Below, piece after piece: positions 1-64,000 of a stretch of 64,000 nucleotides of DNA. The number at the start of each line of letters is the position of its first letter. The first letter of the stretch is position 1. The notes beneath the pieces are model-generated. The model had not been told where the DNA came from and did no database searches. It saw only the letters and a program-made list of their open reading frames with translations. Where the stretch lies: contig JBHLKM010000011.1 of assembly GCA_048886685.1 (NCBI GenBank), forward strand, positions 79,115-143,114, written 5' to 3'. A program made the position numbers and the translations under genes. Source of the stretch: Candidatus Hodarchaeota archaeon. Lineage in GTDB: Archaea > Asgardarchaeota > Lokiarchaeia > Sigyniarchaeales > SOKP01.

Positions 1-715
1 TACGAATTTCATCAAACATCAATAGTGACCCATAATCATTAGCAATTTTTCGAAGACCTTGTAGAAATCCTGAGTCTGGCATCACTACTTTATGACCTCC
101 TGGATGATTAACGGGTGTAGTGATAATAGCTGCTACATCATCACCGTACTTTTTCATCAAATCTTCCACTTGATTAAGGTTGTTAAATTCAAATTCATGC
201 ACATCTTCATATAATTTTTTAGGTATCCCTCCATCAAGTTCATGACCAATAGCCCAATCATGCCATCCATGATATCCACATCGGAGTATTTTAAAACGTT
301 TTGTAAATGCTCGAGCTACTCTGATTCCTGTTGTTGTTGCATCAGAACCAGTTTTGACAAAGACCATCCTTTCACAACATGGAATTAATGATTTCAATTT
401 TTGGGCTAGCTTGTTTTGAACTGGTTGGGTCAATGACATACAAAAACCCTTATCTTTAATTTGTTTAATAACCTCATTATCGATTTCTTCTTCTCTATGT
501 CCAATTATTATTGGTCCATAAGCACAGAGCATATCAATATATTCATTCCCATCAACATCAATAACCTTTCCACCCTTCGCATTCTCAAAAAAAATAGGAT
601 ATTCACCTTCTACAAAATTACTCGGGCGTCTTATTCCCAAAATTGCTCCCGGTATTAATTCAAGTGCTTCTTCATAAAGTTTAAAAGTATTTTTTAAAGG
701 TAATTTTTTAGACAT
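1..715 (-). CDS. Class III PLP aminotransferase (glutamate-1-semialdehyde aminomutase-like); 3' end runs off the window
   Basis: Manual translation from ATG 715: MSKKLPLK...YPIFFENAKGGKVIDVDGNEYIDMLCAYGPIIIGH...FVKTGSDAT...GYHGWHD...LLMFDEIR. Not in the ORF track. Confidence 0.9.
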   Translation of the reverse strand, partial: MSKKLPLKNTFKLYEEALELIPGAILGIRRPSNFVEGEYPIFFENAKGGKVIDVDGNEYIDMLCAYGPIIIGHREEEIDNEVIKQIKDKGFCMSLTQPVQNKLAQKLKSLIPCCERMVFVKTGSDATTTGIRVARAFTKRFKILRCGYHGWHDWAIGHELDGGIPKKLYEDVHEFEFNNLNQVEDLMKKYGDDVAAIITTPVNHPGGHKVVMPDSGFLQGLRKIANDYGSLLMFDEIR

Positions 716-955
716 TTTATCATCCTCAAGTATAGAATAATAACAATAAATTATATGACATTATTATTGAAGATTCTTAAAAAGAAATGTCTTACAATAA
801 TGATTCTTATAATTCACAAAGTTTTAATGATTTTTACCTTCTTAAAACAAATAGTTCTTCCAAGAGGATTATAAATAATAACAGTACTATTTTAGTTTGT
901 TTATTATTTTAGAATCAATGGATAAAATTAAATTAAAGAATGGGTGATGTTGAAA

Positions 956-1123
956 ATGGGAGAAAAATTAATTTGTTCGATTTGTGGGAGGGAACAAAAG
1001 GTTCCGAAATGCTGTGAAAAATCTATGATAATCAAAAATGGTTATCTATTATGTTGCTGCTCAGAAGAATGTGGATATCAACCTATTCCTGAATGTTGTG
1101 GAAAAACAATGGTATATACATAA
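956..1123 (+). CDS. 55-aa Cys-rich mini-protein with two desulforedoxin-like metal-binding repeats
   Basis: MGEKLICSICGREQKVPKCCEKSMIIKNGYLLCCCSEECGYQPIPECCGKTMVYT; GGTGA RBS at 943-947; alternative in-frame ATG at 947; below the ORF-track size cutoff. Confidence 0.8.
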   Translation: MGEKLICSICGREQKVPKCCEKSMIIKNGYLLCCCSEECGYQPIPECCGKTMVYT

Positions 1124-1165
1124 ATTCAAAAGTATATAATAAAGAAATATAAAAAAATAATAATC

Positions 1166-2746
1166 TTACCAAATTAAGTTAGAGATCATATCTTTCGAAG
1201 CTTCGGCTTCTTTTTTATTCAATATCTTTCGAATCCTTAGATCGTTAATAGCATCTTCCAAACGAGTATCAAGATTTTTCATTTCCATTAAATTATTTTT
1301 ATCGCCCTGAGTTTCTACTAAATCTATCATGGTATTATCTTTGTTCATTAAATCTCTAAGCTTCTGTCGAAAACTGGACTTAACCTTCGTCCTTACTACT
1401 TTTCCTTTATCAATTAAAATTGGTAATATAGGAGCTCTTTCAGTGGTTCTATTTGTATTAGGGTCCATAAAGTAAAAGATGTAAATTGGTATTCCTACTA
1501 CTATATTTTGTGTTTTTAACTCAAGAGAATAATTATTAAAAAAAGTCTGAACATTTGTCATTTCTGTATCTCTGACTGCTTCAATATTATTTAATGATGA
1601 TTGTTTTTCAGTTTTGATTTGAGTTACGATGTCTTCTGCTGAAGTTAAATCTTTACTTAGTCCCGAATGTTTCGCTTCAATTTGCCTTTCCACTTCAGTT
1701 TTTTTACGTTCTAATTCTCTTATCTTTTGCTGTTTTGTCTTCTCTAGGTCAGATATTTCTCTTTGAACATTTTTCCTTAATTGGGCAATTTCATTTTTAT
1801 AACGCGCAATTGAATTCCCTAAATCTTTAAATTTTATATCAATATCTTTTAAAGATTCTTCTGCTAAAAAAAGATCTCTCTGATTTAATGCATTTCTCAT
1901 ACTATCAACACTACCTTTAAGAGCACTAATATTGTTGTGTAATTCTCCGGTTTTATCATTAATTTTATATTTACCACTCTTTACCAATTCTTCCGGAGTT
2001 TTTTCTATTTCTCGTTCTTTTTCTGCTTGAATTTCTTTATTGAGTACTGCTAATTGTTTCTCTTCTTCACCTGTATCTACTTTCGTATCTCTAATTTTAT
2101 CTGCTTCTTTACCTCCCTTTTCAACCCATCTTTCACATAATTTAGTTATACTATCTCCAAATGTCGCAAGAAGTTGAACATCCTTTTGAGCCAAATACTC
2201 GGGGATATCAGGTATAATTCTTGTTTGATTTACACTTTTTGTAATTGGTCCACCTTCGAGTATAAAATAAGGAGAACCATGGGTGCTTAAATTATATTGA
2301 TTAAGGAAAAAATTTTGAAAATAACCGACTTCACTTGTATTAAATAAAGCCTCTTGAATTACAATACCTCTTTTGAAGTTTTTAGACTTTCTAAGGTAGG
2401 TACTATTATATTGTCTTAAAGAATTGAGGAAACTTTCAGGATCTGCTCCTTTAATAATAGCTTCTGGTCTTGGAGGCATTTGTGCAAATTTTCCTACATT
2501 TAGCTTTTCTTGTTTATTATAAAGATAACTCATAACACAAGCTCTAGTATCAGATAATGGAACTAAGCGTACTGGCCAAAAGGCGGTTGAAATTTTTGAA
2601 ATTCTCCCTAATTTTTTAAGATTTTTCCCATAAATCCCTAAACATTCTCTCAAAGCCATCGCTAATTCATTTAATACCGCAGCTTGACTCCGTGCAGGAG
2701 TTATCTGACCCACATCAATTAAAAAAGGTACGACTGTATCAACCAT
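1166..2746 (-). CDS. Hypothetical protein with globular termini and a long central coiled coil
   Basis: 526-aa ORF; E/K/Q/L-rich heptad region at about aa 190-400; no Walker A motif. Confidence 0.8.
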   Translation of the reverse strand: MVDTVVPFLIDVGQITPARSQAAVLNELAMALRECLGIYGKNLKKLGRISKISTAFWPVRLVPLSDTRACVMSYLYNKQEKLNVGKFAQMPPRPEAIIKGADPESFLNSLRQYNSTYLRKSKNFKRGIVIQEALFNTSEVGYFQNFFLNQYNLSTHGSPYFILEGGPITKSVNQTRIIPDIPEYLAQKDVQLLATFGDSITKLCERWVEKGGKEADKIRDTKVDTGEEEKQLAVLNKEIQAEKEREIEKTPEELVKSGKYKINDKTGELHNNISALKGSVDSMRNALNQRDLFLAEESLKDIDIKFKDLGNSIARYKNEIAQLRKNVQREISDLEKTKQQKIRELERKKTEVERQIEAKHSGLSKDLTSAEDIVTQIKTEKQSSLNNIEAVRDTEMTNVQTFFNNYSLELKTQNIVVGIPIYIFYFMDPNTNRTTERAPILPILIDKGKVVRTKVKSSFRQKLRDLMNKDNTMIDLVETQGDKNNLMEMKNLDTRLEDAINDLRIRKILNKKEAEASKDMISNLIW

Positions 2747-2820
2747 ATTTGATTCACTTGATATTTCTATATTATTTTTTAATTACGTTTTAATAATTAA
2801 AGTTTTGGATTTAACACTAT

Positions 2821-3096
2821 TCAATACTTTATCCTCCTTCTATGGATACCCCTGGATTTGAAATAGAGAACAAGACTAAACCTGAAGAATGTCGGATAAT
2901 GGAAGCAAGAGGAGGACTTGAAACACCCGAAGATGTTGCTGAAGTCTTTATACATGGTATATTAAAAAATAAATTTAATATTTTACCGGGAGAGGCTAAA
3001 TTCATCTGACAAATAAATCATCATTTTCCAAAAATCATTAGATCTTGGTCAGATAGAAGCTATAAAAAGGCAACAAAAAGACTAGGAAAAGTATAA
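2821..3096 (+). pseudogene. C-terminal relic of a KDSR/Tsc10-like short-chain dehydrogenase
   Basis: Translates to SILYPPSMDTPGFEIENKTKPEECRIM...TPEDVAEVFIHGI...FI*QINHHFPKII..., with an internal TGA at 3007-3009; the N-terminal Rossmann fold and catalytic YxxxK are absent. Confidence 0.7.
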
Positions 3097-3243
3097 TAAT
3101 CTAATGATTTTTTGTTAATTTTAAAAAATGAATTGGATCATATTACCTTAAAATGATAATTCTTAAAAAGCAAGATTTTATAGTTAAACATCTAATTTTA
3201 TATCTATAATACAAAAAATTGTTATATATTGGTGTAAAAATTA

Positions 3244-5037
3244 ATGGTTAATGTAAATGGAGCCCAGTTAGTTGTTCGCGCTTTGGATAATCAAGGTGTT
3301 AGAGTTTTGTTTACTCTCTGTGGAGACAATCGTATAATATATCATTATTGTCAGGATTCCTCATGTACTGAGAAAGGAATAGACATTATTGACTTTCGTC
3401 ATGAACAAGCAACAGGTCATGCTGCTATGGGATATTTTCTTTCTACAGGGGAAGTTGGTGTATGTTCGGTTCAATCAGGTCCGGGAATAACAGATCTATT
3501 CCCTTCAATTCCAATAGCTTTTGATGCTAGTATTCCTCTTGTAGCTATTTGCACAAGTACAGCTTTAATGGATTTTGAAAAATTAGCTCAAAATGAAATC
3601 GATGTTGTGCCTTCCTTTCGACCTGTAACAAAATGGAGTGGATACTGTTATGAAACTGCTCGAATTCCAGAGTATATTAACATGGCTTTTAGAATAGCCA
3701 CTACTGGTCGACCTGGTCCAGTCCTTTTACTTATTCCTTTTGATATCCTAGTAAAAGAATGTGATGCTGAGTTGGATATAGTTCAATATGCATTTAAGCC
3801 TGTAGAGAAGCTACGGTCGTTTTATGGCCCATATGGTAATGAACATCTGATAAGGAAAGCAATTGATTTACTTTTGAAGGCAAAAAATCCATTAATAATA
3901 GCAGGTACTGGAGCAGCTTTTTCAGATGCTTCATTAGAATTACTTAAATTTGCTGAATTGACACAAATTCCTGTTGGATCTTGGGGTTTTGGCTTAGGGG
4001 AATTTCCAGCTGATCATCCTTTATTTTTCGGACTTGCAAGTCCTTTAGATGGTCCAGGAACAGCCTTACTCCAAAAGGTTGATGTAGCATTGATACTGGG
4101 TTCAAGAATTACCGAGTTAATGAATTATGGATATATGCCTTATTTTTCGGATGATGCAAATCTTATTCAAGTGGATATTAAAGCTGAAGAAATTGGTAGA
4201 AATCGAGCAATAGATATACCTATTGTAGGGGATGTTAAAGGTGTTCTTACTCAATTCATCAAAATTAGTAGTGAAAAATTGAAAAATCCTAGAACTGAGA
4301 CACAATGGGTCAAAATAGTTCAAGACTATTTGAAAAAATTTGAAATGCGTCTTGAGAAAGATGGATCTTCAGATAAGATTCCAATTCTGCCCCAGCGCCT
4401 TGTAAAGGAAGTTCGGGATTTTATGCCTGAGGATGGAATAATTATTTTAGATGGGGGAGATACGACAGTTTGGGGGCTTACCTACTTAAGAGGTCGTTCA
4501 CCTAAATCACTCTACTTTTCTGGGGGATTGGGAATTCAACATCTTGGTGGTGGTGTTCCCATGGCTATTGCTACTAAATATGTAAATCCTGATAAGAAAA
4601 TTCTAGTCTTAACCGGAGATGGATCGTTTTTATTTAATGGAAAAGAAATAGAAACTGCCCGAAGGTTTGATTTACCTTTTGTAGTGGTGATAAGTAATGA
4701 TAGGCTGTGGGGAATGGTAGCTAGAGGCCAAAAAATGTCTCACGGCAAAAAATTTTTTGGTTTAGGAAGTTCTTTAAGTAGTGATACCAGATATGATAAA
4801 TATGCAGAAGCTTTTAATTGTTATGGGGAATTAGTGACGGATCCCAAGGAAATTCGTCCTGCATTACAACGGGCTTTTGGTTCGAATCTTCCTGCAGTAA
4901 TCGATGTAAGAATAAATCCTAAAGTAAATACGGTAATGAACTATCTAGCTAAAGAAAGCTATAATCCAGATAGTTGGGAACGTAAAGTTAAAAAAAAAAT
5001 CGAAGAAGTCATTGAAATAGCACCAGTTAAAAAGTAA
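3244..5037 (+). CDS. Thiamine-diphosphate-dependent enzyme (acetolactate synthase / 2-hydroxyacyl-CoA lyase family)
   Basis: RHEQ catalytic Glu, SGPG, GRPGPV and GDGS...ND ThDP-binding motif. Confidence 0.9.
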   Translation: MVNVNGAQLVVRALDNQGVRVLFTLCGDNRIIYHYCQDSSCTEKGIDIIDFRHEQATGHAAMGYFLSTGEVGVCSVQSGPGITDLFPSIPIAFDASIPLVAICTSTALMDFEKLAQNEIDVVPSFRPVTKWSGYCYETARIPEYINMAFRIATTGRPGPVLLLIPFDILVKECDAELDIVQYAFKPVEKLRSFYGPYGNEHLIRKAIDLLLKAKNPLIIAGTGAAFSDASLELLKFAELTQIPVGSWGFGLGEFPADHPLFFGLASPLDGPGTALLQKVDVALILGSRITELMNYGYMPYFSDDANLIQVDIKAEEIGRNRAIDIPIVGDVKGVLTQFIKISSEKLKNPRTETQWVKIVQDYLKKFEMRLEKDGSSDKIPILPQRLVKEVRDFMPEDGIIILDGGDTTVWGLTYLRGRSPKSLYFSGGLGIQHLGGGVPMAIATKYVNPDKKILVLTGDGSFLFNGKEIETARRFDLPFVVVISNDRLWGMVARGQKMSHGKKFFGLGSSLSSDTRYDKYAEAFNCYGELVTDPKEIRPALQRAFGSNLPAVIDVRINPKVNTVMNYLAKESYNPDSWERKVKKKIEEVIEIAPVKK

Positions 5038-5076
5038 AATTTCAACTAAATAAAAACTTAAAAAAATCTTATATTT

Positions 5077-6183
5077 ATGAAAAGAATAGGGTTGATAATT
5101 AATCCCATAGCTGGAATGGGGGGAAGTGTTGGTCTTAAAGGGACGGATGGGGATATCTATCAGAAAGCAGTAAAAATGGGGGCTAAACCTATAACTCCAA
5201 AAAGAGTGAGTGAGTTATTATCCCATATAACACGCAAAAGAGAGATATTTATGTTGGTAGCACCAGGTAGGATGGGTGCGGATGTTATTATAGATAAAGG
5301 TATTGAATTTGAAGTAATTGGGGAAATTGATGAAATTACATCAGCGGAAGATACAAAAAGAATAGCTAAACAGATGGTTAAGACAGGGATTGATCTACTG
5401 ATTTTTTGTGGCGGGGATGGAACCGCGAGAGATATTTATGATGCAATTGGATTAGAAAAACCAGTAGTTGCTGTGCCTGGAGGAGTAAAAATGTACAGTT
5501 CTGTTTTCTCCTTTAACCCTAGAACAGCAGCTCAAATAATTGACGGTTTTCTAGGTGATTTTATTCAAACTGAAGATAGAGAGATATTAGACATTGATGA
5601 GAACCTTATAAGAAAAGATATGTTAATATCGACTCTATATGGCTATTTAAAAGTTCTTAAATTTAGAAATTTAGTCCAAGCAGGAAAAATTGGTTCAAGA
5701 TTTGGAAGAACAGTTGAGGAAAATAAACAAGAAATTGCTCGATTCATAGTTGAGAGTATGGAAGATAACATCTTATACTTATTAGGTCCTGGAACAACAG
5801 TAAAAGCAATCACCGATGATTTAAAACTTCCAAAAACACTACTTGGGGTTGATGCGGTTTACAATAAAAAAGTATTGGGCAGTGATTTAAATGAAAACGG
5901 GATACTTAACTTATTGGGCACCTATTCTAAAGTTGAGATTATCATATCTCCTATTGGTGGCCAGGGATTTATATTTGGGAGAGGTAATAAGCAATTTACT
6001 CCTAAAATTCTTAAACAAGTTGGGAGTAAGAACATTAAAATTGTATCAACGGTAGAAAAGATTCGAGAACTTGATTGTTTGAGAGTTGATACAGGCAATA
6101 TCGGTGTTGATAATAATCTTAAGGGATTTGCAAAAGTTATCATCGGATATATGGAAGAAACAGTTATCCCTGTTGAATGCTAA
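5077..6183 (+). CDS. ATP-NAD kinase / AcoX-like family protein
   Basis: NPIAGMGG..GLKGTD, GGDGTARD, GVKMYS, IGGQGFIFGRGN. Confidence 0.88.
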   Translation: MKRIGLIINPIAGMGGSVGLKGTDGDIYQKAVKMGAKPITPKRVSELLSHITRKREIFMLVAPGRMGADVIIDKGIEFEVIGEIDEITSAEDTKRIAKQMVKTGIDLLIFCGGDGTARDIYDAIGLEKPVVAVPGGVKMYSSVFSFNPRTAAQIIDGFLGDFIQTEDREILDIDENLIRKDMLISTLYGYLKVLKFRNLVQAGKIGSRFGRTVEENKQEIARFIVESMEDNILYLLGPGTTVKAITDDLKLPKTLLGVDAVYNKKVLGSDLNENGILNLLGTYSKVEIIISPIGGQGFIFGRGNKQFTPKILKQVGSKNIKIVSTVEKIRELDCLRVDTGNIGVDNNLKGFAKVIIGYMEETVIPVEC

Positions 6184-6249
6184 TTTGATTGAGAAAAGAT
6201 ATAATTAAAAATTTTATAATTCTAATAATTAAGATTTTGTTACCATTTT

Positions 6250-6576
6250 CTATTTAGGAGGAGTCATCCCAATCACAGGAAGTGATTCCATTATTGACAA
6301 GTAGGTTTTAGAAGTCATCGATGAGCCTTCAATTTTTTTCGCAAGTTCTAGATAAAGCTTACTTAACTCAATTGATGCCTCAATAAATGTACCAGTCACC
6401 TCCCAGATCGTTGTAGCTACAGATCCATCTTCAGTGCTCATTAAACCAACTATCCTTTTTGCGGGTTTTCCTTCACGATAAAGATTAGAAAACTTATTCA
6501 TTACTTCAAAAAAAGCTTTTCCTGCATCTTCTGCTCTAATAGCAGGAAACCTAGTTGTTATTACAATATATACCAT
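6250..6576 (-). CDS. Small hypothetical protein
   Basis: 108-aa ORF with AGGTGA RBS just upstream; alternating beta/alpha pattern. Confidence 0.7.
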   Translation of the reverse strand: MVYIVITTRFPAIRAEDAGKAFFEVMNKFSNLYREGKPAKRIVGLMSTEDGSVATTIWEVTGTFIEASIELSKLYLELAKKIEGSSMTSKTYLSIMESLPVIGMTPPK

Positions 6577-6836
6577 TTATTTCACCTTATTTTGATTTGA
6601 TAATTGAATTTCCAAAAATTCAAATTATCATTATACAAACTTGTATAAAAAGTTTATCTATTTTTTTATTTAATCCTAAAAAGGATAGTATTGCTTTTTC
6701 AATATAAAAAATATTTTTAAAAATGAATCATAATTTAATAGATCATTACTTATATGAAATATACTACTTATCTCTGTTATTTTATCTATTTGGTAATTAG
6801 GGACACAGCTGATAAAAAAAGAGGTTTTAAGATATA

Positions 6837-7955
6837 TTGCTAAAAAGTGAAGTTATCAAAAAAGCATTAGAGTCAGGTTTTGAAGATATTGGGTTTACAA
6901 CCATGGAACCCTTTGAGTCTCAAAAAGAGATTTTAGATTCTAGAAAAGAAGAATATGGATGGACTTTAAAAAAAGGTATTGAACTCATAAAAGGTTTAGA
7001 TCCTAGAAATATATTGCATAATGGTAAATCTATTATAGTTTTGATTGATGTTTATTTTAAGGAAGCTTATCCATCTTCTTTAGAAGGTCATTTTGGTCGT
7101 TGTTATCTAGATGATGATCGAATTACCAGAGGTCAGTTATACCAGCGCATCAAATCATTCCGAAGTTACTTACGAGATAATGGGATTGATTCCAGAGCAC
7201 CATTTAATATTCCACATCGATTAACAGCTGCGAGAGCGGGATTGGGCACTTTTGGAAAGAATAATTTTCTCTATTCAAATAGAATTGCTCGAAAAAGTTC
7301 TTGGATATCTCCCATACCCTTAATAGTCGATTATGAATTCGAGCCTGATGAGCCTTCAATAGAAGTTGGGTGCCCAAAATGGTGTAAAAATACTTGTATT
7401 GCTTCTTGTCCCACTGGTGCTCTCAGAGCTCCAAACAACATTGATCCTCGAAAATGTATATCTTATCTCAGTTATTATCAAGAAGGAATAACTCCTTTAG
7501 AGATTCGGGAGCAGATGGGTACCTGGGTGTATGGATGTGACCGATGTCAGGAGGTATGTCCTCGTAATAGAATGTGGTTATCACAAGATTTACCTCCTAA
7601 TGAAAGAGTGATAGCTAAAATGAATGATTTTGATTTATCTAACTTACTTCATATGGATCAAAAAACTTATCAAACAAAAATTTGGCCACATATGTTCTAT
7701 ATGTCCTTTGAAGAAATATGGCGTTGGAAAATGAACGTTGCAAGAGCTATGGGAAACACACTTGATCCTAAATATATTCCTGATTTAATTAGAGCTTTCG
7801 AAGAAAACGAAGACAAGAGGATAAAAGGTATGATTGCCTGGGCTTTGGGACGAATAGGAGGAAAAGAATCTAGAAATGCTTTAGAACGCTTTAGAAGCAA
7901 TAATAACGGTTCAGTTAAAAACGAAATTGAACTTGCTTTAAGGGATTTAGCTTAA
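6837..7955 (+). CDS. Epoxyqueuosine reductase (QueG)-like cobalamin/2x[4Fe-4S] protein with C-terminal HEAT repeats
   Basis: AARAGLGTFGKN, C...C..CIASCPTGAL, CISYLS, YGCDRCQEVCPRN, NVARAMGN, AWALGRIGG. Confidence 0.85.
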   Translation: MLKSEVIKKALESGFEDIGFTTMEPFESQKEILDSRKEEYGWTLKKGIELIKGLDPRNILHNGKSIIVLIDVYFKEAYPSSLEGHFGRCYLDDDRITRGQLYQRIKSFRSYLRDNGIDSRAPFNIPHRLTAARAGLGTFGKNNFLYSNRIARKSSWISPIPLIVDYEFEPDEPSIEVGCPKWCKNTCIASCPTGALRAPNNIDPRKCISYLSYYQEGITPLEIREQMGTWVYGCDRCQEVCPRNRMWLSQDLPPNERVIAKMNDFDLSNLLHMDQKTYQTKIWPHMFYMSFEEIWRWKMNVARAMGNTLDPKYIPDLIRAFEENEDKRIKGMIAWALGRIGGKESRNALERFRSNNNGSVKNEIELALRDLA

Positions 7956-7976
7956 AAAATATAAAATAAAAAAAAA

Positions 7977-9866
7977 CTATTTAATTATGTTTAATTCTTT
8001 CAGCTTTTCATCAGTAGGACGACCCGTTTCCAAATCCCAACCTCTAAGTTCATAGTATTTCTCTAAATTTTCATTTAATTCAATTTTCACATCGGTAGTC
8101 TTTCCAGATTTTAATACTTTCAGAACATGATCAGGTAATCTATCATCTGCTCTAGTTATCCCTAAATTACAATTTATAAGCCTCTTCAGAGTATTGATTC
8201 GTTCTCCAACGGATAAAAGCGTATTATTATCATAATTAAACCCTGTTGCTGCATTTACATGTCCTATAATATGCTCTAAACTGGGATGAGGAAAATTACA
8301 GTTTACTGCCGAATCATCGATAGCTCTTATATCTTGTAATGAAATAACACCTTTCTCTCTTCGTTTAATGCTAATTCTATCTCCAGCTTGAACTTTTAAA
8401 TTAGCAGGAAAATTAAGAGAGCCCATTTCTGCTGTATACCAATCACATTTTGTATGATTAGCACCAACACAACATGTTATATAACTTAATGCTTGTCCAG
8501 CAAAGGCTCTGGGATCATGCATAGGTATTTCTAATCCTTTTACGTGAGCAGCCAATTCTGGGTCTACTCCAAGCTTTTCTGCCATTATTCGTACACCATC
8601 AGCAAGTATATTTCCAATACCTTGCCTTTTAGAGATCATTTCTATTAGATTTAAAATTAGAGTTCCATTCCCCCAATGAATTTCTTCAAGAGATATTTTG
8701 TGTAAATGTTGCTTTATCTGTTCAATGCCAAGCTTGTTCTCAACTAGATATAGTAAAAAGGCGATACTTACACCACATGAAATAGTATCAACTCCATAAA
8801 CATTACTTAAATGATGGGCTAAAATAACTTCTCTAGAATCAAAAAAACCACATAAAGGACCAAAAGCAGCAACAGATTCATATTCAGGACCATCTACTAT
8901 AATTTCTTTACCATTATCTTCTACAATTGTTCGTTTCCCGCATTTTATTGTACAACCAGCGCATCCGTAATCTAATACGGGATATTCTTCTCTCAATGTC
9001 TTCCCTGTCAATTTTTCAGCAAAAAATTCAGTTTCAGTAAAATAGTACGCAGGAGTATCCCCAAGCGCCATTCCTATATCAAGATAACCGTTGGTACCAT
9101 ATAATGTAAATAAAAATACCCCTAAACTCGCAGTTGCATCTCCTTTTAGCGCGTCTTCAGCTTGCTTAATTAATTCTTTTCCAAGATTACTATCAACTAT
9201 TTGGACTCTACCACTTCCTAAAACTGCTAGTGCTTTTAAATTTTTTGAAGCCATAAGTGACCCTAATCCACATCTTCCAATAGCTCTTCCTTCGTCGTTT
9301 ATCATAGCAGCATACTTTACTAAATTTTCTGCTGCTTGACCAATAGTTACAACTCTCACTCGTTCATTATTTAATTCTTTTTTTATCAATTCCTGTGTTT
9401 CATAAGTATCCTTACCCCAATACCCACTTGCGTCTTTAATTTCAATAGTTTTGTCATGAATATATAAAAAACATGGAGTATTAGATTTCCCAGTAATAAC
9501 TATCGCATCAAAACCACTATTTCTTAATGAGACACAAAAAAAACCTCCAGAAGTACTTTCTCCCCAAATTTTGGTGAGGGGGGAAATCCCTGTTACCGAA
9601 TATCTGCCTGAGGATGGTCTAATAGTACCTGTTACTGGCCCTGTTGCAAAGATTAGAGGATTAATTTCATGAAAGGGATCATTTTTTAAGGTTTCATAAT
9701 CACTTCCTGATAATAAATCATAGGTTAATTTGGCACTTAATCCTGTTCCACCTAAATATTCTCTGGCAATAGTGTGGTCTAAATCTTTAGTTTCCCATTT
9801 CTTATTATTTAAATCGACAAATGCAACCTTTCCATTATAACCAATTAATTCTTCACTCATTTTCAT
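7977..9866 (-). CDS. aor: Tungsten aldehyde:ferredoxin oxidoreductase family protein
   Basis: GGTGL, SPLT..WGESTSGG, GRCGLGSLMASKNLKA, CAGCTIKC, GPEYES, HVKGLEIPMHDPR, YYELRGWD. Confidence 0.93.
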   Translation of the reverse strand: MKMSEELIGYNGKVAFVDLNNKKWETKDLDHTIAREYLGGTGLSAKLTYDLLSGSDYETLKNDPFHEINPLIFATGPVTGTIRPSSGRYSVTGISPLTKIWGESTSGGFFCVSLRNSGFDAIVITGKSNTPCFLYIHDKTIEIKDASGYWGKDTYETQELIKKELNNERVRVVTIGQAAENLVKYAAMINDEGRAIGRCGLGSLMASKNLKALAVLGSGRVQIVDSNLGKELIKQAEDALKGDATASLGVFLFTLYGTNGYLDIGMALGDTPAYYFTETEFFAEKLTGKTLREEYPVLDYGCAGCTIKCGKRTIVEDNGKEIIVDGPEYESVAAFGPLCGFFDSREVILAHHLSNVYGVDTISCGVSIAFLLYLVENKLGIEQIKQHLHKISLEEIHWGNGTLILNLIEMISKRQGIGNILADGVRIMAEKLGVDPELAAHVKGLEIPMHDPRAFAGQALSYITCCVGANHTKCDWYTAEMGSLNFPANLKVQAGDRISIKRREKGVISLQDIRAIDDSAVNCNFPHPSLEHIIGHVNAATGFNYDNNTLLSVGERINTLKRLINCNLGITRADDRLPDHVLKVLKSGKTTDVKIELNENLEKYYELRGWDLETGRPTDEKLKELNIIK

Positions 9867-9883
9867 TCACTTCTATTTAATCA

Positions 9884-11176
9884 TTAAAAATCTATATTTT
9901 TTCCATCCCAGGCATATTCAAATATTTTTTTATAAAGGGTTTTACTCATAGGTCGGTAAGATAAAAGAGTAACGATATCATTATCTGCATATTCTGTTAA
10001 AACATCAAGTTTTTCCATGTATTCTTCTTTAGTTATTGATGGTTGACTCAATTCCTTTACACATACTGGTCCATCCATCGAATGGATAAACTTTTTTACT
10101 GCATTCATTAATTCTTGAAATAATGTATTTCTATCTTTATTATCAGGAGTTACGTTAAAAATAGGGCATAAATCTTTCCATCTATCTGTGACTTTCGCCT
10201 GAAATCCTATAGAATACGGTAAAAACAAACCCACAGACAGACCATGATGTACCTTAAAAACTTTTCCGAAACTATGACCTAAAGCATGATCAATCCCAGG
10301 AACAGTGTTCCCAAATCCAAGTCCTCCTAATAATGCAGCTAATTGCATGTGGGCTCTGGCTTCTGTATCACCTTTTCCATATTTATAGGCTCTTGGAAGG
10401 TATTTTATAACTTCTCTTATCGCAGCTATGTTTATAGCATCAGCAAGCGGATTTCCCCAGTTAGATACGTAACTGCCAAAAGCATGAGCGAACGCATCTA
10501 AACCAGATCCTAATGTTAAGAAGGGAGGCATATCTTCAACAAAAGCTGTATCGAGGATAGCAATATCAGGAACCAGTTCGGCATTATTCACAGCTAATTT
10601 TTTATGAGGTGTCCTATTAGTATCGGTAAGCATTGAAGTCCCTGTTACTTCTGATCCAGTTCCAGAAGTAGTAGGAATTGCCACTAAATATCTAACTTTT
10701 TTCCGTAATCCTAGAGGATCACCAATGGGAAGGAGCATAAATAAATTGGCATCAGGTTTCTCATATTTTAGCATAATTGATTTTGCAGCATCCATAACGC
10801 TACCACCCCCAATTGCAATAATCATTATTGGTCTAAATTCTTCACAAATTCTGACTCCTTCATCTATGTTAGCAAATGGTACTTCTGGTTCTATTCCAGA
10901 AAAGATTTTATATTCGATTTCATTAAAATCAAGGTCTTCAGTTACTTTACTAGTAAATTTTTGAGTAAAGGAATCAACTACAATCAAAGCTCTTCTATCT
11001 TCTTTATCAAGGATAGCTTTCATTAATGAAGCCATTGATGAGACACCAGCTTTCCCCATATATACGATTGGTGAATTAAAGGAAGACGTAATTCCTCTAA
11101 TGGCTTTACCACCGAATAATCCCATCATATCCTTGATCATTTGCATTTCATACCATGCAGGTTGCTTTCCACTCAT
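9884..11176 (-). CDS. Iron-containing alcohol dehydrogenase
   Basis: GGGSVMDAAK, PTTSGTGSE, DAFAH, HALGH, HGL metal ligands; 17 bp upstream of aor on the same strand. Confidence 0.93.
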   Translation of the reverse strand: MSGKQPAWYEMQMIKDMMGLFGGKAIRGITSSFNSPIVYMGKAGVSSMASLMKAILDKEDRRALIVVDSFTQKFTSKVTEDLDFNEIEYKIFSGIEPEVPFANIDEGVRICEEFRPIMIIAIGGGSVMDAAKSIMLKYEKPDANLFMLLPIGDPLGLRKKVRYLVAIPTTSGTGSEVTGTSMLTDTNRTPHKKLAVNNAELVPDIAILDTAFVEDMPPFLTLGSGLDAFAHAFGSYVSNWGNPLADAINIAAIREVIKYLPRAYKYGKGDTEARAHMQLAALLGGLGFGNTVPGIDHALGHSFGKVFKVHHGLSVGLFLPYSIGFQAKVTDRWKDLCPIFNVTPDNKDRNTLFQELMNAVKKFIHSMDGPVCVKELSQPSITKEEYMEKLDVLTEYADNDIVTLLSYRPMSKTLYKKIFEYAWDGKNIDF

Positions 11177-11482
11177 AAATGATCTACTCTCTTAAATTTA
11201 TTCAAATTGATTTTCATTTTTTTTAAAAGTTTGTTAATATAGATATTTATTTAATTCCTTAATAAATCCTTAAGGTAAAAATCTAGAAAAATTGAAATTA
11301 TCAATTAAAACAGTTTATCTTTGTTATTAAATTCGTGGGTTGGTTTTTATATTTATAATTTTTACATCCATTCTCAAAAAATCTTGTTAAAGAATCGAAT
11401 ATAGAATCAAATGTAGGATTATATTAATTTACAATTGTTCATAAAAATAATCATTATATTCAACCATACAAAATGATTAGAG

Positions 11483-12325
11483 ATGAGTAGGAAAATAAAT
11501 ATAATTTCCATAATAGGTGCAGGTTATTTAGGCAAGCAAATTATTGAGAAATCTCTTTTATACAATTATAACATCAGAGTTTATGATACTAATCAAGAAG
11601 ATTTAAGTATATTTGCGAAAAATATGAGAGAAAAGATAAAAGAAAAAAATTTGAAAGCATCAATCACTCAATATTCTACTATCGCGGAAGCTGTTAAAGA
11701 CGTAGATTTGGTAATTGAAGCTGTTCCAGAAAAGCTTGATTTAAAAAGAGAAGTCTTTTCACAGATAGATAAGGTAGCTTCGCCTCACACTATAATTGCG
11801 ACGAATAGTTCATCAATACCAATCTCAAAAATAGAAGATGTTGTTGAAAGAAAAGATAAAGTTATGAATATTCATTTTTATGATCTTTTCAAGCTTCCAC
11901 TAGCAGACATTATGCGCGGAACTCAAACTAGTCACGAAACGTTTGAAAAAGGTAGGATCTGGTTAGAGAGTATTGAAATCACTCCTCTTGAAGTTAAAAA
12001 AGAGTGTTATGGCTTTGTTATGAATAGAATATGGAGAGCGATTAAAAAAGATTGTCTGAAGATATGGGCAGGAGGGCATGCAGATATTGAAACGGTTGAT
12101 AATGCTTGGAAAACTTTTTGTCAATTTTTTATTACAACTGATTTTGGACCATTTCAATTCATGGATCGAATTGGATTAGATGTAATTTATGATATTGAAA
12201 TGTCTTATTTCAAAAATAGTGGTATTCCCGATGATAGACCACCTGACGCATTAAAAGAAATGGTAGAAAGGGGAGAATTAGGAATAAAATCTGAAATAGG
12301 CTTTTATAATTACAAAAGTCAATAA
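11483..12325 (+). CDS. 3-hydroxyacyl-CoA dehydrogenase family protein
   Basis: GAGYLG, IEAVPEKLDLK, ATNSSS, HF, GFVMNR, GPFQFMDRIGLD. Confidence 0.9.
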   Translation: MSRKINIISIIGAGYLGKQIIEKSLLYNYNIRVYDTNQEDLSIFAKNMREKIKEKNLKASITQYSTIAEAVKDVDLVIEAVPEKLDLKREVFSQIDKVASPHTIIATNSSSIPISKIEDVVERKDKVMNIHFYDLFKLPLADIMRGTQTSHETFEKGRIWLESIEITPLEVKKECYGFVMNRIWRAIKKDCLKIWAGGHADIETVDNAWKTFCQFFITTDFGPFQFMDRIGLDVIYDIEMSYFKNSGIPDDRPPDALKEMVERGELGIKSEIGFYNYKSQ

Positions 12326-12391
12326 GTTTTTTTTCTATTTTTAATTTAAAAAAGTAATCCTTATAGTCTTATTTTTTATTTACTATCACAA

Positions 12392-13108
12392 ATGTCGGAA
12401 AATAGAAAAAAGGATATACAGCGGATTAAAGAATTAGAAAGTATTAATTTAGCTACTGATGATATCAGAGATCTTGTGGTTCAGACTAAAATTGAAGTAG
12501 AAAAAGATAATGAATTATTAGCTCAACGGAATAATGAAGAATTACGGGAACATAATATCAAATCAGTAGATATTGTGGGTGCTATTGGTGCAGGTAAAAC
12601 AGCATTAATTGAAAAAATAGTAGAAATATTATCAGAAAAATATAGGATCTTAGTAATTTGTGGTGATATAACTACTAGAGTAGATGCTGATCGAATTCAG
12701 GCACATAATGCAGAGACAATTCAAATTAATACTGGTCGAGAATGTGCTTTAAATGCATATCATATACACCAAATCATTGAAAATAAGGATTTAAATGATT
12801 ACGACTTACTATTCATCGAAAACGTAGGAAATCTTATTTGTCCATCAGATTTTACTCTTGGAACAGATAAACGAATCACTGTAGTTTCTACGACTGAGGG
12901 AGAATGGGTAATAGAAAAGCATCCTATGCTTTTTAAGATGTCTCAAGTCGCAGTTATTAATAAAATTGATTTAGCTGAGAGATTGGGCACGAATATTCAA
13001 AAAATGGTAAAAGATGCAAAAGAAATAAATCCAAACATAGAAGTCATTACTACTAGTGCTAAAACTGGAAAAAATATTGAAAAATTAATTGAAATATTAG
13101 AATTATAA
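12392..13108 (+). CDS. hypB: Hydrogenase nickel-incorporation GTPase HypB
   Basis: GAIGAGKT, INTGREC, IENVGNLICP, KHP, NKID, SAKTG. Confidence 0.92.
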   Translation: MSENRKKDIQRIKELESINLATDDIRDLVVQTKIEVEKDNELLAQRNNEELREHNIKSVDIVGAIGAGKTALIEKIVEILSEKYRILVICGDITTRVDADRIQAHNAETIQINTGRECALNAYHIHQIIENKDLNDYDLLFIENVGNLICPSDFTLGTDKRITVVSTTEGEWVIEKHPMLFKMSQVAVINKIDLAERLGTNIQKMVKDAKEINPNIEVITTSAKTGKNIEKLIEILEL

Positions 13109-13128
13109 TTCCAATCTGATGAATAAAA

Positions 13129-13551
13129 ATGAAAGAATTATTACAACAGTTAGAACAATTACTTAACGAACAAGATTTAGATTTATTAAAGATCCAAAAT
13201 TTAAAGGCTGAGATTCTAAAAAATCATATTAAAGGATTGAGAATTGAAAATTATATAGGTGATTATCCTACTTTCATGGAACCGGTTATTCTTGGAGATA
13301 GCGTTAAGATCGGCGATGATGTACTCATCGGACCAAGAGTTTATATAGGCAGTAATTCAGAAATTGAGGACTATGCAGAGATTTCAAATTCTATAATATT
13401 TGATAACGTAAAGATAGGTAGTAATTTCAAATTAGATAATTGTATAATTATAAAGGATAGCAAACTCAATTTTGACAATTTTAATAATAGAAATTGTATC
13501 ATAAAGGGAATTGTAGATTCTGAAGAAGAATTAGAGATAATTTTACTCTAA
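13129..13551 (+). CDS. Left-handed beta-helix (hexapeptide repeat) protein resembling the C-terminal domain of NDP-sugar pyrophosphorylases
   Basis: PVILGDSVKIGDDVLIGPRVYIG...ISNSIIFDNVKIG; no nucleotidyltransferase domain. Confidence 0.75.
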   Translation: MKELLQQLEQLLNEQDLDLLKIQNLKAEILKNHIKGLRIENYIGDYPTFMEPVILGDSVKIGDDVLIGPRVYIGSNSEIEDYAEISNSIIFDNVKIGSNFKLDNCIIIKDSKLNFDNFNNRNCIIKGIVDSEEELEIILL

Positions 13552-13557
13552 TTCTCA

Positions 13558-14202
13558 TTAATAGTCTAATTTTTGACCAAGAACGTATCTTACTATATGT
13601 GTATGGGGTCCTCCGGCTCCATGATTTTCGCGCTCTTCTATAATCCCTGTTTCAATAATTTTAAAATCTTTAAAGTGATCAACTAGATCATTTTCAGTAA
13701 AATAATGTGTGGGTCTTCCTGGCTTACTTTCGAATGTATTTATCTCTAACACTTTTCCTTTACCAAAACTGGACTCTTTTTCAGAAAATACGGTAAAAAA
13801 GATAAAGCCATTTGTATTCAATTGATTAAAACAATTTTTAAGAAACAAGAAACGTTCATCTTTGAGAAATAAATGAAGTGTGTTGAAACAATATATGGCA
13901 TCGAATTTTACATCAATAAGCTCCAATTCGAGAATAGAATAATTAAAGAATTTAGTTTGAGAATCGAATTTTTTAGCTATTTCAATAGCAATTTCGGAAA
14001 TTTCAACGCCTATAACTATATAATCATGTTCTGAAAAAAATTTTGTATGTCTTCCATATCCCGACCCTGGAATAAGAATGTTCTGGATATTATATCTCTT
14101 AAACAGCTTTAAAGCATATAAAGCAGATTGACTGGGTGATTCTCCCCAAATTTTACCTTCTTTTGAAAATCGAGTATTCCAATAAGCCTTATTCTTATCC
14201 AT
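13558..14202 (-). CDS. Class I SAM-dependent methyltransferase
   Basis: ILIPGSGYGRH, GVEISE, FDAIYC motifs. Confidence 0.88.
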   Translation of the reverse strand: MDKNKAYWNTRFSKEGKIWGESPSQSALYALKLFKRYNIQNILIPGSGYGRHTKFFSEHDYIVIGVEISEIAIEIAKKFDSQTKFFNYSILELELIDVKFDAIYCFNTLHLFLKDERFLFLKNCFNQLNTNGFIFFTVFSEKESSFGKGKVLEINTFESKPGRPTHYFTENDLVDHFKDFKIIETGIIEERENHGAGGPHTHIVRYVLGQKLDY

Positions 14203-15607
14203 TTTTATAACTAGTTTTTTTATTCAGTTTCTCTCCATAATTGTATAAATTAAGAAATGCTTTTGCTGCTCTTTCAAAACTAGGGAAAATTGGGACGCCC
14301 ATTTCAATAATTTTTTTTCTATATTTTTCTCTTTTTTGAAAACCAGCAAATGGCAAAGAAAGAAAAAAAGGTTTTCCTTGTTTATGACATAGATTTTTGA
14401 GAAATAACAGATTTTCGAAATAGTTTTCTAACGTATTTTTATCCCAAGGCTGATATGTTTCGGCCAAGACACCACTTATATAGGGCTCCTTAATTGCAAT
14501 TTCAGCAATATTAGAGTATTCCTCTGAAAAATTTTTCCATGGAAGATCCAGTGGATTTACTACTCCTCCAAATCTAATTAACTTTTTTAATTTTACTTGA
14601 GTTTCTTGGCTAAATTCAGGGATTTTAGCTCCAAGTTGAGTTATTAAATCAGTGGCTATTGTTGCGCTTCCACCCGACCATGTCATTAATAGAATGCCTT
14701 TTTCACGGGGAAGCATATCCTTATAATAATAAAATGCAAGGGTGGTATCTGTTAATTCTTCAAATGAGCGAACATTAATACAACTCGTCTGATTGAGTAC
14801 TGCATCCCAAATTTTATTCGAAGTTGTCAAACTTCCCGTATGTGACTCTGCTGATCTTTTTCCTGCTCCTGTCTTTCCACTTCTTAAGAAAATTACTGGT
14901 TTATTTGTCATTTTTAGTACATTATATAAATTTTGCCCTTCATTTTTATGATATCTTGAAAACCCTTCAAGATAAACTCCTATAATATCAGTTCTATCAT
15001 CTTCATTGTAGTATTGTATGAGATCTGTCACGTTTACTGATATAGAATTGCCGATACTCGCAGCCCATGAAAAATTAACACCCAAATAATTTAAATTGCC
15101 AACAAATCTTTCCGTGAGGTCACCAGATTGGGAGATAAATGCCACATTACCTATAGGATCTTTTTTGAAAGAAGAATTAAATGAAAACCGACCACCTGTA
15201 GAATATAATCCCATACAATTTGGTCCAATAGCTCGAGTAGAACTATTTTTTAGCAGATTGTATATTTCATCCTCGATTTTTTCTCCCTCTTCATCAAATT
15301 CACCTGTACCAGCTGAGAAAATATGAAGAGTTGCGAAATTTTTACTAATGCAATTTTTTACAACATCGACTAATTGATTTCGATTAACTGCAATTATAGT
15401 GTGATCTATCCCATCGGGAAGTTCGGATACATCCTTAAAACAATCAATTCCGAATAGCTTTTCAGTTCCTTTAGAAACTATGTATAGCTTGCCAGTAAAA
15501 TCTCTATCAACTAATCCTTTTAACTGCCATTCTCTCTTCTTTGAAGCACCAATAAAGGCTATAGTTTTAGGATAGAAAAGTTTTTCAAAATAATTTATCT
15601 GTCCCAC
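14195..15607 (-). CDS. ADP-forming acyl-CoA synthetase alpha-subunit-like (CoA-binding) protein
   Basis: IAFIGAS, IGPNCMG, ISQSG, SIGN, SHTGSL (phospho-His), NPLDL. Confidence 0.88.
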   Translation of the reverse strand: MGQINYFEKLFYPKTIAFIGASKKREWQLKGLVDRDFTGKLYIVSKGTEKLFGIDCFKDVSELPDGIDHTIIAVNRNQLVDVVKNCISKNFATLHIFSAGTGEFDEEGEKIEDEIYNLLKNSSTRAIGPNCMGLYSTGGRFSFNSSFKKDPIGNVAFISQSGDLTERFVGNLNYLGVNFSWAASIGNSISVNVTDLIQYYNEDDRTDIIGVYLEGFSRYHKNEGQNLYNVLKMTNKPVIFLRSGKTGAGKRSAESHTGSLTTSNKIWDAVLNQTSCINVRSFEELTDTTLAFYYYKDMLPREKGILLMTWSGGSATIATDLITQLGAKIPEFSQETQVKLKKLIRFGGVVNPLDLPWKNFSEEYSNIAEIAIKEPYISGVLAETYQPWDKNTLENYFENLLFLKNLCHKQGKPFFLSLPFAGFQKREKYRKKIIEMGVPIFPSFERAAKAFLNLYNYGEKLNKKTSYKNG

Positions 15608-15725
15608 GCATAAAATAATACAATTTCAAAATTAAGTTTAATGAAAGGATTCAAAAAATCTTTAATATCCATCTAACTTTGATTATTAATAAAAACAAAT
15701 ATAATGAAAAAAGGTAAGCAAATAA

Positions 15726-17012
15726 ATGATATCAGAAGAACCAACTCCAATTACGTGGATTCGAAATAATAAAGATAAACTTGTTAAATTCATTCAAGAT
15801 CTAGTTAAGATTCCCAGTGTTTCTGGAGAAGAAGAAGAGATCCAAAAATTTATTTATAAAAAACTTACAGAATTAGAACTTGAACCTCAATTTATCTATC
15901 CTGTTGTTGAAACCCTACGAAAAAGTGATGATTATTTTGAAACAACATCTTTTATGAAATATGGATATAAAAACCGTCCAAATGTAGTAGGAATCCTTAG
16001 AGGTACTGGAAATGGTCGATCTATTTGCCTAAGTGGACATGTTGATGTAGTAAGTCCAGAACCTATAGAACATTGGAGCCGTAGTCCATGGAGTGGTGAA
16101 ATAGACGGCAATTTCATATATGGACGTGGTGCTGGCGATATGAAAGCAGGAGTTGCATCTATGATTTTTGCTCTTCAAGCACTTAAAGAAACAAAAACTC
16201 AATTAAAAGGTGATGTGTTTATAGAAACGACGATTGATGAAGAAGATGGAGGTATTGGAGGTAATCTATATATGCGTTTAACTCAGCCAAAACCAGATGC
16301 GGCTATAATTCCTGAACCGAGTGGTTATGCTATAAGTATCGCGAGTGCTGGGGTTATGTATTTTCGTGTTATAGTTACTGGTATTCCAGCACACGCAGCT
16401 ACAGCTCATTATGGTGTGAATGCTATTATCAAGATGGTTCCAATTATCGAAGCTCTTAAATCTCTAAATGAAGAGAGACAAAAGACAATCTCATATAAAT
16501 ATGCAGAGGTAGATCCAAGAATGAAAGGGAAAGCAACGACTCTTAACATTGGAGTAATAAATTCCGGGGATTGGCCTTCTACTGTACCAGCATTGTGTAT
16601 CCTCGAATGCCGAATAGGATTTCCTCCTGGTGAAACCCGAGAAAGTGTTATGAATCAAATTGAAAGAACGATTCAAAATACCGTGAATAAAGACAAATGG
16701 TTAAAAGATAATCCCCCAAAAATTGAGTGGTATGGATGGAAGGCAAGACCTCATGAACAGGATCCTGAGGATCCTTTTGTAAAATTAGTAGATAGAAAAA
16801 TCCAAGAATTTTCAGGCATTAAACCAGTATATAGTGGTGGAACAGCTGGATTGGATGCTCGATTTTTTGTGAATAATGGTGTTCCTGCCATTTCATTCGG
16901 ACCATTAGCAGAAAGAATTCATTCGATTGATGAACGCGTTTCTATTAATTCAACATTAAAAACAACTGAGGTATTAATTGGTACAATAATAGATTGGTGT
17001 GGATTAGAATAG
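15726..17012 (+). CDS. ArgE/DapE-family M20 metallo-deacylase
   Basis: SGHVDVV, GRGAGDMKAG, DEE, IPEP, HSIDE. Confidence 0.92.
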   Translation: MISEEPTPITWIRNNKDKLVKFIQDLVKIPSVSGEEEEIQKFIYKKLTELELEPQFIYPVVETLRKSDDYFETTSFMKYGYKNRPNVVGILRGTGNGRSICLSGHVDVVSPEPIEHWSRSPWSGEIDGNFIYGRGAGDMKAGVASMIFALQALKETKTQLKGDVFIETTIDEEDGGIGGNLYMRLTQPKPDAAIIPEPSGYAISIASAGVMYFRVIVTGIPAHAATAHYGVNAIIKMVPIIEALKSLNEERQKTISYKYAEVDPRMKGKATTLNIGVINSGDWPSTVPALCILECRIGFPPGETRESVMNQIERTIQNTVNKDKWLKDNPPKIEWYGWKARPHEQDPEDPFVKLVDRKIQEFSGIKPVYSGGTAGLDARFFVNNGVPAISFGPLAERIHSIDERVSINSTLKTTEVLIGTIIDWCGLE

Positions 17013-17019
17013 GGAGTTA

Positions 17020-18300
17020 CTATATTCCCAAACTTTTATTTTCTAAGATTTGAAGGTTTTCTTCAATTATTTTAAACCCTCTATCTAAATCTTCATCGTA
17101 TATCATTAAAGGCATAAGTAATCTTATTGTGTTTCCATATTTTCCACATGTAATTATTATCAATCCTTTTTTATGGCATAAATTGACCATTTCTGTAGCT
17201 TTATCTTTTGCTGGTTTCTTTGTCTTAGGATCAATTAGTTCAAATGCGATCATAGATCCAATACCATGGATATTGCCCACAATTTCAAAATCCTTTTGCC
17301 AGGTCTTAACTTGCTTGTTTAATTTTTCTCCTAGGATTTCAGCTTTGTAAAGTAAATTTTCTTCTTGAAATATATCTAATACCGCTAAAGCAGCTCTACA
17401 AGCAACGGGATTCCCACTAAAAGTTCCTCCTAAGCCACCAACATGAGGGGAATCCATGATCTCTCTACGACCAATAATCGCGCTTAGTGGTAAACCTGCT
17501 GCCAGACTTTTAGCAAGAATCACAATATCAGGTACCACATCCCAATGTTCAATTGCAAACATTTTTCCTGTTCTCCCCATTCCAGATTGAATTTCGTCAG
17601 CTATAAACAAAATACCATTTTCCTGACAAATTTCAGCAATTTTAGGGAAAAAGTCAGGAGGCGGAGTAATGAATCCTCCTTCACCTTGGATAGGTTCCAC
17701 AATAATGGCTGCAACAGATTCTGGGGCAACATGATCAATAAGAAAGGTTTCAAATAGATTAATATGACCAAAAGGTATTCGATAAATCTCTGGAGCAAAA
17801 GGTCCAAAACCTAACTTATATGGTTTTACTTTGCTTGTTAAACTCATCCCCATAAGAGTCCTTCCATGGAACGCATTTTCAAATGTTATTATTCCTGAAC
17901 GTTTTGTATAATATCTGGCTACTTTTATTGCGTTTTCTACAGCTTCAGCACCACTATTTGCAAAAAAAGCCATTTTAGGGAAATTCCCAGGTGCAATATC
18001 ACATAGTCTTTTTGCCAACTCTATATATGGCTCATACATTGCAACATGAAAGCATATGTGGATGTATTTTTCAACTTGATCTTTAATAGCACTTACAACT
18101 TTGGGATGACAATGCCCAACATTGATTGTAGCTATTCCTCCTGCAAAATCTATCATCTCATTACCTTCTACATCAACCATTCTAGCACCATTTGCCTTTT
18201 GAATAAAGGAGGGAATGATATTGTAAACAGCTTTTGGAACATATTGTTTTCTTAATTCAAGTAGATTTTCATTTTTTTTCATTATTTCTACCCCTTTCAT
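17020..18300 (-). CDS. gabT: 4-aminobutyrate aminotransferase (class III)
   Basis: IDFAGGI, NSGAEAVENAIK, FHGRT, EPIQGEGG, DEIQSGMGRTG, AKSLAAG, GGTFSGNP. Confidence 0.85.
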   Translation of the reverse strand: MKGVEIMKKNENLLELRKQYVPKAVYNIIPSFIQKANGARMVDVEGNEMIDFAGGIATINVGHCHPKVVSAIKDQVEKYIHICFHVAMYEPYIELAKRLCDIAPGNFPKMAFFANSGAEAVENAIKVARYYTKRSGIITFENAFHGRTLMGMSLTSKVKPYKLGFGPFAPEIYRIPFGHINLFETFLIDHVAPESVAAIIVEPIQGEGGFITPPPDFFPKIAEICQENGILFIADEIQSGMGRTGKMFAIEHWDVVPDIVILAKSLAAGLPLSAIIGRREIMDSPHVGGLGGTFSGNPVACRAALAVLDIFQEENLLYKAEILGEKLNKQVKTWQKDFEIVGNIHGIGSMIAFELIDPKTKKPAKDKATEMVNLCHKKGLIIITCGKYGNTIRLLMPLMIYDEDLDRGFKIIEENLQILENKSLGI

Positions 18301-18355
18301 AATTCTTATCTTTTCAAATTAATTCAGATTATTATTTTCTATTTAAAATTTAGAT

Positions 18356-19204
18356 TTATCTAAATGAAGGGATTATCTCTTCAGTAAATCTCTTTATTAT
18401 TTCCGGTAGATTTTTGGATCGCTGAAAGCTTGCTAGATAATAACCTGCACCAGAATCTGCAGCTTTCTCCACCTTTGGAAGATATTCTTCTATATCAGTA
18501 GACCTCATTTCTCCTGCCATAAATTCTACCTTATCAGTTCGATTATGTAATTTTGCTGATTCTTTAACTATTTCTTTCATATCCTCTGGATTCTTCCCAG
18601 GCCAAGGGGGTAAAAAACAAATATCTCCATATTGACCTGCTAATTTAAGCATTCGTGTCCCTTGGCTTCCAAAAATGAGCTTTGGATATGGTTTTTGTGC
18701 AGGTTTTGGATCCAAGATAGCTCCCTTAGCTATATAATATTTACCTTCAAAATTAACCTCATTTTTTGTCCATAATTGGATCATCAAATCAAGACCCTCA
18801 TATGTTTTATCCACTCTGACTTTTGGACTGCTCCATTCACTATAACCTTCAAATTCTATCTCAGACCATCCAGCACCTATTCCAACCATTGTACGTCCGC
18901 CAGATAAAACATCTGCGGTAGAAATCATTTTAGCTAATATGCTTGGTGGTCGAAAGGGAATTGGGGTTACAAGGGTGCCAATTCTGATTTTCTCTGTTTT
19001 TCCTAATAAATGTGATATTGTCATCCATGTTTCAAGAGTTCTATTATTATCTGGTCTCTGGTGCCATGGCAATTCCCCCCACATATAATGATCGGGGAAT
19101 ATAGCTCCATCAAAACCGCATTTATCTGCTTCTATAACAGCTTCTTCAATAAATGAATAATCATTATACCAATTTCCTAATCCACCTAAAATGAATTTCA
19201 TCAT
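18356..19204 (-). CDS. LLM-class (probably F420-dependent) oxidoreductase
   Basis: PDHY, GTLVTPIPFRPPSILAK, DVLSGGR..VGIGAGW, PKPAQKPYP. Confidence 0.9.
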   Translation of the reverse strand: MMKFILGGLGNWYNDYSFIEEAVIEADKCGFDGAIFPDHYMWGELPWHQRPDNNRTLETWMTISHLLGKTEKIRIGTLVTPIPFRPPSILAKMISTADVLSGGRTMVGIGAGWSEIEFEGYSEWSSPKVRVDKTYEGLDLMIQLWTKNEVNFEGKYYIAKGAILDPKPAQKPYPKLIFGSQGTRMLKLAGQYGDICFLPPWPGKNPEDMKEIVKESAKLHNRTDKVEFMAGEMRSTDIEEYLPKVEKAADSGAGYYLASFQRSKNLPEIIKRFTEEIIPSFR

Positions 19205-19279
19205 ACTAATATTTTATATCTCAAGCTTTATTAATTATTAGAGTAAGGAGGACATGTCAATCTTTCCATTTTTATTACT

Positions 19280-19304
19280 TAAAAAAAAAAAGAAAAAAAA
19301 AGAA
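19280..19304 (-). terminator. Oligo-T archaeal terminator downstream of the 1931-aa gene
   Basis: A-run aaaaaaaaaaagaaaaaaaaagaa on +, which reads as poly-T on the coding strand immediately after the stop. Confidence 0.6.
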
Positions 19305-29550: not shown

Positions 29551-32500
29551 CTAATCAATAATTCTAATAATGGCAAGTGATAATAAATTTGTATAAAATT
29601 TAGCTAAATTACGTCTTTTCATTTCATTTAATAAATCTTCACGCTCAAAAGCAATATCATCTAATTTCTTTTCTATAATTTCTATATCTCTTTCAATAAA
29701 CTTGATTTCTTCTTCTAAATTCTGTATATCCTGTAACCTTTTCTGTTTCCTCGTTTCATCCTTCAAATTGTTTATATTTTGTAGTTGCCGTTGTGTTGGT
29801 CTATTTTTCTCATTTCTTTCTAATTTCAATTTCAATGATTCTAATTTTAAGTTTAAAACTCTTTTGTTATGTTCATAAATTTTTTTCTTTTTGTTTCTTT
29901 CTAAATTAAATATTTTATCATTCAGTTTTCTAACTTCTCTTTTCCAAATTGATGTCTTATATTTGATGATCTTTTTTGCCTTATTTTGGAGATTTAGAAT
30001 AAAATTGCTTTCCAGATTAGTTTTTTCTATGTTTTTATTGAATTGAAAGATTTTATCATAATTTTCTATATCTAAAACCACACTTTCAAAGTCCTCTATT
30101 TCTTTCCCATTTTTATCCACAATTATGGGGGAAACCTGACTTTCAATTATATATCCTTGAAATTTAACTATGAATATAAACAGAAATAATTCTTCTTGTA
30201 ATGTAATATCGGAATTGAAATATTTTCGTAAATTTTGTTTTTTTATTTCAAAAATTGTATAAACACCTTTAAACGAATCCTCTCTACAGACATCTAAAAC
30301 AGCATTAATTAATGGATGACCCAAGGCAAAAAAATCAATTTCTTCTTTTTCTCTTGCAAATTCTAAATTAAATGTACCAGTATATTCATTTTGAAGTTTG
30401 TATTTAGGATTTTTTAATAAAATATCATTGATTTTTATCTTTAATATAATATTTTCCGATTCCTTTGTTTGAACTAAATCAATTTTAATATTTTCTATGA
30501 ATCCATATCTGTTATTTTCGAGATTTAAAAACTGGTTCATAAGGAGAAATAATTCATTATGGGTTAACTTCACATCAATACAAGAGGCTAAAGAGCTGAT
30601 AAGACCTTCCATCTGGAATGATTTTTTATCTATCATTAAATCATCTAATTGCATCTCGATTTCTTTTGCTTTTTTAATCTCTTCATCTAATGTTCGATAG
30701 AATTCATTAAGTTTTTTCCTCCTCTTACCATCATCTTCAGCGAAAATAACGTTTTTAAGATCTTTTTCAACTCTACCGATAATTGGTTCGAGAATTCCTA
30801 TTGATTCTTCAAATAAATTAATTCTATTTATTAAAGCATAAACTACGTCTGTTTCAACAGTACCTTCCATATAAAAGTTATATATATAAATTTCTCTTGA
30901 TTCTTGTCCAATTCTATCAACACGCCCAATTCTTTGTTCAAGTTTCATTGGGTTCCATGGTAAATCATAGTTAATGAGTGTTCTACAAAATTGAAAATTT
31001 CGACCTTCACCTCCTATTTCCGTTGAAAGCAGTATTGAAAACCCTCGATAATTTCGGAATCTTTCAACAGCTTCATCTTTTTGTTGTTTATCTAATCCTC
31101 CATAAAAAGCTTCAACAAAATAGCTATTTTCCTGGTTTTCTAATAGCTCCTTTAAATATTTAAGAGTGTCAACAAACTGTGTAAATACTATAACTTTTTC
31201 GTTAGAATTATTAGAATATATCTGATCAATGATTTCCACTAATCTATCAGATTTAGAATCATAAGGAATTTTCTTTAATTTATTATAAAACTCCTTTAAA
31301 ATCTTTTCCTGGTTGAATATACTGAAAGCCTCTTCAGATTGCTTTTCTGTTAATTTTTTTTTATTCTTATCAAATGGTTCAGAATCAAGGAACTCTTCTT
31401 CTAATTCTAGCTGAAAATATTCAGGATCCTCTTCTTTTATAACATCTATGTTAAGAAAAATATTTTTATAACGAGTTATTTGTTCTAATCTACGCTCAAG
31501 GCTCTTGAGAATTGCATATTTAGAGCTTGTTAATAATTTCTGAAGAGTAGTTATCACAAATCCAAAACCAACATTTTCTTTGCTAATAGATGAATTATAG
31601 ATTTGAGCAAGATATAAACGAATTTCGTTATAGACTTCTAATTCTTCCTTGGTTGGATTAATTATTATAGTATTGACATTCCTTTTATTTAGAAATTCTT
31701 CTGAAAAAACATTTTTCTTTCGGTTTCTAATAATTAAATTCGATAAAGTATGATCTGCTTCTATTTTTTTAAATAAATTTTCTTTAAATGAATCGTTGCT
31801 TAGTTCTGATAGAATTTCCTTATCTGTCCAATTTTTATTTACATATCGTAGATTTTTCAACAATTTTAAAGTATTTTTAACTTCAAAGTTGTTTAAATTA
31901 TCAATTTGATTTATATTTGTAATAAGAAGATTGATAAATTGCAAGTTTTTTCTAAAATGTTCAAATTCACTAAATGAATTAAAAATTTCAGGATGTATAA
32001 GCTCAATTAAAGAATATAATTCAAATGAATGGAGTTGCAATGGAGTCGCTGTTAATAAAAGCATGCTTTCACATGTCGTGCTTAAATTCCGAGCGAGCTC
32101 ATAGTTTAGCGTTTCTCTGTATCTTCCTGTTGTAGCATTTATCAAATAACGTCTTAAATGATGTGCTTCATCAAAAATTACAATATCCCATGATATTTTC
32201 GATAATAACTCTATATATTTTCTATTTCTTGCAAATTGAAGTGAGCAGATAATTAGATTATCATAATAAAAAGGATTTTGAAATAACTGTGCACTTTTGA
32301 AATAACCTCTATTCTTTAACTCTTTTACCTTTTTACCATCATAAATTGTAAAGTTTAAGTTAAATTTGTTTTCAAGTTCGAATTTCCATTGCTGAACTAG
32401 CGATGCGGGGACTATAATAAGTATTCTCTCAGAAAGATTCCGAGCCATCATTTCCTTAATGTATATCCCAGCTTCAATTGTTTTTCCTAATCCTACTTCA

Positions 32501-33159
32501 TCTGCTAGAATAATTCTAGGAAAATGTTCTTCGGATAATCGATGTGTAACATTTATTTGATGTGGCATTAAAGATAAGCGAGAATTAGTAATACATTTAA
32601 TCTGATACGATGTGTAATAGGAATAAAACAAATGAGCCCAATATTTAAGTAAAAAATTCTTAGGAGGATGAATCCTTTTTTGAGCTATTAAGGCCTCTAT
32701 CGGAGTTGTGTATCTAGTATATATTTCATTCTCATAAATTTGAACTCTTTTACCATTATCTTTAAGAAATTCATAGGAAATTAGACCATCTTTGACCATA
32801 AAATCATTGGAATTTATTATACCAATACCTTGTTTACTTTCAATCTTTTCGTTTATATCGAAAATGAAATGAATTAGATCAATGGGATGGATTATTTTAA
32901 TAATATTATTTTTAAAAAGTACTTTATATTTGGCAACAACTTGAGTATCTTCATCATCTAAAGATTTTGAAGTCGGGATTTCTATTATTTTAATAATCTT
33001 GCCTAATCCTATGTCTGGATTTAGCCTATATATCACTAAATTTCCTAAATTAAACTTCTGTCCTTGACAATATACATTAAAACATTTGGAAAATCTTGAT
33101 TCTAATTCCTTTCCACAAAATGGACAATTATATCTAAGTGGTTCTATCTTTGAAACCAT
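29551..33159 (-). CDS. SNF2/RapA-like SF2 helicase with N-terminal zinc ribbon and C-terminal coiled coil
   Basis: LADEVGLGKT, DEAHH, LLTATP, GGEGRNFQ, YDLPWNPMKLEQRIGRVDRIGQ; CPFC...CFNVYC. Confidence 0.92.
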   Translation of the reverse strand: MVSKIEPLRYNCPFCGKELESRFSKCFNVYCQGQKFNLGNLVIYRLNPDIGLGKIIKIIEIPTSKSLDDEDTQVVAKYKVLFKNNIIKIIHPIDLIHFIFDINEKIESKQGIGIINSNDFMVKDGLISYEFLKDNGKRVQIYENEIYTRYTTPIEALIAQKRIHPPKNFLLKYWAHLFYSYYTSYQIKCITNSRLSLMPHQINVTHRLSEEHFPRIILADEVGLGKTIEAGIYIKEMMARNLSERILIIVPASLVQQWKFELENKFNLNFTIYDGKKVKELKNRGYFKSAQLFQNPFYYDNLIICSLQFARNRKYIELLSKISWDIVIFDEAHHLRRYLINATTGRYRETLNYELARNLSTTCESMLLLTATPLQLHSFELYSLIELIHPEIFNSFSEFEHFRKNLQFINLLITNINQIDNLNNFEVKNTLKLLKNLRYVNKNWTDKEILSELSNDSFKENLFKKIEADHTLSNLIIRNRKKNVFSEEFLNKRNVNTIIINPTKEELEVYNEIRLYLAQIYNSSISKENVGFGFVITTLQKLLTSSKYAILKSLERRLEQITRYKNIFLNIDVIKEEDPEYFQLELEEEFLDSEPFDKNKKKLTEKQSEEAFSIFNQEKILKEFYNKLKKIPYDSKSDRLVEIIDQIYSNNSNEKVIVFTQFVDTLKYLKELLENQENSYFVEAFYGGLDKQQKDEAVERFRNYRGFSILLSTEIGGEGRNFQFCRTLINYDLPWNPMKLEQRIGRVDRIGQESREIYIYNFYMEGTVETDVVYALINRINLFEESIGILEPIIGRVEKDLKNVIFAEDDGKRRKKLNEFYRTLDEEIKKAKEIEMQLDDLMIDKKSFQMEGLISSLASCIDVKLTHNELFLLMNQFLNLENNRYGFIENIKIDLVQTKESENIILKIKINDILLKNPKYKLQNEYTGTFNLEFAREKEEIDFFALGHPLINAVLDVCREDSFKGVYTIFEIKKQNLRKYFNSDITLQEELFLFIFIVKFQGYIIESQVSPIIVDKNGKEIEDFESVVLDIENYDKIFQFNKNIEKTNLESNFILNLQNKAKKIIKYKTSIWKREVRKLNDKIFNLERNKKKKIYEHNKRVLNLKLESLKLKLERNEKNRPTQRQLQNINNLKDETRKQKRLQDIQNLEEEIKFIERDIEIIEKKLDDIAFEREDLLNEMKRRNLAKFYTNLLSLAIIRIID

Positions 33160-33229
33160 TATCTTTATATTGTACTTAATATAAGGAAAACTAAAAATTT
33201 TAGTATTTTAAATTAACAAGGATTAGGAA

Positions 33230-34096
33230 ATGTCAGAAGTTGGGATAGAACCAACATATGTTGGTAAAAATGAGAATTTAAAGTTTAAAGCACCAACAGA
33301 ACTCTTTAGAATGAGAATACAGTCTGTTGACAAAATAGATAGTGAAATTTCAAAAAAATATAGTAAATATATGCAAGAGACGTTTAAAGGTTTTCAAGAA
33401 GCTAGAAAGACTAAATATGGGAATGAAAATAATAAAAAAACAGAAACTGACGCTAAATTTTGGCAAGAGTTTGAATTGAAAGCAAAAAAATTAGGTGTAG
33501 ATCTTCTAGGATATACTCCACTTATTCAGGATTTCATTTTCTATAATCTTAAAGTATATGGACAAAATTTAATAATTTTAGGGATGGAAATGAAATGGGA
33601 TGAAATCAAAACAGCTCCAAGCATTATTTGCGGTATTGAAGCTTTTCGGGTATTTTATGAATTAGGAGAGATCACTATTCAATTAACAGAGTATCTAAAA
33701 GAACTTGGATATAAGTGTGAAGCTCATCATCCTTTTGGGGGTAAATTTTTATTCCCACCTCATGCTGTTGCAGCAGGATTGGGGATAATGGGAAGAAATG
33801 GCCTTGTTATCACACCTGAATTTGGACCTCGTCAAAGATGGGCAATAATTTCTACTGATGCTGAAATACCAACTCCAGTTAAAAACGATTTAAAAGCATT
33901 AGAAGATTATTGTAAAGAATGTGGTTCCTGCATCAGGGGGTGCAAAGGCGGTGCTGCCTATGAAACACCAATTTATCATACTAACTCACCAGTAATTACA
34001 CATATAGACCGCTCCAAATGTATCGATAGTCTGATAAATAATAATTATTGCAGTTTTTGTTTGAAAGTATGCCCTCAGGGAAACCCTAAAAAATAA
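33230..34096 (+). CDS. Reductive dehalogenase/QueG-like cobalamin and 2x[4Fe-4S] protein (short form)
   Basis: AVAAGLGIMGRNGLVITPEFGPRQR, CKECGSCIRGC, C...CSFCLKVCP. Confidence 0.85.
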   Translation: MSEVGIEPTYVGKNENLKFKAPTELFRMRIQSVDKIDSEISKKYSKYMQETFKGFQEARKTKYGNENNKKTETDAKFWQEFELKAKKLGVDLLGYTPLIQDFIFYNLKVYGQNLIILGMEMKWDEIKTAPSIICGIEAFRVFYELGEITIQLTEYLKELGYKCEAHHPFGGKFLFPPHAVAAGLGIMGRNGLVITPEFGPRQRWAIISTDAEIPTPVKNDLKALEDYCKECGSCIRGCKGGAAYETPIYHTNSPVITHIDRSKCIDSLINNNYCSFCLKVCPQGNPKK

Positions 34097-34194
34097 TTAA
34101 TATAAATTTTTCATAATCAATTTATAATAGTTAGATTCAAAATATAAACACCATTTTATATAAACAGAATATTACCTATTTTTCTTGATAAAGA

Positions 34195-36957
34195 ATGACT
34201 GAATCTAACAAAGAGATAGCAGGTAAGGGTATCAAGAGTACAGCATCAATAGAAACCCTTAAAAAAGTAAATATTGCTGCTAACTATTGCTATAATTGTA
34301 ACCGATGTAATAATGTTTGCCCAACCGCTTTTCTCGACACTTTTTACCCTCGCAGCTTAATTACAGATTTAACTTTCTTAACACCAGAGGAAGCTTTAGA
34401 AAATAATGACATATGGAAATGCTTAACATGCGGATTGTGTTCAGTATATTGTCCAATGACAAAGGAAGAGATCGGAGTTAATTTTACCAAAATTATCAAA
34501 GATCTGCGTACCTTGGCATCCGAATATGAACCATTAAAAGAGACTTTATTGAGTTGTAATCATGAGAGAGCATATTCAAGTTTACCAAAATTGATGGCGG
34601 ATGATAAAATCAAATTTACCAATAGAACTGGATTTTTAGAAGGGAAAGGATTAAAAACTACAGATAAAGGAGAAATTGGGTACTTTATGGGATGTGTACC
34701 TTTCCTAACAGGTATCGCACCTTGTGTTGTAGGATGCCCTGCAGGAGTTGATGTTCAAGGATACATATCATTAATCTCAGAAGGTAAATTTCAGGAATCC
34801 ATCGATTTAATAAGAGATAAAAATCCCCTTCCCTACTTATGCGGAAGAATTTGTACTGCACAATGTGCATTAAACTGTAATCGTCAATATTTTGATGATC
34901 CCGTCGCAATTAGGGAACTTAAAAGATTTGTTTCTGATTGGGAAGCGGAAAATCCTAATCAAGGTAAAATAAAACCAGTACCACAAACAAAAGAAAAAGT
35001 TGCTATTATTGGAGCGGGACCAGGTGGATTATCAGCCGCCTATTTTCTCGCAAGAATGGGGTATAAACCAACTATTTTCGAGAAAGGTGATAAAACTGGA
35101 GGTGTGGTTAGATATGGAGTTCCTCAGTACAGGCTTTCTGATGAAGCACTTGATCACGATGTCGATTTTATAAAAAGTATAGGTGTAGAAGTTGTTTTAA
35201 ACAAAGAATTCGGCCCTAATTTTACATTGGAAGATATCTGGAAAGAGGGTTATAAGGCAGTTTTTATAGCTGTAGGACTATATATCCCAAAAACTCTCAA
35301 ACTTGAGGGTGAAGATTTACCCCATGTAGATGTAGCACTTGATTTCCTTTTAGAGAGAAAATATAAATGTTCAGAAAATCCTGAAGAATTTAAAGGTAAA
35401 ACTTTTGGGATAATTGGTGGAGGAGCTGTTGCTGTTGATGTAGGTGAAACTGCTGTTCGTCTAGGAGCAACCAAAGTTGATCTTGTTGATATCTTAACCG
35501 AAGAAGCTCTAAAAAATGTGTTTAAAGATTTGCACGAAGCTGAGAGGCAGGTAATGGAATACCATTTTGAAACGTCCACGGCAAAAATTACCCTAGAACC
35601 TAACGGTAAATTAGCTCTAAATTGCTATAAAATAGAATGGGGTGACCCTGATCCTGAAACAGGGAGAAGACCTTTAAATAAAATTGAAGATTCAGAATTC
35701 AAAATCATAGTCGATAACATTGTTATAGCAATTGGACAGGGGCTTGATCCAGAACCACTTAATGCTGCTACGGATAATCAGTTGAAAATTGAACGAGGCA
35801 AAATTGTAGTTGATGATTTAACATATGAAACTGGAATTCCGGGTGTTTTTGCTGGAGGGGATATTATTTATAATTCTTTAATGTGCGCTGTTGATGCTAT
35901 TGGAGATGGTAGAGAAGCAGCATTCACTATTGATCGCTATCTCCGAGGAATTGATTTAAAAGAAGGAAGAATAAGAAAGGATGACTTGAAAAGATCTGCT
36001 ATTCCAAAAAAATATATACTAACACAAGCATGTCAAGAAATGAACTTTATGCCCAGTTCCGAAAGATTGGTTTGTTTTGATGAGATGGAATTAGGATTTT
36101 CCGAGGAACAAGCGAAAAAAGAGGCTAATCGTTGTTTAAATTGTAATTGTTGCTGTAATCCTGACCAAATCCCGGAAGATTTTGAAAAAGCACTTGACGA
36201 TTCTGGAGTTATGATATGTGATTATGGAAGTCAAGATAATTGGCGATCTTTGAATGCTCCTGATTACTTAGAAATTCCTAAGAGAGTTATTGGTATTTTA
36301 AACCAAAATGATATTTTTCCGGTTGTATTACCTGAAGAAAAATGCTGTGGTCATGATAGTCTCTGGCGAGGAGATCTTGAAACCTTCAAGACATTAGCAG
36401 AGTACAATGTTAAATTATTTAAAAACGCCGGAGTTAAGACTTTGATCTTTAATTGCGCTGAAGGATATTACACTTGGAAAAATGAATATAAGGACCTCTT
36501 TAAGGGTACTGACGAATTTGACTTTGACGTTTATCATATATCTGAATATATCTTGAAAGAAAAACTTTTAGAAGATGTATCATATCCAAGTTTAGACAAA
36601 ATTAAAGTTACTTACCATGATCCGTGCAGACTTGGAAGAATGAGTAAGGTTTTTGATGCTCCACGTGAGGTATTGAAACTAATCCCTTTTGTTAAATTGG
36701 TTGAAATGGAAGATAATATGGAAAATGCCGAATGCTGTGGAGTATCTGCTTATATTTCTTGCGATCAGGATTCAAAAAAGCTTCAAAAGAAAAAAATCTC
36801 TCAAGCAATTGAAACAGGAGCAGAATACCTCATTACCGCATGTCCCAAATGTATTGCACATTTAAATTGTTATTTAAATGAAAACAGAGAATTAAGGAAT
36901 AAAATAAAGGTAATTGATCTTGTTAGCTTCATAGGGAGTCTACTCTTTTTGGTGTGA
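34195..36957 (+). CDS. HdrD-like (HdrC-type Fe-S plus two CCG domains) oxidoreductase with an inserted NfnB/GltD-type FAD module
   Basis: CYNCNRCNNVCP, CLTCGLCSVYCP; YFMGC...CCGH; PCVVGCPAG, CGRIC..C..NC.R, GAGPGG, GGGAVAVD, FAGGD; YHDPC.LGR, CCG, ACPKC. Confidence 0.9.
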   Translation: MTESNKEIAGKGIKSTASIETLKKVNIAANYCYNCNRCNNVCPTAFLDTFYPRSLITDLTFLTPEEALENNDIWKCLTCGLCSVYCPMTKEEIGVNFTKIIKDLRTLASEYEPLKETLLSCNHERAYSSLPKLMADDKIKFTNRTGFLEGKGLKTTDKGEIGYFMGCVPFLTGIAPCVVGCPAGVDVQGYISLISEGKFQESIDLIRDKNPLPYLCGRICTAQCALNCNRQYFDDPVAIRELKRFVSDWEAENPNQGKIKPVPQTKEKVAIIGAGPGGLSAAYFLARMGYKPTIFEKGDKTGGVVRYGVPQYRLSDEALDHDVDFIKSIGVEVVLNKEFGPNFTLEDIWKEGYKAVFIAVGLYIPKTLKLEGEDLPHVDVALDFLLERKYKCSENPEEFKGKTFGIIGGGAVAVDVGETAVRLGATKVDLVDILTEEALKNVFKDLHEAERQVMEYHFETSTAKITLEPNGKLALNCYKIEWGDPDPETGRRPLNKIEDSEFKIIVDNIVIAIGQGLDPEPLNAATDNQLKIERGKIVVDDLTYETGIPGVFAGGDIIYNSLMCAVDAIGDGREAAFTIDRYLRGIDLKEGRIRKDDLKRSAIPKKYILTQACQEMNFMPSSERLVCFDEMELGFSEEQAKKEANRCLNCNCCCNPDQIPEDFEKALDDSGVMICDYGSQDNWRSLNAPDYLEIPKRVIGILNQNDIFPVVLPEEKCCGHDSLWRGDLETFKTLAEYNVKLFKNAGVKTLIFNCAEGYYTWKNEYKDLFKGTDEFDFDVYHISEYILKEKLLEDVSYPSLDKIKVTYHDPCRLGRMSKVFDAPREVLKLIPFVKLVEMEDNMENAECCGVSAYISCDQDSKKLQKKKISQAIETGAEYLITACPKCIAHLNCYLNENRELRNKIKVIDLVSFIGSLLFLV

Positions 36958-37133
36958 TATAGATTTCTCATTTTTTAATATATTTTTAGTTTAACTAATT
37001 GTTTTATTCTGTTCATCTAGCTTTACGCATTTTAAAGAGAGTGTTTTTCAGAGTTAACAAGTAACCTTTAAAATTTTGATAATTTATTCTTAATAACTAC
37101 ATTCAAATCATAATTTAAAAACAAAATATAATA

Positions 37134-39068
37134 GTGAAAAACATGAGTAAAACTAAGGAAATACCTGTTCCTGATGAAATTAAAGGTTTTACCCAGGTAA
37201 GACTTGATGTCGATCTTGTTAATGGAAAATTTAGTAAGTCTAAATTATCTAATGAATTTTGTCGTGATTGGATTGGTGGATATGGATTCGGTGCAAAGGT
37301 ATTATGGGATGAATGCCCCGCTGGTGTAGATCCATTGAGCCCTGAAAATATTTTTGTATATGCTCAAGGTCCATTCCCTGGCACAATCCTACCTACATCC
37401 AGTAAATACGGAGTATTTGCTAAATCTCCATTAACCGGTCAATTTGGAATGGCTATTTCTTCTGGATCGGTTGGTGCTCAAGCACGACGCGCTGGAATCA
37501 ATATGATTGTTTTCAAGGGAAAGGCTCCAGAACCTGTTTACATGGTAGTTGATGATGATGATTATTACTTAGTGCCCTGCAAGGATACATTATGGGGAAA
37601 GGGCTGTTGGGAAACTGAAGAACTTTTACGAGAAGAATTTCAAGACCAGCGCCTGGGGATATTAACTATTGGCCCAGGTGGAGAACGCATGGGTTATATG
37701 GGATGTATTACTAATGATCGTAATAGACAGGCTGGAAGAACCGGAATGGGTGCCGTTATGGGATCTAAAAACCTTAAAGCAATATGTTTTAGAGGAACTA
37801 AAGGAATCAGCGTAGCCCAACCAGTTGAGTTTTTTAAATTAGCTAAGAAATTAATAAAAGTGGCAAATGGACCTGCTACGGCTAAATATCGAGATTTAGG
37901 CACACCAGCAGGTATAACAAGTTATAATAAACTTGGTATGATGCCTATTTTCAACCATCGTGAGGGTACTTGGGATAAAATTGATGATGGAACTTTTACA
38001 GGTGATATATTAAATCAAGATTGGGTAGTAAAGAAGGTAGCATGTTCCCAATGCTCAATAGGGTGTGATCATATTACAAAAGTACCTAAAGATCATCCTA
38101 ATTGGCCTAATCTTTATTCAAGTATCGATCAAGAGCTTTGTTATAGTTTTGGAACTGCTTGTGGTAATTTTGATTGGCCTTCTGTGTTTAAATGTGTATC
38201 TCTTACTGATGATCTAGGGATTGATGCTATAAGTGGAGGTGTAACAGCAGCTATGGCTTGTGAATGTTTTGAGGAGGGCATTATAACAAAAGAAGATTTA
38301 GGCTATGAATTACCTTTTGGTTCTACAGTGAATCTCGTAAGATTTACAGAAGAAATGATTCTGGGAAAAGGTTTTGCAGGTAAAATTTTTGGAGATGGAG
38401 TACGAGAAGCTGGAAAGAGATTAGAAGAAATGGGTAGAAAAAATGCAAGCTACTACGCTATGCATATAAAAGGTTTAGAAATGCCTGCTTTTGATGTACA
38501 TGGCATGAGCTCATTTGCTGTTGGAATGAGTGTTTCTATTCGTGGAGCTTGCCACTTGCGCAATGGATCATATGGTCTTGATGCTAAGGGCAACTTTGAC
38601 AGATTTGGTTATGATAAGCCTCTTGAGAGAGGAAAAGCAATCAAAGATTTAGAAGATATTTATGCTATCATTGATTCATACATAGTGTGTAAATTTACTC
38701 GAGGAATATATGAAAACGATGCTGAAATGGCAAAAGTCTTTGAATTAGTAACAGGAATCCCTGTGAATGAGGAATTTATACAACATCGTGGCGATGCAAT
38801 CGTAAACCTTTCAAAATGTTTCAATATAAGAGAAGGATGGACAAGAGATGATGAAAAACCACCAGAAAGATTCTTTAAGCAACCCCACACAAGAGGACCA
38901 GCTAAAGGTGTTGTTTTGAAGGAAGATGGATATCAAAAAATCTTAAGTGGTTATTATGAAGCGCGTGGCTGGGATACTAAAACAGGAATCCCAACTGATG
39001 ATACTCTAAAAAATCTTGGATTAGATTTTGTTATTGGCAAATTAAATCCTGCAGGAGGTAAAAAATAG
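37134..39068 (+). CDS. aor: Tungsten aldehyde:ferredoxin oxidoreductase family protein (second paralog)
   Basis: GGYGFG, KSPLTG, AGRTGMGAVMGSKNLKA, CSQCSIGC, KGLEMPAFD, RGACH, YYEARGWD; ATG 37143 is a likely start. Confidence 0.93.
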   Translation: MKNMSKTKEIPVPDEIKGFTQVRLDVDLVNGKFSKSKLSNEFCRDWIGGYGFGAKVLWDECPAGVDPLSPENIFVYAQGPFPGTILPTSSKYGVFAKSPLTGQFGMAISSGSVGAQARRAGINMIVFKGKAPEPVYMVVDDDDYYLVPCKDTLWGKGCWETEELLREEFQDQRLGILTIGPGGERMGYMGCITNDRNRQAGRTGMGAVMGSKNLKAICFRGTKGISVAQPVEFFKLAKKLIKVANGPATAKYRDLGTPAGITSYNKLGMMPIFNHREGTWDKIDDGTFTGDILNQDWVVKKVACSQCSIGCDHITKVPKDHPNWPNLYSSIDQELCYSFGTACGNFDWPSVFKCVSLTDDLGIDAISGGVTAAMACECFEEGIITKEDLGYELPFGSTVNLVRFTEEMILGKGFAGKIFGDGVREAGKRLEEMGRKNASYYAMHIKGLEMPAFDVHGMSSFAVGMSVSIRGACHLRNGSYGLDAKGNFDRFGYDKPLERGKAIKDLEDIYAIIDSYIVCKFTRGIYENDAEMAKVFELVTGIPVNEEFIQHRGDAIVNLSKCFNIREGWTRDDEKPPERFFKQPHTRGPAKGVVLKEDGYQKILSGYYEARGWDTKTGIPTDDTLKNLGLDFVIGKLNPAGGKK

Positions 39069-39623
39069 ATGTCAAAAACAATTAAGAAGAGAGGTGGAGT
39101 TGTTCATCAATTTATTATCGTGGATCCCAATTTATGTACAGGCTGCGAAACATGTGAAAGTGTGTGCAGTTTTGTCCATGATGGAGAATTCAATCCAATA
39201 AATACGAGAATTCATAGAGTAAGAATTGAACCCATTTTAAACGTTGCATTAGCATGCCAAAAATGTGAAGATGCTCCATGTGTTCGCAGCTGCCCAGAAA
39301 AAGCTCTCGATCAGGACAAAAAAACTGGTTCAATTATCGTTGACGATGATAAGTGTAATGGGTGCGCTTTCTGCATCAGAGCATGTGATTTTGGTGTTTT
39401 AAACTTGCATATTCAATCTCAAAAAGCTCTTATTTGTGATCTCTGCGAAACTATGAAAGATGATTACATAAATGAAGAAAGGGGTGAAAAATACCCTGCA
39501 TGTATAGATTTATGTCCAAAGGAAGCGATTTCATTAAAGAATGTCGAACAAATAGGAGAAGAAAAGCGTATTGATGCAGTAAAGAGACTCTTTGGGGATA
39601 TTTTAAAAGAAACAGAAGCTTAA
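39069..39623 (+). CDS. 4x[4Fe-4S] polyferredoxin subunit associated with AOR
   Basis: CTGCETCESVC, CQKCEDAPCVRSCP, CNGCAFCIRAC, CDLC...PACIDLCP; ATG directly follows the aor TAG, with GGAGGT RBS inside the aor 3' end. Confidence 0.92.
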   Translation: MSKTIKKRGGVVHQFIIVDPNLCTGCETCESVCSFVHDGEFNPINTRIHRVRIEPILNVALACQKCEDAPCVRSCPEKALDQDKKTGSIIVDDDKCNGCAFCIRACDFGVLNLHIQSQKALICDLCETMKDDYINEERGEKYPACIDLCPKEAISLKNVEQIGEEKRIDAVKRLFGDILKETEA

Positions 39624-39655
39624 ATTTTTTTATTTATTTCTATTTTTTTCTTTTA
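39624..39655 (+). terminator. T-rich terminator after the aor-ferredoxin operon
   Basis: ttttttatttatttctatttttttctttt directly after the stop. Confidence 0.55.
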
Positions 39656-39735
39656 TAGTTTAGGATTAGATTTTTACATGCATAATTTGTTTTCAACAAG
39701 AATTTAAATTAAAACAAGAGGAAAAACTTCATTAA

Positions 39736-41382
39736 ATGGAAAAAAAATATAAGACTATGGATTTTTTTCTCGGTTTAGACTGTTCCACCCAAAGTTTAAC
39801 AGGAGTTTTGATAGATTTCAATAAAAGGAAAAATATCTATTCCTATAGCATTAATTTTGACAAGGATTTACCACAATATAAAACTCAAAATGGAGTTTAT
39901 ATATTTAATGAGGGCAAAGTTGTTCATTCGAACCCCTTGATGTGGGTTGAAGCATTAGAATTACTATTTACTAAATTTGTTCAGGAAAAATTACCCTTAG
40001 ATCAAATAAAGGCAATTTCTGGCTCAGGTCAACAACATGGGACCGTTTATTTGAATAGTTCATTTGAATCAATTTTGAAAAAATTAGATTCAAACAAAAC
40101 TTTAGCAAGTCAAATAGAAAATGTTTTTACGAGGAAGACAAACCCGATTTGGATGGATTCAAGCACTACTATAGAATGTGAAGAGATACGTCGTAAGTTA
40201 GGGGGAATGGAATCAACAATTAAAATTACCGGCTCAAACACATTTGAGAGGTTTTCTGGACCTCAAATAAGAAAATTTTACAAACAGAATTACGATGACT
40301 ATTTGAATACCTCAGTAATTCATTTGGTAAGTTCCTTTCTCTCTTCCATTTTATTAGGTAAAAACTCTCCAATAGATCATAGTGATGGTGCAGGAATGAA
40401 TTTGATGAATATTGAGACAAAGCAATGGAACCAAAAAGCTTTAGACGCGACAGCTCCCAACCTGAAATTAAAACTACCACCCTTAACTAATTCCTATGAA
40501 ATTATTGGTACAATATCTCCCTATTTCGTGGAAAAGTATAAATTTTCTTCAGACACTCTTCTCATTCCATGGTCAGGGGATAATCCTAACAGCTTAATTG
40601 GTTTAGGTCTTACAACTAAAGGGAGAGTAGCAGTTAGTTTAGGTACAAGCGATACATATTTTGCTTATTTAAAACGATTAAATATTGATTTGAGCAGTGA
40701 AGGACATGTTTTTGTAGCACCTACAGGAGAATACATGGGATTGGTGTGCTATAAGAATGGTTCTTTAGCAAGAGAGAAAATTAAAGATATGTTTAACCTT
40801 ACATGGAAAGAATTTTCTAAAATACTTAGAGACACACCACCTGGGAATTATGGGAAAATCATGTTACCATATTTCTTCCCAGAGATTGTTCCACTTGTTC
40901 TGAAACCCAATGTATTCCGATTTGGATTAAGTGAAGATGATCAAGAAGGAAATGTAAGAGCTGTAATAGAAGCACAGTTTTTATCAATGAAACTACATTC
41001 TAATTGGATAAGAGAAGAACCAGAAGAAATATTTGCGACAGGAGGAGCATCCTCAAATTTAGAGATAATAGAAATTGCGGCTAACATATTTAATACAACC
41101 ATTCGACAATTCGATATAACTAATTCTGCTGCTTTAGGTGCTGCACTTCGAAGTGCTAAATCTTATTATGATTCCTTAAATCAAAATATTGGTTGGACAG
41201 AATTGGTAAATCAATATTTAGATATCCAAAAAAGCGTTGTTATCAAACCTAATAAGAAGTACGCCGCATTGTATACCGATATGCTTGATGTTTATAAGAA
41301 GTGTGAAAGTTTTATTCTTAAGAATGGAGAAGATCCAGAAAAATATCGTAAAGATTTCATCAAAAAGTATTTTGAGAATTGA
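39736..41382 (+). CDS. xylB: Xylulokinase (FGGY family, eukaryote-type XK subfamily)
   Basis: GLDCSTQS, SGSGQQHGTVY, PIWMDSST, ERFSGPQIRK, LVSSFLSS, DGAGMNLMNI, GDNPNSL, SLGTSDT, YKNGSLARE, ATGGAS. Confidence 0.88.
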   Translation: MEKKYKTMDFFLGLDCSTQSLTGVLIDFNKRKNIYSYSINFDKDLPQYKTQNGVYIFNEGKVVHSNPLMWVEALELLFTKFVQEKLPLDQIKAISGSGQQHGTVYLNSSFESILKKLDSNKTLASQIENVFTRKTNPIWMDSSTTIECEEIRRKLGGMESTIKITGSNTFERFSGPQIRKFYKQNYDDYLNTSVIHLVSSFLSSILLGKNSPIDHSDGAGMNLMNIETKQWNQKALDATAPNLKLKLPPLTNSYEIIGTISPYFVEKYKFSSDTLLIPWSGDNPNSLIGLGLTTKGRVAVSLGTSDTYFAYLKRLNIDLSSEGHVFVAPTGEYMGLVCYKNGSLAREKIKDMFNLTWKEFSKILRDTPPGNYGKIMLPYFFPEIVPLVLKPNVFRFGLSEDDQEGNVRAVIEAQFLSMKLHSNWIREEPEEIFATGGASSNLEIIEIAANIFNTTIRQFDITNSAALGAALRSAKSYYDSLNQNIGWTELVNQYLDIQKSVVIKPNKKYAALYTDMLDVYKKCESFILKNGEDPEKYRKDFIKKYFEN

Positions 41383-42012
41383 TTAGATTTCATCAGAATG
41401 TTTTAAAATAGATATTACTTTATTAGGATCACTTGCATTTAAAATTGTGCTGGCACTACTTAATATTTCAACGTCTAATTTCTTTGCGTTATTAATGTTA
41501 ATTCCCCCATCAACTTCAATAAGAAAATTATATTTTGCTTTATACATTTTTAAATTGTTTACTTTCTCTATTGAATAAGGTATGAATTTCTGCCCAGATT
41601 CACCGGGATATACAGACATAACCAATACCAAATCAATTGAATTTAGATATGGTACAATTTCAACTATGTCTGTATCTGGATTTATTGCTATACCTACTTT
41701 TTTTTTCTTTTCTCTAATTTTATTGATTATTTCATCTTTATCTTGTTCGATCTCAAAATGGAAAGTAAATATTTGGATATATTCAATAATCTCTTCGATA
41801 TAATCAGAGGGATTAGTTACCATCATGTGTGAGATAATGGGTATTTGGTAAGTTTCGTTTAAAATACGAAAAACATCTAGATTTAGGTTTCTCACGGGAG
41901 TAAATTTCCCGTCTGATACATCAACATGTATATAATCAAGCCCATTTAAACCAAGAATAATATCTGGTTTCAAATCGTCTCTTGCGTGTATTGATACTGC
42001 AATTTTTTTCAT
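41383..42012 (-). CDS. rpe: Ribulose-phosphate 3-epimerase
   Basis: [45 protein letters not shown]. Confidence 0.92.
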
Positions 42013-42373
42013 ATCTATATCGAGTGTAAATATCTTTTTTTTTTATACTTTAGGATAGTAGTATCACAAAAAATATTAAAATACAAAATCTCTTGTTTTT
42101 TATAATTGAAGCGACATTTTTTTTTATAGAAATTTTAGAAATCAATAATCTCCAACTGAAACTTTTATCGAAATTCGTCATTTTTAACTAAATAAGTGAT
42201 ATTAAAAAAGAAACATCAATTAAATAATCAGATATTAGAAGAATTGAATTAAAGTTTCATAATAATTTAATTTTAATAATATAGACAATTTACTTTATCA
42301 TAATTTATTTCTTAGCTAACTAAGAAATTAGAAAAAGAAAAGCCTTAGAAAATTAGGAGGTTAAGTTAACCAA

Positions 42374-42379
42374 AGGTGA
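42374..42379 (+). promoter_or_regulatory. Ribosome-binding site of hdrA
   Basis: AGGTGA ending 5 nt before TTG 42385. Confidence 0.7.
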
Positions 42380-42384
42380 ACATA

Positions 42385-44367
42385 TTGTCTGATAAACAGA
42401 CCACTAGTAATAGTAATGAAGACGAAGTTCAGCCTAGAATAGGTGTGTTCGTGTGCCACTGAGGGATTAACATCGCAGGTATATTAGATATCCCGAGAAT
42501 AGTCGAAGAAATAAATAAAATTGAAAATGTTTGGGCTTATCCATATCTTTCCTTATGTACTGAAGGAGGATCTACTGAAATCAAAGAGAAACATGAAGAA
42601 TTTAAATTCAATAGAATATTAATTGCAGCATGTACACCTAAGACTCATCAGCCCGTATTCCATGCTATATTAAAAGAGATGGGATTACCTCCAAGATATT
42701 TGGAATTCGTAAATATACGAGAACACTGTTCATTTGTACATCAAGCCCCAGAAGTTCGTGAAAAAGCTACATTAAAAGCAATCGAGCTAATTAAAGCAGG
42801 TATTGCCCGAGCGAGATTATTAGAAGATGTACCTACAAAAACAGTTCCCGTAGAACCTAGTGCTCTTGTAGTTGGTGGAGGAATTGCAGGATTATCGGCT
42901 GCTATCGATTTGGGTGATGCTGGATATAAAGTATATTTGGTTGAGAAGAATACAACGATCGGAGGTCGTATGTCTCAGCTCGACAGGACTTTTCCTACGG
43001 ATGATTGTTCAATATGAATCTTGGGACCAAAAATGCTTGAAGCCAACCGTCATCCAAACATTGAAATCTTATCATACAGTGAAGTTTCAGAAATTGACGG
43101 TTACATTGGTAACTTTAAAGTTAAAGTAAGAAGAAAAGCTCGATTCGTTGATGAAACAAAATGCACCGGTTGTGGAACATGTACAGATGTATGCCCGGTG
43201 TATACAAGTAATTACTTTGATGAGCATTTATCTGCCCGGAAGGTCATTGATATCGCTTTTGCTCAAGCAGTCCCAGCAGTATCGCAACTTGAAAGAGATG
43301 TATGCGTAGAATGCTTTGCATGTGTTGATGCATGTGAACAAGAAGCCATAGACTTTAGTCAGCAAGACAAAATTGTAGAACTAGATATAGGCACTATAGT
43401 TGTAGCGACTGGTTGGGACCTTTATAAGGGTGAAGATTATGGTTATGGGATTTATGATAATGTAATCAATCAGATAGAATTAGAAAGGATTCTTGCACCT
43501 AACGGTCCTACTTATGGACACTTAAAGCGCCCTTCCGATGGTAAGCGTCCTACAAAAATTCTATTCATCAACTGCGTTGGTTCGAGAGATGTTAATAAAA
43601 ATGCTCATTGTAGCGTTATCTGTTGTAATCTTTCACTTAAAAACTCGAAATTAATTAAATCTGAATACCCTGACTCACAAATCGTTTGTACATATATAGA
43701 CATGAGATGTGCTGGAAAAGACTATGAAGAATACTATAGAAGATCAAGAGATGCAGGAATAATTTTTGTAAAAGGATTAGTTGGAAAAATAGAAGAAGAT
43801 CATTTAACAAAAAACCTTAAAGTACAATTTGAGCCAGTAGGAACTGATAGTGTAGTTACTATGGAGGTCCATATGGTTGTATTATCACCAGCATCTCTCC
43901 CCTCTGAAGGTACATTACAAATAGCTAAAGTTCTAAATATGGAAAAAAGCCCTGATGGTTTCTTAAAGGAATATCATGCTAGACTTGACCCAATAAGTAC
44001 TAAAGTACCAGGAATCTATATTTGTGGATCAGCCCAAGGACAAAAAGAGATTGACAAAGCAGTAAGCCAAGCTAGAGGAGCAGCATCAGTAGCAGGTATT
44101 CCGATGGGTAGAGGGGAATATACAATGGAATTAATTCGAGCTACACCCTCAGATGAGCGTTGTGCTAAGTGTTATAAATGTATCGAAGCTTGTCCATATA
44201 GCGCTATTTCGGTAAATGAAACGGGAAATATTGTCGTTGATTTAATAAATTGTCGAGGGTGTGGAACTTGTGCAGGTTTATGTCCTTCAAAAGCAATTGA
44301 ATTAACATACTTTAGAGACGATCAATATATGGCTTTAGTAGATGAATTATTACCCCTTGAGGAGTAA
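42385..44367 (+). CDS. hdrA: Heterodisulfide reductase subunit A, selenoprotein with two Sec (UGA at 42460-42462 and 43015-43017), 660 aa
   Basis: One continuous frame from TTG 42385: RIGVFVCH-U-GINIAG...AACTP..H...NIREHCSFVH...GGGIAG...RTFPTDDCSI-U-ILGPKM. Both UGAs sit at conserved HdrA Cys positions. Joins ORF-track pieces 42679-43017 and 43021-44367. Confidence 0.95.
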
Positions 44368-44383
44368 AGAGGTGAAGAATAAA

Positions 44384-44842
44384 ATGGCAGAAGATAATGA
44401 TATTAAAATTATTGTATATGCTTGCTGGAAATGAGGGTATGGTTCTGCGGATATGGCTGGTACGATCAGAGCGCAATATCCAGACTCAATTCGAAATGTC
44501 TTAGTACCTTGTACCGGACGTGTAGGAAGTGATTTAATCATGAGAGCTTTTGGTAGAGGAGCTGATGGCGTTGTTATTAATGCTTGATATCCTGGAGAAT
44601 GTGACTATGAAACGGGAAATTACCATGCATACCGACAAGTAGAATATATTAAAGAAATTCTAAAAGCTGTGGGTATGAGTCCAGAAAGAATTAAAATTAT
44701 ATATTGCACCGCAGCTGAAGGTCAGAAATTTCAAAGAGAAGCTATAGAAATCGATAAAACTATCAGCAAATTGGGACCAAGTCCTTTAAGGGCTAAAGGC
44801 ACACCTAAAAAAGGAAAAGCTAAAGCGAAAGCTCAAGCTTAA
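44384..44842 (+). CDS. mvhD: MvhD/VhuD [2Fe-2S] subunit, selenoprotein with two Sec (UGA at 44432-44434 and 44585-44587), 152 aa
   Basis: MAEDNDIKIIVYACWK-U-GYGSADMAGTIRAQYP...VPCTGRV...GADGVVINA-U-YPGECDYETGN...SPERI...CTAAEGQKF...LGPSPL; GAGGTGA RBS at 44369-44375; absent from the ORF track. Confidence 0.95.
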
Positions 44843-44850
44843 AAATTTAA

Positions 44851-44910
44851 TGTGTTTACTGATGAGGCTGAGTTAAAAAAATGAGAACTCATGCTGAAGA
44901 AATGGGCGCA
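44851..44910 (+). promoter_or_regulatory. Eukaryote-like SECIS element in the mvhD 3' UTR
   Basis: Lower stem UGUGUUUA/UGGGCGCA; core AUGA (44862-44865) opposite UGA (44895-44897); upper stem GC-UGAGUU/AACUCA-U-GC; apical loop starting with an A-run (44875-44881). Confidence 0.88.
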
Positions 44911-45037
44911 CCATGCAACACATAAAAAAAGATTTTAAAATTTAGAAGGAAATAGAAACATATAATCATTTGATTTGAAAATCAGTAAAAAAAAAGAAAT
45001 TATAATTATATATTTTGTATTTTAGAGTTGGAATTAC

Positions 45038-46177
45038 ATGGATACTACAGCAGAATACATAATTAAGAGTGAGGATTTTTCTAAAATCTTAGCTAGTTTG
45101 CTGAAAGAAAAAGTAGTTGATAAATTTATTGGTGCTGAATTGAGAGTTGATAAAAAATCTGGTAATATAGATAGATTTACTGTTCAACCAAAATTAGTGG
45201 AAAAAGAAGAAGATCTTTCAGATTTTCCATTATTTCCTTTAATTGCTTTTGGATATGCAAGGACTGACTCCGCATCAAAATTTCTCCATAAATCTGTAGC
45301 AGGTGCGATGAATGAGAAAGTTGGACTTATTGCACGTCCTTGCGATACGAGGGCATTAATTGAACTTGCTAAAATTAGACAAGTAAATCTGGATAATCTA
45401 TTTATTGTTGGGATCGAAGATAGAGGTATGCTTCCAAAAGCTGGTCGAGAAATGAGATCAATTAAGGATGTAGATCCAACTAAAATTGTTAAAGAAAAAG
45501 TTGGAGATAAAGGTCTCATTGTCAAATTGGATGATGGAAGCACAAAAGAACTTAATTTAACGGTTGCAGAAAACTGTTTAAGATGCTTCCGTAAGATTCC
45601 GGTTGTCGCTGATTTAACTGTAAGTGATCTCGGAATTCCCGTTGATTCAGAGGAGATAATTCTAAAAGTTTATTCAGATAAAGGAAATGAAATTCTTGAA
45701 AAGTCAGGAATTCAAAAGAAAGAACTCCCTGATAGCATCAAAACAGAGCATGAAAATACTTACAATCAAATAATAGAAAAAGCAAAAGAAAAAAGAGCAA
45801 AAGATTTAGAAGAATGGGATAAACTATCACAAGATGAAAAGATAGCAGAGTTACTTAAATGTACTCAATGTAACACCTGTATCAGGGGCTGTCCTGTTTG
45901 TTATTGTGTAGACTGTATACTTATGAAAAAGAGAAAAGAAAAAACCATAGATAAAGTAACTTATCAATTAACTCGAATAGCTCATGATGCTGATCGCTGC
46001 ATTGAATGCGGAAATTGTGATAATAACTGTCCACAAAATTTACCTCTTTCACTATACTTCCAGTCTCTTAATGAAGCCTTCAAAGAAAAATTTGGATATG
46101 AAGCAGGTATATCTCTTGATGATATCCCATTTAGGTCTGCAAAAGCAATAGCAGAGATGGAATTAGGGAAGATTTAA
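45038..46177 (+). CDS. FdhB/FrhB-like (coenzyme F420 hydrogenase/dehydrogenase beta family) protein with C-terminal [4Fe-4S] dicluster
   Basis: ARPCDTRALIELAKIRQVNLDNL, ENCLRC, ADL, CTQCNTCIRGCPVCYCVDC, RIAH..DRCIECGNCDNNCP. Confidence 0.85.
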   Translation: MDTTAEYIIKSEDFSKILASLLKEKVVDKFIGAELRVDKKSGNIDRFTVQPKLVEKEEDLSDFPLFPLIAFGYARTDSASKFLHKSVAGAMNEKVGLIARPCDTRALIELAKIRQVNLDNLFIVGIEDRGMLPKAGREMRSIKDVDPTKIVKEKVGDKGLIVKLDDGSTKELNLTVAENCLRCFRKIPVVADLTVSDLGIPVDSEEIILKVYSDKGNEILEKSGIQKKELPDSIKTEHENTYNQIIEKAKEKRAKDLEEWDKLSQDEKIAELLKCTQCNTCIRGCPVCYCVDCILMKKRKEKTIDKVTYQLTRIAHDADRCIECGNCDNNCPQNLPLSLYFQSLNEAFKEKFGYEAGISLDDIPFRSAKAIAEMELGKI

Positions 46178-46336
46178 ACATAATTTTTTTTATAATATTT
46201 ATTTTTCTTATCTTGTATGAGATTTCTAAGAGCTTATACTAAATCTGTGCAATAGAGTTGGGTTTCAATAAGATTAACTATTAATTTAAAAGATCTTTTA
46301 AACTTTTCAAGGGAAAACTTATTTATAAAGTAAGGT

Positions 46337-47566
46337 TCAAATTTCCTCTTCTTTTTCAACTAATATATCTTTAAAACTGGTTAATTTTCTTCCACAGAAT
46401 GGTGCTAGTTTATCGAAAAATTCTTCAGGTTCATATGTTTCCTCAGGTGTTAAAACACCTACTTTTTTTTTAGTTTTACCCTCAATAAGCATAATTGTAC
46501 CAATCGCTAAAGGAATTCCAGTCATTCCTGCCATTTCACCGAAAGGTTGGGGTACTAATGTTACCGCGATTTTCTTTCTTTTTCCATTTTTAATACCTGT
46601 AGCTATAACACATGGAGTTGGTGGACCTCCAAGAAGTTCTTCTAATGGTGGTTGCCCTTGAAAAGCTTTCTCTTCTAATTCTTCAAATTCTTTATTTAAT
46701 GAGAATGCCGCTTCTTGAATCGTAAGCTCTTTATTAATAATTTTTTGACAATAAGAGCGAGTAACTTCTGTAGCGGTTTCTCCTAAAAACATTACACTTG
46801 CGATTGTATTAGCTTTAATTGTTCTTGGAAGTGTTACTGGTTCAGGATGTCCCAAATGACAAGCATATACCTCTTTATATCCTGGAATTTTCAATGGTTC
46901 TATTTCTGAAAGAGCTTCAATTTCTATCATTTTTCCATCTTTATAAGTTGGAATTTTTCCTATAGCCTCGTAAAGAAAATGCATGACAGCAGCAATACCC
47001 GCGCCTGATGGTGGTCCTACATCTTCCCTTAGTTTTTCTGGTTTAATATAATATTTTGGTTTTTTTCCAGCTTTTATACCGAATGCTACCCCCCATGCGG
47101 CAATAACATCATCGACCTCCTCCAACTTAGAACATGCATATATTGCTAAGAGATTTGTAACTCCCGGACTTTCACCAATTCCAATAACTACTGGGATACC
47201 AGCAGCCTTTACTTTATCATCTAACTCAAGAATTTCTTGTGTAGCATCCCAATCATCACAGATATCAAGATAGGGTTTTTTTACCTCAATCACAGCTTCC
47301 ACAATATATTTTCCAAATTTATAATATGGTCCAACTGTACTTACTATAACATCATGTTTGCTCATTAATTCAATAAGTTTTTCTTTTTCAGTCACATCAA
47401 TTTGGAAAGGGGATAATTTTTCAGAATTGATTAAATCAACAATTCTTTTTGCTAGTTCGTAGTTTTTATCTGCTAAGGTGATTGATGTGATTTTAGGATG
47501 CTCGAGAAGTATGGCTATTGCCATTCTTCCCATATCACCACATCCTCCTAATGCTAATATTTTCAT
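46337..47566 (-). CDS. Saccharopine dehydrogenase-like NAD(P)-dependent oxidoreductase
   Basis: LGGCGDMG, VGPYYKFG, YLDICDD, GESPGVTN, GHPEPVTL, GVLTPE; ATG 47566 lies behind a GGTGA RBS (the ORF track starts at 47575). Confidence 0.88.
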   Translation of the reverse strand: MKILALGGCGDMGRMAIAILLEHPKITSITLADKNYELAKRIVDLINSEKLSPFQIDVTEKEKLIELMSKHDVIVSTVGPYYKFGKYIVEAVIEVKKPYLDICDDWDATQEILELDDKVKAAGIPVVIGIGESPGVTNLLAIYACSKLEEVDDVIAAWGVAFGIKAGKKPKYYIKPEKLREDVGPPSGAGIAAVMHFLYEAIGKIPTYKDGKMIEIEALSEIEPLKIPGYKEVYACHLGHPEPVTLPRTIKANTIASVMFLGETATEVTRSYCQKIINKELTIQEAAFSLNKEFEELEEKAFQGQPPLEELLGGPPTPCVIATGIKNGKRKKIAVTLVPQPFGEMAGMTGIPLAIGTIMLIEGKTKKKVGVLTPEETYEPEEFFDKLAPFCGRKLTSFKDILVEKEEEI

Positions 47567-47915
47567 TTTTTTCACCTAAAATTAATATTTCTCTATAAAA
47601 TTTTTAATTTATAGATTTCATAATATTTACAATTAATACTTATTTTCTTTAAAATAAAAATTTAAGTTGATTAATTTTCAAAATTCACAGAAAATTATTA
47701 GAAATAGCAGAGAGGGAATTAGAGAAAACCTAATTTTTTTTATTTCTTTTTTTAATTAATATTAATGATCTCAGAATTAAATTTTAAACCTCTTAGAGCT
47801 TCAAATATTCTATTTTAAAAATTCTTTCGAAATATACACCGCAAACTTACAAAAAGTTCCTCCTGTAATAGGTGATTCAATTGGTTTATATAACTTCAAT
47901 CATTTTTCTGTTATC

Positions 47916-48578
47916 ATGTCATCACTTTTAACAAAAAATCTAATTGAGCTTGAACGCGATAAAGTTTTATATGAAGTAAAAGAACGTCTCGTTCAAGGGG
48001 AAGATCCAATGAAAATATTCGAGGAATGTAAACAAGGTATGGAATTGATAGGCGAGAAATACAAAAAAAAAGAGTATTTTCTTGCGGAATTAATGCTTTC
48101 AGGTGATCTTTTTAGAGAAGCTATGGAACTTATTGAGCCTTATTTAGGGGAAAAAAAAACAGAGAGAGATACTAAAGGCAAAGTGCTACTTGCCACAATC
48201 CAAGGAGATATTCATGACTTAGGCAAAAATATCCTCGCTACTCTCCTGAAAATAGAAGGTTTTGAAGTTCACGATTTAGGTGTAGATGTTAACCCCGATA
48301 TCGTAGTTGAGAAAGTAAAAGAAATCCAACCCGACTTTCTTGGATTTTCAGCTCTTCTTACAATAACTTTTGAACCTATGAAAGAAGTAGTTGATAAATT
48401 GGAAAAAGCTGGACTTCGTGATAAATTAAAAATATTGGTTGGTGGAGGAATCACAACCCCCCTTGTGAAAGATTACACTGGAGCAGATTTTCAAACTATA
48501 GATGCTATGGAAGGTGTTCAATATTGTTTGGAAATAATTAAATCGAGAGTAATGATTAGATCAAGAGGAGGAATTTAA
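47916..48578 (+). CDS. Corrinoid (cobalamin-binding) protein of the MtaC/MtbC type
   Basis: Cap domain GMELIGEKY...YFLAEL; GDIHDLGKN (DxHxxG), SALL, VGGG. Confidence 0.93.
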   Translation: MSSLLTKNLIELERDKVLYEVKERLVQGEDPMKIFEECKQGMELIGEKYKKKEYFLAELMLSGDLFREAMELIEPYLGEKKTERDTKGKVLLATIQGDIHDLGKNILATLLKIEGFEVHDLGVDVNPDIVVEKVKEIQPDFLGFSALLTITFEPMKEVVDKLEKAGLRDKLKILVGGGITTPLVKDYTGADFQTIDAMEGVQYCLEIIKSRVMIRSRGGI

Positions 48579-48580
48579 AA

Positions 48581-49723
48581 ATGAAAGAAGAATATATGAC
48601 CCCACAAGAAAGAATGACTGCAGCAATAAATCTAGAAAAGCCAGATCGGGTACCGATTGCTCCTATAGTAGGCATGGATTTACCTGTAGCATATTATGGC
48701 TTAAGTACTGCAGAAATGCATAGAGAACCAGTTAAAGCTCTTGAAGCAATGGTTAAATTTTTTGATGAGTTTGGAGGTTGGGATGGATATTCAACGCTTC
48801 CTCTTTATAAAGGAGGATATATTTTAGCAGGACTTAAATTTAAAGCCCCAGGGCAAGAATTACCTGATGCCCCGAATTATTTTGGACAGTTTGATGAAGG
48901 AGAGTGGATGAAAGTAGAAGATTACATGACTATTGCAGATATTGGCTGGGGAAAATTTGTTTCAAGTGAGTATATCTATCGGATCAGTGATTGGACTCCC
49001 GAAGATGTTGAAGAAGCAAGAAAAAAATTTTTTCAACTCGCGTGGAAAGGTGGCGAAGAATGGGTAATAAAAAGAAAACTGGGATTAAGAACTGGAGCTA
49101 ATCGTGTTCATCCTTTTTTCCTTCTTTCCTTAAATCGGTCATTACTTAAATTCACACAAGATCTCTATTATAGACCTGAACTAGTCGAAGAAGCACTCGA
49201 TACAATGACGGATGAACTGATAAAGAGTGTGATAGCACAATGCAGAAGAAATGGCGGTGATTCAGTTTTTATACCTGAAGAAAGAGCAGAAGGTGCTATC
49301 TATCCCTTGAAAATTTTCGAGCGATTCTGGTGGCCATACTCAAAAAGGATAGTAGAAAATTTATATGATGAAGGAATTATAACATGGTTTCATCTTGATC
49401 AGTGTTGGGATTTAAATATTCCTTATTTTAAGGAACTACCAAGAGGTAGTTGTATAATTGACCTAGATGGACTTACGGACATATTTAGAGCTAAAGAAAT
49501 CCTTAAGGATCATTTATGTATTATGAGCGATGTAAGTGCATCTCTATTTTCTATAGGAACAACAAAACAAGTTGAAGATTATGTTAAAAAACTCATTGAC
49601 AAACTTGGCGTCGATGGAGGACATATTTTAAGTTCTGGCTGCGAAGTACCTCCTACTTGTAAACCAGAAAACTTTAAAACTTTCCTAAAAGTGGGTAAAA
49701 CTTATCAATTATCTGTGGAATAA
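48581..49723 (+). CDS. Uroporphyrinogen decarboxylase / MtaA-CmuA family methyltransferase
   Basis: MTPQER...PDRVP, FERFWWPY, HLD, GHILSSGCEVP..CKPEN; 2 bp after the corrinoid gene, GAGGAGG RBS. Confidence 0.88.
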   Translation: MKEEYMTPQERMTAAINLEKPDRVPIAPIVGMDLPVAYYGLSTAEMHREPVKALEAMVKFFDEFGGWDGYSTLPLYKGGYILAGLKFKAPGQELPDAPNYFGQFDEGEWMKVEDYMTIADIGWGKFVSSEYIYRISDWTPEDVEEARKKFFQLAWKGGEEWVIKRKLGLRTGANRVHPFFLLSLNRSLLKFTQDLYYRPELVEEALDTMTDELIKSVIAQCRRNGGDSVFIPEERAEGAIYPLKIFERFWWPYSKRIVENLYDEGIITWFHLDQCWDLNIPYFKELPRGSCIIDLDGLTDIFRAKEILKDHLCIMSDVSASLFSIGTTKQVEDYVKKLIDKLGVDGGHILSSGCEVPPTCKPENFKTFLKVGKTYQLSVE

Positions 49724-49868
49724 TATTTTTTGATTTAAATTCAAAGAATTAAAATAAATCTAGATTTTTTTTTAAAAAATAGTAAGGAAAAAGTGAAAGA
49801 CCTGTTCCTTTATTGTTTGAAATTTATTGCTAACTTTCTATTTGATATCAATTCTAATCTTTCTTAAT

Positions 49869-52247
49869 TTATGACCAGATTTCCTCACCATTTTGGAAAC
49901 TTGCAGTATACATCTTTATTGGATCGTCTGTAATCTCAACATTTGGGACTTTTTTACCAGCAACGGTTGTAAATTCCGCTGGTACATAAAGAACAAAGTC
50001 CAAAGGCTTAATTTCACCTTTGGCGACATCAGAAACATATTTGTTAGCAGCCTGAAGATCTGGTTGATGGGTTCCTGCATATTGTCCTCCATTCTGAGTT
50101 AAATCAGCGTAAAATAGAGCGTTGCTATAAAGACTTGGGATGGCGATTGAAAATGGGAATCCTAAACCATATATCAAGTTGCCCGTTTGAACAAACTGTG
50201 CAATTTTAAGACTTGGCCATTTCCCTTTACCGTATGCAACTCCTGGGTTGAATGGATCAGGAATGTCGATAGGCATTCTAGAAATTGCAAAAGCAATACT
50301 ACAAGGAGCAACAAGTGATCTTGCCTTCATTATATCATGGTTATCTTGATTATTCTGTTTGTCTCTGTATTTATACATTGATCTCATATATTTAAAGAAT
50401 CCTTCTAAAGAACTCAATCTATCTTTGCCCATTGCAGAAACGAAGGAAGCAGCTAAATGTGTTACGAAAGTAGTTGCCCCATTTGTACCAAATTCTTCAT
50501 AAGTTACTATTCCATCGTTGTTTTCATCAAAAGCCTGAAAAAATTCTTCATTTAATTTTGTACCTTCCAATTCGTCTACAATAGCTAAATAACTTAAAGC
50601 TGTACGTTGTAGATCCCAAGCAATTTTATAAGTGTCATAAAATAACGTTTTTGTTATTATATCTGAAAAAGTATCATTTTTTATCGAACCTAAGTGTCCC
50701 TTTAATGAAATAATAGGTGAGTCTGTTAAAACATCATAACCATTAACATAATAATTCATTTGTCCTAAACCTCGCTTTTCTGCGCGTTCAAATGTGAAAT
50801 CCCGAGCAAGTGGACAATCATATCCTTCGGTTGTTATAATACTGCTTCCATCCCTTATTGCTATTGGCACTTTTTGAGGAAAGCCATCAGCAGTTCCACC
50901 CTTCAATTTTACTTTAAGAGATTCTTCAAGCGTAACATTAGAAAACATATACCGGGCGCACAAGAGATCAATTGCAACTGGATCCAAGCCTGCAAAGACC
51001 ATACCTTCTGCAGTTTTTATACCACCTCCTTGATGATCGACATTAATTGCTTCAATGCCATCAACTATATGAAACATTAATATGTCCTGATTACTCACTG
51101 CTTTAATGATATCAATCATCGTAGCTATAATTCCACCAGTTTTCATTACGATATAATTGCCATCAACGTCTTTCTTGGGTAAGGAACTTGCTCCATCAAG
51201 TTCAGAAACCCAAACTTGGTGCGGAATATAAGATTTCATACCAACAACAGTAGTACCGTGAGGTCCGGCGTAATCCCATTTATAATCCCCCTCACTTGCA
51301 TATTGCATTGGATAAAGTCCAATACCCAAGTTTTTTATAACGTTCGTGAACAAAGCAATGGCATGAACTTTGAATTTAGGGACATTTATTAAAACACATC
51401 CGGGATACGCTTTTATATCTTCCGGGTCGTTTGGATTACCGCCGATTATAACTTTATGAAGTGTAATCGATTTGTAATTCACTCCATCTGGTATCTCGCA
51501 TTTACGTCCTTTATTTGCATCATCATAAATACGGTTTAAGTCATACACCATCAATTTATCAGAAACATGTCCCGGGGGTAAATAAATGCCATTAATACTC
51601 TCTTCATAGCCATTGAGGGGATTTTCACTCTCACCTTCTTTTAATGATTCAGAAAGATATTTACGTACAAAATAAAAACCCCACCCACCATAAAAATCAT
51701 CTGATTTTCCTTCTAGAACTGCTTCTGGTGTAATCTTTTTTTCTTCGGGATTAATCCTTGAAAATCCCTCGGCTGCTGAAGTTAATGCGGTAGCGGCTTC
51801 ACCAAGCGACATCTTATAATAACTTATTCCAGCTTTTTCATGAAACCATCTCATTAAAGCAGCGATAAATCCCCATTCCGTACATGCATTGCTTCCTAAA
51901 GCAGGGCCATGGGTTACTGGATCTATACATGTAGGACCCACTGTATTAGGTTTAAATAACAGCTTCTGACCCTTTTCTAATTTTTCATTTATCTGACGGA
52001 CAAATGATGTCATCTGTTCCAAAGGTGATAAAGCATAATCCAAGTGATCATAAATATAATCAATTTTGTTTTTTATCTGATTCCAACTTTCTTGATCAGA
52101 ATTATTAATGTATTTTTGGAGCAATTGACTAATACCAGCATATGATTTACTGACATCCATCCTAACAACCCCAACTGGGGAACCAGTAGAATTATTCTCC
52201 TGTCTTCCCAAGGGGGAACTAAATCTTAACCTTTTTTGATTATTCAT
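49869..52247 (-). CDS. Large DUF362-family protein containing an EF-hand-like loop
   Basis: LLFKPN, LGEA, INVPKFKVH, IKNLGIG, IVDGI, DPVAID; DENNDGIVTYEE. Confidence 0.8.
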   Translation of the reverse strand: MNNQKRLRFSSPLGRQENNSTGSPVGVVRMDVSKSYAGISQLLQKYINNSDQESWNQIKNKIDYIYDHLDYALSPLEQMTSFVRQINEKLEKGQKLLFKPNTVGPTCIDPVTHGPALGSNACTEWGFIAALMRWFHEKAGISYYKMSLGEAATALTSAAEGFSRINPEEKKITPEAVLEGKSDDFYGGWGFYFVRKYLSESLKEGESENPLNGYEESINGIYLPPGHVSDKLMVYDLNRIYDDANKGRKCEIPDGVNYKSITLHKVIIGGNPNDPEDIKAYPGCVLINVPKFKVHAIALFTNVIKNLGIGLYPMQYASEGDYKWDYAGPHGTTVVGMKSYIPHQVWVSELDGASSLPKKDVDGNYIVMKTGGIIATMIDIIKAVSNQDILMFHIVDGIEAINVDHQGGGIKTAEGMVFAGLDPVAIDLLCARYMFSNVTLEESLKVKLKGGTADGFPQKVPIAIRDGSSIITTEGYDCPLARDFTFERAEKRGLGQMNYYVNGYDVLTDSPIISLKGHLGSIKNDTFSDIITKTLFYDTYKIAWDLQRTALSYLAIVDELEGTKLNEEFFQAFDENNDGIVTYEEFGTNGATTFVTHLAASFVSAMGKDRLSSLEGFFKYMRSMYKYRDKQNNQDNHDIMKARSLVAPCSIAFAISRMPIDIPDPFNPGVAYGKGKWPSLKIAQFVQTGNLIYGLGFPFSIAIPSLYSNALFYADLTQNGGQYAGTHQPDLQAANKYVSDVAKGEIKPLDFVLYVPAEFTTVAGKKVPNVEITDDPIKMYTASFQNGEEIWS

Positions 52248-52415
52248 ATAGTATTACTCTGTTTATTATTGAAATATTTACTATTTAAAATAACAATCAT
52301 TCAAAATAATATAAAAATATTTAGAAATTGAGATAAAACTCCTTTTTTTAAAGCTTATTATTTTCTTATATATAATGATTTAAATAAGACATTAGATATT
52401 TTTTCGATTTGAAAG

Positions 52416-52865
52416 TTATTCAATAATCTCTGTAGCAAACACTTCTAAAGAGTCTTCTACTTTAGTTTTATCGATTGATAGAACAATTTTGCTAATACCC
52501 ATAATTTCTACTTCCTTAACTTTTTCTTTAATGTCTTCAAGAGTCCCAATAAACAGGTTTTTTAAGTTCCTTTTGAAAATTTTTCTCTTTTTTCTTAGTC
52601 CTTCGAGTTCTGCTTGATCGTTAACGATTGCAATGGAAGTAAAAAGGGAAATTTCAAAGTTGGAGGGATCAAGATTGAATTTCTTTAGAGTTTCTTTAAT
52701 AATAGTGATTTTATTTTCAATTTGTTCGATATTTCCCTGAGGTATATTAATACCATCAGCTTCTCTACAGGCTATCTCCGTCATTCTGTTTCCTGATGTT
52801 CCTAAAACTATCTGAGGATATGGTTTTTGAATAGGTTTAGGAAAATTCCTATTCCTTTCTAATTT
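52416..52865 (-). pseudogene. 5'-truncated LLM-class oxidoreductase (C-terminal part only)
   Basis: Frame extends upstream of the annotated Met as KLERNRNFPKPIQKPYPQIVLGTSGNRMTEIACREADGIN, matching PKPAQKPYPKLIFGSQGTRML of 18356-19204; preceded by an in-frame TAG and AT-rich DNA. Confidence 0.78.
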
Positions 52866-53001
52866 CTAGAATTTACACTCAAAATTTCCAATAAAAATTT
52901 TAATTTTACGGATAAAAATTCTCTGAAGTTTAGGACATAAAACTTATATTCGGATAATGCTTTAAAAAAATAATTTAATTTACCATTTTAAAGAAATATT
53001 A

Positions 53002-54321
53002 TTGAACTTGGAAGATTATAGACAAAAGGAAAGTTCTGAAAAGGAAGCTCCACTCTCACCAGAAATAGATGATTATCTCTATAAGACAGAAACCATGTCT
53101 CTTTCGATAAGAGAAGGACTTTTTGGAGGGCTTTCGCAATCGTTAGCAGATCAATTTATTACACCCTATGCGCTAAATCTGTATATCAGTCCAACTCAGA
53201 TAGGGATAATGAGTTCGCTCCTTGGAATTATGTCTCCTATTGGTCAAATAATAGGCTCTAATAGAATGAAAAAACAATCACGAAGAAATATTATGTTAAA
53301 AGCTATTTCTTTTCAATTACTGATGTGGCCACTGATAATACTTTTAGGAATATTTGCCATAAATAATTGGTATGTTTCTATACTCCCAATTTTTTTAATA
53401 AGTTTTTACATACTATATTCATTTTTTGGATCAATTAGTGGACCAAGCTGGTTTTCTTTAATGGGAGATATAGTACCTGAACATCATCGAGGCCGTTATT
53501 TCTCTAAGCGAAATTTAATCATTACCGCAATCTCTATAACCATAAGTTTACTAGCTTCAGTAGCTTTGGATGAATTTGTAAGATTAAATAGACTTTTCTT
53601 AGGTTTCTTTATCATATTCTTCATTGCTTTTTTGACTAGAGCTACATCTTTGTTTTTACTAATGCGACATTATTATCCTCCTTTTACTATTGAAAAACAG
53701 TCATATATTAGCCTTAAAAAATTTTTAAAGGAAATCCCAAATAATAATTTCGGGATCTTTACTCTATTTATGGGATTTATTTATTTCTCTGTCCATATAG
53801 GAGCACCATTTGTAGGAGTTTATATGTTAAAGGTATTGAATTTCAGCTATATCGAATATGTACTTGTAAATTTATCTACCCCGCTTTTGGGCATTCTATT
53901 CTCACCCCTTTTAGGATATCTTTCAGATAAGTATGGAAATGCTCTTTTATTAAAAATATGTGGGTTATTATTACCTACAGTTCCCATTCTTTGGATAGTT
54001 ATGAATACCCCTGTTCAATTGATTTTTGGACCTCAATTAGTTTCTGCATTTGCATGGATAGGAGTAAATCTAGCAACTTCAAATTTCATTTATGACAACA
54101 TATCCACACAACAACGAGGGTTTTATATTTCATATTACAGTTTTTTTATCGGATTTGGGATATTATTCGGTGGACTTTTAGGAAGTTATCTTATAAATAT
54201 AGTCCCAATTCTTTTTGTATGTGCTTTTGAAACCCTCTTTTTAATTTCTGGAATTTTAAGATTATTTGTTGATGCAATTTTCCTATGGCGTATAAAGGAA
54301 GTAAGAGTGACAAGAAGTTAA
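53002..54321 (+). CDS. MFS transporter
   Basis: About 12 hydrophobic helices; WFSLMGDIVPEHHRGRYF, GYLSDKYG. Confidence 0.9.
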   Translation: MNLEDYRQKESSEKEAPLSPEIDDYLYKTETMSLSIREGLFGGLSQSLADQFITPYALNLYISPTQIGIMSSLLGIMSPIGQIIGSNRMKKQSRRNIMLKAISFQLLMWPLIILLGIFAINNWYVSILPIFLISFYILYSFFGSISGPSWFSLMGDIVPEHHRGRYFSKRNLIITAISITISLLASVALDEFVRLNRLFLGFFIIFFIAFLTRATSLFLLMRHYYPPFTIEKQSYISLKKFLKEIPNNNFGIFTLFMGFIYFSVHIGAPFVGVYMLKVLNFSYIEYVLVNLSTPLLGILFSPLLGYLSDKYGNALLLKICGLLLPTVPILWIVMNTPVQLIFGPQLVSAFAWIGVNLATSNFIYDNISTQQRGFYISYYSFFIGFGILFGGLLGSYLINIVPILFVCAFETLFLISGILRLFVDAIFLWRIKEVRVTRS

Positions 54322-54362
54322 GAATATAAGAACTAGGCGAAAATTGAGTTTTTTTTATTCTA

Positions 54363-56636
54363 TCATAGCAATTTTTTGAATAATCTAATTGTAAAGGTAG
54401 AACCTTTGAATCGTCCTTCAGATTCAACAATTATTCGCCCACCATGTAATTCCACAATTTCTTTTGCGATGTACAGCCCAAGACCTGAACCTTCTATATC
54501 AACGTCTAAATCTTTCCCATACCGTTCTATTTTTCCAAATTTTTCAAATAATTTCAATTTTTCTTTTTCCGTCAGTCCTATTCCAGTATCTCTTATATGA
54601 ATATCAACATAATCCGGATTCTCGCCCAGAGTTATAAAAATCCTCCCTTCTTTTGCTGTATTTTTAATTGCATTTGATATAATATTAGAAAGAACCTGCC
54701 TGAATCTTAATTTATCTATATCTAAATACAATTGCTCTGGAAGTTCTAAAATTATTTTTAGTTGACGATTAGTAGCTAGATATTTCATATCTTTCACACA
54801 ATCAATTATAATTTCTATGAGGTTTTCATTTTGAAGTTTTAAATCTAATTTCTTTGCATCCAACCTTGAAACATCTAATAAATTCTCTATTAATTGTTTC
54901 ATTCTTATGCTACCTCGGAATCCAATTTCAATGTACTTTTGGGCGTTTTTTCCAATCTCTTCTAAATAGAGTTGAGTAAGGATTTGATTTGCACCATAAA
55001 TGGAGGTCATAGGAGTTTTCAACTCATGAGAAACTCTTATAATAAGATCTTTTCTCAATTCTTGGAGCTCTAATAATCTTCTATTCTCTTCAATAATGAG
55101 TTTTTCAGCATCTTTTTTGTCAGTGATATCGGTGAATATTATAGCAAAAAATCCTTTTTCTGGAGAATATCCAGAAACTTTATACCAACGATCAAGGGCT
55201 TCTGAATAATCTTCAACTGTTAAAGGAATACCTGTGAGCCCCACATTACCAAATTTACCTACCCAATCCGCAGGATCATTCTCTGTTCCAGGAATTGCTA
55301 CTGTTACTCTCTTCCCAATTAAATCTTCTTTTTTTAATCCGGTCAACTTTTCAAAGGCGGGATTCACTTCTATATATTCATAATCAATTGGTTTGTTATT
55401 ATCATCTGTAATTACTTTATGATAAGCAAATCCGGCATTCATGTTCTCGAACAAAGAACGGTATTTTTCTTCGGATTCTTTTAATTCCTTTTCCGATTTT
55501 CTTCTTTCAGTTATATCATCAACGTGCATTAATACTAAATCAGGAGGAATATAAGCAAACTGTATTGAAAGATCTCTCTCTTCTTCTAAAACATTAACAT
55601 AATATTTTAACTCTCGAGTTATATTGATTTTATCATTAAAGCAACGATGTAAGTCTTTGAGAATATCAGGGCGGTTTTGGAAGAAAATGGATCCCAAAAC
55701 TTTCAAATATCTTTTTATATCATCTAAAGAATATTCTTCTAAAGCTTTGTTATAATCAATAAGTAGAAAGTCGTCTTCAACTTTTTGCCAGGTCAAAGTG
55801 GGTACAGGACTTCCCATAAAAAGAGCTTTGAATTTTTCTTCTGATTCTCTTAGTTTTTCCTCAGCTAATTTTTTCTCAGTAATATCATTTATTATTACTT
55901 GAATGAAACTTTCATTTCCTGTCTTAAATTTAGAGCTTTGCCAGTTAAGCCAAATTTTCCTTTCTTTTTTTGTAATAAGGAAAAATTCAATAGGATCTAA
56001 ATCCATTCCTTCACGAAACGCTTTAAATCGTTCATTAAAAAGCCGTATAAGTTGTTCTTTGTTTTTAAAATATGAAATTATCTCAAGAAAATTCTTTTCA
56101 GAGAAGTCTTCTGTAGCATATTCTGATAATTTTTTAAGAAGAGCTTTATTAGATTCAATTAAATTTCCTTTATTATCGAATATTAAGATACCAAATGGAG
56201 ACTCCTTAAACAAGTGTCTATATTTTTCTTCTGATTCTCTTAATTTCAGTTCTACCTTCTTGAATTCAGTAACATCATGACCAATCCCTAATATCGCGTA
56301 AATCTCTCCATTTTTTTTCAATGGAATTGTATTAATTTCGATATATATAAGATCTCCGTTTTTCTTTTTAACTTTATACATTCTAGGTTCTTTTACTTTT
56401 CCTGTCTGAACCGTTTCCGCCATTAAATCTTGGATTTCAACAACATTTTCTTCAATCGATAAAAAATCTATAGCATTCAGGGAAAGTATTTCTTCTTTAG
56501 AATATCCAAGTTTTTTAATTACAACATCATTAACATCAATGATATTTCCTGCTTTATCATGAAGATATATATAGCTATATGAATTTTCAAATATTTCTTC
56601 AAGATGATTATTATATTCCTGAATTATACTCATCAA
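54363..56636 (-). CDS. Cytoplasmic multi-PAS sensor histidine kinase
   Basis: Four PAS/PAC repeats ending in DVTE/DITE/DITD and joined by ESEEKY/F linkers; SHELKTP (H box), NAIK, DTGIG, GSGLGL. Confidence 0.95.
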   Translation of the reverse strand: MMSIIQEYNNHLEEIFENSYSYIYLHDKAGNIIDVNDVVIKKLGYSKEEILSLNAIDFLSIEENVVEIQDLMAETVQTGKVKEPRMYKVKKKNGDLIYIEINTIPLKKNGEIYAILGIGHDVTEFKKVELKLRESEEKYRHLFKESPFGILIFDNKGNLIESNKALLKKLSEYATEDFSEKNFLEIISYFKNKEQLIRLFNERFKAFREGMDLDPIEFFLITKKERKIWLNWQSSKFKTGNESFIQVIINDITEKKLAEEKLRESEEKFKALFMGSPVPTLTWQKVEDDFLLIDYNKALEEYSLDDIKRYLKVLGSIFFQNRPDILKDLHRCFNDKINITRELKYYVNVLEEERDLSIQFAYIPPDLVLMHVDDITERRKSEKELKESEEKYRSLFENMNAGFAYHKVITDDNNKPIDYEYIEVNPAFEKLTGLKKEDLIGKRVTVAIPGTENDPADWVGKFGNVGLTGIPLTVEDYSEALDRWYKVSGYSPEKGFFAIIFTDITDKKDAEKLIIEENRRLLELQELRKDLIIRVSHELKTPMTSIYGANQILTQLYLEEIGKNAQKYIEIGFRGSIRMKQLIENLLDVSRLDAKKLDLKLQNENLIEIIIDCVKDMKYLATNRQLKIILELPEQLYLDIDKLRFRQVLSNIISNAIKNTAKEGRIFITLGENPDYVDIHIRDTGIGLTEKEKLKLFEKFGKIERYGKDLDVDIEGSGLGLYIAKEIVELHGGRIIVESEGRFKGSTFTIRLFKKLL

Positions 56637-56834
56637 AGATTAAACCAACCCTTTTTTTAAATGAAAAATATTCTAATTTCGAAAAAAAATGATAACATAT
56701 TTATTAGTTATCTAATCTCTTATACATTTTATCACTAGATAAGGTATAAAAACTTTGTTAAAATAAAGATTTAAATACAAAATCTTACATCCATTATTAA
56801 AAAAAGTGTTTTTTACACAAAAAGTCTCAAATTT

Positions 56835-56936
56835 GCGGAACAAACGGCTTCAATGTATGAGATTGCGGCAACAGCGAATAAAATAGATAAATTAGCAGAG
56901 TCTCTGAAAGCGTCGCTAATCCAAAAGAATATTTGA
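56835..56936 (+). pseudogene. C-terminal relic of a methyl-accepting chemotaxis protein
   Basis: AEQTASMYEIAATANKIDKLAESLKASLIQKNI* resembles the MCP terminal methylation helix (EEQTASMEEI...LAEEL); GC-richer than its flanks. Confidence 0.6.
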
Positions 56937-57075
56937 TAATTTTTCTGTTGTAATTTATCAATTTGTACTTTCATTTTTCCTTTTAGCTTTTTAGAAATCC
57001 ATATAAACATAAAATATTATTAGTATTTCAACTTTTATTTCAAAATAAAATTTTTCAGTAAAAGGTTTAAGAAAA

Positions 57076-60000
57076 ATGAAGAAATTTCAAAAAATTTCAA
57101 TAATATTAATTGGATTCGCGATTATACCAAGTATTTTGTGCATTGGAGCGTTAAATGGGAACAATGTAAGCGAAAACTCGAATTTTAATAGTAATCATTT
57201 AAATATCTCTGAGGAACCCTTCCTCTTATTACAAGAATTTGGAGCGTCAACCTACTATATTTCTCCTGAAGCTTCTCCTGGCTCTAATGATGAAGTTTTT
57301 TTTTCCTTTATGACCAATAAAGATGGAAATTTTTCAATCTCAGTAAATAATTATCCAAGCGAGCTCACGAGTACAATAGAATTAGAAGATGATGTAGCTT
57401 TTGATAATCCTAGTGGAACAAATCTCTGGTATCTTTCTTATTTAGAACTAGATATAGAATTTGAGGGTCTTACTATCAATAGAATAGGGAATTATTCAAT
57501 AAAATTACTTATAAGCGATGATAAAGGAGGAACTTGGGAAAGGAAAACAATAGCAGAATTTATTCCCTCAGGTATGAATTTTGCAGAGTTATTCCGGGAC
57601 TTAGCTGGTTTAGGTCTCTCCGCGTATCCTGAAATGGGTTTGATAGGTGCGGTTTCATGGTATAATTATTCTGATTTAGTTTTTGTAGGGTCATTAGACA
57701 ATGGTACAACATGGGGTACACCGAAAACAATCATTAAGGCTGGAGATATTGGAGCAGATTTCTTTTTTAATCCTTTCCAAGGATTCTATCCCTTACTTGA
57801 AATTTGCATATTGAAAAATTCATCGATCTATGTGTTGACACAAGCTAATTCTCCAAGCTATACTCCAATAGTGTATTTCCGGAGTGATGATAACGGTATT
57901 ACCTGGAGTATCCCTAAAAATGTTACGGTCTCTCGTGGGGATAATTTAAGAAAAATTAAGATGCAGGTGGATTATGAAACTGGGGATTTTTGGTTCATGT
58001 GGATGTACACCAATGATACAATTGATTATCAAATAGAATGGAGTGAATTTAATAGATTGAATAACGAGACTTTATATTCAAATGTTCCAGTGAATATAAT
58101 ATATAATGGAAAAGATTGCAATTTTGACTTTCTTTATGATGGGCAGGGATCGATTTTCAGAATGATTCGCGTTCATCCTATTGGTAGTTACCCTTTTGAA
58201 AACTTTGAAGTATTCAATTTTACCTGTACTAGTTTTGGGAGTTCTTGGGATAACACATCACTTGGTTATCATGATGTTTTAGATAATCATTATGCTTCTG
58301 TGTTCACTTTAAATTTTGCATTTGATGGGAATGAATTTCAATTATTTTATGAAGCTTCTTATACAGGATTTACCGAACTTTATCAATATTATGTACGGAA
58401 GAATCCAATTTTTTGGGAAATTAATGGATTTTTCATAAAAGATGAACCTATTCAGATACATTGGAATGGTCGCAAATATATTACAGAGCAAATAACTATT
58501 TCGACAGTAAGGGTAGAATTTACCGCGCAAAACAATACAGATACAATTTCACGCACTAAATACATTACCATAGATAATGACACACCTTATTATGAAGAAT
58601 ACATTCAAAAAAAGCATTATTTTAATCCTCTTTCTGGTGATATCACGTTTACAGAAGTAGAATGGGATTTACTTGCTTCAGAAGAATGCACTGCTTTTTT
58701 GGAAATCTTCAAACAAGGTTCAAGCCTTAGTGATTGGCAAAAAGTAACTAATAATAATTTGCATGAATTAGATCCGAAAATATTTAGATCAAATACAGGT
58801 GAATTATATATACTCTATCACTCAGTTGAATTGGGTACAAAAATTGTATATTTAATTAAATCACATGATAATGGGATTACTTGGTCAAGCCCGGTAGAAA
58901 TTACAAGAATTACAAGCAAAAGTTCAGATTTTAGATATGAAGGAGCAGCATGGGGACCTGTAGTAATAATCTATTTACGAGATGTGGATTCAGGTGAAGA
59001 TTTATTTTATAGAAGTTTTGTTGGGGGAGAATTCTTTGAACCACCAATTCCGATGATGAATTTAGTAATAAATGATAAGGTTGAAAAATTAAAAATATCG
59101 AATAATGGAACTCTATTTCTCTTGTATAGAAATTACCCTGCCTTATATACGGTCTTAAAGTCAGCTGATTTAGGGTTTAATTGGGACGTTTCAGCTCAAT
59201 GGACTGATTATCCACCAAATTTTACTGCAGTTTATGATTTAAAGGCTGATATGGCATACGATTATGAGAATGATTTATTACACGTCGTTTTACCCTATTT
59301 AAATTATACTCGTGTTGCTAATTACTCAGTTGCAACATTAGATGTATCAACTAGCACTTGGAGAGAACCCAGAGGTACTGGAACAATTTATCCTATGGGT
59401 ACATACAGTAGAGAACCTAAATTATTAATTACCAGAGATTCAGATCCTCCCTTCATAAAATTGAAAATATTATACATACACGATCAACAAACTATGGGGA
59501 CTTGGACAAATTATACCCTCAAGGAAATAGTTTCAAATGATTTAGGGGCAACTTGGTCTGGTCCATATCTAGTAGAAAATTCAAATAATGCCACTATTTT
59601 CACATCAAGTATCTTTGATACCTTTTACGTAACCCAGAAATCTGATGGGAATGATTATGAAGTATATTTCAGTCGTGAAGGAAGTTTAATACGCACTAAA
59701 AAAGAAACTCTCTCTTCGGCATCTCATACTGATATTAGTTTTGATGGAATTGATGATTTTGGAGCCTATATCTCAGAGGGAAATTATTCTTATAATCTTC
59801 ACCTTAGAGATGATGCAGGGAATTTTATTAATACTCAAGGATGGTTTTTTGCGGACTATAATGCGCCAGAAATATCAGAACCAATAGTTAATTGGACGTT
59901 CACTCCAACACCGCGTCTTGACGTAGAAGTAACTGCAGATATAACTGATGGTATAGGATTTTCTGCTTTTATATATTATAAAAGAGATTTGGGAACCTGG

Positions 60001-61662
60001 ATCACTATTCCAATGGAAAATATTGGTGGAGATACTTATTTAGCTGTAATTCCACATGATAATACTACAAATATGATCCAATACTATATAAAAGCTGTAG
60101 ATCTTGCAGGGAATGCTTTTTATCGGGATAGAGGTAGCCTATATTACACTTATGATATGCCTAGATATGAATGGGAGAGTCTTGGTCTTTTTAATGAAAC
60201 AACAAGCTACTCTTCATCACAGAATTATGAAATCTCGATAACTATTACAACTGATCTTGAATATGTCCAAAGCCTTATTTTTCGCTATTCCTATGACGGG
60301 GGCACTACATGGTACGAGTTAGAATTGTTACCAAATAGTCCTGAATTTATTGGGATTTTAGAAGATATTCCAGAAGATACACAGATCTTAATGTATGAAT
60401 TACTTTTAAATGATATTTTCGGTGAGCAGGTTACCCTTTATGAAACTCAACAAATTTCATTCTTCCCTGAAATCCCCAGTTTTACAATTACTGGCCCACA
60501 ATCAATTATTGTAATTACGATTGCAGCAGTTGTAGGCTTTCTTGTCGCTTTTGGATATATTAAACTAAAAAGTAAGAGTCATGAAGTGATTTATAAACAA
60601 ATTTTTCTTAGAGAATATGCAAAAAAATCAGTTAAAATAGAAAAAAACGCGGATACACCGAAAAAAAAGCATATAAAGATAGGGAAAAAAAAAGGAGTCT
60701 CTGATGAAAAAGGAGTACTCTTAGAGAAATCCGTGGGAGCATCACCATTCACTATAGCATATTTAGGGATATTATCGATAACTCTGGCAGTTTTCTTTCT
60801 CGGATATAACTTCGCAGAAGTTAATCCCCAGGGGGGAGTTCTGCTCCTCGCAGCAAGTCTAGTTCTCAGCATTTTTGGTTATATGATTCTTATTAGTAGA
60901 GATATTAGTCTTAATATTTATTTAGAGAAGATATTTAAGCGAAATATCATGCTAGAATTTTTCCAGATAGGTTTTATGCTGCTTAATATCATTATAATCT
61001 TATTTAAAGGATATGAGATTGCCTGGTTTCGCTACTATTTGATAGAACAAACGTATGATCTTGGTACAGTTTCTATACCTAAATTATATATTTCAGTTTT
61101 TGGCGTTTTCTTTACTTCACTGGTACTTGTAATGATAACCACTTACCTCCAATTAAGAAAAACTGTTAAAAATGTCCAAGCTCAACGCTCTCAAGGTGCT
61201 TCAGATAATCTACTTCTATATATAAAAGACCAAAATTCTTCACGACTAATAACCCAAATGGGGTATAAAACAATAGCATTTATGGTAACAGTACTGATCG
61301 GTATCGTTTCAACCACTAACTTACTAACTGCGGAAACTGGAATGGCTCTTTTAGTTGTAATAATTCCATTTATTATAGCTGGTTTTTCAGCTCTAATTGT
61401 ACATCGTATAATGGAAAGAAAAAGCCAAAAAGAAAAGATAGAAGATATTGAATTACCATTCATAGATTCTAGAAAAGAATGTAATAATTGTGGGAAATCA
61501 ATATATCTATCAAATAAATATTGTGGTTCATGTGGGAATCAAGTGATTTATGCAGAAAATGTTGGGATTTATACTTCAAAATGTCCCATATGTGATGGAT
61601 ATATATATGAAGAGGCAGAATTTTGCCCTACCTGTGGTACAGAGGTAAAAAAACAAGCATAA
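57076..61662 (+). CDS. Large membrane protein: signal peptide, Asp-box (BNR/sialidase-like) and Ig/FlgD-like ectodomain, seven TM helices, C-terminal double zinc ribbon
   Basis: SxDxGxxW repeats (SDDKGGTW, SLDNGTTW, SDDNGITW, SHDNGITW, SADLGFNW, SNDLGATW, SYDGGTTW); 7 hydrophobic segments at about 60505-61401; CNNC-CGSC-CPIC-CPTC. Confidence 0.85.
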   Translation: MKKFQKISIILIGFAIIPSILCIGALNGNNVSENSNFNSNHLNISEEPFLLLQEFGASTYYISPEASPGSNDEVFFSFMTNKDGNFSISVNNYPSELTSTIELEDDVAFDNPSGTNLWYLSYLELDIEFEGLTINRIGNYSIKLLISDDKGGTWERKTIAEFIPSGMNFAELFRDLAGLGLSAYPEMGLIGAVSWYNYSDLVFVGSLDNGTTWGTPKTIIKAGDIGADFFFNPFQGFYPLLEICILKNSSIYVLTQANSPSYTPIVYFRSDDNGITWSIPKNVTVSRGDNLRKIKMQVDYETGDFWFMWMYTNDTIDYQIEWSEFNRLNNETLYSNVPVNIIYNGKDCNFDFLYDGQGSIFRMIRVHPIGSYPFENFEVFNFTCTSFGSSWDNTSLGYHDVLDNHYASVFTLNFAFDGNEFQLFYEASYTGFTELYQYYVRKNPIFWEINGFFIKDEPIQIHWNGRKYITEQITISTVRVEFTAQNNTDTISRTKYITIDNDTPYYEEYIQKKHYFNPLSGDITFTEVEWDLLASEECTAFLEIFKQGSSLSDWQKVTNNNLHELDPKIFRSNTGELYILYHSVELGTKIVYLIKSHDNGITWSSPVEITRITSKSSDFRYEGAAWGPVVIIYLRDVDSGEDLFYRSFVGGEFFEPPIPMMNLVINDKVEKLKISNNGTLFLLYRNYPALYTVLKSADLGFNWDVSAQWTDYPPNFTAVYDLKADMAYDYENDLLHVVLPYLNYTRVANYSVATLDVSTSTWREPRGTGTIYPMGTYSREPKLLITRDSDPPFIKLKILYIHDQQTMGTWTNYTLKEIVSNDLGATWSGPYLVENSNNATIFTSSIFDTFYVTQKSDGNDYEVYFSREGSLIRTKKETLSSASHTDISFDGIDDFGAYISEGNYSYNLHLRDDAGNFINTQGWFFADYNAPEISEPIVNWTFTPTPRLDVEVTADITDGIGFSAFIYYKRDLGTWITIPMENIGGDTYLAVIPHDNTTNMIQYYIKAVDLAGNAFYRDRGSLYYTYDMPRYEWESLGLFNETTSYSSSQNYEISITITTDLEYVQSLIFRYSYDGGTTWYELELLPNSPEFIGILEDIPEDTQILMYELLLNDIFGEQVTLYETQQISFFPEIPSFTITGPQSIIVITIAAVVGFLVAFGYIKLKSKSHEVIYKQIFLREYAKKSVKIEKNADTPKKKHIKIGKKKGVSDEKGVLLEKSVGASPFTIAYLGILSITLAVFFLGYNFAEVNPQGGVLLLAASLVLSIFGYMILISRDISLNIYLEKIFKRNIMLEFFQIGFMLLNIIIILFKGYEIAWFRYYLIEQTYDLGTVSIPKLYISVFGVFFTSLVLVMITTYLQLRKTVKNVQAQRSQGASDNLLLYIKDQNSSRLITQMGYKTIAFMVTVLIGIVSTTNLLTAETGMALLVVIIPFIIAGFSALIVHRIMERKSQKEKIEDIELPFIDSRKECNNCGKSIYLSNKYCGSCGNQVIYAENVGIYTSKCPICDGYIYEEAEFCPTCGTEVKKQA

Positions 61663-61837
61663 TTCTAAATTTTATTATTTTTTTTTATTAAGATTTTTAA
61701 CTTATCTTTAGAGAGATTGGACTCACTTTTTATTTTCATATAATATATTATAAAAATGAAGAAAATTCAAGTAAAAATTAAATATGATAAAATTAAAATT
61801 TAAAATTAGATAGGAATTCAAATAGGTTTGTTAGATT

Positions 61838-63226
61838 ATGTCAATGCATCTTTTAGAAAAAGAAATAGTGCAAAACAATATTTTCTTTGTAATTCCTAGT
61901 TGGGGTGATTTACTAGGTTTCCCTACTTTAGGAAATTATGCTAATCATAATATTTCAAAAATTTCCCAAGATCTTGTCATTTTTTTAGCTAGTAGTGAAT
62001 GCGCTATATCTACAGAAAGAGGTACACTTTACTTCTTATTTGGGTTAGGATATTATTATATAAAATTCGAATTAGAATCTGGAAGATATATTACAGACCA
62101 TCGTCAACTCACAGGATTAGTTTTGCCTGATTTTGTCTATGATCACTTAGCAACATCAAAAAATATTACTTTAGAAAATGATCGAGATGTTATCATAGGG
62201 GAAAAATTATTCAAATTACCAATAGATATGTCATCCAAATCAGAAAATAAAATTACCTTTATACAAGGAACTTTGATGAGAAACCTTTTCATCCCATATA
62301 AAGACATCTTCTTAGAATTTATGGAAACCATACGCGATCATAAATCTTTTCAATTAAATAGAACTGGACATTTGTTGTTAAGTACTCATTGGTATTTCTA
62401 CAACAAAATATTGATCTCAGGAAATATGGAATATGAACCTAAAACGGAGTATTTAAAACCTACCGCGGGGTTATTCGGAATTAGTTTTGGATCAGATAAA
62501 GTCTTAAATGAGTATTTCACAATATCCGAATTGAAGGAGATTGACGATTCTATTATAAAATTAAAAATCCTCTATTCTTCTATTGATTATGATCCTATGT
62601 TTCTCTTTTCAATTATAGAAAATGCAGCCCCTTTATTAAGGGCACCTAAACCATTTTCTTTTAATCTTGAGGATGATCGAATGCATAAAAAAATGCCAAA
62701 GGAATCAATTTTTATCTCTGCTGAAAGGCGAATGAATTCTTTTAAAGATTGGCCTGTTGAATTTAAAAGACAAACAAGGGAACAATTAGAAAGCAGTAAT
62801 ATCCAAGAAAAATCAAGACTTTATCAACCTGATAAAAAAGAAATGCTTGAAAAACCGAAAGTTATAAAATTTCATAAAAGGGAAGAAGAATTTGAACTTA
62901 GGACAATGAAGAGACCTTTTATAGAAATTAAACCTCTTCCATACATACCACATGAAAATGCCTTAGAAATTCTTTTAACGTTAAAGAAGATTGTTGAAGG
63001 AAATTATGATATACGTACAATTGGAAAAGCTTTTAATATAGCACGAAATAACATCAAAAAGAAAGTACTTCACGAAAACTATTTGTGGGATCTGAGCAAA
63101 TATGCAAATATTTATGAACGAACAGAACCTAATATAGGATTGAGTTTAAAAGAAAAGACTGAACTTCTTGAAGAAATTGATAAATGGGTTAAAACTTCAG
63201 TAGATCATTCTGATAAATTGATATAA
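61838..63226 (+). CDS. Hypothetical protein (globular N-domain, charged linker, C-terminal helical bundle)
   Basis: 462-aa ORF; no recognisable catalytic motif; ends 21 bp before the profilin gene. Confidence 0.75.
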   Translation: MSMHLLEKEIVQNNIFFVIPSWGDLLGFPTLGNYANHNISKISQDLVIFLASSECAISTERGTLYFLFGLGYYYIKFELESGRYITDHRQLTGLVLPDFVYDHLATSKNITLENDRDVIIGEKLFKLPIDMSSKSENKITFIQGTLMRNLFIPYKDIFLEFMETIRDHKSFQLNRTGHLLLSTHWYFYNKILISGNMEYEPKTEYLKPTAGLFGISFGSDKVLNEYFTISELKEIDDSIIKLKILYSSIDYDPMFLFSIIENAAPLLRAPKPFSFNLEDDRMHKKMPKESIFISAERRMNSFKDWPVEFKRQTREQLESSNIQEKSRLYQPDKKEMLEKPKVIKFHKREEEFELRTMKRPFIEIKPLPYIPHENALEILLTLKKIVEGNYDIRTIGKAFNIARNNIKKKVLHENYLWDLSKYANIYERTEPNIGLSLKEKTELLEEIDKWVKTSVDHSDKLI

Positions 63227-63247
63227 TAATAAATTATAACTCAAATT

Positions 63248-63907
63248 ATGGTAAATATTAAATCAATCGTTGATAGATTGCAGAAACATTATCCTGATGC
63301 TTCCCAAGTTGCAGTTGTTAATAGAGCTGGAAAAGTTTTACATTCTAGTGGTAAATGGGATGTTAAGAGGGATATAAATGGAGTTCTCGATAACTGGACT
63401 AGTGGAAATGCCCAATTTGTCACTCTTGATGGTATTAGATACTCAATTCTACAAATGGAACCTGAACGATTTATCGCAACTAATCGAAAGAATGAAGGTC
63501 ATCTAATCGGCGCGTCATCACCGGATGGAAATACACTTTTTATTGCCCATATTAGACCAAAAGCAAAAGGATGGTTCCATATGGCATATCCCGCTGTTGC
63601 TAGAGCTGCTGCTATGATGAAAAAGAAATCAGATTCAACATTTATGGGAACAAAAGTCGATTTATCAGGTGTTAGTGAGACAAATGTAGTAGGAGCTCCA
63701 ACAGGATATACTTCTTCTAATTTTCAAGTACAACAACCGTCAGTTGATCCTTCTCTTAAATCTGAAATTGAAGGTTTTTTACAATGGATTAATAATCCTC
63801 AAGGATTAGCTGGCTATATTGCTTATGCTTTACAGCAAAATAATAATAAACAAATCTCTAGACTCGCTGAGTTTTATAATGAATTTTATCATATTTTCTA
63901 CGATTAA
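63248..63907 (+). CDS. Asgard-type profilin with an approximately 95-aa C-terminal extension
   Basis: aa 1-124 VAVVNRAGKVLHSSGKWDV..DI...FVTLDGIRYSILQMEPERFIATN.KNEGHLIG...FIAHI follow the Asgard profilin pattern; then an S/T/G/Q-rich linker and an amphipathic helical domain. Confidence 0.82.
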   Translation: MVNIKSIVDRLQKHYPDASQVAVVNRAGKVLHSSGKWDVKRDINGVLDNWTSGNAQFVTLDGIRYSILQMEPERFIATNRKNEGHLIGASSPDGNTLFIAHIRPKAKGWFHMAYPAVARAAAMMKKKSDSTFMGTKVDLSGVSETNVVGAPTGYTSSNFQVQQPSVDPSLKSEIEGFLQWINNPQGLAGYIAYALQQNNNKQISRLAEFYNEFYHIFYD

Positions 63908-64000
63908 TTCATTCTAAAACGATAGCCCTTTAAGATAGATTCATAAAAAGACTCGCTATTTGTTTGATAAATAGAAAAGAAAATTGTTTTATTTTAATGA

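What the first reader, a model, noticed from the sequence alone, without database searches (positions are those of the whole stretch)
42385..44910. Four UGA-Sec codons in two cistrons apparently served by a single downstream SECIS
Seen: hdrA has UGA at 42460 (CH-U-G) and 43015 (CSI-U), and mvhD has UGA at 44432 (CWK-U) and 44585 (A-U-YPGEC), all at conserved Cys positions. The hdrA-mvhD gap is only 16 nt, and the only SECIS-like hairpin I could find begins 8 nt after the mvhD stop, about 2.4 kb from the first UGA. Known: HdrA and VhuD are selenoproteins in some archaea, and Lokiarchaeota use eukaryote-like 3' SECIS elements. Inference: one eukaryote-type SECIS recodes multiple UGAs across a cistron boundary on a polycistronic, SD-led mRNA. 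This would be a hybrid of prokaryotic operon logic and eukaryotic Sec insertion. Both genes end in UAA, consistent with avoiding UGA stops.
Basis: partly seen in the sequence, partly recalled or inferred. Interest (0 to 1): 0.85.

Follow-up and report, generated by a model that had tools for sequence, protein, structure and literature searches.

The report
Known shared SECIS for hdrA-mvhD
Two adjacent redox-enzyme genes of a Lokiarchaeal (Promethearchaeota) genome carry four selenocysteine UGA codons and have only one eukaryote-like insertion signal, placed after the second gene; this layout is real and conserved, but it was published in 2016 and has never been tested experimentally.

Summary
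hdrA (42385-44367) has in-frame TGA at 42460 and 43015. mvhD/vhuD (44384-44842) has TGA at 44432 and 44585. All four align with Cys, or with the known Sec site, of solved homologues. The gap between the genes is 16 nt. One SECIS lies at 44850-44923.

I found no second SECIS. Four tests agree: an ortholog-trained covariance model, a relaxed descriptor scan run on 41 related loci, Rfam, and a test for synonymous-site constraint downstream of each UGA. The genome carries tRNA-Sec, SepSecS, a PSTK-like gene, an EFSec-like gene and two Sec-containing selD genes. TGA is also an ordinary stop codon in this window.

The interpretation of one SECIS serving two cistrons is the best reading. However, it is already published: Mariotti et al. 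2016 (PMC4989117) describe exactly this, and Huang et al. 2024 (PMC11227280) generalise it. This locus is a further instance, so novelty is low.

This work adds three things:
- The SECIS is a covariation-supported three-helix structure. A small extra hairpin (loop usually GCA/GCG) is also present in the selD and vhuU SECIS elements. I did not find it described in the literature I could search.
- Two relatives with long hdrA-mvhD gaps carry one SECIS per gene.
- hdrA has a conserved, structured 5' leader.

Co-transcription and Sec insertion remain inferred.

The parts
42258..42295 (+). Nearly invariant AT-rich block upstream of hdrA. I read it as the promoter (TATA/BRE-like) and possibly an operator of the hdrA-mvhD transcript.
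   Evidence: Almost invariant in 27 orthologous loci while the flanks are unalignable. Unique in the genome: no copy with 4 or fewer mismatches, and one at 6. The function is inferred.
42307..42328 (+). 5'-leader hairpin (9 bp, 4-nt loop).
   Evidence: An inverted repeat sits at the same place in the orthologs with different, still complementary, arm sequences (by inspection).
42355..42379 (+). AGGAGG, then a small hairpin (42359-42371), then the SD AGGTGA (42374-42379), 5 nt before the TTG start.
   Evidence: Conserved blocks in the alignment. The start codon at 42385 is TTG, ATG or GTG at the same column in the orthologs.
42385..44367 (+). hdrA (heterodisulfide-reductase subunit A-like flavo-iron-sulfur protein), 660 aa. 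Sec codons at 42460-42462 (U26) and 43015-43017 (U211). TAA stop.
   Evidence: (670 bits to HdrA 9sfi_A; U211 aligns with X in that chain).
42387..42401 (+). Hairpin GUCUG-AUAAA-CAGAC directly after the start codon.
   Evidence: The arms are invariant in 27 orthologs. It accounts for the only window of significantly reduced synonymous variation in hdrA (aa 1-21: 0.235 against a mean of 0.628). Function unknown.
44368..44383 (+). 16-nt intercistronic gap holding the mvhD SD (AGAGGTGA). It is too short for a SECIS.
   Evidence: The gap is -2 to 19 nt in 39 of 40 related loci.
44384..44842 (+). mvhD/vhuD (FlpD family), 152 aa. Sec codons at 44432-44434 (U17) and 44585-44587 (U68). TAA stop.
   Evidence: PF02662, 2e-40; 2 TGA in the orthologs.
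44850..44923 (+). lokiSECIS, built from three helices. Helix I is 44850-56 paired with 44917-23. AUGA is at 44862-65. Helix II is 44866-74 paired with 44886-95. The loop is 44875-85. GA is at 44896-97. The side hairpin H3 is 44902-05 paired with 44911-14, with loop GCGCA.
   Evidence: Alignment A1 and RNAalifold. Model R1 scores it at 105.8 bits, E 3e-23. Covariation of helix II and H3 in 11 diverse SECIS elements. Helix I plus H3 found in 12 distinct lineages against shuffled flanks.
44933..44936 (+). Short T-run after the SECIS; a weak candidate for the transcript end.
   Evidence: Only T4, so read-through into the next gene is not excluded.
45038..46177 (+). FrhB/FdhB-like gene downstream. 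It probably has its own promoter (a TATA-like run about 25 nt before the ATG), so it is not part of the Sec unit.
   Evidence: Pfam FrhB_FdhB_C plus Fer4. Sequence at 45000-45040. The same junction is conserved in ortholog L076. Inferred.

Best explanation
This is the HdrA-VhuD (MvhD) selenoprotein gene pair of a Lokiarchaeal (Promethearchaeota) archaeon, in the arrangement already described for that group.

The two genes are transcribed together from a promoter in the conserved block near 42258-42295. Each cistron has its own Shine-Dalgarno site. A ribosome that reaches any of the four UGA codons receives Sec-tRNA(Sec) from the archaeal/eukaryal-type elongation factor EFSec. That factor is recruited by the single kink-turn SECIS just behind mvhD, which acts along the same mRNA over 277 to 2402 nt and across the cistron boundary.

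Shown here: the four UGAs lie at Cys/Sec positions. There is one conserved, covarying SECIS and no other. The Sec machinery genes are present. UGA is a normal stop elsewhere in the window.

Inferred: the single transcript, the SECIS-binding factor, and actual Sec insertion.
For: - Reading frames and Sec positions.
- SECIS conservation and structure.
- Only one match in the window with the full model and filters off (105.8 bits, against 16.4 for the next).
- One match per locus in 26 orthologs.
- A relaxed descriptor finds a recurrent element only 3' of mvhD in 41 loci.
- The same descriptor does find an extra SECIS in the two relatives where hdrA and mvhD lie 114 nt and about 700 nt apart. It therefore detects an hdrA-proximal SECIS when one exists.
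- An hdrA paralog in this genome with no mvhD behind it carries its own SECIS at its end.
- In this genome, all 4 Sec-type hdrA-mvhD pairs have a SECIS behind mvhD. No SECIS-like hairpin was found behind the 10 mvhD copies that lack the Sec codons.
- No synonymous constraint after any UGA.
- tRNA-Sec (63 bits) lies next to SepSecS (483 bits). An EFSec-like gene lies 4 kb away. A PSTK-like gene and two selD genes with TGA are also present.
- Ordinary TGA stops in the window.
- Published description of the same layout.
Against: - There are no transcript or protein data. Sec has been shown experimentally in archaea only for methanogens (PMC9622424).
- A broader covariance model trained on paralogous and distant SECIS elements failed to recover even the known element. 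That test therefore says nothing about a divergent second signal.
- A recoding signal of an unknown kind inside hdrA cannot be excluded by sequence alone.
- The terminator after the SECIS is weak (T4). The transcript could run on, which would make the SECIS intercistronic rather than 3'-terminal.
- If translation is tightly coupled to transcription, the first ribosome would reach UGA26 long before the SECIS is made. This timing problem is unresolved.
Confidence: 0.85

Rival explanations
1. hdrA has its own recoding signal of a kind that is not a lokiSECIS, for example a local structure or sequence context near each UGA as in bacteria. The 3' SECIS would then serve mvhD only.
For: The generic model R2 missed the positive control, so divergent elements could escape detection. 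One weak hairpin at 44601-44644 passes the relaxed descriptor.
Against: Synonymous variation in the 25 codons after U26 (0.70) and U211 (0.595) is not reduced against the gene mean of 0.628. The same holds for mvhD. No SECIS-like position recurs within hdrA across 41 loci, and the 44601 hairpin occurs in no ortholog. Relatives with long gaps, and the hdrA-only paralog, use an ordinary lokiSECIS for hdrA.
Confidence: 0.07
2. The hdrA UGAs are not read as Sec. The gene is either truncated or non-functional, or it is read through with Cys/Trp by near-cognate tRNAs.
For: There is no direct protein evidence for Sec in any Asgard archaeon.
Against: The full-length frame is conserved at 50-93% identity in more than 40 loci, and up to 94% in the 149 genomes of the class that were searched. 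TGA occurs only at four Cys columns. U211 is the Sec position of a solved methanogen HdrA. The complete Sec machinery is encoded.
Confidence: 0.03
3. Separate transcripts: mvhD is also, or only, expressed from a promoter inside the hdrA 3' end, and the SECIS belongs to that short mRNA.
For: Archaeal internal promoters are common and cannot be excluded in AT-rich sequence. There are no RNA data.
Against: A short mvhD mRNA would leave hdrA with no SECIS at all. Yet hdrA keeps 1-4 TGA codons in every locus examined. The gap of 10-19 nt with an SD is conserved. The only strongly conserved non-coding block lies upstream of hdrA.
Confidence: 0.05

Closest known systems
HdrA-VhuD tandem with one shared lokiSECIS in Lokiarchaeota (Mariotti et al. 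2016, PMC4989117; extended to Asgard archaea by Huang et al. 2024, PMC11227280)
   Same: The gene order, the very short gap and the Sec positions (a subset of the six published sites) all match. So does a single element behind VhuD with AUGA, a 9-bp stem, an 11-nt A-rich loop ending in AG, and GA.
   Different: Nothing essential differs; this is another genome's copy. I did not find three points in those papers' main texts: the enclosing helix I with a covarying side hairpin H3, the relatives with one SECIS per gene, and the conserved 5' leader.
Eukaryotic SECIS (type I), Rfam RF00031
   Same: It lies 3' of the coding region and acts at a distance of kilobases. It has the AUGA/GA kink-turn core, unpaired A's in the apical loop, and a basal helix with an internal loop.
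   Different: There is no match to the Rfam model even at E<=10. Helix II has 9 bp rather than about 12-15. An extra hairpin sits in the 3' strand of the internal loop. The element serves two cistrons on an SD-led mRNA. No SBP2 is known in these archaea (Mariotti 2016).
Euryarchaeal SECIS of Methanococcales/Methanopyrus (GAA_A bulge, G/C-rich upper stem); VhuD has two Sec codons served by one element
   Same: It sits in the 3' UTR, one element serves two UGAs in VhuD, and distance is not strictly limited (PMC9622424). The VhuD SECIS there also has an AUGA...GAC/AAC motif and an extra stem (Mariotti 2016).
   Different: According to Mariotti 2016, hdrA had its own SECIS outside Lokiarchaeota. 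The core structure is different, and sharing across cistrons has not been described there.
Vertebrate SELENOP mRNA (many UGAs, two SECIS)
   Same: Several UGAs are recoded by distal 3' elements over kilobase distances.
   Different: It is a single ORF with two SECIS elements in a eukaryotic monocistronic mRNA.

Membership tests
lokiSECIS (Mariotti 2016) | AUGA immediately 5' of the stem, and GA (rarely AA) immediately 3' of it | tested here: met
   AUGA at 44862-65 and GA at 44896-97. AUGA is invariant and GA nearly so (AA in one) in the 27 orthologs.
lokiSECIS (Mariotti 2016) | 9-bp stem and 11-nt apical loop; first five loop bases A-rich; last loop base G, preceded by A | tested here: met
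   The stem has 9 bp with one bulged U. The loop is AAAAAAAUGAG. Helix II covaries.
lokiSECIS (Mariotti 2016) | Located just downstream of the selenoprotein coding sequence; in HdrA-VhuD tandems, only one element, behind VhuD | tested here: met
   The element starts 8 nt after the mvhD stop. It is the only hit in the window and in each orthologous locus.
Eukaryotic SECIS (Rfam RF00031 SECIS_1) | Match to the family covariance model | tested here: not met
   No Rfam hit at the gathering threshold in the window. No SECIS family hit at E<=10 in 42000-46300.
Eukaryotic SECIS (Rfam RF00031 SECIS_1) | Binding by SBP2 and function in Sec insertion | not testable with these tools
   This needs biochemistry. 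Mariotti 2016 found no SBP2 in Lokiarchaeota.
Euryarchaeal SECIS | GAA_A internal bulge with three consecutive G/C pairs in the upper stem | tested here: not met
   By inspection of 44843-44940 and the fold, no such motif is present. H3 has a 4-bp AUGG/CCAU stem with no GAA_A bulge.
HdrA selenoprotein | Full-length homology to HdrA, with Sec at the DCxxU site | tested here: met
   670 bits to 9sfi_A over residues 16-656. U211 aligns with the non-standard residue X in that chain.
MvhD/VhuD (FlpD, PF02662) | Pfam domain, with Sec at two of the Cys positions conserved in solved homologues | tested here: met
   PF02662 at 2e-40. U17 and U68 align with Cys of 8rvu_F.
Sec-decoding organism (archaeal/eukaryal pathway) | tRNA-Sec, SepSecS and SelD/SPS | tested here: met
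   tRNA-Sec at 63 bits, above the cut-off. SepSecS at 483 bits. Two selD genes above the cut-off, each with one TGA.
Sec-decoding organism (archaeal/eukaryal pathway) | PSTK and EFSec | tested here: inconclusive
   The PSTK model matches over its full length but scores 136 bits, below the 290-bit cut-off. The bacterial selB model scores 237 bits against a 242-bit cut-off, for a gene 4 kb from tRNA-Sec and SepSecS. Both are likely genuine but fall below the curated thresholds.

The most novel reading that the evidence does not exclude
The Asgard SECIS is not a simple kink-turn hairpin. It is a three-helix junction whose third arm is a short hairpin (4-6 bp, loop usually GCA or GCG) between the GA of the core and the closing helix. 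This arm is a conserved and so far undescribed recognition element, perhaps the docking site of the still unknown archaeal SECIS-binding factor. In addition, the structured, conserved hdrA leader (including a hairpin on the first codons) may hold back translation until the distal SECIS has been transcribed.
Probability: 0.3. Interest if true: 0.55.

Novelty: already known. Interest (0 to 1): 0.3.

Why it matters
One 3' SECIS recoding UGAs in two cistrons of an SD-led mRNA combines operon organisation with eukaryote-style action at a distance. It bears on how the eukaryotic Sec system arose from an Asgard-like ancestor. This point was made in 2016 and the locus here only repeats it, so the value of this window is confirmatory.

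It remains an untested prediction, and this locus is a clean test case. It has four UGAs at 277, 430, 1847 and 2402 nt from the element. The same genome holds an hdrA-only paralog with its own SECIS. Relatives with one SECIS per gene serve as natural controls. The extra hairpin H3 is present in every SECIS type of this genome that I examined (hdrA-mvhD, hdrA alone, selD, vhuU). If it is confirmed as new, it would refine the model used to search for Asgard selenoproteins and for the missing SECIS-binding protein.

Tried and rejected
1. A generic covariance model (R2) was built from 11 paralogous and distant SECIS elements. It did not recover the window's own SECIS at E<=10. It therefore failed its positive control and was not used as evidence. 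Its top hit (7622-7687, 17.8 bits) lies inside an unrelated ORF and is taken as chance.

2. MAFFT could not align the window-type SECIS elements with the distant ones. Helix I and H3 were therefore parsed sequence by sequence in a script instead.

3. I tested for long-range pairing between the hdrA 5' leader and the SECIS region, which would have coupled initiation to completion of the transcript. RNAduplex z-scores ran from -1.9 to +1.5 over 27 orthologs, with no consistent partner region. Rejected.

4. I asked whether the conserved upstream block is a shared 'selenoprotein regulon' motif. No other close copy exists in the genome. Rejected.

5. Other ORFs in the window that contain TGA (34195-36978 and others) are ordinary TGA stops, not Sec genes.

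6. An apparent 1,226-aa fused HdrA in G005 is an artefact of masked bases.

7. I looked for a natural 'Sec-hdrA followed by Cys-only mvhD' case. None occurred among the 41 loci examined. I did not pursue this across all 149 genomes.
Full report
**What is there.** Read with TGA as U, the + strand gives two genes. HdrA is 660 aa (42385-44367), with U26 (TGA at 42460) and U211 (TGA at 43015). MvhD is 152 aa (44384-44842), with U17 (TGA at 44432) and U68 (TGA at 44585). Both end in TAA and they are 16 nt apart. Pfam gives Fer4 plus FAD/NAD domains for the first, and FlpD (PF02662, 2e-40) for the second. Against solved structures, HdrA scores 670 bits to chain 9sfi_A, and U211 falls on the non-standard residue X of that chain. 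U26, and U17/U68 of MvhD, fall on Cys. The start at 42385 is right: orthologs have TTG, ATG or GTG in that column behind a conserved AAGGTG.

**Organism and Sec machinery.** Close relatives of the locus are MAGs titled Promethearchaeota/Promethearchaeia, that is Lokiarchaeal. The window's genome (47 contigs, 4.4 Mb) holds the following:
- tRNA-Sec (63 bits, above the cut-off) directly beside SepSecS (483 bits).
- An EFSec-like GTPase 4 kb away (237 bits against a 242-bit cut-off of the bacterial selB model).
- A full-length PSTK-like gene that scores below the cut-off.
- Two tandem selD genes, each with one TGA.

TGA is also an ordinary stop in the window; genes end at 36955, 41380, 46339 and 54365. 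Recoding is therefore local, not a change of genetic code.

**The SECIS.** The 195-nt spacer behind mvhD begins with an element that is 83% identical per column in 27 orthologs, while the encoded proteins are 65-93% identical. RNAalifold gives these parts:
- A 7-bp helix I.
- AUGA.
- A 9-bp helix II, in which two pairs show compensatory changes.
- An 11-13-nt loop, AAAAAAAUGAG.
- GA.
- A small hairpin inside the 3' strand of the internal loop.

This matches the published lokiSECIS point for point: AUGA, a 9-bp stem, an 11-nt A-rich loop ending in AG, and GA. No Rfam family matches it, either at gathering thresholds or at E<=10. Mariotti et al. reported the same for the existing SECIS tools.

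**Is there a second SECIS?**
- A covariance model of the ortholog alignment (R1), run over the whole window with filters off, finds 44843-44937 at 105.8 bits (E 3e-23). Nothing else scores above 16.4 bits (E 0.6).
- R1 finds exactly one hit in each of 26 orthologous loci that include the full hdrA and 600 nt upstream.
- R1 is sequence-specific, so I also used a relaxed descriptor: NKGA, at least 7 bp, a loop of 7-16 nt with at least 3 A in its first six bases, GA/AA, and dG <= -4. In 41900-45100 it finds the known element (-6.9 kcal/mol) and one weak hairpin at 44601 (-4.0). That is close to the background density of 0.22 per kb per strand.
- Over 41 loci, the only recurrent position is 3' of mvhD. 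The 44601 hairpin is in no ortholog.
- The descriptor has a natural positive control. In L085 (G055), where the hdrA-mvhD gap is 114 nt, and in L131 (G042), where it is about 700 nt, it finds a complete extra SECIS right behind hdrA as well as one behind mvhD.
- An hdrA paralog in this genome with no mvhD behind it ends in its own SECIS.
- I tested for hidden RNA signals near the UGAs using synonymous-codon entropy in 27 orthologs. It is not reduced after U26 (0.70) or U211 (0.595) against 0.628 overall. It is not reduced after U17 (0.637) or U68 (0.692) against 0.584.
- A broader covariance model (R2) failed its positive control and is disregarded.

**Conservation of the layout.** In 40 related loci from the same genus, order and class, hdrA is always followed by mvhD on the same strand. 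The gap is -2 to 19 nt in 39 of them. Sec and Cys alternate at exactly six columns: HdrA 26, 58, 83 and 211, and MvhD 17 and 68. These are the 'up to six UGA' of the 2016 paper. One paralogous pair in this genome has all six. HdrA homologues with TGA codons were found across the 149 genomes of the class that were searched. hdrA never ends in TGA in the 41 loci. The downstream gene sometimes does, but only right at the SECIS, where the stop can even be the UGA of the AUGA core.

**Mechanism.** The best-supported reading is a bicistronic, SD-led mRNA whose single 3' kink-turn SECIS recruits EFSec with Sec-tRNA(Sec) for all four UGAs, over 277, 430, 1847 and 2402 nt.

Sequence-level support for one transcript:
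- The only strongly conserved non-coding block lies upstream of hdrA (42258-42295).
- The gap is too short for a promoter or a SECIS.
- There is only one T5 run inside hdrA.
- The next gene has its own TATA-like run about 25 nt before its ATG.

Logic also requires a single transcript: without read-through into mvhD, hdrA would have no SECIS. None of this is experimental. Sec has been demonstrated in archaea only in methanogens, where a 3' SECIS works over 88-679 nt (PMC9622424). One open problem is timing. With coupled transcription and translation, the first ribosome would meet UGA26 before the SECIS exists.

**Comparison with the literature.** Mariotti et al. [quoted passage not shown] Huang et al. 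[quoted passage not shown] The finding is therefore already known, and this locus is one more instance.

**What may be new.**

(a) The SECIS is a three-helix structure. Between the GA and the 3' strand of helix I sits a 4-6-bp hairpin (H3) whose loop is usually GCA or GCG.
- I found helix I plus H3 in 12 sequence-distinct SECIS lineages. Shuffled flanks reach the observed stem lengths in at most 1.35% of trials each. These 12 are the ones my parser handled. The others look the same by eye.
- On an alignment of 11 diverse elements, all 9 helix II pairs and all 4 H3 pairs show changes on both sides. 85% of cells are paired against 57% in shuffles. The covariation score is 0.888 against 0.311 (0 of 500 shuffles), and 0.13-0.24 for slid partners.
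- H3 is also present behind both selD genes and behind vhuU in this genome. It is therefore general and not linked to cistron sharing.
- I found no mention of it in the main texts of the 2016, 2024 or 2026 papers, in the held supplements of the 2024 paper, or by a full-text search. The 2016 supplements are not held. Huang et al. may have met some H3 hairpins as the 'eaSECIS-like structures downstream of eSECIS-like structures' that they dismiss. Another first-stage note on this genome (e1-5575303) also pointed out the side hairpin.

(b) Relatives with one SECIS per gene (G055, G042) look like the state from which the shared arrangement arose by loss of the intergenic element, as Mariotti et al. 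proposed.

(c) hdrA has an elaborate conserved leader. It consists of the invariant block, a covarying hairpin (42307-42328), AGGAGG, a small hairpin, the SD, and a hairpin GUCUG-AUAAA-CAGAC on codons 1-6. That last hairpin explains the only significant dip in synonymous variation. It does not pair with the SECIS region, and its block is unique in the genome. Its function is unknown.

**Verdict.** Interest is modest (0.3) and rests on the side observations and on the fact that the model is still untested.

Noticed in passing
44898-44916 (H3 at 44902-44914); also L094-L099, L077-L090 and own-genome C4:102269 onward: A side hairpin (4-6 bp, loop mostly GCA/GCG) lies between the GA of the SECIS core and the closing helix. 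It covaries and is present in the hdrA-mvhD, hdrA-only, selD and vhuU SECIS elements. I did not find it described in the papers I could read.
   Followed up: yes
L085:2128-2262 (G055:C167) and L131:2264-2309 plus 3347-3381 (G042:C209): Relatives in which hdrA and mvhD are 114 nt or about 700 nt apart carry two SECIS elements, one behind each gene. This is probably the ancestral state of the shared arrangement.
   Followed up: partly
42258-42401: The hdrA leader is conserved and structured. It has a nearly invariant 38-nt AT-rich block that is unique in the genome, a covarying hairpin, AGGAGG plus a small hairpin ahead of the real SD, and an invariant hairpin on the first codons that suppresses synonymous variation in aa 1-21.
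   Followed up: partly
own genome C2:318071-319993 (- strand; locus L097 covers its 3' end): An hdrA paralog with no mvhD behind it has four Sec codons. Two of them lie in ferredoxin-type Cys motifs (..KUP.., ..SVUIEC..). Its TGA stop is the UGA of its own SECIS AUGA core.
   Followed up: partly
L067/L038 (G022:C13), L082, L090: Some mvhD orthologs end in TGA a few nt before the SECIS. hdrA never ends in TGA in the 41 loci examined. This suggests that a UGA very close to the SECIS is read as stop.
   Followed up: no
own genome C1:219573-226340: SepSecS, tRNA-Sec and an EFSec-like gene lie within 7 kb of each other. Two Sec-containing selD genes sit in tandem on C13 (56676-59013), each with a type II-like SECIS.
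   Followed up: no
45038-46177: An FrhB/FdhB-like Fe-S flavoprotein gene follows the SECIS in conserved synteny. It has a TATA-like run about 25 nt before its ATG and no clear SD, so it is probably a leaderless transcript of its own.
   Followed up: no
7622-7687 (+): Best hit of the generic SECIS model R2 (17.8 bits, E about 0.007). It lies inside ORF 6837-7955 with no Sec gene nearby and is taken as chance.
   Followed up: no

Follow-up and report, generated by a model that had tools for sequence, protein, structure and literature searches.

The gene P0001, located on the forward strand of the window analysed here (64,000 nucleotides of contig JBHLKM010000011.1 from Candidatus Hodarchaeota archaeon), is an uninterrupted open reading frame. 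It encodes a real Asgard protein of the cell surface, with the general layout of an adhesion receptor (Table 1). We consider, with a probability of roughly 55%, that this protein is a modular Asgard surface receptor or adhesin made of two functional chains, which are fused in P0001. The layout proposed in a preliminary description of the window, i.e. a signal peptide, an ectodomain of Asp-boxes and Ig-like domains, seven transmembrane helices and a double zinc ribbon, was borne out in each of its parts. The same description presented P0001 as an undescribed Asgard surface protein with a receptor-like layout. This is supported, together with the N-out/C-in arrangement of the seven helices; no description of the family was found in the literature searched and NCBIfam gave zero matches.

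Table 1. Features of P0001 and their positions in the window
Feature	Position	Strand	Basis
Whole gene (P0001)	57076..61662	+	1528 aa; 27 homologs, 37-79% identity, mostly full length
Signal peptide, aa 1-25	57076..57150	+	Basic N-terminus and hydrophobic stretch aa 7-25 (hydropathy)
Head unit 1, aa ~50-505: probable FlgD-type Ig with inserted Asp-box beta-propeller (~aa 95-445)	57223..58590	+	Asp-boxes 147, 206, 270; homologous to unit 2
Head unit 2, aa ~506-932: probable FlgD-type Ig with inserted Asp-box propeller (~aa 550-870)	58591..59871	+	BNR_2 E 1.8e-11; Asp-boxes 596, 696, 820
Two stalk Ig-like domains, aa ~933-1030 and ~1031-1132	59872..60471	+	Mutual HHalign 97.4%
TM1, aa 1144-1162, ectodomain-chain anchor	60505..60561	+	Hydropathy; conserved P..S-x3-G-x6-Y; terminates upstream gene in split relatives
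Basic cytoplasmic TM1-TM2 loop, aa 1163-1223, natural fission point	60562..60744	+	Lowest pLDDT; variable length; split site in L041, L042, L043, L081, L083
Six-helix module TM2-TM7, aa 1225-1442	60748..61401	+	AF2 pLDDT 85.8, pTM 0.81; conservation; fold searches
Cytoplasmic double zinc ribbon, four CxxC, aa 1469-1520	61480..61635	+	Pfam DZR above cut-off

This family is not built on a seven-helix domain; its unit pairs a single-pass ectodomain chain with a chain carrying six transmembrane helices and the zinc ribbon, and relatives have the two as separate genes. Five or more loci of the Lokiarchaeia type, belonging to two unrelated clades, show a split in the TM1-TM2 loop, which generates an ectodomain-TM1 gene and a six-helix gene with the zinc ribbon; the splits of L042 and L081 are of the ATGA-overlap type and each could be a frameshift error. 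At L083, two ectodomain genes precede a single six-helix gene. Across the family the TM1-to-TM2 spacing ranges from about 37 to 104 aa, the loop being variable and partly disordered. An apparent split at L084 was set aside because of an N gap. P0044, P0050, P0099, P0133 and P0140, also set aside, probably represent fragments at contig edges, and the HTH fusion seen in L073 is an artefact caused by an N gap.

RAMP-CLR and TCR-CD3 are heteromeric receptors in which a single-pass recognition chain is associated with a separate multi-pass or signalling chain. The arrangement at L083 suggests a similar logic, that of an exchangeable single-pass binding chain with a constant membrane partner. The likeness is in logic only, with no kinship of sequence or fold, and the Asgard complex is hypothetical.

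After the signal peptide, the hydropathy profile displays exactly seven peaks (aa 1144, 1225, 1255, 1291, 1337, 1399 and 1424), which coincide with the segments quoted in the preliminary description, and seven long helices of the AF2 model lie over all of them. An initial model, built from 28 close sequences, was of middling quality (pLDDT 70); the better one reached a pLDDT of 85.8, and its packing of TM1 rests on a pTM of 0.81. In the model, the core consists of four up-down helices, TM3 to TM6. Between TM4 and TM5 come an interfacial helix on the outer side (G-x-x-I-x-W-F) and a beta-hairpin terminating in I-P, and P1431 lies within TM7. Conservation is stronger in the membrane module. The cytoplasmic extensions of TM3, TM5 and TM6 bear R1275/D1276, K1384, K1398 and F1402; charges conserved across classes are found on these extensions and none inside the membrane core. 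The N-out/C-in topology deduced earlier from the basic loops of P0001 holds family-wide: over 134 relatives, the mean K+R on the inner side is 3.2 after TM1, 3.9 in the TM3-4 loop, 8.6 between TM5 and TM6 and 3.9 in the tail, versus 0.2, 0.2, 1.7 and 0.3 on the outer side. Mean-field coevolution with 134 sequences was dominated by noise.

This layout had been compared to that of adhesion GPCRs (class B2; latrophilins, GPR56/ADGRG1). P0001 does share with them a signal peptide, a large glycosylated adhesive ectodomain, seven N-out/C-in helices and a long cytoplasmic TM5-TM6. However, a resemblance going further than the helix count is not supported, and P0001 is not detectably related to GPCRs. 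The better model and GPCR chains are not superposable (rmsd 11-16 Å, TM-score ≤0.25). Pfam gave no GPS/GAIN match at E ≤1 in P0001, no cysteine is present between aa 538 and 1469, a span that would have to hold the Cys-containing GPS autoproteolysis motif immediately preceding TM1, and a TM3-ECL2 disulfide is impossible to place, with zero Cys in the membrane module. No Pfam 7tm_1/2/3 match was obtained for P0001, and no 7tm family is present in the top 25 by frequency of matches to the 134 members. G-alpha (PF00503) gave in genome G000 only partial matches, all below cut-off. Unlike adhesion GPCRs, P0001 has a 1+6 module, naturally split after TM1, and a zinc-ribbon tail. That P0001 is a very distant homolog of adhesion-class eukaryotic GPCRs, or a precursor of them, could be suspected from the N-out seven helices, the R-D pair where TM3 ends on the cytoplasmic side, the outer hairpin between TM4 and TM5, the long cytoplasmic TM5/TM6, the proline in TM7 and a non-significant Foldseek list (E ≥0.22) filled with GPCRs; this reading is already largely refuted and we find it scarcely credible.

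A preprint whose text gives no sequences (bioRxiv 10.64898/2026.10.28.762692) mentions '7TM proteins' of Asgard archaea and a cluster of class C GPCRs; the fold test argues against a kinship of P0001 with them. The retinal lysine of microbial rhodopsins and heliorhodopsins has no equivalent in TM7, either in the query or in the family profile. For the bacterial 7TMR-DISM receptors, which combine a 7TMR-DISM_7TM domain with a DISM ectodomain and a catalytic output domain, no Pfam match was obtained in P0001 at E ≤1 and the tail consists of the zinc ribbon only, in a comparison made by sequence and compatible with a remote kinship.

Fold searches with the first model, including the Atlas, gave no match (Atlas TM ≤0.25), and those with the better model (PDB Foldseek, VIA wide, VIA second look, viral structures) no significant one; the lack of matches in these structure sets does not prove a new fold. 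Atlas feature searches gave no usable match. The membrane module matched no Pfam family, and no solved fold beyond generic four-helix bundles. Matches to TRAP-gamma (E 0.002) and SLC30A4 (E 0.0003) were not repeated between alignments or in structure searches and were treated as hydrophobic composition. The scores obtained with the TorS and NarQ sensor domains, M1-M4 of Cys-loop channels and cytochrome b561 are generic for helical bundles (4-12% identity) and, in contrast to these four-helix systems, P0001 has no kinase, HAMP, Cys-loop ectodomain or conserved heme His. An ectodomain-gated channel or small-solute transporter, devoted for example to the uptake of products of polysaccharide bound or hydrolysed at the surface, has several observations against it: the Cys-loop score is under that of designed four-helix bundles and inside the generic range, no transporter family is matched consistently by the 134 members, the membrane core has no charge conserved across classes and the heads are exchanged for unrelated folds. 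The preliminary description had named a match of the bundle to a transporter or another known fold as a ground for giving up its reading; no known transporter fold was matched. We judge the channel or transporter alternative unlikely. Cys-loop channels are pentamers with an M2-lined pore and a beta-sandwich ligand domain placed directly ahead of M1; in P0001, TM3 is preceded by TM2 and not by a ligand domain.

Concerning the ectodomain, the two Asp-box clusters reported previously were recovered (aa 147-270 and 596-820), with a look-alike at aa 1072 inside a stalk Ig; seven Asp-box-type motifs were observed versus a shuffle mean of 0.02. The Pfam families BNR_2, BNR and DZR are above cut-off in P0001, and the FlgD_ig match is weak (E 0.046, aa 866-908). 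The ectodomain is built on a duplicated unit, aa 50-505 aligning with aa 506-932 over the whole length of the unit (HHalign 99.8%, E 1e-27). According to the consensus, each unit is probably a FlgD-type Ig with an inserted propeller, that of unit 1 probably having six blades. The two mutually related stalk Ig domains follow these units, and the last one is present in additional copies in P0024/P0025. The number of N-glycosylation sequons is 24, versus 12.9 ± 3.2 expected (p 0.0005); the ectodomain has four cysteines.

Asp-box repeats, with profile matches to E 1e-16, are common to P0001, bacterial sialidases (GH33), xyloglucanases (GH74) and Vps10/sortilin. A glycoside hydrolase (sialidase/GH74/GH93-like) anchored in the membrane, for which the membrane domain would be an accessory, would agree with the ectodomain matches to sialidases and xyloglucanases (E 1e-16 to 1e-5) and with the conservation of D351, D355, E585 and D729 in the propellers of close homologs. 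However, these matches span only Asp-box stretches of 60-250 aa, the invariant positions of the ectodomain are the S/G/W of the Asp-boxes and the Ig core, and most members outside Lokiarchaeia have other heads. The sialidase catalytic set, which had been designated for verification, appears to be absent as judged by sequence: the (F/Y)RIP motif is missing from the query, with one look-alike in 40 sequences, and zero Arg is conserved at ≥80% across 40 homologs. R646 and R867, conserved in the 26 close homologs, occupy Asp-box or linker positions. We regard a hydrolase as very improbable, and the head of P0001, with its two Asp-box propellers, as probably non-catalytic. In comparison with Vps10/sortilin, P0001 has two propellers of ~330 aa instead of one ten-bladed ring, no Cys-rich 10CC and no match to the Sortilin-Vps10 Pfam family; its propellers, unlike those of Asp-box enzymes and Vps10, appear to be inserted in FlgD-type Ig domains.

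Of 398 Asgard genomes, 91 contain the membrane module, combined with Asp-box, FG-GAP or other heads; it occurs in the majority of genomes in the Thorarchaeota-containing family, in Njordarchaeum and in some Lokiarchaeia. The Asgard FG-GAP/Ig giant surface proteins possess the same module (profile E 1e-14 to 1e-27 before their inclusion) and the same Ig stalk-TM1 junction; the P0001 branch is distinguished from them by Asp-box heads, the double zinc ribbon and a clade of its own, split two-gene forms included. The group submitted to the AU test was named after sight of the first tree. A word-limited profile search of proteins of 138-580 aa returned Lokiarchaeia-type fragments only, and non-Asgard homologs are not excluded.

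The eight cysteines of the four CxxC, already noticed in the tail, are all invariant or near-invariant in 28 close homologs. The ribbon is restricted to one Lokiarchaeia-type clade of 100 rows; its absence outside this clade speaks against the two-chain receptor, as does the lack of any output domain of known signalling activity. P0001 could instead be a structural adhesin or envelope protein, whose six-helix module would be a robust anchor, an assembly factor or a cytoskeleton tether with no ligand-triggered signal. Giant glycosylated Ig/propeller ectodomains with expandable stalks, the missing catalytic output domain and the nearly absent cytoplasmic tail of many non-Loki members fit such a role; in split forms, however, TM1 anchors the ectodomain by itself, the conserved charged residues sit on cytoplasmic extensions, and every full-length member of the 100-row clade retains the ribbon except one tailless and one cut off. 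We consider a purely structural role rather doubtful.

In the modular receptor that we favour, the first chain would be exported and N-glycosylated, with a variable ligand-binding head on an Ig stalk anchored by TM1. The second would be the conserved six-helix module, from which TM3, TM5 and TM6 would extend into the cytoplasm to make a charged bundle of helices, followed in Lokiarchaeia by the double zinc ribbon. TM1 may dock on the six-helix module; binding of a glycan or of a partner cell, or pulling at the head, would shift TM1 against the bundle and alter its cytoplasmic face (R/D at the TM3 end, K1384/K1398 on TM6) together with the ribbon, which might then recruit an intracellular partner. 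More tentatively, the family could represent an Asgard-specific class of heteromeric receptors at the cell surface. Interchangeable single-pass recognition chains, with Asp-box, FG-GAP or other heads, would plug via TM1 into an invariable transducer of six helices whose fold is undescribed, relaying cell contact or glycan binding to e.g. small GTPases, the cytoskeleton or the ubiquitin system.

If true, this would be a pre-eukaryotic adhesion-signalling system having reached an adhesion-GPCR-like layout independently. How Asgard archaea recognise partner cells and relay this inwards is an open question of eukaryogenesis with few candidate receptors; the family offers a concrete, testable one, since about one in four of the sampled Asgard genomes carries its conserved, orphan membrane module, and its natural two-gene forms mark the subunit boundary and supply small constructs for structural and interaction studies. 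It also calls for caution when searching for eukaryotic signatures, as seven N-out helices with an adhesive ectodomain are no proof of a GPCR in Asgard archaea.

Around the family loci, neither a transducer nor a GTPase or cytoskeletal gene was found as a conserved neighbour, which also speaks against the two-chain receptor. A 'surface-to-actin operon' formed with two downstream genes (462 aa and 219 aa) was rejected as a conserved unit: the 462-aa gene is present in 102 of 131 family genomes, the receptor is directly upstream in just 2 of 30 loci, and in G344 the 462-aa gene is directly adjoined by an MFS gene.

The receptor is encoded by an uninterrupted ORF. By hydropathy we found a signal peptide and then exactly seven helices, the same segments as those listed in the preliminary description, and the positive-inside pattern claimed there is kept over 134 relatives. 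The Pfam matches over the cut-off were BNR/Asp-box and DZR (double zinc ribbon); that to FlgD_ig was weak. The receptor contains seven Asp-boxes, versus 0.02 by chance, and 24 N-glycosylation sequons, versus 12.9 ± 3.2 expected. The same architecture is present in 27 homologs with 37-79% identity, those with names being labelled Promethearchaeota. Together, the intact ORF, the motif counts above chance and the topology and architecture shared with relatives show that this is a genuine, conserved gene. Its layout had been likened to that of adhesion GPCRs; remote homology to GPCRs is, however, highly improbable in our estimation.

A profile search with the C-terminus retrieved proteins of ~1550-2500 aa from other Asgard families, matching only over the six-helix module TM2-TM7 (E 1e-14 to 1e-27). 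These proteins combine a signal peptide with FG-GAP propellers, Ig stalks and the same seven helices, and lack the zinc ribbon; different heads are exchanged on one module. An exhaustive HMMER search gave 256 matches, some of the best 150 being zinc-ribbon-only. After two rounds of profile search, which converged, the module was found in 91-93 of 398 Asgard genomes, including Njordarchaeum guaymaensis and 56 genomes of a family whose members group with a Thorarchaeota-labelled protein; three further families hold divergent copies, and in the window's own genus only 2 of 51 genomes carry it. All zinc-ribbon-bearing members fall within one clade (SH-aLRT 99). Median conservation is 64% for the module versus 42% for the ectodomain. 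That the six helices form a gated channel or transporter is improbable. One member, P0119, is labelled Candidatus Latescibacterota, but its 4.4-kb contig is probably mis-binned, because it is placed amid Asgard sequences in the tree. An open frame of 13,906 codons (G373:C23, locus L077) gave a weak internal match to the module profile (E 8e-7), which was lost with a broader profile; this giant protein is probably unrelated.

The membrane part is built as one plus six helices: in the split forms, the ectodomain with TM1 and the six helices with the zinc ribbon are encoded by separate genes (see the table). The TM1-TM2 spacing ranges from ~37 to 104 aa across the family, and this loop is the lowest-confidence part of the predicted model. 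At L083, the two ectodomain genes are 60% identical and the membrane gene has an extra helix-hairpin-helix (HHH_5) domain in its tail. The first split group (L043, L041 and L083) is certainly real, because it was inherited and duplicated; frameshift errors could occur among the second, ATGA-overlap group. A single clade of both groups was rejected (AU p 3e-37), the group having been specified once a first tree had been seen. That genes are split more than once at the same loop, and that a single membrane gene goes with two heads, indicates that the recognition chain and the membrane chain are distinct.

Coordinates and organisation of the receptor gene, its neighbours and loci of relatives
Feature	Location	Strand	Description
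Receptor gene	window 57076-61662	+	1528-aa product
462-aa gene	window 61838-63226	+	no Pfam match
219-aa gene	window 63248-63907	+	no Pfam match
PAS-rich histidine kinase	window 54363-56636	-	divergent from receptor
1931-aa protein	window 19305-25100	-	weak Big_1 Ig match
Split pair	L043		941-aa gene (signal peptide, different head, stalk, TM1, basic tail), 1 nt, 345-aa 6TM+DZR gene
Small GTPase gene	L043:934-1491		Ras/Rab-like, convergent to split pair
Split pair	L041		L043 type
Split trio	L083:149-7320		ectodomain+TM1 genes (942 and 1006 aa), then one 6TM+DZR gene; gaps 1 nt each
Split pair	L081		Asp-box head; split at same TM1-TM2 loop, ATGA overlap
Split pair	L042		split at same TM1-TM2 loop, ATGA overlap
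6TM+DZR gene	L082		no ectodomain gene directly upstream
Tandem paralogs	L055:2668-12527
Apparent ArsR-HTH fusion	L073:1216-5649		joined to a family member; rejected, N gap artefact

We found no published description of this family in a literature search. The layout is receptor-like and of a known kind, borne by an undescribed membrane module; our analysis ties the Asp-box branch to the FG-GAP branch and adds the clade that bears zinc ribbons as well as the forms naturally encoded by two genes. The most likely reading, with a probability of about 0.55, is a modular receptor/adhesin, in which the head would bind a glycan or cell surface, TM1 would dock onto the six-helix module and pass on the force or the binding event, and the zinc ribbon, together with the charged bundle on the cytoplasmic side, would recruit a partner. 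Of this reading, the architecture, the modularity and the exchange of heads are established. A less probable alternative is an adhesin whose role is solely structural and whose anchor is complex.

In the ectodomain, aa 50-505 are homologous to aa 506-932 along their entire length (HHalign 99.8%), and the two ~100-aa domains that follow are mutually homologous (97.4%). Judging from the consensus, each of the large units would be an FlgD-type Ig domain into which an Asp-box propeller is inserted. P0024 (1940 aa) and P0025 (1635 aa) owe their greater length to additional repeats of the final stalk Ig domain. Sialidases and GH74 enzymes are matched only over the Asp-box stretches, and the residues that do not vary are structural ones. 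A RIP motif is missing from the query, and across 40 homologs no Arg reaches ≥80% conservation; a sialidase appears unlikely from sequence. Since close homologs share a few acidic residues in the propellers, another hydrolase activity is conceivable. We consider an anchored glycosidase quite unlikely.

Neighbouring genes are not conserved among the loci compared. The 462-aa gene, which has a longer paralog (~650 aa), occurs in 102 of the family's 131 genomes and is followed by the 219-aa gene in nearly all retrieved loci, with the receptor upstream in only 2 of 30 loci. The receptor is here an accessory gene, outside any conserved operon. Like the window with its histidine kinase, L053 has a PAS/GAF protein upstream; other loci do not. 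The 1931-aa protein is probably another large surface protein. In L059 and L060, too, small GTPases are encoded no more than 5-7 kb away, their position not being fixed. A Cdc48 gene lies 1-7 kb from the family gene in L055, L056, L058 and L059 (three of them related loci from Lokiarchaeia, the other of FG-GAP type), which may reflect local synteny or chance. Tandem paralogs occur in L070 as well as in L055, and genome G021 has four copies of the family gene.
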